NCBI GenBank assembly: GCA_009103225.1
Contig: RHPI01002069.1
Span: 1,134,962-1,198,961, forward strand
DNA: 64,000 bases
From: Chlorokybus atmophyticus
Taxonomy: Eukaryota > Plantae > Mesostigma and Chlorokybus algae
Direction of reading: 5' to 3'
A program made the translations under genes and the position numbers. Below are positions 1 through 64,000 of the stretch, in pieces. A model generated the notes under the pieces. It worked only from the letters and a program-made list of their open reading frames with translations, searched no databases and was not told the origin of the DNA. The first letter of the stretch is position 1, and each line of letters opens with the position of its first letter.

Positions 1-642
1 TGTAACAGCCTGGGGCATTTTTTGTATTTTATTGTACATAAAGTACTTATTTTGCCTTTTTTGCTGGCTTGATGAGGGCTTTTATGAGCTTTATTAAGCC
101 CATGTGGCGCCTGCCCCTGCTGCCGCGCGCGACTCGCCTGCGACCTGCTCGACAGCAGCTAATTCGGCGACGTGACCCACCTGCCACGCGGTTGTGACAC
201 AGCCGCTGACTGGACACGCGCTGTGCAGTGCCAGGTGACGCGGACTGCACAGTCACACAGCCGCCGAAGGCCCAACGCGCGTGGCGGGGAGCCTGCACTT
301 GGACCTGCCTTTAGATTTGGTAGTGAATAATGAAATGCCTGTTAATTAGGCTATTTCTTCCTAGTGCTTGTATAAATAGAAAAACCCTGTGTCATGCAAC
401 CAACTTTCTTTTCTGCTCTCTGCTGTGAGTATGCTGGTGCATGCTTGAGGGAGTTGTGGTCCAAGGCACACTGCTGCGTTCTTGCTTGGCGTGAGAAGTA
501 GTAGTGTTCGTGTGCGTGGGCGCGACCGACGCGTGCGTGCGTGCGCGAGTGAAGGCAAGGTTCCGGTGTGAAGATTGTGCTCAGCTGCACACATGTGTTG
601 TATGACTTGTGTGCTGTGTATGTGAGCACGAGCATCGTTACA
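1..642 (+). repeat. LTR 1
   Basis: Starts TGTAAC and ends GTTACA (inverted termini). TATAAATA at 371-378. Followed by the PBS. Confidence 0.95.
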
Positions 643-643
643 G

Positions 644-656
644 TGGTATCGGAGCC
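644..656 (+). promoter_or_regulatory. Primer-binding site (tRNA-iMet type)
   Basis: TGGTATCGGAGCC 1 nt after the LTR; one mismatch to the plant iMet PBS TGGTATCAGAGCC. Confidence 0.9.
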
Positions 657-729
657 CTTGGAGGGGTTGGGTTTCTTGTTTTAAGGGGATATTAACTATC
701 TCTTTGGTGTGTGAGGTATTTTTCTGTTT

Positions 730-1364
730 ATGGACGCTACCATGGATGATGCACGTGTTGTGGAGCTTCAGCAAGTGCTGATAGCTGCTCATGATGAGCT
801 GCAACGTGTCCAAGCATCAGCTCAAGTGGCACAATTTCAACAAGCCATGGCGCAAGCGCGCGCGTCCACGCCCGTTACAGCTCCTGTGGTTGCCCCATCA
901 GCCTCTCGTCATGTGAAGCTACCAAAACCAAAGCCATTCAAGGGTCAGAGGGACGGTGACTGTGTGGAGGAATGGGTGTTTGCCGTTTCGACATGGTTAA
1001 AGCTCACCGAGGTACCTATACATCTCCGTGTCGATGTGGCTGCTACTTTCTTTGAGGGAGCTGCACTTGTGTGGTGGCGTCATCGTTGTGCTCGTGTGGA
1101 AGCTGGTCTTGAGGTTCCTTTCACTACCGTGGCTGAGCTGGCTGCTGAGGTGAAGAAACAGTTCGTACCGGTGGAGAGTGTGAAGACGGCACGCGACCAG
1201 CTCTCTATGCTTGTGCAAACGCAGTCCGTGATGGCCTATACCTCTGCGTTTCAGCGTCTTGTGCTCTCTGTACCGAGCATGACTGAGGAGGAGCAGCTGG
1301 ACCGCTACACGCGCGGGTTGAAGACTCTTTGTCGCAAGGAAGTTGAGCTTCGTGACGCCAAGAC
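730..1364 (+). pseudogene. gag: gag of copy 1, 5' part only (3' part replaced by an N-flanked foreign segment)
   Basis: Nearly identical to copy 2 gag up to ...ELRDAK, then interrupted at the N at 1365. Confidence 0.85.
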
Positions 1365-1365
1365 N

Positions 1366-1790
1366 TTTTGATGGATACGTTTTTGGTACTTAAAAGCACC
1401 GAACAGCCCACATCGTAGGTGGCCTCTCTACGATGCGCATCAGCTTGGGCTTTTTGTCTGTCTTGCGCTGCGCGCATACAGTCTTTTGCCAACGCTAACC
1501 TATCCTGCATGGCCGAAGCCATCTCGCGCGCTGCAGGTACGCGAGTCACGTAAGTAGCGGGCAACTTAATGTTCGCAGGACTTAGTGGATGCACTCCGTA
1601 ATTCAAGAAGAACGGAGTCTCCTGCACACTCTCTTGCCATGCATTATTGATCGCAAATTCAGCCATTGGGAGATAAATATCCCAATCACTCTGATTCGGG
1701 CTCACATAATGCCGGATGGTTTCCTCAATCACTTGATTGGCGCGTTCTGTTTGACCATCCGTCTGTGGATGGTAAGCAGTGCTCATGTTC
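1366..1790 (-). mobile_element. Inverted integrase fragment of a different Ty3/gypsy family
   Basis: Minus-strand translation STAYHPQTDGQTERANQVIEETIR...QDRQKAQADAHRR is homologous to, but clearly divergent from, the host element's integrase. Flanked by single Ns at 1365 and 1791. Confidence 0.85.
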
Positions 1791-1791
1791 N

Positions 1792-4700
1792 AGAAACGGC
1801 TCACCTCTGTAGCTGGAGAGGCTCCTGCTGAGGTGGTGATGCAGCCTCACTATGATGTTGAATGTCCAGCGGCTGGCGTGGAAGCGTTGTTGACGGTTGG
1901 CGGCATGTGCGCAACGGCAACGCAAAGCGGTATGGTTCGAGTGCCCGACAAGGCGAGGCAGCTGTTGGGAGTCATGGCTCTGATCCGTGAGGGCAATGGG
2001 CCATGGATGGAGTGCAAGATGCTGGTGGATTGCGGCGCGAACAGCAATTGCATGAGTCGTGAGGTTGCGCGTCGGCACAAGTGGTTGTCATGGGCAAATG
2101 CCGGCTCGGTGGCTCTAGTGGACGGCTATGCGCCAGCAGGAGGAGCTTCCAAGCAAAGCAAAGAGCTTGAAATGCACGTGGGGATGATGAAGGATCGCCT
2201 ACGGTTTTGCTGCATCGAGCTGAACAACGGCTTTGATGGCATTTTGGGGCTGCCTTGGCTTTGGTCACATAACCCCGCCATTGATTGGAGGAAGCGGGTG
2301 CTCACTACCCCGGAAGCTGGTGGTGAGGTTTTGATGTGCTTCAATGCTTCAATGCAAGGCGCGTGTGTGGTTCAAGAGCGTGTGAGCTGCGTCGAGGCTG
2401 CTAGCAATGTGCTGCATGCGCGTGACGCGCACGACACGACGGCGCGCCAGCAAGCTGCACCACAACATGCTTCTAGCTCAAGGGGAGGGGTTCCAGAGCT
2501 GGTGTCACAAGTTTCTAAGACCAAGATGGAGCAGATCTGGTCCGGGAACAATGTGAAGGATGCATGGCTGTGCATGGTGCGTGAGACACCTCCCAAGTCG
2601 GACTTGGAGCTGGTCGGCACTGGTTCGGAGAGTTCGAAGGACCCCGAGGTGCAGAGGTTGCTTGAAGAGTTCAAAGACGTCATGGTGGATGGGCTACCAG
2701 CTGGTCTGCCACCCACGCGAAGTGTTGATCACCGTGTGGAACTGATAGAGGGCGTGCACAAGCCGCCGTACCGACCGGTGTACAAGTTGTCTCCGGCTGA
2801 ACTCGAAGAGGCGAGGAGCCAAGTCGAGGACCTTCTACAACGTGGGTACATCAGGCACAGCAAGTCTCCTTACGGTGCACCTATCCTATTTGTACGTAAG
2901 AAGAGCGGAGCCTTGCGCATGTGCATCGACTATCGGCCACTCAACAACATCACCAAGAAGAATGTGTTCCCTTTGCCACGCATTGATGAGTTGTTGGAGC
3001 AGCTCGAGGGTGCTGAGTTCTTCTCAAGCTTGGACCTAGCTGGTGGCTACCATCAGATCCGTGTTGCGCCCGAAGACGTTGAGAAGACGGCTTTCAACAC
3101 TCGCTATGGCCACTATGAGTGGTTGGTGATGTCCTTTGGCATGACAAATGCTCCGGCAACCTTTCAAACCTTGATGAATGAGGTCTTTGCTGATCTGATT
3201 GGCAAGGGCGTGCTAGTGTACCTCGACGACATCCTTGTGTACACAAAGAGCAAGAGAGAGCACGTGGCATTGCTACACGAGGTGATGCAGCGTTTACGTA
3301 CACACAAGTTGTTTGCTCAGCTCAACAAGTGCCGCTTCTTGCTTGAAGAGGTAGAATACCTTGGCCACATTGTATCCAAGCAAGGAATCAAGGCAGATCC
3401 AAGCAAGCTTGCCGCGGTGCGCGATTGGGCTGCCCCGAAGGACGTGAAGGGTGTCATGTCGTTCCTAGGGCTTGCCGGCTACTATCGTAAGTTTGTAAAG
3501 GGCTTTTCGCACTTGGCGGCACCATTGACGGCATTGTTGAGGAAGGGGGTGGCTTGGAGCTGGTCGGAGGCTGCAACAAAGGCATTTTCCGACTTGAAAG
3601 AGGCCCTGACATCGGCTCCCGTGCTGCTGCATCCCAACATGCAATTGCCCTTTGTGGTGGCGTGTGATGCGTCCGACAAGGCTATTGGGGCTGTTTTGCA
3701 GCAGGATCACGGCAACGGCTTGCAACCGGTGGCCTATTTCAGCAAGAAGATGAGCGGGGCTGAGCTCAACTACCCCGTTCATGAGAAGGAATTGCTGGCG
3801 CAGGTGCTAGCGCTACGGCAATGGCGTTGTTTCCTTGAAGGCAAGCGGTTCACACTTGAGACGGACCACTCGCCATTAAGGTACCTTCAAACGCAGCCTC
3901 ACCTCTCACGGCGGCAAGCTCGTTGGCTCGAGTTCTTCCAACTCTTCGACTTTGAAGTGAAGTACAAGCCGGGCTCTTCAAATAAGGTTGCGGACGCATT
4001 AAGCCGTCAACTCAACGCGCTTGAAACGGTGGTGCAAGTGCAGCCCAAGTGGCTTGACCAGATCCGTGCCTTATTGCATGAGGACGCGGTGGGGGAGAAG
4101 ACCATTGAGGCGTTGGAGAATGGGACTGAACATAGCGGCCTTTGGGCATTGAAGGACGGGCTGCTATGGCATGGCGATCGCATGTACATACCCAACATTG
4201 CGCACATGCGCGTGGCATTGATGAAGGAAGCGCATGATGTGCCAATGGCTGGTCATCAAGGGCTGGAACGGACACTAGCCTTGTTGAAACAGAAATTTTT
4301 CTGGTCGGAGATGCATCGTGACGTTAAGGACTATGTGGCATTGTGCGACACTTGTCAAAGGGTGAAGGCGAGCAATCAACGCGCCAGTGGGCTGCTCCAA
4401 CCATTGCCGATACCTTTGACGAAGTGGGAGCAAGTTACTCTTGACTTCATCACGGGGCTGCCACGGACACGTGAAGGGCATGATGCTATCTTGGTGTTTG
4501 TGGACAAGACTAGCAAAATGGTGCGATTGGCGCCATGTACGGAGACTTGCACAGCTCCCGAGGCTGCCAAGTTGTTCATCAAGCATGTGGTGCGCTCTCA
4601 TGGCCTTCCAAGAAGCATTATCAGTGATAGAGACCCGCGGTTTACTGGCAACTTTTGGAGAGCTCTCCACGCAACTCTAGGCACGAGCTTGAAGTTCAGC

Positions 4701-5519
4701 ACCGCGTACCACCCTGAAACGGACGGCCAAACGGAGCGCGCCAACCGCGTCATCGAAGACATGCTACGGTGCTATGTGAACAGCCGCCAAGACAATTGGG
4801 GAGACATGCTGGAGCTGATTGAGTTCACCATTAACAACCACAAGAGTGCAAGCACGGGCGTGACACCTTTCCTTATGAACTATGGGCAACATCCATTGAC
4901 GCCATTGACGGCGTGGGTGCCTAGCATGCAAAGTTCAGATGTGGAGGCCGTGGACGGCTTTCTTGAAAGGTGTGCCGACATTACCAAGGCAGCTCGAGAG
5001 GCTCTGCTTGTGGCGCAAAACCGGCAAAAGCAATACGCCGATGCGCGTCGCAAGGATGTTGTGTTCGAGGAGGGTGACCTTGTAATGCTTTCAACCAAGC
5101 ATGTGCAGCTGGTCACGGGGGTGCGCAAGCTGAGTGAGCGATGGTTTGGGCCCTTTAAAGTGATCAAGGTCATCTCGAAGGTGGCCTACAAGCTGGAGCT
5201 GCCCAATACCATGCATGTGCACCCTGTTTTTCATGTCTCGCTTCTTAAAGGTTATCGAGGGGAGCCACCAGCTCGTCCGCCTCCAGATGTGGTTCGTGAA
5301 GGTGAGGCTGAGTGGGAAGTGGAAGCAATTGTCACGGACAAGCTGATCCGAGGCGTGCGCAAGTATTTGGTGAAGTGGCGTGGCTATCCAATGCACGAGG
5401 CGACATACGAGCCCGAGGAGAGCTTTACCAATGCCAAACAGGTCTTGCAAGACTACAAGGCCAGAGGAGGCAGTCGTCAGCTTCGAGGACGAAGCTCCCC
5501 CGGGGGGGAAGGGGTGTAA
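1792..5519 (+). CDS. pol: pol polyprotein, copy 1 (protease, RT, RNase H, integrase, chromodomain)
   Basis: Motifs: LVDCGA protease; YLDD RT; CDASD/DALSR RNase H; HDVPMAGH..CDTC zinc finger; LDF/SDRD/TER integrase; WEVEAI..YLVKWRGY chromodomain. Confidence 0.95.
5502..5514 (+). promoter_or_regulatory. Polypurine tract, copy 1
   Basis: GGGGGGGAAGGGG abutting LTR 2. Confidence 0.9.
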
Positions 5520-6156
5520 CAGCCTGGGGCATTTTTTGTATTTTATTGTACATAAAGTACTTATTTTGCCTTTTTTGCTGGCTTGATGAGGGCTTTTATG
5601 AGCTTTATTAAGCCCATGTGGCGCCTGCCCCTGCTGCCGCGCGCGACTCGCCTGCGACCTGCTCGACAGCAGCTAATTCGGCGACGTGACCCACCTGCCA
5701 CGCGGTTGTGACACAGCCGCTGACTGGACACGCGCTGTGCAGTGCCAGGTGACGCGGACTGCACAGTCACACAGCCGCCGAAGGCCCAACGCGCGTGGCG
5801 GGGAGCCTGCACTTGGACCTGCCTTTAGATTTGGTAGTGAATAATGAAATGCCTGTTAATTAGGCTATTTCTTCCTAGTGCTTGTATAAATAGAAAAACC
5901 CTGTGTAATGCAACCAACTTTGTTTTCTGCTCTCTGCTGTGAGTATGCTGGTGCATGCTTGAGGGAGTTGTGGTCCAAGGCACACTGCTGCGTTCTTGCT
6001 TGGCGTGAGAAGTAGTAGTGTTCGTGTGCGTGGGCGCGCTCGACGCGTGCGTGCGTGCGCGAGTGAAGGCAAGGTTCCGGTGTGAAGATTGTGCTCAGCT
6101 GCACACATGTGTTGTATGACTTGTGTGCTGTGTATGTGAGCACGAGCATCGTTACA
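5515..6156 (+). repeat. LTR 2 (shared central LTR)
   Basis: 642 bp, TG...CA. Preceded by a PPT and followed by a PBS at 6158-6170. Confidence 0.95.
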
Positions 6157-6243
6157 GTGGTATCGGAGCCCTTGGAGGGGTTGGGTTTCTTGTTTTAAGG
6201 GGATATTAACTATCTCTTTGGTGTGTGAGGTATTTTTCTGTTT

Positions 6244-7290
6244 ATGGACGCTACCATGGATGATGCACGTGTTGTGGAGCTTCAGCAAGTGCTGGTAGCT
6301 GCTCATGAGGAGCTGCAACGTGTCCAAGCATCTGCCCAAGCTCAAGCGGCACAATTTCAACAAGCCATGGCGCAAGCGCGCGCGTCCACGCCCGTTACAG
6401 CTCCTGTGGTTGCCCCATCAGCCTCTCGTCATGTGAAGCTACCAAAACCAAAGCCATTCAAGGGTCAGAGGGACGGTGACTGTGTGGAGGAATGGGTGTT
6501 TGCCGTTTCGACATGGTTAAAGCTCACCGAGGTACCTATACATCTCCGTGTCGATGTGGCTGCTACTTTCTTTGAGGGAGCTGCACTTGTGTGGTGGCGT
6601 CATCGTTGTGCTCGTGTGGAAGCTGGTCTTGAGGTTCCTTTCACTACCGTGGCTGAGCTGGCTGCTGAGGTGAAGAAACAGTTCGTACCGGTGGAGAGTG
6701 TGAAGACGGCACGCGACCAGCTCTCTACGCTTGTGCAAACGCAGTCCGTGATGGCCTATACCTCTGCGTTTCAGCGTCTTGTGCTCTCTGTACCGAACAT
6801 GACTGAGGAGGAGCAGCTGGACCGCTACACGCGCGGGTTGAAGACTCTTTGTCGCAAGGAAGTTGAGCTTCGTGACGCCAAGACTCTCGCGGAGGCCATT
6901 CGCATTGCTGAGCGCACGGACGTGTTGTACTTCAAGGGGGCTGCCAAAAACACTGATCGTGGACATTACAATCACTTCCGTGGAGGTTCGTATCGCTCAT
7001 ACGCATCTGTTGGGGCTGGTTCGGGAGCTGCAGCAACTCAGGGGGCTGGCTTGGGACCAACTCCAATGGAATTGGGTGCGCTCCATGTTGCTATGAAGGC
7101 CCCAAAGGGTCGGGAGGCTGCCAAGGCTGTTCGGAAGTGCTGGGAGTGCTCTTCTGCTGATCACGTGCGCTCCAACTGCCCTATCTATAAGGCAAAGTCT
7201 GCTGCACATGCCCGCAACGCTCGCAGCGGTGGACGCGTGAACATGGTGGAGGAGGAGATGTTGCAGCCGGGAAACGGCTCACCTCAGTAG
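6244..7290 (+). CDS. gag: gag, copy 2 (intact, 348 aa)
   Basis: Retrotransposon gag motifs (PKPFKG..EEW, F..GAALVWW, GPTPMELG) and a CCHC knuckle CWECSSADHVRSNC. Confidence 0.93.
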   Translation: MDATMDDARVVELQQVLVAAHEELQRVQASAQAQAAQFQQAMAQARASTPVTAPVVAPSASRHVKLPKPKPFKGQRDGDCVEEWVFAVSTWLKLTEVPIHLRVDVAATFFEGAALVWWRHRCARVEAGLEVPFTTVAELAAEVKKQFVPVESVKTARDQLSTLVQTQSVMAYTSAFQRLVLSVPNMTEEEQLDRYTRGLKTLCRKEVELRDAKTLAEAIRIAERTDVLYFKGAAKNTDRGHYNHFRGGSYRSYASVGAGSGAAATQGAGLGPTPMELGALHVAMKAPKGREAAKAVRKCWECSSADHVRSNCPIYKAKSAAHARNARSGGRVNMVEEEMLQPGNGSPQ

Positions 7291-7313
7291 CTGGAGAGGC
7301 TCCTGCTGAGGTG
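7269..7313 (+). promoter_or_regulatory. -1 programmed ribosomal frameshift signal
   Basis: G GGA AAC heptamer in gag frame at 7269-7275. An 11-bp stem (7280-7290 with 7303-7313) follows 4 nt later. pol is in the -1 frame. Confidence 0.8.
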
Positions 7314-10300
7314 GTGATGCAGCCTCACTATGATGTTGAATGTCCAGCGGCTGGCGTGGAAGCGTTGTTGACGGTTGGCGGCATGTGCGCAACGGCAACG
7401 CAAAGCGGTATGGTTCGAGTGCCCGACAAGGCGAGGCAGCTGTTGGGAGTCATGGCTCTGATCCGTGAGGGCAATGGGCCATGGATGGAGTGCAAGATGC
7501 TGGTGGATTGCGGCGCGAACAGCAATTTCATGAGTCGTGAGGTTGCGCGTCGGCACAAGTGGTTGTCATGGGCAAATGCCGGCTCGGTGGCTCTAGCGGA
7601 CGGCTATGCGCCAGCAGGAGGAGCTTCCAAGCAAAGCAAAGAGCTTGAAATGCACGTGGGGATGATGAAGGATCGCCTACGGTTTTGCTGCATCGAGCTG
7701 AACAACGGCTTTGATGGCATTTTGGGGCTGCCTTGGCTTTGGTCACATAACCCCGCCATTGATTGGAGGAAGCGGGTGCTCACTACCCCGGAAGCTGGTG
7801 GTGAGGTTTTGATGTGCTTCAATGCTTCAATGCAAGGCGCGTGTGTGGTTCAAGAGCGTGTGAGCTGCGTCGAGGCTGCTAGCAATGTGCTGCATGCGCG
7901 TGACGCGCACGACACGACGGCGCGCCAGCAAGCTGTACCACAACATGCTTCTAGCTCAAGGGGAGGGGTTCCAGAGCTGGTGTCACAAGTTTCTAAGACC
8001 AAGATGGAGCAGATCTGGTCCGGGAACAATGTGAAGGATGCATGGCTGTGCATGGTGCGTGAGACACCTCCCAAGTCGGACTTGGAGCTGGTCGGCACTG
8101 GTTCGGAGAGTTCAAAGGACCCCGAGGTGCAGAGGTTGCTTGAAGAGTTCAAAGACGTCATGGTGGATGGGCTACCAGCTGGTCTGCCGCCCACGCGAAG
8201 TGTTGATCACCGTGTGGAACTGATAGAGGGCGTGCACAAGCCGCCGTACCGACCGGTGTACAAGTTGTCTCCGGCTGAACTCGAAGAGGCGAGAAGCCAA
8301 GTCGAGGACCTTCTACAACGTGGGTACATCAGACACAGCAAGTCTCCTTACGGTGCACCTATCCTATTTGTACGTAAGAAGAGCGGAGCCTTGCGCATGT
8401 GCATCGACTATCGGCCACTCAAAAACATCACCAAGAATGTGTTCCCTTTGCCACGCATTGATGAGTTGTTGGAGCAGCTCGAGGGTGCTGAGTTCTTCTC
8501 AAGCTTGGACCTAGCTGGTGGCTACCATCAGATCCGTGTTGCGCCCGAAGACGTTGAGAAGACGGCTTTCAACACTCGCTATGGCCACTATGAGTGGTTG
8601 GTGATGTCCTTTGGCATGACAAATGCTCCGGCAACCTTTCAAACCTTGATGAATGAGGTCTTTGCTGATCTGATTGGCAAGGGCGTGCTAGTGTACCTCG
8701 ACGACATCCTTGTGTACACAAAGAGCAAGAGAGAGCACGTGGCATTGCTACACGAGGTGATGCAGCGTTTACGTACACACAAGTTGTTTGCTCAGCTCAA
8801 CAAGTGCCGCTTCTTGCTTGAAGAGGTAGAATACCTTGGCCACATTGTATCCAAGCAAGGAATCAAGGCAGATCCAAGCAAGCTTGCCGCGGTGCGCGAT
8901 TGGGCTGCCCCGAAGGACGTGAAGGGTGTCATGTCGTTCCTAGGGCTTGCCGGCTACTATTGTAAGTTTGTAAAGGGCTTTTCGCACTTGGCGGCACCAT
9001 TGACGGCATTGTTGAGGAAGGGGGTGGCTTGGAGCTGGTCGGAGGCTGCAACAAAGGCATTTTCCGACTTGAAAGAGGCCCTGACATCGGCTCCCGTGCT
9101 GCTGCATCCCAACATGCAATTGCCCTTTGTGGTGGCGTGTGATGCGTCCGACAAGGCTATTGGGGCTGTTTTGCAGCAGGATCACGGCAACGGCTTGCAA
9201 CCGGTGGCCTATTTCAGCAAGAAGATGAGCGGGGCTGAGCTCAACTACCCCGTTCATGAGAAGGAATTGCTGGCGCAGGTGCTAGCGCTACGGCAATGGC
9301 GTTGTTTCCTTGAAGGCAAGCGGTTCACACTTGAGACGGACCACTCGCCATTAAGGTACCTTCAAACGCAGCCTCACCTCTCACGGCGGCAAGCTCGTTG
9401 GCTCGAGTTCTTCCAACTCTTCGACTTTGAAGTGAAGTACAAGCCGGGCTCTTCAAATAAGGTTGCGGACGCATTAAGCCGTCAACTCAACGCGCTTGAA
9501 ACGGTGGTGCAAGTGCAGCCCAAGTGGCTTGACCAGATCCGTGCCTTATTGCATGAGGACGCGGTGGGGGAGAAGACCATTGAGGCGTTGGAGAATGGGA
9601 CTGAACATAGCGGCCTTTGGGCATTGAAGGACGGGCTGCTATGGCATGGCGATCGCATGTACATACCCAACATTGCGCACATGCGCGTGGCATTGATGAA
9701 GGAAGCGCATGATGTGCCAATGGCTGGTCATCAAGGGCTGGAACGGACACTAGCCTTGTTGAAACAGAAATTTTTCTGGTCGGAGATGCATCGTGACGTT
9801 AAGGACTATGTGGCATTGTGCGACACTTGTCAAAGGGTGAAGGCGAGCAATCAACGCGCCAGTGGGCTGCTCCAACCATTGCCGATACCTTTGACGAAGT
9901 GGGAGCAAGTTACTCTTGACTTCATCACGGGGCTGCCACGGACACGTGAAGGGCATGATGCTATCTTGGTGTTTGTGGACAAGACTAGCAAAATGGTGCG
10001 ATTGGCGCCATGTACGGAGACTTGCACAGCTCCCGAGGCTGCCAAGTTGTTCATCAAGCATGTGGTGCGCTCTCATGGCCTTCCAAGAAGCATTATCAAT
10101 GATAGAGACCCGCGGTTTACTGGCAACTTTTGGAGAGCTCTCCACGCAACTCTAGGCACGAGCTTGAAGTTCAGCACCGCGTACCACCCTGAAACGGACG
10201 GCCAAACGGAGCGCGCCAACCGCGTCATCGAAGACATGCTACGGTGCTATGTGAACAGCCGCCAAGACAATTGGGGAGACATGCTGGAGCTGATTGAGTT

Positions 10301-10994
10301 CACCATTAACAACCACAAGAGTGCAAGCACGGGCGTGACACCTTTCCTTATGAACTATGGGCAACATCCATTGACGCCATTGACGGCGTGGGTGCCTAGC
10401 ATGCAAAGTTCAGATGTGGAGGCCGTGGACGGCTTTCTTGAAAGGTGTGCCGACATTACCAAGGCAGCTCGAGAGGCTCTGCTTGTGGCGCAAAACCGGC
10501 AAAAGCAATACGCCGATGCGCGTCGCAAGGATGTTGTGTTCGAGGAGGGTGACCTTGTAATGCTTTCAACCAAGCATGTGCAGCTGGTCACGGGGGTGCG
10601 CAAGCTGAGTGAGCGATGGTTTGGGCCCTTTAAAGTGATCAAGGTCATCTCGAAGGTGGCCTACAAGCTGGAGCTGCCCAATACCATGCATGTGCACCCT
10701 GTTTTTCATGTCTCGCTTCTTAAAGGTTATCGAGGGGAGCCACCAGCTCGTCCGCCTCCAGATGTGGTTCGTGAAGGTGAGGCTGAGTGGGAAGTGGAAG
10801 CAATTGTCACGGACAAGCTGATCCGAGGCGTGCGCAAGTATTTGGTGAAGTGGCGTGGCTATCCAATGCACGAGGCGACATACGAGCCCGAGGAGAGCTT
10901 TACCAATGCCAAACAGGTCTTGCAAGACTACAAGGCCAGAGGAGGCAGTCGTCAGCTTCGAGGACGAAGCTCCCCCGGGGGGGAAGGGGTGTAA
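7269..10994 (+). CDS. pol: pol polyprotein, copy 2
   Basis: Same domains as copy 1, open in the -1 frame from the slippery site. The TAA stop lies inside LTR 3. Confidence 0.93.
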   Translation, partial: GKRLTSVAGEAPAEVVMQPHYDVECPAAGVEALLTVGGMCATATQSGMVRVPDKARQLLGVMALIREGNGPWMECKMLVDCGANSNFMSREVARRHKWLSWANAGSVALADGYAPAGGASKQSKELEMHVGMMKDRLRFCCIELNNGFDGILGLPWLWSHNPAIDWRKRVLTTPEAGGEVLMCFNASMQGACVVQERVSCVEAASNVLHARDAHDTTARQQAVPQHASSSRGGVPELVSQVSKTKMEQIWSGNNVKDAWLCMVRETPPKSDLELVGTGSESSKDPEVQRLLEEFKDVMVDGLPAGLPPTRSVDHRVELIEGVHKPPYRPVYKLSPAELEEARSQVEDLLQRGYIRHSKSPYGAPILFVRKKSGALRMCIDYRPLKNITKNVFPLPRIDELLEQLEGAEFFSSLDLAGGYHQIRVAPEDVEKTAFNTRYGHYEWLVMSFGMTNAPATFQTLMNEVFADLIGKGVLVYLDDILVYTKSKREHVALLHEVMQRLRTHKLFAQLNKCRFLLEEVEYLGHIVSKQGIKADPSKLAAVRDWAAPKDVKGVMSFLGLAGYYCKFVKGFSHLAAPLTALLRKGVAWSWSEAATKAFSDLKEALTSAPVLLHPNMQLPFVVACDASDKAIGAVLQQDHGNGLQPVAYFSKKMSGAELNYPVHEKELLAQVLALRQWRCFLEGKRFTLETDHSPLRYLQTQPHLSRRQARWLEFFQLFDFEVKYKPGSSNKVADALSRQLNALETVVQVQPKWLDQIRALLHEDAVGEKTIEALENGTEHSGLWALKDGLLWHGDRMYIPNIAHMRVALMKEAHDVPMAGHQGLERTLALLKQKFFWSEMHRDVKDYVALCDTCQRVKASNQRASGLLQPLPIPLTKWEQVTLDFITGLPRTREGHDAILVFVDKTSKMVRLAPCTETCTAPEAAKLFIKHVVRSHGLPRSIINDRDPRFTGNFWRALHATLGTSLKFSTAYHPETDGQTERANRVIEDMLRCYVNSRQDNWGDMLELIEFTINNHKSASTGVTPFLMNYGQHPLTPLTAWVPSMQSSDVEAVDGFLERCADITKAAREALLVAQNRQKQYADARRKDVVFEEGDLVMLSTKHVQLVTGVRKLSERWFGPFKVIKVISKVAYKLELPNTMHVHPVFHVSLLKGYRGEPPARPPPDVVREGEAEWEVEAIVTDKLIRGVRKYLVKWRGYPMHEATYEPEESFTNAKQVLQDYKARGGSRQLRGRSSPGGEGV
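10977..10989 (+). promoter_or_regulatory. Polypurine tract, copy 2
   Basis: GGGGGGGAAGGGG abutting LTR 3. Confidence 0.9.
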
Positions 10995-11631
10995 CAGCCT
11001 GGGGCATTTTTTGTATTTTATTGTACATAAAGTACTTATTTTGCCTTTTTTGCTGGCTTGATGAGGGCTTTTATGAGCTTTATTAAGCCCATGTGGCGCC
11101 TGCCCCTGCTGCCGCGCGCGACTCGCCTGCGACCTGCTCGACAGCAGCTAATTCGGCGACGTGACCCACCTGCCACGCGGTTGTGACACAGCCGCTGACT
11201 GGACACGCGCTGTGCAGTGCCAGGTGACGCGGACTGCACAGTCACACAGCCGCCAAAGGCCCAACGCGCGTGGCGGGGAGCCTGCACTTGGACCTGCCTT
11301 TAGATTTGGTAGTGAATAATGCAATGCCTGTTAATTAGGCTATTTCTTCCTAGTGCTTGTATAAATAGAAAAACCCTGTGTAATGCAACCAACTTTGTTT
11401 TCTGCTCTCTGCTGTGAGTATGCTGGTGCATGCTTGAGGGAGTTGTGGTCCAAGGCACACTGCTGCGTTCTTGCTTGGCGTGAGAAGTAGTAGTGTTCGT
11501 GTGCGTGGGCGCGACCGACGCGTGCGTGCGTGCGCGAGTGAAGGCAAGGTTCCGGTGTGAAGATTGTGCTCAGCTGCACACATGTGTTGTATGACTTGTG
11601 TGCTGTGTATGTGAGCACGAGCATCGTTACA
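10990..11631 (+). repeat. LTR 3
   Basis: 642 bp, TG...CA. Followed by non-element sequence (CTCCT...), with no PBS. Confidence 0.95.
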
Positions 11632-11684
11632 CTCCTCACCCACCCCAACCACTGGGATGCTCATGCGCCTCCAACCAACACCCC

Positions 11685-11944
11685 CGTCCAAGTACACTGT
11701 CACAGGTGGCACCTGCCTGTAATTATCGCCGCAAACATGAGGCCTACCGGATCTATGAGCCATAGCCATAATCATCCCCACTGCCGCCCCACCAACACAA
11801 CCTACGCCATACTATACTTCCGTCCATGTACACTGTCACAGGTGGCACCTGTCTGTAACTATCGCCGCAAACATGAGGCCTACCGGATCTATGAGCCATA
11901 GCCATAATCACCCCCACTGCCGCCCCACCACCACAACCTACGCC
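11685..11944. repeat. Two ~124-bp direct repeats (11685-11808 and 11821-11944)
   Basis: Both start CGTCCA(A/T)GTACACTGTCACAGGTGGCACCTG and end CCTACGCC, with only a few substitutions. Confidence 0.9.
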
Positions 11945-13124
11945 GCCGCCACGGAATGCCCTTCACGGGGCGGCATGAGTTATTAGCTACCAGAACAACT
12001 CGGTCATAATAGCTTTCAAATTCTGTCAGGGGCGCCAAGGTTAAAACCTTAAAATACTGCCGCTAACCTCGTCAACCCCGCCAACACCACAGCCTAGACT
12101 ACCGTAGTACTGTGACAGTACTATTACCAAAACTTAATCCGCAAGAATCTAATTGTGGGGACGTGGGACCGCTTAACAGTCTTGTCTGATCAGGGAGGCG
12201 ACATGGAAGGCTGCGGCGGCAGCGAGGACACTGTGGTTGTGGTTGTGGTGGTACCAATTGCAAGCTCAAAAAACATCCGCCGACTTCACATTATGCATGC
12301 GGAATTTGTCGGCAATTTTAGTATGCATCTGCGTACTTTGGGTCAAAGTGGTTCAACACAAATTTGGGTCGCTATTATCGAGAAAAATACATGTCATAAC
12401 AATTTCAAACCATATATCATGACATTATTACACCCCAAAACATGCACTCGAAATAGTCATAGCATGTACAGTGTGACAACATATGCGTCACATATGTATA
12501 TTGTGGATAAAATTGCGAATCATACGTTTCCAACATATCACTTTTACAAACTCATATGTGGCGTATGACTTGCATGTGACATGAATGTACATAACCTCAC
12601 TAGACTACAAACGCAAACAATTTACACATCATGCACAATGTCTAAATGTGTTAGTCTACATTCATGTTCATACATAACAAAATATGTGCACCTCACTTGC
12701 TGACCACACGTTGTGACACTTTATACATGTTGTCATATATACAGTATTTAAGACATAACGGATTGATTTCATAATAATGTTATTGCAAAATTGATTGCAC
12801 TGATTATGACCGTAATTGTGCATTGTCAGATATCAAGGCCACCTGGGCGTTCCAAGACCGAGAAGTTGTCATGCCTGATTATGGTTGCTGCATCAATAAT
12901 CAGGCATGACACTCTGTCATCACCTGCTGGTGAGCAGTACTGCTGCGGCTCACAGGCTGTGAGTCACAGCACTCGCGAATTGTAGTCTACAATGATCCGT
13001 AAGCTTAGCATGCAACGCTAGTGCAGAGAGGCGAGTTGGTATTCTTACAGCAGGGGAACTTGCGACTAGACTTGATTGTAGCCTGCCAAAGTCTGCGTGA
13101 CCGTGGGCGGCGGCAGGAGCAGCA

Positions 13125-16100
13125 ATGGGAGCGGAGCAGAGCGCTCCTCAGGCTGGCAGGCTGCCTGCTTCTGCCGCTGGTGCTCCTGCATCGTCTGGAG
13201 CGTCGTCGTCGCCGCAGCCGGTGGTGTGGGGCGCGAAGCAAGCTGAGACTGCTGCTGAGGTGCGATCATCTCAACATGTTGGGCAAAGCTCAATCTGCGC
13301 TGTGTTATTGTGGCTTGTGCTACACACAAGCACATCCCAGCTTGCGACTTACAAGCTTCCAGACTGCATTTCTGATGTGTCGGAGTGAAATGTTGCACCG
13401 CTGCACGCTGCACGCTGCATGCTCCTGATAAAGACTGTGCATTTGTCTTTGCATGCAGTCGGTTCCGCTGTATTGCATTGTACATGACTGTAAACTGGTC
13501 AAGCTGCCCTTCAGGACAATAGCCATTGTATCGCATGCAAGCTGGTCATACATAGCTGCCCTGCTTGCGTGTCTGGTAGTAAGTTGTAGTGGATGCAAGC
13601 TGTTCGTACAGTATGTGGTGTTGCTCCAGAAACCGTGACCATGGAAGGCATTCTGATGTGCTATGTCACTACAGGATGCGCAGACAAAAGTGACGCAGGA
13701 TCAGGAAAGGTAGAAATGCACTTGCGCTATATAGATCGGTTCAGTTCAGCTTGGCATCAATGAATGCAATAGATGATACGCAATGTCATGCACTGAACAC
13801 TCTAAGCTGCTGCCGCTGCGATATTGTCAACCACGCCGGTTGCGCAGTAGCAATATTGCCCCAGCCAACCAGTCGGCGGCCAGCGAGTCATCGGAGCGCA
13901 TCGTTCAGCTTGCAGCTGGAGAGCTGCACACTCTTGCCCTCACAGGCAAGGCTGCCTCAGGACTAAATGCAGTTCACTCATGTTGTACACACAGCAGCAT
14001 GTTCAGATTGTAAGTTTGCACTAACATCAACGTTGCCTGCTTGTGCTGTCTGTCAGCCAAAGGCAAGGTCCTAGCTTGGGGCAAAGGAGGCTTTGGCAGG
14101 CTGGGATTGGGCGACAACAAAGACCGTGCGGTCCCGGCTGAGGTCAGGTTCAGTGGTTCTGAGCCGTGCATTATAGCAGTCGCAGCCGGCAGCTGCCACA
14201 GCCTTGCACTTGCAGGTACCAACCATGAAGATGATGTGGAGCAGACGAGCTCATTTGCTAGTTGAATCTCAAGCGCTGTGTTGTTGACACTGACTGATTT
14301 TGCACTGTCTGCAGCGGATGGACACATCTGGAGCTGGGGTGACGGTTCATGTATCCTCACGCAAAACACATGTAGTGTAAGGTAGCAACTTGCTACATGA
14401 CAGAGAAGGTTGCAGTTGCTAAATTGTTTGCAGCCCTTGACTCCTGGAAGATGGCCAGCTCGGATGCAGCCAGCACGAGGCCACCACCCCACAGCGTGTG
14501 GTCTGCAAGTCCAGGCTTGAGGACGGGGGCTCCGAGCAGGACGTGTTCTTTGCGCACATTGCCGCCGGCGGGCTCATGTCCGGGGCCATCGATAAGGCCG
14601 GGAACCTGTGGACATGGGGCAAGAGCATTGTGCCAAACAGGCCTGACCAGGATGAGGTGGACAGCGGCAGCGCGCCCACGCAGTCATCTGCATTCAGTCA
14701 AATGCGAGTCCTTCAGGTGTCGTGCGTGCATGCGTGCGTGCATGCAGAACGTGTTACCAACGCGTGGGTTGTGACATGGCTGCGCACATGTCTTCCAGGT
14801 GGCTTTTGGGAGCGAACACATGCTGGTTATTACGAACGACTTGAAGACTGGCAGTAGACCAAAACTGTTTGGATGGGGCCTGAACAGATATGGTCAACTT
14901 GGCGTGGGAGACTTGGACGACCGCCCAGCGCCAAGCGAGGTGAACGTGTTTCATGGAGCTGGGAAGGACTTCACCGCAGATGAGGTGCTGCTAGATGTTG
15001 TACATCACTCTAGCCTTTGTACGGGAACCACCAATGTTCGTGTGTATGGCAACACCATATCCTAACAATGCAGGTGGGAGTGCCCATTGCAGTGGCTTGT
15101 GGTACACACCACAGCATTGTGGTTACAAGGCTCGACACGGGAAGGAAAGCGCTCTTTGCGTTCGGTCTCGGCGAGAATGGCCAGCTAGGCACGGGTGTAA
15201 CTGCCAACGCCCGCGTGCCGACGCTTGTCAGGCTGCCGGATGTGGCAGCCGTTGCGTGCGGGTCGTTCCACACCTGCGCCGTAGACGAACGCGGCACACC
15301 CTTCGTATGGGGCATGGATGGCGGGCGAGGCCTAACCGCACGAGGGGGCATCAGCGATGCAATGGAACCTGTAACATTGCCGTTACCGAGTGCAGGTCTT
15401 TATGCCATGCATGCTACTAATAAGTCAACTGTACGCCTTTCAATGTGTACAGGATTCACAGTACATACACGCACTGTCAATCAACTCTTGGTAAGTCTGA
15501 TATACTTTTCAGGTGGTATGGTGGGTTGTGGAAGTGCGCACACGATGGTTGCAAGCGCGGATGGGCAGGAGTTGTGGGCTTGGGGCCGGGGACTGCACGG
15601 AGTCCTGGGCACGGGTGACACGGCAGACCAGTGGCTACCTGCGCGGGTCGCTTTACCTCACGAGAAGGACTTCGAAGCGCCTGCTGCGGCAGCGCAGAGA
15701 CCAGAAGCAGATGCACAAGCACACACCTCAGAAGCCAGCGCATTGAAACTGGCACCAACTCAAACAGAAGAAACCTCCTCCACACTTCCAGAGGCGTCGT
15801 CTATTGTAGACGTACAGGTCAAGCGCGAACCCGCAGACGGAGTCCCGCAAGGATTGGAAGCTCTTCCTGTGGAGTTGGCAGAGTTGGTGCGAAATGTGGG
15901 TGCTGAGCTGCAACAGCTGCGAGCCGAGAACGGTTAGCTTGACCGCCAATGTGGTTGCACAATGAACATGAGGAGGCTTACCAAGGTGTATGCTAACCTG
16001 GTTCGTTTGGTCATCTGCTGTACTTGTGCTGTTTGCAGCGTCAATTAAGAAGCAGATCGCTGAGCTTGAGGACTCTGTGAGGCAGCATGCTGCGCCAGCA

Positions 16101-16730
16101 GAACCTAGGTATGGCGCATGTGCAGATCATTAAATACCACATTGTTGTGTTGTGTGTGTTGTGTGTGAACAGTTACTGAATACCAAAAAGTAATACGCAG
16201 TAATTGTGCAAGTCTTGTTAGCACGTGTCCTAGCCAGGGTGCTCTGGCATGAGATCACACGGAAGGTTTCTCCCTACACGGCTGCGTACTGGGCTTTGTA
16301 CATGTCATATGCAATGCATGGCACCATGCTGATGACAGCTACTAATACTGATTCCTGCAGCGAAGAAGCAGATTGGGCCAAATACGTCGCAGCGCTGGAT
16401 GCTGCTCACCTGAAGCGCATAGAAGAATTGTATGCACGCAGACACAAAACTCTACAGGTGCGTGTTACATAAAAGCCAGCTGTTGCCCATTCTTCAGCAC
16501 ATTGGCTACGAGCAGCATTTATCAACTCGTTATTTGTGGCAACGCATTGGCGCATCTAGTGTCTTATGAGGTCTCGCATCCAGGCTGAAATGCTCCGGAG
16601 AGAAGTGGCTGCTACATGTCATGCTGTGATTCGGCAGATGGGTTACGGTTCCATCGCATCATCTGCGCCGGCGGCGCAGAGCGACATCTCCCTTGGGGAA
16701 AGCATATATCAAAGGCTGAAAGGTTCATAG
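13125..16730 (+). CDS. RCC1/BLIP-II repeat beta-propeller protein with a C-terminal coiled coil (multi-exon)
   Basis: Spliced repeats AAGELHTLALT, AWGKGGFGRLG, WSWGDGSYGQLG, GWGLNRYGQLG, FGLGENGQLG and WAWGRGLHGVLG. First exon (MGAEQS) and last exon (..RLKGS*) are inferred. Confidence 0.85.
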
Positions 16731-17721
16731 GCTCAGTGCTGAGTTTGAGACACTGTAAGATGTACAGCTGTGGCGACTGGGCTTCTACCTGTTGCAACAA
16801 TTGGCATGCTGCTCCTGTCATGTTAGTAATGCACCAGGAACCACTCGTCCTGGTGAAAAGGCAGGGCTGCTGGTAGACATGTGGTGAAGTGAAGTACTTG
16901 ATCTGACAAGTGTGCCTTTGCAAAGTCAAGCTTGTGTACAGGATGTATATGACGTGCTGTTGTGCACACGCATGCAATGTGCACATCACTCAAGCATTTC
17001 ACTCACACTAGTACACATGACCATTGTTACCACCGTGATAGTAGCCAGAGCATCGACATGCATGACAAAAATGTCACGCAACTGGTCCACATGATTGGTG
17101 CACTCCGAGTCATACTGACCTTTGCTGTGTATAGGTGGTTGTTGTGCGGGAAGCATACATCCTCAAGAATGGAACCATAACACACAACCTGGGCATGAAG
17201 CAAACTTCATAGTAGGTAGCAATGCACGCGCGGGCAAGCCAGCACAAACTGAAGTGCGGGCCAAGGCACAGAGAAGCTCACGCTTGCTGCACTCTCCGCA
17301 GGCAATGCCACTCCGCACTTTGTGTCCACATCACAATCTAGCCCACTAGACCATAAGACACTCAAGCAGCAACAGGGTGGGATACGCAGAAAGCAAGGGC
17401 AAGCACAACCTGCACAGCGTAGGCTGGACATGCAAGATTGTCACAGCCTACGATGCCAACTGCTTGCATACGAATCAAAGTGTGGGCAACAGAACAAAGC
17501 TTACAAAGCACGCAATCATTGTGCACAGCCTCTCCCAACTCAGGTGATGCTACACATATGGCAGGTGTGACTTAAGATGGCTCTTAACATAGCCAACCGC
17601 CTTTCAGCTGATTGCATGCTGCTGGATGAAAAATAAGACAATAACTGCTACTATCAATGTTCTATTCACAGCAATACTAGCCATGACTCTACAAGTACAC
17701 ATGCTAGACTAGTTCCGAACA

Positions 17722-17878
17722 TCACAGTCCCAGGTCTCGCTTCATTTTCTGCAGCAGAGCCTCGACATCATCTTCCTCAGAAGTGCTCTTCTTTGGCGTC
17801 GAGCGCTGTGCATTACCAGAGCTTGCTGAACCAGACCGAGAATCATAACCGTTTCTGCTGCCACTGCTGCTACTACTG

Positions 17879-17909
<31 letters not shown>

Positions 17910-19005
17910 CGCCGCTGCTGCTTTTGGGCCTTGGGCTGCTACTGGTGGAGCTTGCACTCCCGCTGTACGCCCTGCCGTTGAACTCATTAGTATCGTTATC
18001 GTCCTTGATGTCGAGCTCCTTCTCTAAGAACTCCACAAACTCCTCACCCAAGTCCTGCAAGACAGAAAAGACGAAGTTAGCGGGCTCGGGTTCTGTTGGT
18101 CAGATGTGCGCGCAGTAGGGAGAGTGAGCGATACCAAAAGGTCATGTAACAATTGTGCGCCGTAACTCTGGAGCCCTACCGCCAACTCTTCCCACAAGCT
18201 CTTGGTTTTCCCGGCTTTGACTCGGTCTGCCCGGCGCTTCAAATCTGCTTCTATATCCTTAAACAAGTCCCCTGAGCAAGCAAGGTGCACGTTAGATCAT
18301 ACATAAGACACAGAGCAACACTGACCATAGGAAAGTAGACATAATTGAAATCTCACCAAATCCGTAAAACTCTTCCTCTTCCTTCTTTTTACTGCTGGTC
18401 TCTCGACCCCACATGTTGTCCCATGCATTACCCAAGTCAAAGTCCCCAAACCCGCCTGACCCAGTGCGTGTTCGCTCCCAGTCATACCGCTGCCTTGACT
18501 TGGGATCCGATAGCGTCTGGTAGGCCATCTTGATGTCAAGAAACCGCTCTTGTGCATCAGCCTGCGTATTGGTTACAAAAAAACATGAAACTCCTGCTGA
18601 AACAACACCCTGCCCAGGAATGCAAGCACACATAGACTGATCAGACCTGACAGCATTCCGCACAAGTAAATGCGCACATTTACTTGTGAACAGCTGCATG
18701 GCTGACTGCAAGTCGAACAACATACACAGGGGACCTACCGCTTTATTGACATCCGGATGGTACTTCAAAGCAAGCTTCCGGTACGCCTGCTTAATTTCTT
18801 TGTCCGTTGCTCCTGTCTGCAACCCCAGCAGGGTGTAGTAGTCCTGCTTGCCCCCTCCGCTGCTGCTCGCGCGGCATTGCTGCACAAACCCTCGCCGCCT
18901 GCTGCGCTGTTTCCTCCTTTCAACAACAGGAGAAAGAGCAAACCTCCTGTGCTGACTGAAACTGGCCGCGCAGCTTGACTTCTGCTGCAAATCCCTACAG
19001 CACAA
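17722..19005 (-). CDS. Plastid-type DnaJ (J-domain) protein
   Basis: Transit-like N-terminus; DYYTLLG...[13 protein letters not shown]-domain; plant-type [20 protein letters not shown] motif; poly-Ser tract from a trinucleotide repeat. Confidence 0.9.
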
Positions 19006-20605
19006 ACCAGGTTACAGCAGCGTGGAAGGATTTCACCCAACTGGGTTTGCGTGCATGCGTGCGTGAAACGATTCGTCTCTACTGCCACTCCTCAATCTTT
19101 ACGTTGTCTTCAATCGGAACCAGCGCTCAAGCTAACTCCGAATAAAGAACGCAAGGACGATGCACGGTACAGTTGCATGCATGCAAGCGCCAGCGAGTCA
19201 AGCAGATCAAATGAAAAGACTAGGGTTACGTAATTAGAAAAGCTGTTTCACGGTTTCAGTCACAGCATGTGAGCAATGTTTGTGTCTGTGTGCGGGATCG
19301 CCAAAGAAAAGCCGATCGCTAATATTAATTGCACACCTTTGCAAACGGGGAGCTGCTCGGCTGCAGCGGTAGGCACCGGAGGACGCCGCGACGTTACCCG
19401 AGCTCAAACCGCAACTCTGGCAAACATGCCAGCTAGCATCCATCCAATCCAGACAGCCAGATCAGGCCGCACCAGCGCTAAATTAAACCCGGACCTTGAC
19501 TGCCAGCGTGCAGGCAGCCAAGCTCCTTACAACAAGCTAAATCTAAGTCCAGGAGAGAAGCGGCGAAGCAACGGCTACAGTCCAGGCAGCCAGCAGCAGT
19601 CCAGCTGCCAAGCACCGCTGCACAGCTGAGACACTGACCCGAAAACAAGCTTGAGCCTGCCCTCACAGACGTTCAACACAACAGGTTAGGCACACGCAGA
19701 ACCTCTCCACCCGCCGCGGCAAGAACCACAACGACCGCTAGCGCCCACACTGCTGCTGTTGCCACCGCCGCCGCCCGCCAGCACACCTTCCGTGAGTTGC
19801 ACGGTTGATATCTTGCGGCCGTGGCGATCTCCGCCATTGTTTTCGGACATCCACGAGGGTGTTCCCACAACAAAATCAAATCTCGATCGGGGCCAGAGTC
19901 CTGCCGACTGTTGGGGCTGGGCTTAAGTGATGTGACCAATGCAGGGTCCTTTTTAAACACTCGTTTACGGCTCACTTAGGTTATTGATGCTCGTGAACCA
20001 ACAAACCTAGGCTCTAGGTCCCAATAAGTTCAGAGCCGGAATCAACTTGAAAGTCCTTCTGAAGTTAGGACCTTTGTAGATAAACCAATCTTGGCAAGGC
20101 GTTGGGTCGGCTCCTGCCCCAACAGGTTTTGTCTGCAAGCCTGTGTCCGGCATTCAGACGCCGCTGCCCCGACACAGGCAAATGTATATCGGTCATTGTC
20201 TGATATATTCATGCAAATGGCCGCTGATGTCCCATGTGTACGTACCATCTACTGTGTGTTTCATTCAGCCTCCGGCAGCAGCCACGTCACCCTGCTGCGC
20301 CAAGCGGGATCTCTCCTCATTGGGGGTGACCGCCAACTGGCTGCATATTTCTGCCGTCGTCACCCCGCATAACGTAGCTGTAGTATACGTTAGAAGTAAC
20401 GGTCATAACGTAGCACAATCTGCTTGTGTGCACTGGGCTAACGCACGCACAACGCTCTAAACTATCGCGAGGGTTATGCCAGAGGTTCTAGAATCTTTCT
20501 GCCCAAACCCTAAACGAGCTCAGAAACAAACTGGCTTGTGCTTGAAGTGCAGCAGCTACACATTGTTAGTGCAGGTTGCTGGTGCTGTGAGTCGGCGGCG
20601 TAATC

Positions 20606-22672
20606 ATGGCGGCGGCGGTGGTGGGTTCTGTCTCTGTGGCGAAGGCGGCTGCCTTGTTTGTTGCATCCGGAGCACCTCAGGCTGGGAAGAAGAGCAGGCG
20701 CGCTGCCACACCAGCCGCCGTACTGCAGACTCTGTCCCTGAGGTCGTCCCAGGCCGTGGCTTCCAGGTCTGCCCTCCAGGTAAGGAGCTATTTCGCATGC
20801 AGGTTGCTTTAGGCGCTGAGCACAGCCATTCCATCTTCATGCATGCTTCTGTACGCTGCTCGTGGATGTATGAGCGGCACCCGTGCGCAAGTCGCTGAGC
20901 GCGTGTCCATCAATTGCAACAGTAGACGTTCTTGCATGCCGTACTGTTCATACCAGCATGCGCACTGCATTGAACTGTTGTAGGTGCATGCATGTGTGAG
21001 TGTGTAGAGTCTGCCACCAAATCTCATGCACACGCAGGCCACGTGTTGAATGTTTTATGCCAATACGCAGCGCAAGAGGGTCAGCTGCAAGGGCTTGCAT
21101 TTCTTGTCGCTTATTCGTCTAGAGTAGTCCTTGCACTTTTTAACCGCTCACGAAATCCGGGTCGCAGATGTAATCAGGTCGTAGGTATAGTATGTTGCTC
21201 TGGATACGGATGCCAGTGTTCTGTGCATGCGCTCATCAGTTCTGGCCATCTATTGCGCATGTGTTCCTCTGTGCGACATGCAGACAACCTTTGCCATGCT
21301 TGTTTTACAGATTTTGTGAGCGCGGTTTTGGCCATGCTTCTTGCAAGCAAATAGTGGTATAATGTTTTTCGTTGCGCTGTGGTGATACCCAAACAACAAG
21401 AGCCGTTACCTTTTGTGTGTTTTGTTTGACAATCGCACTGTGTGTTAACAGGCTAGCAGCAAGTGCATTGTACCCAAGGCATCCCGCGGTGTCCTGCATA
21501 TTACCTGCGAAACTGATGTTGCAGCGACGCCTCAAGTGGACCTTGACACCAAGAAGAAGATCTACAGGGATTGCAAGCAGGCGGTGGAGCAGCTCATCAA
21601 GGACAGGAACTGCAACCCTATTATGATTCGCGCAGGCTGGCATGATGCTGGCACGTACAATGTGAACATTGAGGAGTGGCCCCAGAGGGGTGGTACAAAT
21701 GGCAGCTTGCGATTCCCTATTGAGCAAGGCCATGGAGCTAACGCAGGCATGGTTGTGGCTTACAACCTGTTGAAGCCCATCAACGTAAGTGATTGCTACT
21801 TTCAATTGTTTTTCAAAAGTTCCATGCAACACACTTGCTGAATGGTCTTTTGTACATGCAGAAGAAGTTCCCAGAAGTGACTTGGGCTGATCTTTTCCAA
21901 ATGGCTGGCGCTGTGGCTATTGAGGTTGCGGGTGGACCTGCCATCGACATGAAGTATGGGCGGGTTGACACAACTAGCGATGCTGATTGCCCGGAGTCTG
22001 GCAGGTAATGAGAGTGACATTCTGGATTGTCTGCTGTCACAATCTTTCAGCTGCTCATGCAGTTGTTCAAATCTGATTGTACAGGTTGCCCGATGCTGAC
22101 CCAAAGACAACTGGTCGGGGAGAGCCAGCAGAGCATCTGCGTAACGTCTTCTACAGAATGGGCCTCAATGATCAGGATATCGTTGCATTGTCAGGTAACT
22201 ACACCACACGAGTGGTATGTGTTAAGGCATTTCTGAACCAGCACCTGCAGCATGAACGCGCTGGAGCAGCTGCAGGTTGTGATGGCCAGTGTATGTATTT
22301 GCCTGTATCACTCGCATGTGGTCATCTGCAGGTGCGCACACCATGGGTCGCGTGCGCCAGGACCGCAGCGGGTTTGGAGTGAAGGAAACAAAGTACACGA
22401 AGGATGGCCCTGGCATCAAGGGTGGGCAGTCGTGGACCCCGGAGTGGCTGGTCTTTGACAACTCGTACTTTGTGGAAGTGAAGGAGAAGAGGGATGCTGA
22501 CCTGGTTGTGCTGCCAACTGATGCCGCTCTCTTCGAGGATGATGGCTTCAAGCAGTACGCAGAGAAGTACGCAGTTGACCAGGAGGCGTTCTTCAAGGAC
22601 TATGCAGTCTCGCACAAGAAGCTGAGCGAGCTTGGGGCAAAATGGAACCCTGAAGACGGGTTCTCCATCTAG
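20606..22672 (+). CDS. APX: Chloroplast (stromal-type) ascorbate peroxidase
   Basis: [11 protein letters not shown] (distal Arg/Trp/His); SGAHTMG (proximal His); plastid insert [15 protein letters not shown]; transit peptide; no C-terminal thylakoid anchor. Confidence 0.95.
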
Positions 22673-24511
22673 GTTGGGACTTTGTGTACTATATATCACT
22701 TGTCCTTCAATCTGATTGTAGTGCCCGCTGCGCCTAACAGCCCAGCTGGCGGATTGCACTTTTGTACGTAATCTATTAGGCAAGCACATCTGGCTTTGAT
22801 TTGCGGTTAGTTCACTCAGATGCTCTGGGCTTGCATCATCGTCTGAGTTGAGTCACATCCTTGCATATGGTTGTGACTGCGAGTATTGTGGTGCACTAGA
22901 TTACATGCAATGGCTGGCCAGTCGGCTGATTGTAAGGCGATGTCTGCAACTTCAGGCAGCTGCGCTTGGCATGAACACTGCTTGAAGGATCAGTTCAGCA
23001 TGTCTTGCCTGGAATCGAGCAAGGTCGTAGATTAGTTTATGCCGCGGATTTCGTATGTGCCTTGTGAGTATCTATGTGACTAATAATTGCTTCTGCTTAG
23101 ACATATTTCTGCTTGCAATGTCTTAAACATTGCATGACACAATATTTCACATGGTGGTTTGTACAATCGTAGTTAACACAAACTCAGTTGAAGCTTTCCT
23201 CCACCCGAGTTCAAGCGTCAATAATGGTGGTATGATGGGTGCAAAGGTGCATAAGCAATTATGTTGCATGACATACGCTCTGCCACGCGCCGTGCGCATA
23301 CAAAATACATGCTGAATAGTCGTAGACATGTGTATATGCATTATTGCGTGCACATCAGCTATTAATTAGTATCACCTACAATGGTAATCGGCATGCACAT
23401 GTACATGATGAGTGAATATTGCTGAGTGCATTGTTCACCAAGTCGCTCTCATAGCATGTGAACGTGTGGATTGAAAGGTACATATTCATATACTTGATAT
23501 GCAACATGATGGTAAGTCGATTATGCTACCTGCTTGCTCGTACCCACTTGCCCTTGCACATGCACATAGCACATCGGAGCCTTGCTTGGACCCTTGGTGT
23601 ATTTGATTTTGCCCCTGCTGTCTTGTTGTCCTCTAATTGTATGTGTGGGTGTGTGCATGACTGTGCATGACCTACCCAACTTTATACTATATGCGTAGTC
23701 AGGTGACACGGTTGTTGTCACATCTATTGTGATAGGAGTTTATAAGACAATCGTATCATCCTTGACGGCGCGGGGCTGCAGCTGTGCGTGGTCCAGCTTT
23801 TTTGTACTTTTGGTTAAGATCCGGGCCAAACCTCTCTCTCTCTCTTTATATGTGCAACCTTTGCAAGTAAAGCCTTGCTATCCCCCACAGTCCCTGCCCG
23901 CTTGCTCTGCTGGCCACCGGTTCTTGCATTTGAAACCAGCCCCCTTAACCTTAATGATTGTATATATTGCAATGGACTTGCTTGTGCTTGCGTAATGTTA
24001 TGGCTTGTGTATGTGTGCTGCTGCTGATGTGACTGGAACCCCTAAATTACAACATATGCAAAATTGTGGCTGTCGTGACGGTTATATTAGCAAGCTATTT
24101 TGTCTACACATGGCTTCCCATGATAGCTGAACATTCGTACATATAAATCAAGGGGAATATGTGACGTAAGAATAAAATCAAACAATACTGCTTCATCATT
24201 TATATAGCTATAGACTCATTCTATATGTATGTCGTTTTGTTGGAAGCATACCATCGGCCCACAATAATATGACGCCATGCCATGTATGATGAATATTTGG
24301 ACTTGCAGACTATGCGGTTTTTGTTACATGTGACGCGTTACGTGTCAACGTGCTCTATGACACAAATCGCATCCTACCCCGCATCTCAATTCACTGTACT
24401 CATGTACATAAAGGATCTGATTGTTGATAGTAAGTTGCTTTGCTGCAGCCTTTATCTTGCTTGCTGCGCTGGAGTTTGTAGAAATACGGCGGGGGGGGGG
24501 GGGGGGGGGGG

Positions 24512-24576
24512 NNNNNNNNNNNNNNNNNNNNNNNNNNNNNNNNNNNNNNNNNNNNNNNNNNNNNNNNNNNNNNNNN
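24512..24576. other. Assembly gap (others at 42521-42798, 58945-59641, 61429-61506)
   Basis: Runs of N; two of them directly follow poly-G tracts. Confidence 0.99.
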
Positions 24577-24875
24577 TCTGCCGGTTGCGAGGACAGGGGG
24601 GGGAGCGGCAGGCAATCTTGAACTTGTAAGGTAGGCGACGAGGAGTTGACAGAACGCATGTCACAAGTTGCATGCTGACTCACAACGTATGCAACTTCTG
24701 ACTGCATGCCGGCTTGCCAGCCGGCACTGCAACTCGCAGTGTGCGCATTTTCCTAGACCTGCAGCAGTGCTGGCAGACTCCTTGGTGGCGGTGGCGGTGC
24801 CGGTGGCGGCGGTGAATGTGGCGGGGCAATCAAGCCTCGCTCGCAGCTGCATAGTTTCGGCGGTCGGCGGCCGCT

Positions 24876-27191
24876 ATGACGGCGGCGGCGTTGGCTGCCG
24901 CCACCGCATGCTCGGCCGGGTCGTTGCCGGCCAGGTTGCGCAGCCGCTGCTGCTCGGTGGCGCCTTCGCGGTCTCTGACGCAAGCAGACGTGCAGCGTGG
25001 CCAACCTCTTCTGCTTTCAGCTAGGGTTTTGTCTGTGCGGGCGAGACATTGGCGCAGCAGCCGTGTACATCATCTTGGCGCATGTCGGGCGTCTGCGCGA
25101 GAACAGCAGGCGACCAGCGACGTAGGCGAGGCTGCTGGAACAACGTCAACTTCCAGGTAAAGCCGAACAGTGTTTACGGCATGTATGAGAACCTGGTCTT
25201 AATGTGTGTAGTGGCATTGCATTCTTCGCGGAGGGTACTCTGCGTCGCTTACTACACTTGCCGCATTGCCATGCCGTCATCACTCATCAATTATACACTG
25301 ACTACTTATACGCACGCGTGCGGTCGTGCTGTTACCTATTGAGCTCAATGCAATAACATGTTATGCCACTGTAGAGCCGACTGCTTAAAACTTGATACCA
25401 CCAAATCGGTAACCACTGCGGGTGGTTGGGTTGGCATGGCAGATTGTATTGTGTGCATGCATGCATGTATCGTAGCTTCGTGCCATGCAAGAACTACATT
25501 GACGAACGCCTTGTCATAGGCAGGAACTGGACTGCATTGGCACAGGTGTGGACGTTTCATGCTATGTGAAGTGCAATTCGGACGACAGCAGCAGCTCCAG
25601 CAACAACGCTGAGGACAGGAGTGGTGCGGATGCGGCAACCAGGCAGCCAACATTTACAGAGCAGCTGCTTGACAATGCGCTTCTTATTTCTCCATTCTTC
25701 TTTTGGGGCACAGCCATGGTGGCCATGAAAGGCGTTCTCCCTCTAGCAGGTAGCCTACGTAATAATCTATATGGTTCAATTATGGCACCGTCTTTGTCTG
25801 CCAGCTGCATGGTTACACTGCCTGACACTGTTGCCATGCAGGGGAGATGTCAGTATCATCGATTAGGCTTATACCAGCGGGCATGTTATTGGTAGCATAT
25901 GCCACGTACAGCGGGCGGTCCTTTCCGAAAGGCTTCCAGGCCTGGTTTGCAATCACTCTCTTCGCCCTTGTGGACGGCACCATGTTCCAGGTACGCTGCT
26001 TGCTAGCGTACACACCACTCAAAAGTCAATCTTGATTGCAGTGTGCGTTTGTTGTATTGCTCAGGGCTTCCTGGCGGAAGGGCTGCGAAGAACCAGCGCT
26101 GGGCTTGGCAGTGTACGCGTTCTTGAGTAAAGCATGTGCCAATGTGAGTGATGCAGGTGGATGGCTGTTCTCAAAAGTTGTGCGCAGGTGATTATTGACT
26201 CTCAACCTCTTACTGTTGCTCTGCTGGCGTCGTTGCTATTCGGGGAGAGGCTGTCATACATTAATGTGCTGGGTTTGGGAGTTGGGGTGGCTGGACTCTG
26301 CTTACTGGAGGCAAGCCAGCTCTGCACGAGATTGCAGCATCCTATAGTACCCGAGTTATGTTATCAACGCAGGGACAGATTGTATGCTTGCCTTCCAGGT
26401 ACCAGCAGAGACAATAGCCGCAGCGTTGTCCGATGCGCCGGGCACGGTGGCCAGGCTATGGCAAGGAGTTGAGTTCGGGCAACAGAGTGGGCTGTGGGAC
26501 AGCGGCGAGTGGTGGATGCTGCTCGCCGCTCAGAGCATGGCTATAGGCACTGTCATGGTGCGGTGGGTTTGCCAGTATGTCGACCCCGTGATGGCCACAG
26601 GATGGGTGCGTGTGGGAACCTTTCAGTCGTGGCATGTTGTTGGGTGCGGGTTAGTTCAACTGACCACGTCCATTCTTGCAGCACTTACTCCTGGGTGGTG
26701 TGCCGCTTGCGCTCTTAGCTGTGGCGAAGCACGAGCCTGCAGTATCAGGCGGCCTCGCCAATCTGACATTCACCGACTACCTTTCCCTAGTGTACACATC
26801 TTTGTTTGGGAGCGCCATCAGCTACGGCGTGTTTTTCTACAACGCCAACAAAGGTTTGTTTACGACCAGCTCAGCTTTGTGCACTTGCGTGTGTGGCACC
26901 ATCGAGTTTTGAGTTTTGCGTCATTGTTGAGTGCGTCACACTGTGGCACGCAGGCAACCTGACCCGCTTAAGCTCGCTTACTTTCCTTACCCCAATGTTC
27001 GCTGCTGTGTTTGGGTAAGCTCATGTGATTTTATCTGCTGCTCACTTGTACTATGGCAACCAAGACGCGGTTAACAATGTGTGTCCTGGTTGTGCAGTTA
27101 CCTCTTTCTAGGAGAGACGCTGACGCCATTGCAACTCTGTGGAGCAACAGTGACTCTTGGTGCCATAGCGCTGGTCAATAAAAAGTCATAG
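24876..27191 (+). CDS. Plastid EamA/DMT-family transporter
   Basis: Exons SPFFFWGTAMVAMK, RLIPAG, FALVDGTMFQGFLAEGL, VIIDSQPLTVA, SAISYGVFFY and LSSLTFLTPMFA, two EamA halves. Start exon inferred from a transit-like ORF. Confidence 0.88.
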
Positions 27192-28195
27192 CGGTTTCTG
27201 TGGCCAGACTAATAGATAGGGTTAGCTACAACACATAAATTGTGATTCTACATTGCATATATTACAGCCTGTAATGCAGATGGTACGGCTCTGTCCAGGA
27301 CAGGTTATGCACGTAAGCACACCAATTCATGTCTTTGGCCCCGTCCAGCAATTACTAGCATCTGCTTTCTGTGGTTTTCTCCAGGTTGCCAAGGCACCAA
27401 GCCATGCTTGCCATCAACAGCAGTAAGTGTGTTACAGAAATTCTGTCCCACAAGCTGTACATGTATCAGCTGTGTCTTGATGTGCGCATCTGGTTGATAG
27501 TCTTTGCTGAGTCATGCGACAAACAGCGGGTTTTCTTGTTCCAACCTTGCATCATGCTGGGAGGGTAACCAAGGACTCTCCGCCAAAGCTTGCACCGATC
27601 AAGGGGCTGCAATGCACTCATGTCCCCAAAGCAACAAGTCACGATGTTCAAACAACCACATGTAGTATTTACAAGCCCGTTAACGTGTACAAGCATTCAA
27701 TCAGAACTGAGGAACTCCGTTGCCGACTCAGGTCCGTCATCATCATCATCAGGGAACCACAAATCATCTAAGGACAATGGTGGTAATGAAAACTCCTCTA
27801 GCCTGGACTCCCACTCCGCTGCAGGAATACCACAGCATGAATACAGAGGTCAAATTTTGCAAGCACAATGCTGAGCACAGCTGTTGTTGGGTCTGTTATA
27901 TCACTTGAGAAAGCAAGCTTGCTGAGCTGATTGCTACATGTGCTGAATCGTGCAACACATGTACATGTGCGAGCAGGTCGTCCTCAACAACCAATGACTC
28001 TCCAAGAGCAATTGTCTAGCAAGCGAGCAGCAAACTTAACACTGGGTGAAAGTACAAACATTGTGCGGATGTCTGCTGCTTGATTGAGCTGTGCTCTATG
28101 CTTGTCATGCATTTACACAAGACATCAACCATGTATGGGAGAGAAAACAAAACTGGACACGCACTGCGTGGCTGTGCCAATGTGTGCGTGCAGCT

Positions 28196-28930
28196 TCACA
28201 CGTATGACATTGTCTCACGTGCAAGGGGTCCGGTGCCAGCTAGCAGTGCAGCAGGAGTAGGCGGTGCTGGAGGCGAAGGGGGCATTAGGGGCGGTCTAGC
28301 CAGCCACAAATCTTCTGCCTCATTATCATCCTTCTCCTCCTCCTTGTTGCCGCCAGCAGAGGCGCGGATCCAGTTTGCCATCGCCATAACAGCCCTGAGA
28401 TTACCACCATTTTCGCGGGCGGCAGCTGCACGGCCGACAAGCTCAGCAATCTCCCTGTCCTGGGCTGCAGCCGCCTCTGCCTCAGCCCTCTCCTCCCATC
28501 CGGCCGGCGGGCCCACCTCCATTCCATCCTTGGCCCACTCCTCCGCCCGCTGCTCCGCCCACGCCTCCCATGCGGCGTCGGAGGTGGGCGGCAATGACGC
28601 CACGGAGGTCTGTGCTGGCTTCCTGGCAGACTCCAACACTGGGGCAGGCAGCAACTTCCCGGCTGCCTTAACAGCGCTAGAAGCTCCTACACCCGGCTGC
28701 TGTTTCCCAAACCCACCCTTCTCACCGCCACCGCCGCCGCCGACCCGCTGGGCCTTGACGTTGGTGATGTCCCCGAGGGCACGCCTGGGCGTCGGCCCTG
28801 CTGCTGCTAATCCTCCTCCTCCTCCTCCTCCTCCTGCCCCCAGCTTCCCGCCCGCGGCCTTGCCGCCCCTCGCAGGCGTCGCAAACGCCGCGTTCTCATC
28901 CCGCCACGCCGTCGCCGTCCTCGCCTGCAT
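28196..28930 (-). CDS. Intronless low-complexity protein with DEN motif and D-box; securin/PATRONUS-like
   Basis: 244 aa from the ATG at 28930. Contains RDEN, RRALGDITN (D-box) and DGMEVGPP, with an acidic C-terminal half and no cyclin box. Confidence 0.7.
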   Translation of the reverse strand: MQARTATAWRDENAAFATPARGGKAAGGKLGAGGGGGGGGLAAAGPTPRRALGDITNVKAQRVGGGGGGEKGGFGKQQPGVGASSAVKAAGKLLPAPVLESARKPAQTSVASLPPTSDAAWEAWAEQRAEEWAKDGMEVGPPAGWEERAEAEAAAAQDREIAELVGRAAAARENGGNLRAVMAMANWIRASAGGNKEEEKDDNEAEDLWLARPPLMPPSPPAPPTPAALLAGTGPLARETMSYV

Positions 28931-30339
28931 CCCGCCGCCGCCGCCAACAACGGCAACAACAACGACGACCCTCACACTCCCGCGCTCTGTTTGAAGCACT
29001 CAAACCCGGCTCATTGATCTCATGCCAAACGTCTACGAAATCACAGAATCACACGCAGTCGGATCAGTAACCGTCACGGGGTGCTCAGTGAACTCAAAAC
29101 CCTAACTTTCGAATGAATACTGACGAACTGGCCAGGTGGCAGGCTGTGAGAGGAGTGCGAGTTGTGCTTTTTTGCGTGCGAGCTTTGACAGATTGACAGG
29201 TCAGCAGTTGGGGGTGGTGCCTGTTGCTGCCGCCGCCTTCTGTGTGTAGGCGTCGTAGTTTTGGACCGGCGGCGTACTCAGCTGGCGTATTGCGAGGTAC
29301 ACATACCTGTGTCGGGTTGAGAGCGGACGGCAGCATTGGCAGCAGCGGGGGCGGGGGCGGGGGCGGGTTCCGTCTTTCCTCCAGCTTCAGCTTCAGGTCA
29401 GGGAGGCGCACTGGTCCGGCATGGTTTGAAGGGAGGGTCTGTCCACCAGACCGTGCCGCATCTCAATATTCCTGTGGGGGGTTAGCCGTAAGTTTCAACC
29501 AACCGGCCAGAAGCGAGTGCAGCGTTACTTGACTTGACGGTTGACGCCTGCACGGAGCTGGTGCTGGGAGCGGCAGGATGAGCCTCTAGGTAACGCAAGC
29601 ATGTGTGGGTGTTAGGTTGCCGCCATTGAGACAGATCTTGATAAATTCCGAGAGTGCTTCTGTCCACAATGCCAAGCAAGCTTGCGTCAAAAAGTGATCT
29701 GCCGGTTGCGAGGACAGTTGCAAAGCAGGCAGGCGGCTTGGCTTGAGTGTTCATGCACGCACAATCACAGCGTTGGACTGCAACAAGCCCAAGGTTGACA
29801 TGTCAAACGCTGCAGAGCTTTCAGGGCTTTGTGTCAGTGCAACGTGTCACGTGGTCAGTGCTGTATGACTCTTTGACAGCTATTGCTCGCAGTGCATGGA
29901 GTCACGCAGCATGCGCATAGTCTGCAAGTGCGCCTGTTGGCCACCTGTGATATCTTTAGCAGAATGATGTCTTGTCTGCATGCTTATTGAGGCCCTTCTT
30001 CGTTTCCCACTCATTTTGCATGTTCCGTAGATAGTCAGCACATGCGATCAGAATGATTTACGTTCTGCGCAACTGAGTCGATGTGCCAGAGCTGGTCAGC
30101 CATGTCACCTGACCAAACGCTGCTGAAGTTGTCAGTCCGTCCCAAGTATCGCTTTGGAGTGTCGTGCAATGGGCGAGATGGTTATTTCCCGCTTGTGCAC
30201 ACCTTGCAGCGCCCTCACGTGCTTGGCATTGAGTCTTATGGACCTCATTTTATGGCAGGTAGGCGAGTGGTTGGGCGGCTAGGCGGCACAACGTGGAGAG
30301 GACAGCATATACGATCACTAGAACATCGACGGTAGGATC

Positions 30340-31020
30340 ATGCCCAGCAGGTCGCTGCCGGCACAATGTACATTTCTCACGTCGGGGCAGGCGTTCGTGG
30401 GCACGCAGAATGTGTCGCACAGCAGCAGCAGCGTGACCATAGGAGATGGAGGAGTTATAGGTAGCGGAGTTATAGGCAGCGGCGCTCTGTCAGGTGGCGG
30501 TGCTCCCGCACCAAAAGATGAGGCGTGGAGCGTGAACGTGCGCGTGCAAGGCAGCAACCCGCAGTGCGGGTATGTGTGCGGCTCAATGGAGGCGCTGAAC
30601 GTGCCTTCGGCGGAGTCAAGCGTGGTCACCTTCTGGGAAGGTGAGACTGTCGACAATGTCAACTACACCTTCTTCACCCACAAGTGGGACGCCGACAGAG
30701 ACACCGACATGAAGCACTGGCTTCGCTTCGATGCCTTTGCTCCCTTGCATGAAGCCGTTCTTCGTGATGGTGGTCGCTCCATCGACCTGGCGAGCTACCC
30801 CTACCTCTTCATGCGCTGGAAGGAGAAGTTCTTTGTCAATGTGGGTGCCGAGTGTGGCCTTACCATTGCCGGCTTCTACTATGTATGTTTATCTCGCCGT
30901 GACGGCTCAGTGGATGGATTCTACTATGACCCCAACAGCAGCCCTTATCAGAAACTGGAACTGCGCCCGACGGCGGAAGGCCGGCGTGGCCACGCCTTTG
31001 CCACCTACAGTTTGTGCTGA
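30340..31020 (+). CDS. GID4: GID4/Vid24 substrate receptor of the GID/CTLH E3 ligase
   Basis: TFWEGE, KWDADRDTDMKHW, LFMRWKE, IAGFYYVC and GFYYDPNSSPYQKLEL are hallmark GID4 motifs. Single exon. Confidence 0.92.
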   Translation: MPSRSLPAQCTFLTSGQAFVGTQNVSHSSSSVTIGDGGVIGSGVIGSGALSGGGAPAPKDEAWSVNVRVQGSNPQCGYVCGSMEALNVPSAESSVVTFWEGETVDNVNYTFFTHKWDADRDTDMKHWLRFDAFAPLHEAVLRDGGRSIDLASYPYLFMRWKEKFFVNVGAECGLTIAGFYYVCLSRRDGSVDGFYYDPNSSPYQKLELRPTAEGRRGHAFATYSLC

Positions 31021-31820
31021 GTGGCGTAGTTGCGCAAGTTGACCTGTGCACAGTCCGCCACTGCCTGATGCCTCCTGTAACATAGCAACCCCTAGCCTAT
31101 GTTTGCCATGCTTATGTAACTCTATACATAACTGTATACAGCGTGCACCATTACAATCCACATTTTGTGCTGTACGGCAGATGTACTTGCAGTGTTTGCG
31201 TATGTTTTTGCTGTGCGACCTCAGCTGGTGTGTCAAAGAGATAGCATGCTACACTACCAGTAGTCGCATGCAGATGTCACGCACATGCAATGTCATGCAC
31301 CACACTCAGCAATCAGCACATGCAATGACATGCCAATACTTCATAACGCCGAGCGGCTGCTAAGTTTATCCAACGCTCCAATCCCTACCCTGTTAGTTCA
31401 CTCCAGCATGCAAGTAGACAAGCACAGTATTCACCTGCCCACAAGGGCTCTGTGTAACAGCAAATGGTGAATTGCTCTCGCGGGACAAAGAGTAAACAAT
31501 GCAGAGTACAGGCCACCACTAGTTATCATCAACACTGCTGCTTACAGTTACCAGCTCAGCACAGGTGCAGTAACTGCTCACAAAACTGTCACTGCAAGTA
31601 TGTTGTAATAGTTGCAGGGTCGCAGCCGCAGTACCATAAGCTCTGGTCAACCGGGACGCCAGCTTCACACAACAACCTATTGACAGTACAGCAACTGCTA
31701 TATACTACCTCCGATCACATGCCATTCCTGCTACAACTACACCCCACACTACACATGGACACCAACAACAAACACAACAGCCTTCTTCGGTCTCCCAATT
31801 GCATAAGCCAACCCTCGCAA

Positions 31821-34800
31821 TCAATCAACAACAAGCGCAGCAGCCAGCTTCGTCTCAACTTCTACACTGTCTCCATTTGTGATCTGTTCACCGGCAGGTT
31901 GAAGCATGCTGAGCAACGTTGCAGTGTCCCTTCCAATGACATCAAGGGCTGCGATCGCTGCCATCTTCTTCGCCATCTTCTTCTCTGGATTTTTGGCTCT
32001 CGCAATCTGGATAGATGATAAAACCGCATCGGTTGTGTGACATGCGCATGCCAACTGATGCAGTGTTTTCTAAACTCAGTTTTCTACCTTGCGTCCTTCG
32101 ATACACACTTCCACATGAGTGCTGCCACCCGATGAAGGTACCTCCTCAAAACGTAGCCGCACATGCACTTGCAAACATGAAATGCACAGTGTATGACGCT
32201 CGCCCATACAGTCATCAGTCTCATGGTACTGCTTCAATAAGCCTACCATCTGGCAAAGTTCATGCAACTCCGTGACAGGGTGCAAGTTTCCGGTTACAGG
32301 CACTTCTGCTGGACGAATCAGAGGTTCCAACACCTACACATCACTCACACACTTGAATGCCTGTCTTGCCGCCCTGATGCATGTACTATTGATGGGTAAG
32401 CGCTCATCAAACCTGCCATGTGCGATCAATGTCCATGCCAGTGTCAAGATACACCGCGCCCGCAAGGGATTCGAGAATGTCGCCCAAAACTTTTGGTGCA
32501 CGCACATCATCCGTGCCGAAACCGGCAAAAAACTTCCGAAATTGACTTAATTTATTGGTTGTTTGAGCGGTTGCTTTCTCCGCCTCACTCGCTTCCCTTC
32601 TTTCAACAACTGCAGCAAACTCGTTGATGGCTGCAGTTAAAGTGGGGGACGCATGCAGCAGGAACTTCTGCAATCCCGCTGATGAATCGCCTCCTGGAGC
32701 CAACGCAATGCGCGCAAAGCTGCACACAGCACAACAAAATTTCCTCAGCATCATAGACGACGGCTTGCCTCTTCACCAAGCTAACTCAGTACACACTCAC
32801 CACTCATTGTTTGTGAGTTGTGCGCGCAGGATGCTTAGCATCCCGGGGTCAAAGTGTCCGTACGCAGAGAATGCCCATCGCATGACGCAGCAATCAAGCA
32901 CAGCATCACCCAAAAACTCCAGTCGCTGGTAGCATGAACGCGCCTGTCAACGCACAAGTTTAAACATGCAATTTGCGACATGCACACCGAACATGCAACG
33001 CAAGTTCTCTAACCTTGGACCAAGTAGCGTGTGTGAAGGCCTCTTCTAGAAGGCTACCATGCTTGAAAGTGTAACCAATAGCGCGCTCCAACCGCATGAA
33101 GCAAGTGGACTGAGACACCTTTGGGGGGTACTTTGCCAGAAGCTCACTCAGCAACTCGCTCTCCTTGTCTTCATCCAGGACGCTGATGCCCACCCACCTA
33201 CACACGCTGATGGTGAGAGCCGCCCGTGGACACTCAAAAGCGTGCAAGGGGCATTACCGCATAAAATAGCGAGCAGCTGAAGGGCCGCCCTCAACAAGGT
33301 ACGCTCCAATCAACGCCTCAACAGCGTCAGCAAGTGTTTTGCCAGGAATGGTTTGACCAGTGGATGAATCATCGAGCTGTGAAGACCCCAACCCGGGTGC
33401 ACACCATGTCTGCAACACACACAGTGCTTCAGCGCTTTTGGACAAAAGCAGCACAGTGCACATACTGCCTTCACGGTCGTCAATTCGCAATGCTAGATCA
33501 AGCCCCTTCATTTGGCATAGGTAGTAGCAATTATGGCTGCAACTTGCGCTGCTGGCTTTTTGCAGCGTACCCGCATGTCGAAAGCCTTGGCTGCAGTCAG
33601 GCCCGACAGGCCTGTCTCAGTGGCCAGAGCGCTGAGAGTCTTGTTGCACACGGCGTTGCTTCGCGCGGCGCTCAGCTGGCCTTCATGCCAGGCTGGCTGT
33701 AGCAGCATCAGCCCAGAGCTAACATGCAGCTTCAGGGCCGCATCCCCGAGCACCTCGAGCCGCTCCAGCGTTGTCGGCACACCCACCGATGCGGCCGTCA
33801 AGGCTTCAACCACCTGATGCACATTGTCCTCTGAAACATATTGTCATGCATCCAGATGGGACATGCAACAGCCTCAAGCATTGGGCATACCCGTTCAAGT
33901 GGGATGCAGGACCTCCATGCAACCTTCTCTCTCAACTCATGCGCACACAGGAAGGTCTCCAATCGCCATATTGCCGCAGGCAGCCAGGACACGGCGCGCC
34001 AAAGGGACGCCGGGATGGGATGCATCCAACAAGTCTGCATGCATTGCAAGGTGAGGTAGGGTCGTGGCAGCTTGCAACTCTCTTGGAGACAACTCAAGTC
34101 ACCTGTGGCACCAAGAAAACTGGAGGGGACTTTGCTGCTGCTTGGTTGTCCTGATGGCCGTCTACATCACTATTAGCTATGCTGTTTGCAGCAGTGCCTG
34201 CGGCCTTCCTCTTTACTCTATCCTTGGTTGCTTTTGCAAGCAGCAGCGGACATGATGCAGAAATGTTTCGTACTTCCAACATGGGCTGTGACATGTCGAC
34301 GGCGACGCGATATCTGATAAGGCATGCGGATCATTTTAGCAATGGTGATAGGAGCAGCAGTACACAAGGCTCGTAGCAATTAATATAAAAGGCACCAGCT
34401 TACTTTTCAGTGTGGTAGTCAGCAAAAGACCGTTCATTCTGCTGACGGCCGCTTAAAAATGTTGAAGCAGGGCTCATATCATTTCGCACTTGAAGAACAA
34501 AATGCTCGTGTCCTTGGGACATGCCTGTTACCACCCTGTTCGCGAAACAGGCGTAGTCGCCGACGCTTGGATGGAGCCAACCGTCAGAGTTTACAGCCTC
34601 TGCTGTATCTACGTTGACTTGCTCCACCAGTTGCCAGTTGATGTCCACGACATCACTATTGACATTACTACTGCTGGAGTCGGCAACAGGCAACACCAGG
34701 TAGCTCCTCGACTCGTCCTCAGCAGCGGCTTGATTACGTGCGTGGCTGCGAGTAATGGCAGCAAACACAACGCTTTGGAATGTGCGTGCAGCGTGATACT

Positions 34801-37800
34801 GCTCCATTGTGAGTGTGAGCATGCGTGCGGGACTGAAGCGAAGCCCCCCGTGCAGGTTGTGGCTGAACTGCAGAGCGACTTCAGGTAGATCGTCTGCATT
34901 GCCGGCACAAGCAAACAACATCACCATCAGGACCAGGATGTCAAGCAGTCCTGCGGCTGCATACCTGGCGTAGGGCCCCATGCGAGTAAGGCTAACGGAG
35001 CCACATCTCCGCAGGTGAATGAGGATATTGTGGAGTCACCCGACAGCGATAGTGGATAAATGCGGTGTGCATACATGGTTACGGTTGAGCAGGCAGAAAT
35101 GGCGCGAGGAGCGATGAAAGCAGAGGGAATAGTGGGTAGCACGGCTGTAATAGCTGCATACTTCCGCTTGCGAGGAGATGCCCTTATTCCTTCAGGCAGC
35201 TGCATGAAGAGCAGTATGCGTTTGTATGCGCATGTACAAAGCCAACTTGACACAACTCTCAACCTACCTCCCGCACATCTGGCAACAAGTGGTTATTTAT
35301 AGCTCCATGCTTGTGCAGAACGATGCACGCTTCTAAAGCCGCAGACTGTTTGGCTTTCTTGGTGTTGAGCTGCGGCTCCCCGCGAATGCACTTGGATGGG
35401 AGGGGGCAGTTGGCAGGAAGATGCACCTCCGTGCAATACATGTGGGATACGCACCCGTGAAGCCAGCCAATCTCCTTGAACACCGGACGCGTGTTGATGC
35501 AGTACCTGCAGGCCGCTTAGCAAGGATGGTGCAGCAGACTTCTAGGCCCTACATATGTGTGCGAGGGGACTTACTATACATGTGCATCAGTGAACTTACT
35601 CATCTTGAGGGAGAGTGACGCAGTAGTTGTGCAGGAGAGAAATGCTGGAGTCGAATGTGATTATGGCACCAGTTGACTCTACCTTGTATTCTTTACCCAT
35701 GTACAACTACAACAGGACGTTCAGTACGCGTTGTACGCATGACAATGTTGTCAACCACTCAGTGAGGGCGTAGTGTTGTGGGCACCGGGAGTACCTGTGG
35801 AGTGCCAGGGTCAACAGGCACATTTGCAGGGTCGGTGCGGGCCAGAGCCATGGCAAGCATGTGGCCTTCAGTCTCATGCAACGAGCGCAGGATAGCCTCG
35901 TGAGCAACATCACCCCTGAGTGTGCATCGCTCAGCATTTTAAATCATTCAACACCCCTGAAAGGCACACATGCACCCCCAGTTGTACCTCTCAACCATGT
36001 GCACGTAGTCGGAACCTTGCTGGCGTGCACGCCCGCGAGATTGGATGTTTGTCGCAGCAGTAGCGGGAGAATTAAAGCGCACCACACAGCGGCACCGCTG
36101 TATGTCTATACCTTCCTCTGCTACAGATGTTGCTATCTGCAGTTTCATGTCATGTCAAACTTCAGCTTCAGTATGCATGTGTAAGCAAGCATGAAGTATA
36201 CCAAAAAGGCAGCACAGACAGGTGCAAAGCCCCTCGTGCTTTGGCTTACCAGCACATTCAACCTGCCGTCCCTAAACTTCTCTAAAAGCGCCCGCTGCTT
36301 CTTTGTGTCCGCTCCACAATAGCCGGTGGCACTGCGCGAGTGACCAGTTATCAAGCCCACACGCAACCTTTTGGTCCCGCAGTCACTGCCACCATCATCT
36401 TCAAAGGTGAAGGATGGAAGGCGTGTGAGAGTGTTAAGCAGTGCTGCCGCTACGTCACGCCGCTCCACGAACACAATCGCTCGCAAATCAGGCTGGCAGG
36501 CGTACTCGTGCAGCAAGTGCACTAACGAGCATGCCTGCGATCAAACAAGACATTTGTCAACGACCACAGCATACATGTCTTGCACACAATGATTGTAAGC
36601 ATGCGGTGACCTTGCGGGATAGCAGCACAGGTTCAGTCAGGGTAAGATCGATGGTCAAATCCTCGCCAGTTGCACAGTTTGTAAGCTGCACTCCTGACGT
36701 TACCAGCTGAAGGGCGCTGAGCAACAGACTATCCTGGTGGACAGTGGACACCGCGTGTTACAGAAGGAAAGGCAGAACACCAGACGTACGGCCACAACAA
36801 GGCTCACACGCATTACGGCATCTCCATCATTGAGCATTTTGGCCTTGCTGCCTTCTTTGTCATCGACGTCCATCTGTTCCTCAATGTCCACATTGCAGGT
36901 GGAGACTGTTGTGCCTGAGGTATGTTTATGTTTATGTTTTAACGCGTCCTGAAGGTAGTTTGCTGCAGCTAGACGCCCAACCTGCGTACATCAGATACGG
37001 TAGAATGGCATCAATCATGGCATCAAATATTGACAACTGACATTGCCACAGGTGGGCCAAAACCCCCTGGTACCTGCACAAGGAAGGCGTGTGCGGACAG
37101 TATCTGCCGACGCACAAGCTTGTCCAGCTCGCCATTGGCTGTGCATATGTCCTGCGCCACAGGTGATTGGGTGAGACCTGCGCACACATACTCGTGCACT
37201 CCTGAGGGTGGCTTCGCCTGCACTTGCAGGCAAAGCCACCTCTAACACGCTAAGATGCAACCAAGATCACTACCAGCGTCCAATTACACTAATCTTGCAA
37301 GGAAGGCTACAAGGCTGGCAACCGACAACAGACTCTGCCATGCCTCAGCCTAGACTTGGTTAAGCTATGAATTAGGCGCATGCACTCGGTGTTGCCCAGG
37401 TATACATTCAGTGGCATGATAGTTGCTCAGGTTATTATCGATAGATAACACATGAATACTCAAGCAGCAGCGCACTGAGCAGACAGCCAAACTGACATAC
37501 AAGCAATGACATGAACAACTTACCACACGGCAGGTGGGGATGTCACCAAGGACATGACTACCATGTGGTGGTCAAGCCCTTGGTGACAGCCCCAAGTGCC
37601 GCACTAAGGCATTATCGCTGCTATCAGATTGCGCACAAGACAGACACACCTCGCTGAGGCCAAACAGCTGGAATGCAGGCTTGAGAATGCTGTCCGCTGG
37701 TGCGTCGTAGTAGTGCACGATCTCGCTAGGCGTGGGCGTGTGCGCCTCAACTGCGGCGCGATCGCTTGGCGTTAGAAGTGTTGCATGCAGCCGCGCCTCC

Positions 37801-38901
37801 AACTCCTGGACACATATCATAATAGAGTGCTGCCAAAGCCGCATGCGAGCTTGCGCTAATCTGTGTTAAGTGCACCTGAATCTTCTCATTGACTACTTCA
37901 CGCGTTCCGCCCTTGCTTTTGCCAAAGTAAGGGGAGGCAGTCATGCCGAATATAATTGGTAGCTCCCCAGCACTGGAGCTTCCTGAATTACCTTCACTGG
38001 CTGCAGTTTGAGCTTGCAACAGACGCGCGTAGTGCTTGGACATGATCAAAGCATAGGGGTGGTTGCCGCGCGCATGATGGCATTCGTCAATGATGATCAA
38101 GCCGGCTCGTGAAAGGTGAAAAAAGCCGTGGTCGAGAATGTTCAGTAGAATCTGATGTGTCATCACCAACACCTGCATTGCAACGAGTTCAACGCCGTAA
38201 GCACCTCCGTGCAGTGCATGTGACCAAAGTGCATCAGCTTGGGCACAGTGTGCTTGCAAAAGAGTGTCAACCAGAGCACATGCCATGTGTCGCCCGCTGC
38301 AATGGTGAGCACCTCGTTCTCTGCAAACTCCTTTTTCCAACGTTGCAGGTCCCACATATCAACACCACAATCGCCCCAATACTTGCCGACCTTTAGCGCT
38401 GTGTGGCGCTCTACGTAAGCCGCTTGCTGCACAATCCACCAACAGTCACATCACACAGCATCCCCTACACCATTACGCAGTGCGCGAGGTTACGATGTTG
38501 CTGCCTCACCTGTGCCACAAGAGGCACCTTGGGCACCAGGAAGAATGTATGTCGCTTGCCAGGTTGTGCATGACGGTTGCGTATCAACAGGCAAGCTATC
38601 AGCGTCTTGCCTGCCATTGCACAGACTGTTGAAAGAACACCCTACACCTGAACACGAGCTGCTGCACAATACATAGTTACTGTGGCAGTTTTTAAATCTA
38701 TGCAAGCTCACCTGCCCCTGTTTCAAGGTACACGAGCGTATTTCTGGCAAGCGCACGCTCAAGAAGCTCCAGCTGATACTCGCGCGGGGTCTCACCAAAA
38801 TCATCAGTTGCAAGCATGCATGAATCGCGGGTATCGCATGCTTCGTCTTGCTTGCTGTTGGTTGGTGTGCCAAGCGTGTCTTTAACACTCGCAGTCGCCA
38901 T
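31821..38901 (-). CDS. DCL: Dicer-like endoribonuclease (helicase, DUF283, platform/PAZ, 2x RNase III, dsRBD)
   Basis: PREYQLEL..ETGAG; DECHH; GMTASP; VAEEGIDI; QSRGRAR; KKAKQSAALEAC; ERLEVLGDA..DAVE; QRLEFLGDA..DILE; dsRBD KKMAKKMAAIAAL. Confidence 0.93.
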
Positions 38902-40238
38902 GGCGAACACTATGTAACAGTGACAGCGCTGGGTTCTAGATGTCTATAATACGAAGTTGCTGGCCAACAAGGTCCGAATCTCACAGCAATACAAACGAGA
39001 CGGACGCAACGCCAGCGGAGCAGTGCAAGCGGGACAAGCAACAACTGCGTACACGCTGATTGCCCAGCGTCGCTGGTCTGCTGTCACGTCAACATCAGGT
39101 GGCAAGGCTGAGGTGGACGTGAGGTCCTGCTCTAAACAGTGAAGTAGAGCAGCCTGTGAAGTTAATGGTCGTCATCAAATCAAAGTACACTGCAAACATA
39201 AAGCACTGAGTGTTGCGTTCGCGTATGACTGCGCGTTGCAGATGGTGTGTTGCGTTACAAGCAGCGTGGGACAATGCTAGACGCAGTCGACTTGTTATTT
39301 AAGGCTTACGCAGGAGCCACTAACTATCACGCAAAGTGGCAAACTGTTTACCAAGTGGATTACAACAGCACACAAAACTCAAGCCTCCGACAAAACTCTT
39401 AACAGTCGCGTCATACTTTACATAGATTTCGCATGCGAGCACCACGCAGCAGCGGAACGAGCATGCATCTTTCAACAAGCTGTAAATTGATGTTACCAAC
39501 CTGAACAAGCCAGGGGCACAATTAGCCCCGGCGGAAATGCGGTCAGATCATGCTGGTTGCCACCGCCTCAGCAGCACCAACTGCCAGTCTCGGCATGCAT
39601 AAGGAGAGTACCCACAGCCGACCAGCGGCCGTCAAGGCCAGCTGTCCATCGCCGCCAAGCCCATCTCACACATTGTGCTGCACTCAGCGGCACAGCGACG
39701 CAGCGACCGAATGCGACTTTGCTTTGCTTTCTCTCCGCTGTGCCATGTGTCAAGCCCTAGATCGGACGGTCTGCGGCAGACAGAAGATACCTGTGCCGGC
39801 TGCTGAGGCCCACATCGGCCGTACGATGGCCTTCATCTTGAGCTTATCCGCAGTATGCATTGTATGCGAGACCGTAGGCAGGGCGGCGGCGGCGGCGGCG
39901 GAGGTGTGGTGGGGTCCCTGCAGCAGGGAAACCGCATGCTTCAAAGCGTTGGGTCTGAACACCTTTTCTGAACGGTAATGCTACTTATTGCTGGTTGCCG
40001 AAGGCTTACATATGCAATATGCGGTGGGCTCTGCTTGCTGAGCTGCGAGTCTTGCTTGCAATGGCCTCTAGCATTTGGTTATCTTGCTGCCTCTTTGGTT
40101 ACGTTACAAAGTGAAAATGAAAGGAGTGATTGACAGTGTCCTGCATGCTGCAGCAGCGGCCTACAGCGGTTGCATTGCGCGCGACGCCTGTGAGTCCGCT
40201 TTTCATTGTTTGCATTTGTTGCAACGCAGTTAATAGCT

Positions 40239-41561
40239 ATGGCTAGCGCGGCTCTGTGCGCGTGCTCCACGTCGCCATGCTGCTCAACCGAGCATACGGC
40301 GAGGCCATGGAGGCTAGAAAGAAGCACGTGCATGCCGCACAAGGCGATGGGCACGGCGATAAAAGCATCGCATGCACGCACGCATTTCAGTATTCGCGCC
40401 AGCGCTGGCAATGGTGTGAGCAAGCTTGAGACCCAAGTGCAGAACGAAGCCGAGAGCAGCACCAGTAGCACGAAGTTTGACGTCAGCAGCAACTGTGTCA
40501 CTCCCGTTTACAGGTAGACTGCCATGCTGAGGACATGTGCGCATGCACCAGCACTGCGGCCATGCTGAGCTCACATATGCTTGCTGGATGCAGTGCTTTC
40601 TGAAGCACTTTGTCACAACAGTACTTGCAGCGGTGGCATGCGTTTATAGCGAGGTGTTGGCTGCAGGTCTACGCCTTGGAAAGCTGAAGCAAGCAAAGCA
40701 GCGACAGCCACCAGCCAGATTAGAATACTGTTTGTTAGCGAGGGGAACGTGTGCCGCTCTGTGCTAGCAGAAGCGTTCTTCAATGCAGTGTTGAAGGAGA
40801 ACGGGCTCAGCGAGTTGGTAGAGTGTGAGTCGAAAGGATCCAGAAACTACAATGAGGGAGAGGAGCCCGATGAGCGAGTAGCAGAGGTGATGGTAGCACT
40901 GCTGGGAATAATCAGACTTCACACCAGTTTGCGTGTTTCTTACACAGTAGTGTTTCTCAGGTTGCCCAGGACATGGGAGTATCACTCCCTGAGGGCATGA
41001 CCGCACGCGTGTTTGTACCTGCTGAGGACATTGTTGCGTATGACCTAGTGGTGGTGATGGACAAGTTCAATGCTTCGGATGTTCTGAAGGAGGTGTCTGT
41101 GTACGACACTATCCACAAGTCGGGGAACTATTCTGTGCGCGTTCGCAAATTAGGTGAGAGGCTAGGTCAGAGCATCATACAATTTCTACCCGTTGTGGTC
41201 AGCACGCAGCACTGCACTGCGCTTGCGTCAAAAGCCTGAGAGCAGGCTTTTGACGCAGGCTTTTCATACAACATGTTGGTGATTCATCTAACCGTTGCTG
41301 CCAGGCGAGTTCCGCACACCGCCTGTTGACGATATTGACGACCCATTGTACGGGAACGATGAGACACCGGAGGAGATGGAGTATTTGCGCGCAACAGCAA
41401 GAATGCTGCAAGAGTCTTGCAAGGGTCTTGTGGACTACATCATTGGTGTGCGGCAAGCATGTGCCAAAACGCAGCAGCCCTTGAAGGAAGCTTTCTCACA
41501 GTCAATATGCGGCATGCAGGCCATGGACTGGCTCGTGCCACCCATGCTACAGAAGCGTTGA
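40239..41561 (+). CDS. Plastid-targeted LMW-PTP family protein, predicted catalytically inactive
   Basis: ILFVSEGNVCRS P-loop (Ser where Cys is expected); YDLVVVMDKFN; DIDDPLYG. Confidence 0.85.
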
Positions 41562-43183
41562 ATTGCTCGGTAGTCATGCAGCGGTTGTGTTGACAATTAC
41601 AAACACTAGACATACCCACAACATGTAGCAGCGTTAATGTTTGGACTTGGTTACTCTCTTACTCCCTCGATGGAGGCCCTTGAGGAATATGTGGGATAGC
41701 TGAGCTCGAGGGGAGGCAGTGAGTACAACCAGGAGCAAAAGCCAGGTCATGTCGTGTATTGGCAATGATTAGCAAAGAAGTAGCTCAGCAGACCTTCGAG
41801 GTCGCCTGCCTTGATAAAGAGTTTGAGGTTGCAGTCAGCATGATGTCTGATCTGTGCTGTTGCATAACACACCCTTGGGATTGATGGGACGGCTGTTGAA
41901 TACGGTTACTCTCATAGTTGCAAGTCAGATTCTGCAATGTCATTGTACAAAGGATGCCAGGCGGGTCACACGCATGCAAGTAACATTGCACTCATGATAT
42001 ACATGAACTTAGCACAGAGCCCGTGTGGGCAGGTAATGCACAGATACGTATGTATGCATGCCTAACGGGGAGGTCTAGACTAGTGCAGTGTAGTGAGGAA
42101 CAAACAGTGTGTATAGCCCGGTGGTTGTGTTGTAATGTGCTTGCATGTTGCTGTTTGGCATGCTGTGAGTGAGGTGATGCATGTCTCGAACTACTGCCAG
42201 CATATCCTATACAAGCGTCCGACACTTTGCATGCAGCCTACGTAGCGTACCATCTCTTATACACCATTGCCACCATGCGTTCACATACAACACCACCGGG
42301 CTACACACCAACATACTGCTACTACGCTACTCACTAAGCACAACGCTAACTGATCACTTACCGTACTCAATCAACATTATGCATGAGTACTTTTATGTAC
42401 GCAAGTAGTGGTAATCTATTATTGCCTAGAAAAAACAACTGCACAAGTGAGGAGTACAATGTCTTTGTATTTTTTAGGGAATTTTCTAGAGAAGCCCCCC
42501 CCTCAATCTTCACATATTTTNNNNNNNNNNNNNNNNNNNNNNNNNNNNNNNNNNNNNNNNNNNNNNNNNNNNNNNNNNNNNNNNNNNNNNNNNNNNNNNN
42601 NNNNNNNNNNNNNNNNNNNNNNNNNNNNNNNNNNNNNNNNNNNNNNNNNNNNNNNNNNNNNNNNNNNNNNNNNNNNNNNNNNNNNNNNNNNNNNNNNNNN
42701 NNNNNNNNNNNNNNNNNNNNNNNNNNNNNNNNNNNNNNNNNNNNNNNNNNNNNNNNNNNNNNNNNNNNNNNNNNNNNNNNNNNNNNNNNNNNNNNNNNCC
42801 CCTTTTACAAGACAAAAAGCACTGCACTCCAAAATTTTTATGCTTCTTTGATGGCGGGCGCAGGCTCTTCCAAGTAAATACGGTAGTGACGGAGCTGCAT
42901 ACATAGTCGTGTATATAGCACGAGGTGAGTGTGTTCTGCAGAGTGTTGCATGCGTGGTGTGGTCTGAATGGGCATACCCCTCTAGCATTTTCTGTACAAC
43001 TTGTGTATGCAGCTCCATCACTACCATTCACACGCTTGTATACCACAAGCGTGTGTATGGTGGTATGTCATTTACTGTAACAGCATATCGCGGGCCAATG
43101 TCTGCGCGCAGGAACATTCTTACGTCGAGGGGCCCAGCGTACCTTCGGCGACTGACGTGCATCGCTAACCGAGGTGCTGACAC

Positions 43184-43336
43184 GCCACGTGGGCCGACCA
43201 CTACTGCATGCTTATCCCGGAATTCATCGGACGGCAGCGGTAACATTGACGCCATGCCCAGCACCTGAAGACCGTCGGATGTTGTATCTGGACCTCGCCG
43301 ATAATTAGGCCACAAAGTAACTACCGTTTATAAATA
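43184..43336 (+). promoter_or_regulatory. Catalase promoter: G-box (CACGTG, 43186-43191) and TATA box (43329-43336)
   Basis: GCCACGTGGG and TATAAATA lie upstream of a GC-rich leader and the ATG at 43551. Confidence 0.55.
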
Positions 43337-43550
43337 ACCTAACGTGGCTTCACCGCAGCAAGGTGGCTAACATACTTCAAGCCGCGGATGTCACGAAGGT
43401 TGCTGAGTTGAGTTTATCGCAAACCCTAGCCTACACACTGACGTTGTTGCCTTGGGGCGCTGGTGCTACGCGGGGCAGCGGCGAGCGAGGTGTGGGCATT
43501 GTTGCCGGCGTTGGACTGACAGGACAGCGGGTTGTTTGAGCCTCTGCATC

Positions 43551-46321
43551 ATGGATCCCTACAAGGTGAGTTCTCATGCCTGTGCTGGTTGGTTCTGATT
43601 TGCTTCCGAGCTAGGGCTTTCTGCCGCTGGTCCCCGCATGTTGCAAAAGCCGTCGGCGCTTAGCTCTCGTTGCTGTCGGGTTGCGTGAAAGCGTCCTACA
43701 TTTTGAGCGACGTTGCATGGCTGTGGTTTCCCAGGCCGTTCCGCCGGTAGCAACATGCACATCATGTGCGTGATTGTGTGCATGTCGTTGTGATTGTTAG
43801 TGTAGCTTGCTCTGCGCATGTGCGTACCCTGTGCAGTGCAACTGGCCGGTGGGACGTCTAAATCAGCGATTGTGTGCTAGGCTCGGTTGCAATGCTTGCA
43901 GTGTGCGTCTGGGAATTTCAAGGGCGTCTTTTTGCTCCATGGCTGCGTGCGGTTCTTGTCAACCATTTGGCCATCCACTCATTGTATTTTCATTCGCAGT
44001 ATCGTCCTTCCAGTGCGTACAACACTCCATACTACACAACCAACACTGGTGCTCCGGTCTGGAACAATCTCAGCTCCTTGACTGTTGGCCCCCGAGGTAT
44101 GTTGTGCTTGGCAACATAACAGCATTGGTGTACTTAAGGCATGCTGTCACCACGGTCTCTCCTTCAAGTTCAGTGCGGCACTCATTGGGTTGTGGACGCA
44201 GAGGGCAATGTGTGCATAGTCGCATGCATGGCCTTGCATGCCTGCAAAAACAATCACTTTGTCTCAATCAATCCACTGCACAAATATGCAGCATGGTTGT
44301 TGAGTGAGGAGATTGCAATGGTCGACCGAGCAGTTGGAGATTTGCCAAGTATTCGTTTGCAGGTCCTGTGCTGTTGGAAGACTACCAGTTTGTGGAGAAG
44401 ATTGCCAACTTCGATCGCGAGAGGATTCCGGAGCGTGTTGTGCATGCACGTGGAGCAGTCGCCAAGGGCTTCTTCGAGGTTACGGCAGATGTCACCAATT
44501 TGACGTGCGCAGACTTCCTCCGTGCACCTGGGGTTCAGACGCCTGTCATTCTTCGTTTTTCCACTGTCATCCACGAGCGGGGATCTCCAGAGACTCTTCG
44601 TGATCCTCGTGGTTTTGCTGTCAAGTTCTACACACGAGAGGTAAGTGCTTTCCAAGTGTGCTTTGTTAGGCTTTGCCCTTAGGTCGTGTTTTGATAATCA
44701 TGTTCGGGGCCGTGGGAGGGGAGTAGTCGTTACAGCGTTTACTGGATTGATTCTTGCATGTGTCTATGCTTATATGGTGCGACTGTGTGGGCTGCTGGTT
44801 GATACTAGGTGTACGCAGTGTTGCACAGTTGTGTATAGTGGTCGCAGCATCAATTATATGGCTGCAAGCTTGTCTCCTATTGTCTGGATGTGTATGGGCA
44901 GTGAGTGCGCATCTTCAACAATTTGTTGTCTTGTTGCAGGGCAATTTTGATATGGTTGGCAACAACATCCCGGTCTTCTTCATCCGTGATGGCATGCAGT
45001 TCCCTGATATGGTGCATGCGCTGAAGCCAAACCCCAAGAGCCACATCCAGGAGGACTGGCGGATTATGGATTTCTTCTCTCACCACCCAGAGAGCTGCCA
45101 CATGTTCACCTGGCTGTTTGATGATATGGGCATTCCTCAGGACTACCGCCACATGTTCGGGTTTGGTGTGCACACCTTTAGGCTCATCAACCGCGAGGGG
45201 AAGGCCACATATGTCAAGTTTCACTGGATCCCCAAGCAGGGCATCAAGTGCCTGCTGGATGATGAGGCTGTCCTCATTGGCGGAGCCAATCACAGCCATG
45301 CGACCAAGGTAGAACTTGTTTATTGCAGCTGACATCGATTTGCTGCCTGGCTGTTGTTTCATTCCTGGCATTTGTGGGTTAACAATTGCCCTGTTAACTT
45401 TAATCGTACATTTTTACGGATTTCTCTTTCACATTGCTGACCACATATATGTGCAGGATTTGTATGATGCCATTGCTCGTGGAGATTACCCAGAGTGGAA
45501 GTTGTGCATCCAGACCATGGACCCTGCTGATGAGATGAAGTTCGACTTTGACCCTCTGGATGACACCAAGATCTGGCCTGAAGATCAGTTCCCATTGATG
45601 GAGATTGGACGCCTGGTCCTGAATCGTAACCCAGACAACTTCTTTGCTGAGAACGAGCAGGTTGCATTCTGCCCTGGTCTCATTGTCCCAGGTATCTACT
45701 ACACGGACGACAAGATGTTCCAGACTCGTGTGTTCTCGTACTCGGACACCCAGCGCCATCGCCTTGGACCCAACTACCTTCAGCTGCCTGTGAATGCGCC
45801 CAAGTGTGCGCACCACAACAACCACCATGAGGGTTTCATGAACTTTATGCATCGTGATGAGGAGGTGAACTACTTCCCGTCGCGCTTTGACAATGTGCGG
45901 CATGCTGAGAAGCATCCCATTCCTTCCGCCACCCTGCACGGGCAGCGCGAGCGGGTAAGCGCAGTACTCTGGTTGTGTATGCTTTCTGTTGGTGCCTGGT
46001 TGAGCACTGGTTGAGTCTGCAGCAGTGGCAAATCCAGTTGCAAGTTTTGGTTTTGGTTTTGTTTGTCTGTGGTCAATTGTTAGTCTGTGCTTTTCACAGG
46101 TGTTTATTGAGAAGGAGAACAACTTCCAGCAGCCTGGAGAGCGCTTCCGCTCGTGGCCTGCTGATCGTCAGGAGCGTTTCATCAACCGGTTTGCCTCGGC
46201 ACTGTCGGACCCGCGTTGCACTCACGAGATCCGGCGCATCTGGATTGGCTATTGGTCGCAGTGTGATGCTTCCCTGGGCCAGCGGATTGCCAAGCGTCTC
46301 AACATGAAGCCCAACATGTAG
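43551..46321 (+). CDS. CAT: Plant-type monofunctional heme catalase, 492 aa, 6 exons
   Basis: Exons of 15, 97, 278, 369, 498 and 222 nt sum to 1479. Motifs [22 protein letters not shown] and RVFSYSD; C-terminus RLNMKPNM. Confidence 0.97.
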
Positions 46322-46653
46322 TTTCCTGATCTTCTCAATGTATAGAACTCTGAACCATAGCTTGTAGCCTGTCCTGTTGTCCGGCCAGTCACCCAGAGCA
46401 TGGAATTGCAACAGACTAGTACTTGGAACCATAGCTTGTAGCCTCAAGGCTGGTGTTTGTCATAATATCATGGTTGTACCCAGCGGCCGTTGCCTTTGCA
46501 TGGGTATGTACACAAAATGCAAGACGTATGCGCATGCATAGAATATGCGACGCACCCCACTCGCATGTCTGCTACATACAAAACCACGGGGTGTGTACTG
46601 GGTAGGCAGCTGCGGGGTGCTATACCATACATGTTGCAGGTGTGTTCACACGT

Positions 46654-46864
46654 GCGCTCAGTTGGTAGATATGCACATTCACATGCACAGCAGCCATCAA
46701 TCACCTATTAGCACAATCAAGTTACCACCGCTAGGCTACATGCTTCATCAACTACACCGCCCGGCATGTTTGCATGCGCACTCAGTTGGTAGACATGCAC
46801 ATTCACATGCAGAGCAGCCATCAACCACAGCTATTAGCACAATCAAGTTACCATCGCCAGGCTA
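46654..46864. repeat. Two ~86-bp direct repeats (46654-46738 and 46778-46864)
   Basis: GC(G/A)CTCAGTTGGTAGA...CTATTAGCACAATCAAGTTACCA occurs twice. Confidence 0.85.
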
Positions 46865-48864
46865 AGTGTATTATTAACTAAACCCACTCACCCCACATGC
46901 ATAGCCCCTTCGCAGCAGCCAGTCATACTTGCCACAGCGCCGTCTTGTGTGCGCGAGTGGCATGGCATACGCAAGGACAATAGCATGATTGACACAGCAA
47001 ATCCAACTACATAGAGCGTACACATGGCAAACAATGGCAGTGGATGGGTGTTGAGGTAAAATGGGGATTGGGTGAAGGAGGTGGTGCCAATAAGCAAAAA
47101 GTCAGCGATAGTCAGCAAGAAAGCAAAGCATAGCATAGAAGTGTACCGGGCCCTTTAGCAACACGTGCGTGACTGGAAGCAGCATCAAGAACACAGCACC
47201 GCACCTGCCACGCAGTGCGCATGTTGCAATGACAAGTATGCGATCAATGTAATCGCAACATATCGCTATTATTTTCGCGCTAGCCAGAATGTGAGCACGA
47301 TGGCAGGGTAAGACATGTCAGTGTCAGTGCGCGGTGCTAGCGTGACATGCGCTGCAACTTGCAACTACAATTGTACATTGCACTTGAACATATCAACAAG
47401 CGTGTGACAGCTTAATTGATGTCAAATTGTGCTGTGCTCTATGTGTGCGATTGTGGTGTGTGGCTAGGCATGCTTGAGATGATAAATGAACAGTTAAATC
47501 TGTATTGTGATAGAGTGGGAAGTGAAATGGTACCACCGGTATAGCTATGCTATGCCTCCCCGTATCCCCACCCCGCAGCATAAACAATACAAAGCATAGT
47601 GTAGCCATCAAGGTACACTATGTAATTAAGTAGATTATGCCTCTTGCATCTTATCATACGCTATCTGTATTACAATCAAAGGAGTACAAGCAATTATCAT
47701 ATGAATGTGTCTAGGTCTCCATACTCGTCGTCACAACATCATCAATTGCAACCACGTTGTAATCAACACTAATGTTATGACTAGCAACATTTGCTGTGCT
47801 ATCACTAGCAACCAACAGCGGCACAAAATCAACATTCAAACCTTGTTGTAAGCGCATCATTGATGGCCGGCATTGATGTGCATTTAGCGAGGTGTGCCTC
47901 GCTTCATGCACAATGTGCCTACAGCGAGATTTCCCGTCTTGCATGCACATTGTGCATACTGCGACGACCTCTTTGTATGCGCATCGTGCTTGCATAAAGG
48001 GAAGCAATAGATTTTGGACAGTTACCCTCGCTGTACACGTTTGCACAACATAACTGTTTCAGCTGTGCTTAGATGAAGTGCGGTGCTTACACATGGTGGT
48101 ACTTTGCCATATGCCGTTGTGTTCCCATGCATAACGTGCATTCAGGTTGTGCACATGCTGCAGTGTACATACAGACAGGTTAGACTGTACTGACTTGGTA
48201 CAATTAAGCCTTGGCAACATGGTATCTGAGTATAAAACCCATCTATGGTTCAGTAATCCTACCTACATTGTGTAACACGTTCGCTGCACACGTGCCCTTG
48301 GAGGATAGGGATAACACAGGGCAGCTGCTGACTACAGCTCTGTGCGCTAGCTGAGTGCAGTGCATGTGGCGAAATGGGCAGGAATGGACGGGAAGTTGCC
48401 AAAGCAGTACAGATAGCATACCTGGAGCCAAAGGTAGTTGGCTGTTTAGTGCTCGGGGAGTGGTGGTTCAGAGGGTGGAGAGGGTGCAGTGCAATGATGT
48501 GCTGCGCGCCTGTGTATCTGCCGTTGTCCCGCCAACTGTCCACCGACTGCTCTGTCGAATGATCATGCCTGTTAGTAGAGTCCACCGGCTTATTCAGCCA
48601 CACATCGAGAAGCTTGCACATGCATTAGAGTAGTGCAGATAAAGGCGTCCACTTGTCCCTCAACACCCTCGTCACCCTTATGACGCCATCAACATCAGGA
48701 ACGGTCACTGCGCTTCCATTTGCATGTCGCAACTACACCACGTTATTGTAACAAAATAACGCTTGTGCAGTCTGCGACACGGCAACAATAGATGAAGCAT
48801 ACATATAATTTTGACTCCAGCGGACTACTACACACATTCTATAAGCAATCAAACTACTAAGACA

Positions 48865-51800
48865 CTACATATCGCTGTGCGGGCGGAACCGGCTCACAAC
48901 ATCAGCAAGCACTACTTGCGTGGCCTGCAGCTCGCCTTGCATCTGCTGGATGAGCTCCCACAGCTGCTCATCAGTCATGGTGCTGATATCCCTAGTAATG
49001 AGGTCTTCACTCTCGTCCCACCCGCCCGTATCCGCATGCAGGATAAGCGAGACCTCTTCCATGGCAGCCTCCACAGTGAGGTTCCCTGCCGCGTCCTTGT
49101 TGTCATCGAAGTCATCCGTGAAGGAGTACCGCTTCTTGATTTCCTCTGTGGGCGCAAACTCCGTGCTATCGACACGCAGGTTGGGATCAATGTCTTCCAG
49201 GTCCTTCATATTGATGTGCATCTTCGCCGCAAGCCAGGTCCCGAACGCCTCCATCTTGGCTCTAGTCTGCGTGTACGCGTACGTGGCGCCGCGCGTGACG
49301 CCATGATAGATGATGCCCGGTATGTGTGTAGCCGCCACTACTCGCTTGCGGAACTGCTTCCAGGTCAGCTCCCTGTTGACATTCTTGGGGAGGTTCACTA
49401 TCGTGTCTTTTGCCGTATACGGCAGGTCCAGCAGTTGTTCCTTTAGCGTCGGGTCGTCCTCCACAACCGGCTGGACCTCTCCTCGACCTTCCATGATCTG
49501 CAGGAACAGGTGTGTGTTACTTAAGCAGTGAGCTTTGTGTTGTTGTTGTCCACAGTGTGGTGGTCATGATCACGCAAAGCTCACCATCCCAAGCACCAAA
49601 GCCTGGTTTGCTGCTCGGCGCTCGACACCATACTCTGCCAATCGGCCAATGCGCACTTTGTCTTCTCCCAAGACAGCCCCGTGTGCTTTGACCTGATAGA
49701 GCATTCATGTCAACGAAAAGTATTACATGATGTTGCCTGCTGCGTGCCCATCCCAATGAGCACAACGCGTGTCATACTCAACAACAAAGTGGTGATATCA
49801 GACCTGGTGATGGCGATACTGTTCTTCAACAAAACGATCCTTGAAGGACTTGGTGACTCCTAACCCATCATCACCGGTGTACTTGATGTGCTTGGTCTCC
49901 AGTACGTGCTTCCTTGTTTCGGCAGCCAGCAGTAGAAGAATAATCTGCATGGTGTGTGCGACATGTAGCATTATCATCCGCGCTTACACGAGCATACACA
50001 ACATGTCATTCATAACTCACCCTCTTCCAGTTTTCCAGTGCACTCCTCTGGTCGTACAGTTTATTCAGCAGCTTGTCGTCATATCGGAGGCGCCTAATGC
50101 GCAGCTCGCCCTGCTTGACAATGAAGGTGAACAGCGAGACGCTGACGATATAAAGCCCACCCAACTTTTCCAAGAAGGTGAGGGCGCCTGCATGTTGTCC
50201 AACAGTCAACATCATGGCACCCTACTGGGAACTGCTCACACACTACAAAGAAAAGTAAGCTGCCAAGTCACCTAGGTTTCTTGAGTATTCTCGCTTGTAA
50301 AGCAGGTCGCTTGGGTAAGTGACATCCATTACGATGCTGACACTTCCAGTGGCAAAGAGGTCCGCTTGCTGCATGCCAGAAAGGGAATACAGGCAGACAT
50401 TGAAAACAAGAAACCATACATCATGATAACGAGTCAGCGAAGCAGGGACCCCACTGCTGCTTGCTGGCACAAGAAGCAAAGCTACAGCGCTTTGCGCACA
50501 ATGCAACCCATCCGGCAACTTACCGTGCTCACGGTGCTGCCGTAAGTGGTGGCGAGGTACAGCACTTCAAAAAGTTGAGCCTTCCCACTTCCCGCACTCG
50601 GCTGGTAGATGACAGGCAGGAGGTGGAATATGCTTATGGTTGAAAGGGAGCCTCTAAATGAGGCGGGCCGGCTCTGCTCTGAGGCCAGAACCTGTGTGCA
50701 TGCAAGAGTTTGTTGAGTTTGTTGAGTACTACAGCTAGCAACTGGCTTGTTGGTTGCTAAACTATCTGGAGTACTCACCGTGCCAACCGTGCAAGACTCC
50801 TGCTGAACTTGGCCGACAGCATCTACACAGAAGGAGAAGTTGTAACCAGCTATGGCAACTGGTGCGGCTGGGCTTGGAAGATCAAAAAAACTGAACTGGA
50901 ATCGCGCTCCCTGTGAGAAAATCCAGTTAATGGGCCACTGATAATACCAACAATGCGCCAGCATGCATGAAACAACTCGTAGTAATAGCTAGGCTGCAGG
51001 CTTTTCACTTCAACAACTCGCACAGACGCAAGCACACGCCAACAAGCTTTCAACCGTATGTGTGTACCACCCAGCAATCCTTTTTGTTAGGCATCATCGA
51101 CACGCCACTGCCATAGCAACAAACTCTCACCTCAGCGAGTTGACCACAGCTCAGGCACGTGAAATTTACAAATAGCACGCCGTCATTTGAGTAGACGTCT
51201 GTGTGAGCCCAACAATCAGCATCTACATCATGCAACAAGCGAAGCAGTGGTAAACATATATCCATCATGACACACTTTGCGTGAGACGCGGGTCGCTGAA
51301 TACAGAGCTGTTGTCGCTGGACTGCGTCACGACTCGAAATTGGTAAGCCGCTTCATCAACGTTGCCGAAGAACGCGGCATTGAAGTGGTAATCCACCACC
51401 GTTTGGTTCAAGTCCGCCCTGGTCAACACCTGGACTTTCTGGACAACCAGAAGCTCGTACCGGAATAACTCTAGAAGCAATCTGCATTGCATGCACGTAT
51501 TGGCCAACAGTCATGCTCATGCGGTTTCATGTATACATTGATGCAGTCTGCAAAGCATGGAATAGCAAACCAACATACCCAATAAGAGCCCCTGTGAAGA
51601 AGATGTATGAGGCCACCGTCACACAACCGCCATACTCCGTGAACCGCTTCACATTGGTTTTCTGCGCAGCATCACATTATATTCAGCATCAACATACTGT
51701 ATGCATGCCGTTGTGTACAGTCTGATCACCTGCTCGTCAATCCAATGCCTATTGCGGAAGCGAGTATCGAACCGCGACAGCTGATACCGGAACTTGAGCC

Positions 51801-52170
51801 AGAAGCCCTTCAGAGGCATGAAGCGTAGGAAGATGGCGAACGTGATGAAACCCACCAGCACGAGGGCAGTAATCTCGGTGGCGACAGCCTGCAGCTTCTT
51901 CGGCTCCTGGTCGTTGATGGTTCGGCCAGGCGGCTCCAAAAAACTGTAAGACGCCTGCCAGACAGATAATCAGATCGTACAACACCCATGCATACAATGT
52001 GCTGGCTGTTGAACGCGTGTCATGTGTACCTCTAGTTCGCCTGTTGGTGATGGCTGCACTGCCGAGTAGTTGAAAGTGAGGCAGCAGCTCTGTGAACTCG
52101 GCACGAAATACGTGCCGGCAGGGCAGTAAGAGACGCCCTGGTAGAAGCTCTGCCCCTCGCACTGCGCCAT
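48865..52170 (-). CDS. Uncharacterised 3-TM protein: Cys-rich N-terminus, ERGIC/ENaC-like two-TM core, acidic helical tail
   Basis: Spliced: CPAGTY; TM0 ITALVLVGFITFAIFL; FDTRFRNRHW..KRFTEYGGCVTVASYIFFTGALIGLLLELFRY; N-glycosylation sequons in the loop; FLEKLGGLYIVSVSLF; long last exon. Confidence 0.7.
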
Positions 52171-52220
52171 GGTGATGATGTATGTTTAACAGCTACTGCT
52201 ACGCTTCAATGGCTGGGGTC

Positions 52221-53180
52221 TCAACTTCTGCGCCATCTGGCAAGCCGTTTGCTAATCTGCAAGACAGCATGTGTCACTGCATTGCTTGAGTTGATCATCA
52301 GCTGAGCGCATTCAGCTATTGCTGATTTGCAGAACAGTGCATTGTTCGACCGAAGACAGCTTCGATCAATTGGTATACAAAACGCTACGAACAAAGCTGG
52401 GGACACACTCACATCTTTGTTTCCTACGTACGCGACTACAGGTCGGACGACAGCCAGGCGCATTGCAGCAGCAGGCTCAAACTTGCGCAGACATGAGCGT
52501 TGCAGAACTTGGCCGGCAACCAGACAGCAAACATGCCATAACCATAGCTCCCAACATTCATCTGTTCTAAAACACCAAGCATGAAAGGGGTCGCCCAAGC
52601 AGCCTAAGAGGCAAGCTGAGACCAATGGCACGACAGTTTGCCAACGCTTTTACCTGAGAATGTCGAAGCCCCTCATGCTCATGGTAGCGACGGCGACATT
52701 TCTGATGGCATGGCACCCGCAAGCAGACTGCCACAGGACAGTCTTCAAGCGCCAGCCTGGCAGGCGCCCACCTGCATGCACGGCGACAGTGCCCACCTAT
52801 CCTGCGACCAACACGGCATACCACCTCCTCAACCTCAACGCCTTTTCCTTCTCCTCGTCCTGCGTACAGAGCGCCTCACTCGCCCGACCGACCGCCAGCA
52901 CGCCACGTGGCAGCAGCCCAGTAGCACAGGCGACGGCACAATGTCGCCACTGTTCAGAACAGTCCGCTTCACGACTGTTTCGCTTTGTTCACATGACTCC
53001 CGAGTCTCAACTTGATTCACTCACCTGTTACCTGAAACAACAAACTGAGGCGAAGAGTTTGTTGCTACTGTGGGTATTGTTGTTGGTGGTGGTGTTGGTG
53101 GAGGCGGCGGTGGCATTGGCGCTGGCGTCGGTGCTCGCGCATCGACATGCAGGTGTAGTGGCTGAATGTCTGTTCGAAAA
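52221..53180 (-). CDS. Possible small spliced gene of unknown function
   Basis: Several open segments can be joined in frame by GT-AG introns (MDKFSN.., SREADCSEQW.., WAPARLALEDC..). No recognisable domain. Confidence 0.25.
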
Positions 53181-53749
53181 TTTGTCCATTCCAGCCCTGG
53201 GCAGGGCTGCAGCAGCTCACCATCACAGCCATCAAGGTGAGCTGCCTGTGCTACTGTGCGTTTACGCAAGGTTGCCGTCCTGTGGGCGCTATCTGTCATT
53301 ATGCTTGTAATCCGAAGCAAGCGATGACAATCACGCAGTCACTGGGTCATAAAATCTCATTTGATTGGGATAACATTTTGTTCTTTGTCTCGGCATGCCT
53401 GACTGATGGTCAGTTAAGCATGCTTTTACTCTCTTCTGCCTCGTTTGCATGTAGGGTAGATTGATAGCATATGAATGTTTGTAGCATGCGGTTGCATGCC
53501 AATTTGCTGTCGCTGTCATCAACAGCGCTGTTGGCACATCAAGCTCGTATTGTGGATCTTCTCAGCCCAACGCTCTGTGCTTGTGAATACAGCTCGCCTG
53601 TAACATACAAAGTAAGTTGAGACCGCTGCATCAAGTGTACTCACCAGTGGCATGCAACTCTGTGAACAGGGAGAAAGCTTCTTCGGATCATGTGAAGACT
53701 ACTGCCTGAGCTGCTGAGACACTGAGTGCGGACAACTGCACAGACAAGC

Positions 53750-56700
53750 ATGGAGCAGGCAGTGGCGAAAGATTCTCTTACCAATGGAGATTGCAGCAGC
53801 GTTACGTCCAACACATCCCAAGCAACAGCAACAGGAGATGTGGTGTCAACACCGCTGCAGCAAAGGAGAGGCCACATTGCGCGCAGGATGGCTGCGGCTT
53901 CATTGCTGATGGCGCTCGCAGTGTTGGTGCACGTTGCATTGTTCCCAAGGCTTCCTGAAGTCTCACAAGCATTGCAATATCAGCTGGACGCCCCTGACCC
54001 AGCGTACACGTTGTTGTACGAGCTCACGCGCCAGCAGCAGCTAGAGTATCACGCGCGTCGCTCCCTCAGTGCAGTCGAGCCATTAATCAGCAATGGCATG
54101 CAGACAGACGTTCCAGAAGATCAGCAGGTGTGATTGTCAGATATGTTTGTTCATGACATTCAATGTTGTTTACGAACAAACATGATGTTAACAATGTGGT
54201 GTTTCAGATGAGGTTGTCTGTTGACAATGATGTGGCAAAGGAGGTTTGCGACAGGCATTGGGCGCGTGGCTTGCACGAGTTGGTTGCGGATCGCCTTGCG
54301 GGTCTGAAAGTATTTGTGGCTATGAACCTGCATGACAATGCACAGGTAACTCAGCCAGGTGCATCATGTATGGTGATGACAATGGCTGGAAGCTTGCCTG
54401 CGATCTTTGTTCGCAAGCATGTTGTGCTGTTGCAGTCAGTCTCTCCTATTCATCACAATATTGTGTCATACAGGTGGCAGCGCACATGACCAACCAGCTT
54501 CACCGGCTGCTCCTCATGCTGAAGCCAGAAAACTGCTTTGTATCCGTGTACGAAAGTGGCTCACACGACACGACTCCGGGACTTATGATTATCCTTCACA
54601 ACCTGCTAAGGTGGCCTTTTACATGCATGTGTGCGTGCACGAGGGTGATGTTATATACTTAACCAATTTCCATGACTGACGACTGTCTGTGCGTTGTTGC
54701 AACAAGCAGCTACATGAATGTTCCGCACCGCATCATTGGCAGCTCCGGTGATGTGCGCGGCAGCAAGGAGCGGATAGACTTTCTGGCAAGTGTCCGCAAT
54801 AAAGCAATTGAGCCGCTTATTGAGCCGGGCAGCATAAAGTATGACAAGGTAAGAGGAGGTTTACTGATGGTCAGGTGATCCTCCTGGCCTCTGCGTGCTT
54901 GTTTGCATGGCTGATAATTGACATGGGACTTCTGCAGGTTCTCTTCCTGAATGACGTGTACAACTGTGCGGAAGACATGTTGGAGCTTCTGCTTCATGAC
55001 GCTCACATGGTGTCTGGCTGGGACATCGGAAACATCGACTGGGGCAAGCGCAAATTGCGCTACTATGACTATTGGTGTGTGTGTGTGTGTCTTCTTTGCT
55101 ACTTGGACTATCCTCGCTTTGTTTGCGTAGTACTTGTGGGTAGACAACCTGCATGGTTTACGGTTATGGCAGTGAGACGTGGTGAAGCATGACGGGTTGT
55201 GTGTGACAGGGTTGGGCGGGACATTGACGGCTCGCAGATGACCATGTGGTGAGTAGGTTGCCAGTTAGCAAGCAGGGTACTTGCTGAAACAGCAAGCAGA
55301 ACCCTACTCAATGTTGGCTCAGTGCGCTAATGCTGCGAGGGTTGACTGAACGTCGTACCTGTACCTTCGCAGGTACCCATGGGTGGAATCGCAGCCAAAC
55401 AGAGGTCGCCTTGATGCAGGCCTTCCCATCCCAGTCTACTGTACATGGAACGGAATGGTGGCCATCAATGCAGCGCTGTTTCAGGTACAACTGTGACACA
55501 CGCACACGCAAACGCACGCGCGCATGCACGCAACAAGCGCAGCATAAACATGTGCAAACTGCCATTGCGCCCATGAGGCATGCTGCGGCTATTGCGATGA
55601 TCTGTAATACGTGTGGTTAAGAAGTTGTGTTTGCACTTGTGCAGAAGGACAAGTTGCGCTTTCGGTTCCGCAAGTGGCGAGGAGAGTGCTCGTCATCTGA
55701 AATGACGCACTTCTGTGATGACATGTGCGTTGCAGTTTGTCTGTTTCTAACCGCATGCCACCACAACTAGCCATTGAGTATGCACCTGTACTGTTACTGG
55801 CAGTTGGGCCAAGCACAAGGATGACACACGCATTGTAGCGGACCCGCGCGTGCTGGTAACGTATGGCATAAAGGAGTTCCTGGAGGTCGACCTCGCCAGG
55901 CAGAAGAAGACAATCTGGAGGCAGATTAGCTTTGACATCGGCATATATCCCAACCCGTGGAAACCAGACTATAAACCCGGTCAACCGCTTCTACAGTCGT
56001 TTCTCAACTCGCTCAACTACACGGATGTACCAGTAGTCGCCCCAGAGTTGGTTGTCTGCTGCCCAATGCAGGTAGTACCGTGTCTTGCGTTATTAAGCAT
56101 GTACCATTTGCATGAAAGTGTCTTAGTCACAGTGATGTGCGTTTTTCAGTATAAGATTTGCAGTGTACACACCCAATCCGTACTTGCCCTCTCATCCCTG
56201 CAGGATGGCCACTCGTATGCTAATGAGGGAGCTACCTGCCACTGGGAGCCGACACTAACAGGGCTCATGCACGAAGACCCGTGCCCGCAAGGCAGGTGCA
56301 TGCCGCGCGGCCTCTGCCCGGACGTGGCCAACCCGGGAGGCGGCAACACGCCCGTGTTCATCGCCATGACGCTTCACGAGGATAAAGACGTACCTGTTAG
56401 CCTTGGATGGCAGGTGTGTTGGAATGGCATGCTGGACAGGGTGTGTGTGCTGACATGCGACAGACTGCTGAGCGGATGGCATTACATGCGACAGATCTTT
56501 AAGTTGGCAGAGAAGCTCGGGCATCGCCTTCACGTGTCGTTGATCGCGCATGGCGAGAACAAGTGGCCTATCTGGCGGTCGCAGATTGCGAGCATCCTCT
56601 GGTCGCTCAGGATCCCCAGCCACCATGAACACGCACCACTGGACGAAGACTATGGCCTCATGCAGGTACACTGCCAGCATACGAACTTGCTGGGTCCCTG

Positions 56701-57064
56701 TCTACTATCTCAAAGCCACACACAGCACCTCGATGTTTCACAAAGCATTGCGATACAACTGCAGCTGGGAAAATGTCATGCTTCTGCCTGTGCTGTATGT
56801 GGTGCATGTGTGGCAAGTGCAAGCTGTACCATACGATGCTTATTATATGCTGCATTGATGCAAGTTACGCGCTGGCAGTGGACGGAGCTCAGGACGCTTT
56901 GCGGGAAGGTGTATGTGTTTCTGGTGGACCCACACACGCCGTTCTGCGCGGCCCACGTACTAGCAAGCCTCTGGGATACGACTCCCTGCCTGCCGGCCGT
57001 CTTTACGCACAAAGGCCAGGACACAGGCATAAAGCGATGCCATTTCCAGGGCAAGCCTTGTTGA
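53750..57064 (+). CDS. CAP59/GT69-like glycosyltransferase, type II membrane (3' end approximate)
   Basis: TM anchor; VFVAMNLHDN; FVSVYESGSHDTT; RIDFLASVRNKAIEPL; VLFLNDV; YYDYW; FRFR..ECSSSE..FCDDIW..RIVADPRVLVTY. Confidence 0.82.
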
Positions 57065-58399
57065 GCATGCGTGTCTTTGTTTTACGTGAGTGTTAGGCGA
57101 GCGCTCAATAACTGTGTATGTGGCTGGGAGATCTGTTGCATAGGCAACGACTTGTTGCCTATGCATTGTTTCATGGTGGAATAATTGCATTTGGGGTATT
57201 TGTTGTGCGGTTGTATGAAGTCATACTTGCTGCACTGTGTAGCTGTGATCCAGATGGCCTTTGTAAAGCGCATGGCCGACCAATCCTTAACAATGCACAG
57301 TCTGATAGCTGTGAATACGGGTAAGCAGTGGTTGCAGATGACTATTATGCTTGCCCGTAACCCTGTTCTCTCTGCTGCGGCAGTTGCCGCCTACCATGCA
57401 TGCAGCTCACAGCAATCAGCTGCCCGACCACCGGTAGGCGGCCCCCATCAGTGTGCCAAGTCTTTCTACCTGTTCTGCTATGCTGAGTTGCATGGCAATG
57501 CATGTCGATATGCATGAGCTAGCAAGGCACAGCAGACACCTTGAGAGTTATGCAATATGTATATGGTATAGCAGTCGGGGCCATTAGCACAAGTAGCACA
57601 CAAGACCAACCATCATTAACCATAGAGCCAACAGCCAGCTTACAACCACACAGCAAGCTAGCACAGCTACGGGGGGCTGGTCTATGTGCACCTATGTGCG
57701 TGCAATGGCAACAGCAACCGAGGGTGGATGGTCACAGCACAGCAGCTGGCAGCTACCTGCACAGCACGGGAGAGGAGCAGGGAGGGAGGGAAAAGCAGCA
57801 GTTAGGCCGTGACAGACCCTGACCACAAGAAAATGCTCTACCAGCCCCCAGCCGCCAGAGCGCACCGCCCAAGTAACTTATACCCCTGTTAAGAGCAGTG
57901 AAACAACGGCTGCAGGCATAGCCTATGCCAACATAGCCGTTAGCCAACGCAGTAGGCATAGGTCCGTTAGTGTGCTCAAGACAGCACACCCATACACGCA
58001 GTGCCAATGCGTGGACACCAGCACACCAGTATGTATGTCTGGCGTGAGACACTACTGACAGAGCACAAAGGTGATAGATTTAGCGGTAAGCTGCGGTCCC
58101 AGGTCTACAGGTCAAGTCTTATGCTATGCGCAGTAGATGACCTTACATTGCGATACCACGCAACGTCGCCTGCAATCACCAATGCAGACCTTGACACGCG
58201 CACATGTCGATGATTTCGATGGTGGCTGCCGTATTGCAACGGCTGTTTCATGCTCATGCACACTGTGCTTATTTGCTGCTAAGCATAGCTACACATATCG
58301 AGCTTTGTACGTTTGATGCCGGGAAGTTCCAATGCGGGGTCTACAACACCAATTCTAGGCCCTTGACATACCTACGACTAGAATCCAGTCACTGCTACA

Positions 58400-61300
58400 A
58401 TCCTTGCGACTTGGCAAGCTGCGGCAGCAGACTCGTCCTCACTGGCGTCACCACACATGACTTGTTCAGCCTCCCTGTCAAGCCAGAGAGAAGCAAAGGG
58501 AACCATCAGTCCAACATGCTCTCCGTGTGTTTATGTTTATGCGCGTATGGATGCGTGCATGCGTGCGTGCGTGTGTGCATGCGTGTGTGCACCCTATGTG
58601 CGCACGCGCCCTCTGCTGACCAGTGGCAACCACACTCTCTCACCTGTTGCGAGCATGGCCGCTAGCATGGCTCTTCTCCTCGCCGGCGTGTGTCCACTCA
58701 CGGCTGCTGCAATCGTACTCGTGTTTGCCTCTCCGCTGCTGTGCGGTCTTCCCGATCCTCCGGCCGGTGCGTTACCCCCTCCGAAAACCACGTCGTTGGC
58801 GTCGCGGTTCTTCAGGAGGAGAGTCAGCTGCTCCTCGGCCTGCTGAGCGGAACGGAGCTGCGCGCGCTGGAGACGACCCTCGCGCTCCAACTGCAGGGAG
58901 TGGGGTGGATGGGTGAGTGTGTGTGTGGGGGGGGGGGGGGGGGGNNNNNNNNNNNNNNNNNNNNNNNNNNNNNNNNNNNNNNNNNNNNNNNNNNNNNNNN
59001 NNNNNNNNNNNNNNNNNNNNNNNNNNNNNNNNNNNNNNNNNNNNNNNNNNNNNNNNNNNNNNNNNNNNNNNNNNNNNNNNNNNNNNNNNNNNNNNNNNNN
59101 NNNNNNNNNNNNNNNNNNNNNNNNNNNNNNNNNNNNNNNNNNNNNNNNNNNNNNNNNNNNNNNNNNNNNNNNNNNNNNNNNNNNNNNNNNNNNNNNNNNN
59201 NNNNNNNNNNNNNNNNNNNNNNNNNNNNNNNNNNNNNNNNNNNNNNNNNNNNNNNNNNNNNNNNNNNNNNNNNNNNNNNNNNNNNNNNNNNNNNNNNNNN
59301 NNNNNNNNNNNNNNNNNNNNNNNNNNNNNNNNNNNNNNNNNNNNNNNNNNNNNNNNNNNNNNNNNNNNNNNNNNNNNNNNNNNNNNNNNNNNNNNNNNNN
59401 NNNNNNNNNNNNNNNNNNNNNNNNNNNNNNNNNNNNNNNNNNNNNNNNNNNNNNNNNNNNNNNNNNNNNNNNNNNNNNNNNNNNNNNNNNNNNNNNNNNN
59501 NNNNNNNNNNNNNNNNNNNNNNNNNNNNNNNNNNNNNNNNNNNNNNNNNNNNNNNNNNNNNNNNNNNNNNNNNNNNNNNNNNNNNNNNNNNNNNNNNNNN
59601 NNNNNNNNNNNNNNNNNNNNNNNNNNNNNNNNNNNNNNNNNGGGTGCGTGCGCGTGCGCGTGTACACATATGTCTCTGTGTGGGTATGGTCTTGCACTTG
59701 TGTGTGAGTGCATGTGCGTGGGCATGCGTACCAGCGCCACAGCGTTCGCCAGTGCCGTTTCTCCCTCCGCCCGCACTTGCTTCAGCTGCGCTTGCGTCTC
59801 CAACCTACACACTCCCATTCATCACCCACCATCACTCAACACAAAGCCCCACTTCACAACCAAATCACAATCACCAAGCTCACCTGTCGGCGGCCCGCTG
59901 CTCGCGCAACAGTCCGATCTCGCGCGCGGCCGCACGCTCCGCCTCCGCCAAACGGGAGGCAGCAGCCGACGCCGCCGATGCCAACCGCTGCTCCCCGTCC
60001 TTCCTCAACTGCACACGAGACACACACACACACACAAGCAGCATCAGACAAACAGCCGATCAGCAGTGTTCACACAGCAACAATCACGCACACGTAAGTG
60101 ATGGTGAGTATGGTGGCTGTGTGGCATATGATCGTGTGCGTGTACGTAGAGACGAGAGATGAGACGGCGTGTGTGCGTGTGCGTGTGCACGTGCGTGTGT
60201 GCGTGCATGTGTCTCTCACTTGTGACATCTGTGCGTGTGTGGCCTGTGCCGCCGCCTCCATCTCCTCTCTGAGTGCTTCCACCTGGCTCTCCGCGCCCGC
60301 GAGTGCTTCCTCCGCCCTCTCCCGCGCCTCCGACAGCACCCTCTCTCCCTCGTCGCGCATCGCTTTAACCTGACGGTCGTGCGCGGAGGCGGCGGCGGCC
60401 AGCGCGTCGCGATGCTGACTTGTCAAGTCTGATAGAGAGGCGGCGTGACGGTCCTCGAGGTGGCGGAGAGTCTCCTGCGGGTGGTACGTGTTGTGTCGGG
60501 GGTGTTCGAGACACACGCAGACGCACGCGCATGCGCATGCGCATGCGCACAGACGGCGTGTTGTTTACAAGTACCTGTTGTAGGGCCTGCTGTTCCTGCA
60601 TGTGGGCACGCAGGCGCTCCCCGCGCTCGCGGGCCTCGTCGAGCTGGTGCGACACGCTCGCCAGCTCCGTCCGCACGCTCTCCACCTCCCTCACACTCGC
60701 CTGCACACGACCAGAAGATTGTGACATCCTCGATCCACAACCCGGGTTCCGTTTGCTCGTGAACATGCACGTGAGCGCGCAGGCATCAACACACGCACCT
60801 GCAAGGCGTCTTCTGCTGTGGTGCGCGCGGCCGCCTCGCTCTCCCGCCCCGCGCGCTCCGCCTCCAGCTTCTCCTGCAGCTCCATCACTCGACTCTGAAC
60901 AAATAAATACATCCAACAAGCGTCAGGTATCTCTGCTTGCGTAGTTCTGGTTCTTGTGATCCCAACACGGCTGTGTGTCTCTCACTTGTGCTGCGGCTGC
61001 GAGGGCGGCCTCGTTGTCTCTCAGGGCGGCGGCGAGGCGTGCCTCGAGCTCGGCGGCGCGGGCGGAAAGGGACGCGCGGTCGCGGCGGTCGGAATCGGAC
61101 TGGGCGCTTAGAGTCTTGACCTGAAGGAAGGGACGGTGAGGTGTGGGTGTCACTATACCAGTGTCTCTACCCAACACTGTGACTGTTAATGGGGCTCGAG
61201 AGTGAGAGTCTCTCACACTGCTCACAGCACTGCTTACTTGAGCAGTGAGTTTCTCCCTCTCCGTGGCGTGCTTCTTGGCCTCCTGCTCCAGCTTGGCCTC

Positions 61301-63507
61301 GCGCTCAGATATACCCTGTCATGAACAGGGAGGTAAATTGGTATAGAAAGCCTGAAATGGCTGGCAGTGTCCGTGTGATTTGTTTCGAGAAGTACAATTG
61401 CTGTTATGGATGTTCCACTTTGTGTCCCNNNNNNNNNNNNNNNNNNNNNNNNNNNNNNNNNNNNNNNNNNNNNNNNNNNNNNNNNNNNNNNNNNNNNNNN
61501 NNNNNNCTTACCGCCCCTTGTCTTACCTGTTTGACGGACTCAAGTGCTTGCGCGCGCGCTCGCTCCTGCGCCTCGAGCTCCTTCTGCAGCGCGGCGATCT
61601 CCTTGTTCTTGCTGTTCAGAGCCACATCCAACTCCTGATGAAGAAACCACACAGAGTTGTTGTCTACACGCGTGTGCGTGTACGAGCGCGTGTGCATGGT
61701 TGGCCTTTCATTAGCGTAGCCGTCATGCAGCGCGTGTGCGTACCGCGGCGTTGACTTCTGCGGCGAGCGCGTTGACGTCGATGCTGACCTCCCCCGCGTT
61801 GATCACCGCGTGGGTCTCGATGCACATCGCACGCGACGCAAACTCCAACGTGCTGTCACAACAGATTCCATTAGACACACCATACGTGTTCTGCTGCTGG
61901 ATCTCCACATCCAGCCAGGCTCTCTTACGCGATGGTTTCGTTGACGGAGTCGTGCGCTGGCGACACGCACACGAGCAGGCTGGTCTTGCAGTTTCCGCCG
62001 ACGCTGTCCTCGAGGATGCGCGTCAGCTTGCTGTCGCGGAACGGGATGTGCTTCTTACGACCCGCAAGAGCCTATGACATGAACAACAACATCAACATGA
62101 CCAATACTGACACCAACAACATGCACCAGGTACTCGATGTGTGTGTGTTTTTCATCGTCATCAACATCGTCATTGGTTTGATATGTGTGTGCCTTGCCTG
62201 CACGACGTTGCCGAAAGCGAGGAGGGATGTGTTGATGTTGGTGGCTTCCTTGAAGGACTGACCCGTCACGCCGCTCTTCTTCGTGCGCTCGCTGTTTGTC
62301 GTTGTTGTTGTGTCAAGTTTGCGGACTCGTTGACGGCGTGCAACAGTTATTGATGAAGACAATAAGGACAACCCACCTGCCGGCGAGGTCGACGACGGTG
62401 AGCTTGCCAAACTTGGCGGCGACGCTCTGGCCAGCCTGGCCCTTGTCGCGCTTCGTCACCTTGAACTGGAACACCGCGTGCGACCTGTGCGCACACGTGC
62501 GTATGTGGAGTATGTTGGGGTGTGGGTGGGTGGGTGTGGATGTGGGTGGGTGTGGGTGGGTGGGTGTGGGTGTGGGCACACGCACCTGCGCATGCGTGCG
62601 TGCTTGAGCGCGTGTGAGCGGCACGACAAGTGCAGGGGCAGACACAAGGGACTTTTGTATGTGAATGCAAACAACATATGTGTACCTGCTTGATGACTTG
62701 TTCATCTTTGTCTCTGCGTAAACGAGGTTCTGTCGTCCTCTCTGGAACAGCGCCATGCACTCGGCCGGCGACCGGCACGTCGTCCACGCCAACCCCTCCA
62801 CCTGACCACCCGTGCGTATCTGCAGGTCCTGGCCTTTGCTCCTGTCCTCCGCAAGCAGGTCATCAACCTGCTCATTGTAGATCTACACACACAGAAGGTT
62901 AGGATTACTTTCCCTAAGAACATCATATCATATAGATACCCACGCACACACACCTGCAGCATGGCTGCCTGTACGTGGTAGGCATGGTTGGTATCGGCGG
63001 CGGCGTGCACAAACAGGGCAGCGACCAGTCTGGGTAGTAAGCCTTGCTCGCTGGCTGGACCACTCCCATTCAACAAGCTGTGGGTCTTGCCCGCACCAGT
63101 CTGACCATACGCCAACACACTGGACGACAAGCAGAACGATGAGTACAACAACAACGACAAGGACATAGACATTAACAAGCTACATGCCTGCCGTTGTAGC
63201 CCTGTAGTACGTCCTTCAGTACTCCCCTCCCCACCGCTTCATACACGTCTTTCTGCGTGGCCGTCTGCGCGAAGGCCCCGTCGAAGTTGAAGGGTCTGGG
63301 TCTGAGTCGCGGGGCGGAGGCGTCCCCTCCCGCCAGGACCCTGTCCGTGGCGCTCCCCTCCTCCATGTTGATTATCACGCGACCCTCGTCCTCGCTGTCG
63401 ACCACGGCGGCGGCGGAGTGGGGACCGTCCATGGCCTCGCGGGGGAGGGGAGGACGGACGCGAGCGAAGACGAGGACACGGCCGCCGCCGGGGGTTGTGT
63501 CGGCCAT
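58400..63507 (-). CDS. Kinesin with N-terminal motor and long coiled-coil tail (3' end approximate; two N-gaps inside)
   Basis: RVLVFARVRP; FNFDGAF; GYNGSVLAYGQTGAGKT; NKSSSRSHAVF; VVDLAG/SER; NINTSLLAFGNV; HIPFRDSKLTRILEDS. Confidence 0.92.
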
Positions 63508-63520
63508 CGTGGTGGGAGAT

Positions 63521-63611
<91 letters not shown>
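63521..63611. repeat. 91-nt poly-G homopolymer
   Basis: Uninterrupted G run just upstream of the kinesin ATG (poly-C on the sense strand). Confidence 0.9.
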
Positions 63612-63613
<2 letters not shown>

Positions 63614-64000
63614 GTTGGTGAAGGTGATGCCGCCGCCGCCGCCTTCAAACGGGCCAGGCCGCCCCCAGGCTAGGCCAGGCCACCAGGCCGAACACACCAG
63701 GCCAGGCCAGGCCAGACGCCAGGTCACGTGACTGAGCCCACGCGAAGCGACAATATTTCCGATTTGTGCGCTTGTGCGATAGCCGCACAAAGCAAGTTAG
63801 GGTTTGGCACTCTGGCTGGCTGGTGGCAGTGTTGCTGGCCATGGCGGCGGCGGCGGCGGCCGTGTGTGGGACGGCCGGGGCGGAGGTAGGACCTAGGAGC
63901 GGGAGGTCTCAGGTGTACCGCTGCTGTGACACCGCAGCTTCAGACCAGCCCAAAGGTGCAGCAGGCGTTGTAGCTGTGCGGACAGTTGGTTGCACGATGG

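Follow-up and report, generated by a model that had tools for sequence, protein, structure and literature searches.

Results

Genomic context of the candidate gene

The window, by which we mean the whole analysed stretch of 64,000 nucleotides from contig RHPI01002069.1 of Chlorokybus atmophyticus, contains on its minus strand an open reading frame (ORF) at 28196-28930. According to the ORF list and the translation, it starts with an ATG at 28930, ends with a TGA at 28196-28198 and encodes 244 amino acids. The ORF forms an island of 64-68% GC, compared with approximately 47% in the flanks. On its downstream side, the plus strand carries an ascorbate-peroxidase-like gene (~21.8-22.7 kb) and a gene for an EamA-type transporter (~24.6-27.2 kb), which is convergent with the candidate and ends near 27170. 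On the other side, a gene for a GID4/Vid24-type substrate receptor of the GID/CTLH ubiquitin ligase occupies 29200-31020 of the plus strand (Vac_ImportDeg, E=1e-44 at 30340-31017), and exons of an RNase III/Dicer-like gene follow on the minus strand at 32400-35000 (Ribonuclease_3, E=1.7e-13). The GID4/Vid24 gene is arranged head-to-head with the candidate at a distance of about 300 nt, and the two may therefore share a bidirectional promoter. Assembly gaps (runs of N) are located at 24512-24576, 42521-42798, 58945-59641 and 61429-61506, the first of them immediately before the start of the gene for the EamA-type transporter.

One MSA-core element (CCGTT) lies in the promoter region of the candidate, 19 nt before the ATG, which does not exceed the background density, and no E2F site was found there. 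An upstream ORF of 7 codons, ATGAGATCAATGAGCCGGGTTTGA, lies at 29017-29040 of the minus strand, approximately 90-110 nt upstream of the ATG, and is possibly part of a 5' leader.

Degron motifs and disorder in the N-terminal half

The predicted protein begins with MQARTATAWRDEN. Translation and motif scanning located a DEN-box, a KEN-like degron for APC/C, the anaphase-promoting complex, at residues 11-13 within WRDENAAF (28892-28900, minus strand), and after it a D-box, RRALGDITN, at residues 49-57 (28760-28786, minus strand), so that a DEN near the N-terminus is followed by an RxxLxxxxN box as in RSS1 and PATRONUS proteins. The strict D-box pattern RxxLxD[IV]xN has a single match, in this ORF, among the 92,604 residues of the window's six-frame segments. 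The arrangement of DEN or KEN followed by RxxLxxxxN inside the first 100 residues was reached in a fraction of 8.5e-5 of 200,000 shuffles of the protein. No second D-box-like RxxL was present in the N-terminal half. Four S/T-P sites were found (T18 in TPAR, T47 in TPRR, S219 and T225), two of which, T18 and T47, match the full CDK consensus, and T47 directly abuts the D-box.

A low-complexity spacer separates the DEN-box from the D-box and includes a run of eight glycines (residues 33-40; 28812-28835, minus strand), which reads as (CCT)8 on the plus strand. Length polymorphism is likely to arise from this microsatellite. The repeat at 28796-28845 was skipped in read mapping, and the glycine run swamped the word-based protein search. 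Further CCG repeats are located at 28731-28742 and 28932-28943.

A single-sequence AlphaFold2 (AF2) model of the 244-residue protein was of low confidence overall (mean pLDDT 56.7). Residues 1-110 were modelled with pLDDT below 50 and without secondary structure, and helices were predicted at residues 118-134, 145-173, 178-192 and 198-209. The charge is strongly polarized, with a basic N-terminal half (pI 11.4) and an acidic C-terminal half (pI 4.4). A Pfam search of the 244-residue protein returned no family at E<=10. The candidate is thus small (244 residues, or 277 if spliced as described below), disordered and blank in Pfam, which is the gross character of RSS1 and PATRONUS proteins.

A WAGE-like patch and its fit to a separase site

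The WAGE motif of region II of rice RSS1 has been defined as W-A-K/R-D/E/G-G-V/I-E (Ogawa 2011, PMC3104554). In the candidate, the translation compared with this consensus and the position of a linker in the AF2 model delimited a patch, WAKDGME followed by VGPP, at residues 132-142 (28505-28537, minus strand). Residues 130-142 read EEWAKDGMEVGPP, and residues 135-142 form the string DGMEVGPP. WAKDGME (residues 132-138) departs from the land-plant consensus at position 6, where it has Met for V/I; the other 6 of 7 positions agree, W, A, G and the invariant Glu among them. Hence the strict pattern gave no match and the relaxed pattern gave a single one. A string of the form WA[KR][DEG]G[VIML]E was obtained in 1.1e-4 of 200,000 protein shuffles and is unique to this ORF among the six-frame segments of the 64-kb window. 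If independence is assumed, the joint chance of the DEN/KEN plus D-box arrangement and the WAGE-like string is about 1e-8 in shuffles. In the AF2 model, DGMEVGPPAG is a non-helical linker that joins the helices 118-134 and 145-173.

Separase cleaves after sites that read, from P6 to P1, [D/E/S]-hydrophobic-E-x-x-R, and securins have the P1 Arg replaced, as in the human motif EIEKFFP. Aligned to this register, the residues G136-M137-E138-V139-G140-P141-P142 place a hydrophobic residue at P5, Glu at P4 and Pro at both P1 and P1', with Gly at P6, where separase sites have an acidic residue or phospho-Ser. An acidic residue, Asp135, occupies P7, one residue out of register. From this reading of the sequence, Glu138 is a candidate for the pseudosubstrate P4 residue, with Met137 as P5 and Pro141 as P1. 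The predicted Glu138-x-x-Pro-Pro layout is compatible with an uncleavable pseudosubstrate, and a P1 Pro in place of Arg agrees with the securin principle of a replaced P1 Arg. A minimal separase-site string of the type ExxR, E-S-A-R, is also found in the disordered middle of the protein (residues 100-103; 28622-28633), with Val at P6; by chance, approximately one such string would be expected.

Acidic C-terminus and gene model

Residues 196-207 form an acidic stretch, KEEEKDDNEAED, followed by LW (28310-28345, minus strand; from the translation), which matches region III of RSS1. With EEEKDDNEAED at residues 197-207 and the low pI of the C-terminal half, the candidate has the acidic region III of RSS1 and PATRONUS proteins.

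The ORF is probably not the complete coding sequence. Just before its stop, a putative splice donor, GCAC|GTGAGA, was recognized with 28219 as the last exon base, which would limit coding exon 1 to 28219-28930 of the minus strand (residues 1-237 plus one base; from the ORF list, the translation and the computed donor). A putative acceptor, TATTCCTGCAG, ends in CCTGCAG 400 nt downstream, with 27818 as the first exon base. The predicted intron at 27819-28218 of the minus strand, obtained by reading the sequence, has a length of 400 nt, 46.5% GC and the form GT...CAG, which is also the form of the confirmed introns of the neighbouring peroxidase gene. Beyond it, an in-phase segment of 41 codons at 27697-27818 of the minus strand would be exon 2, encoding PEWESRLEEFSLPPLSLDDLWFPDDDDDGPESATEFLSSD up to a stop and giving a whole protein of 277 residues. 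Splicing in this way would swap the last 7 residues for an acidic tail of 41 residues that includes DDDDD. Such a strongly acidic tail is as expected for region III. In the predicted exon 2, the [ED]DLW motif seen in exon 1 (residues 205-209) recurs. Of the open minus-strand segments that separate the ORF from the convergent gene, the one containing this exon is the longest, and TGTAA follows 24 nt past the exon's stop. The GC content of exon 2 (49%) is below that of exon 1, and the exon gave no match in Pfam. We consider one 3' intron and a 277-residue product to be the probable gene model.

The motifs listed by the first-pass annotation, an N-terminal RDEN, a perfect D-box and several TP/SP sites, were all recovered by translation, the last of these as four sites. 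Its description of a small, disorder-prone protein agrees with the 244 residues and the low pLDDT of residues 1-110, that of a protein free of cyclin and kinase domains with the blank Pfam search, and that of an acidic helical region after DGMEVGPP with the modelled helices behind the motif and the pI of 4.4. The term intronless has become doubtful in view of the plausible GT-AG intron at 27819-28218 and the acidic tail to which it leads. That annotation had also named splicing to a downstream folded domain as an outcome that would speak against a securin. Because the convergent EamA-type gene ends near 27170, only about 500 nt remain downstream of the candidate, and there is no downstream folded domain; the minus-strand ORFs between the candidate and the convergent gene gave no Pfam match. 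A fusion to such a domain was rejected for lack of space before the EamA gene.

Strand choice and sequence variation

Contigs assembled from four sequencing runs gave short, exact matches inside the ORF and inside the putative intron. As the intron was matched too, these contigs may derive from DNA. No splice joint was seen in the contigs of the four runs, which cover small shares of the stretch. One contig, matching 28541-28687, is only about 95% identical and comes from the same study as the run with exact copies. It carries four synonymous third-position changes, the substitution L93V and an in-frame insertion of GCT behind 28597. Public data therefore include a related strain or species whose allele differs slightly, and the pattern of its variants fits coding constraint. 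The variants do not select a strand, because third positions coincide on the two strands and the third-position changes are likewise silent in the antisense ORF.

This antisense ORF spans 28080-28994 of the plus strand (304 codons); its product is rich in Ser, Ala and Pro and lacks motifs, and it has no ATG within the GC-rich part. Neither the GC content at the three codon positions nor an RSCU score derived from approximately 1000 neighbouring codons separated frames or strands. Since codon usage and variants do not discriminate, the choice of the minus strand rests on the motifs.

Homologue searches

A phmmer search of 1.84 billion cluster representatives retrieved no homologue, and none came from word-seeded searches of 5.8 billion proteins with the whole protein, residues 112-175 or residues 43-146, or from a scan of JGI metagenomes with back-translated peptides. 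A phmmer search of the PDB returned noise from the glycine runs and no securin match, and the Pfam Securin profile PF04856 gave no match at E<=10. Exact-sequence look-ups of the candidate ORF and of its GID4-like neighbour found no record, and the motif strings of the candidate had no match in a literature text search. Among the look-alikes proposed by a protein language model, the animal Securin family PF04856 was the sole named family, with scores of 0.85-0.87, which lie below the evidence level of the tool. These blank single-sequence searches agree with the earlier remark that securins are too diverged for BLAST, and with the report that algal members of the RSS1/PATRONUS family were reached only after many PSI-BLAST iterations (Cromer 2019, PMC6690013). 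Because no homologue was retrieved, family membership of the candidate rests on motif architecture and not on alignment.

In metagenomes, the degenerate DNA pattern for WA[KR][DEG]G[VIM]ExxPP yielded 13 loci, approximately the number expected by chance, and an upstream D-box or DEN-box was absent at all 13. They were rejected as family members and regarded as chance matches, none of them having an upstream degron. Some of these loci lie on unrelated contigs with identical short ORF text, e.g. WWARDGIEPPPPAF (L003 and L011, at 1130-1161 and 3312-3343; also L006, L008 and L009), pointing to a conserved element, non-coding or RNA, and not to a protein.

Discussion

Family assignment

Rice RSS1 is a protein of 243 amino acids with three regions, namely region I with a DEN-box together with a D-box, region II with the WAGE motif and region III, an acidic C-terminus, and its homologues have been defined by the same three regions (Ogawa 2011, PMC3104554). 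They are known from monocots, basal angiosperms, gymnosperms, ferns and mosses. RSS1 binds the phosphatase PP1 and acts in cell-cycle progression under stress (Ogawa 2011, PMC3104554), and its APC/C-dependent turnover is known from the literature. Arabidopsis PATRONUS1 and PATRONUS2 (PANS1/2) have been established as securins: their C-terminal half binds separase, they interact with the APC/C, a form without the D-box is lethal, and suppressor mutations map to separase (Cromer 2019, PMC6690013). The same study linked PANS to RSS1 and then, by iterated PSI-BLAST, to proteins of Ostreococcus lucimarinus (XP_001422400.1) and Micractinium. There the WAGE Glu is called "extremely well conserved", the range given being monocots to algae, and is favoured as the pseudosubstrate residue (Cromer 2019, PMC6690013); the pseudosubstrate role of this Glu is a proposal even in plants.

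The three RSS1 regions are found in order in the candidate, with a WAGE-like patch in region II, and we consider it probable that it is a securin gene of the RSS1/PATRONUS family, a new member of a known family. Its homology to RSS1/PATRONUS is suggested by the sequence, and its securin function, including binding to separase, would follow by analogy. Of the earlier proposal, the securin reading stands as the best available one, while both of its claims to novelty fail. A securin of green algae would not be unrecognised, since algal proteins had already been linked to RSS1/PATRONUS (Cromer 2019, PMC6690013), and DGMEVGPP, taken before as a separate motif of fungal type, turned out to start within WAKDGME and to contain the C-terminal part of this RSS1-type WAGE patch.

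Proposed mechanism

If the candidate is such a securin, its basic, disordered N-terminal half would present the DEN-box and the D-box to APC/C-Cdc20, which would ubiquitinate nearby lysines (K24, K29, K59, K71, K76 and others) at metaphase. The moment of destruction could be adjusted through the CDK sites at T18 and at T47, which adjoins the D-box. The C-terminal half, which is acidic and partly helical, would attach along separase, a protein not encoded in the window, and the WAGE patch would be placed in the active site as a pseudosubstrate, with Met137-Glu138 mimicking the hydrophobic-Glu pair of P5 and P4, and Pro141-Pro142 at P1 and P1' making the chain uncleavable. Destruction of the candidate would then free separase to cleave cohesin.

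Alternative explanations

The main rival explanation, which we regard as unlikely, is that the candidate is a genuine RSS1-like APC/C substrate whose main job is other than separase inhibition, e.g. a cell-cycle or stress regulator with a principal partner such as PP1, as rice RSS1 was originally taken to be, the WAGE patch serving another partner. The binding of RSS1 to PP1 and its action on the cell cycle under stress (Ogawa 2011, PMC3104554) speak for it, as do the extrapolation of the securin role of RSS1 from Arabidopsis PANS1/2 and the departure of the candidate's WAGE region from the separase-site consensus at P6. It is opposed by evidence, both genetic and physical, of antagonism between the family and separase (Cromer 2019, PMC6690013), by the fit of the candidate's Glu-x-x-P-P to an uncleavable pseudosubstrate, and by the candidate itself, in which no PP1 docking motif of the RVxF type was found by eye.

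The D-box invites a different explanation. Its form, RxALGxIxN, is common to B-type cyclins, of which it is the classical D-box, and no retrieved homologue ties the candidate to any family, so the ORF could be the N-terminal exon of a B-type cyclin, an APC/C inhibitor of the OSD1/UVI4/GIG1 type or an unrelated APC/C substrate with a chance WAGE-like string. We hold this to be improbable, as the chance of the WAGE-like string in the candidate is about 1e-4 and neither a cyclin box nor another Pfam domain is present in the ORF or in the minus-strand ORFs down to the convergent gene. A cyclin exon was rejected on the absence of a cyclin box in the ORF or downstream, where the convergent gene leaves about 500 nt. 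Inhibitors of the OSD1/UVI4/GIG1 type have a GxEF box and a C-terminal MR tail besides their D-box; both are absent from the candidate, which ends in ...TMSYV, or in ...FLSSD if spliced, and this identity was rejected since there is neither a G.EF match nor an MR tail. Least probable of all, and in our judgement very improbable, is that the minus strand holds no protein-coding gene and that the ORF is a chance product of the GC-rich island or the antisense of the plus-strand ORF at 28080-28994. Both strands are open at the locus and are not told apart by codon usage or GC3, the Atlas recognition value of the candidate is low, and the run contigs contain no proof of RNA. Nevertheless, an ordered combination of DEN-box, D-box, WAGE and acidic tail would arise by chance at a rate of about 1e-8, the plus-strand product is motif-less, rich in Ser, Ala and Pro and without an ATG inside the GC-rich part, and the frame is kept in the contig of about 95% identity.

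Significance

Securins are essential yet fast-evolving and are missed by routine annotation, and the cell-cycle literature on Chlamydomonas of 2022 mentions only a "hypothetical securin analog". Publications of 2011 and 2019 had already described the family and its occurrence in algae, so that a further member leaves the known picture unchanged. With an RSS1-type candidate from a green alga that diverged early, it becomes possible to test which residue of plant securins blocks separase. Should the WAGE Glu be the pseudosubstrate residue, the hydrophobic-Glu-x-x-Pro-Pro layout of the candidate would decide which one of the two glutamates considered for plant securins is functional and would bridge plant, fungal and animal securins at the level of motifs, supporting a single origin of securins before the split of plants and opisthokonts. 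We offer this larger claim tentatively and regard it as rather doubtful at present.

Comparison with known securins

Animal and fungal securins (human PTTG1, yeast Pds1 and fission yeast Cut2) share with the candidate the N-terminal KEN/D-box degrons, the disorder and a central pseudosubstrate Glu, which is predicted in the candidate. In these securins the P1 Arg of the pseudosubstrate is replaced and the C-terminal half binds along separase. They have no detectable sequence similarity to the candidate, which has Gly rather than an acidic residue at P6, and no docking motif of the LPE or NxLx-hydrophobic-E type was recognised downstream of its WAGE patch. Arabidopsis PATRONUS1 and PATRONUS2 are likewise small and disordered, with an N-terminal DEN-box and D-box, and by analogy with their separase-binding C-terminal half the same would be expected of the candidate. 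Dicot PANS proteins carry E-x-F-L-H-D/N-H in mid-protein instead of WAGE, whereas the candidate is of the RSS1 (WAGE) type. The algal homologues of O. lucimarinus and Micractinium, compared here by description only, are from the green lineage too and their WAGE-type Glu is reported as conserved; Chlorokybus differs from both in belonging to an early streptophyte lineage. Relative to rice RSS1, the candidate has Met at position 6 of the WAGE motif, a single D-box and long glycine runs, so that the likeness is one of motifs. [quoted passage not shown]
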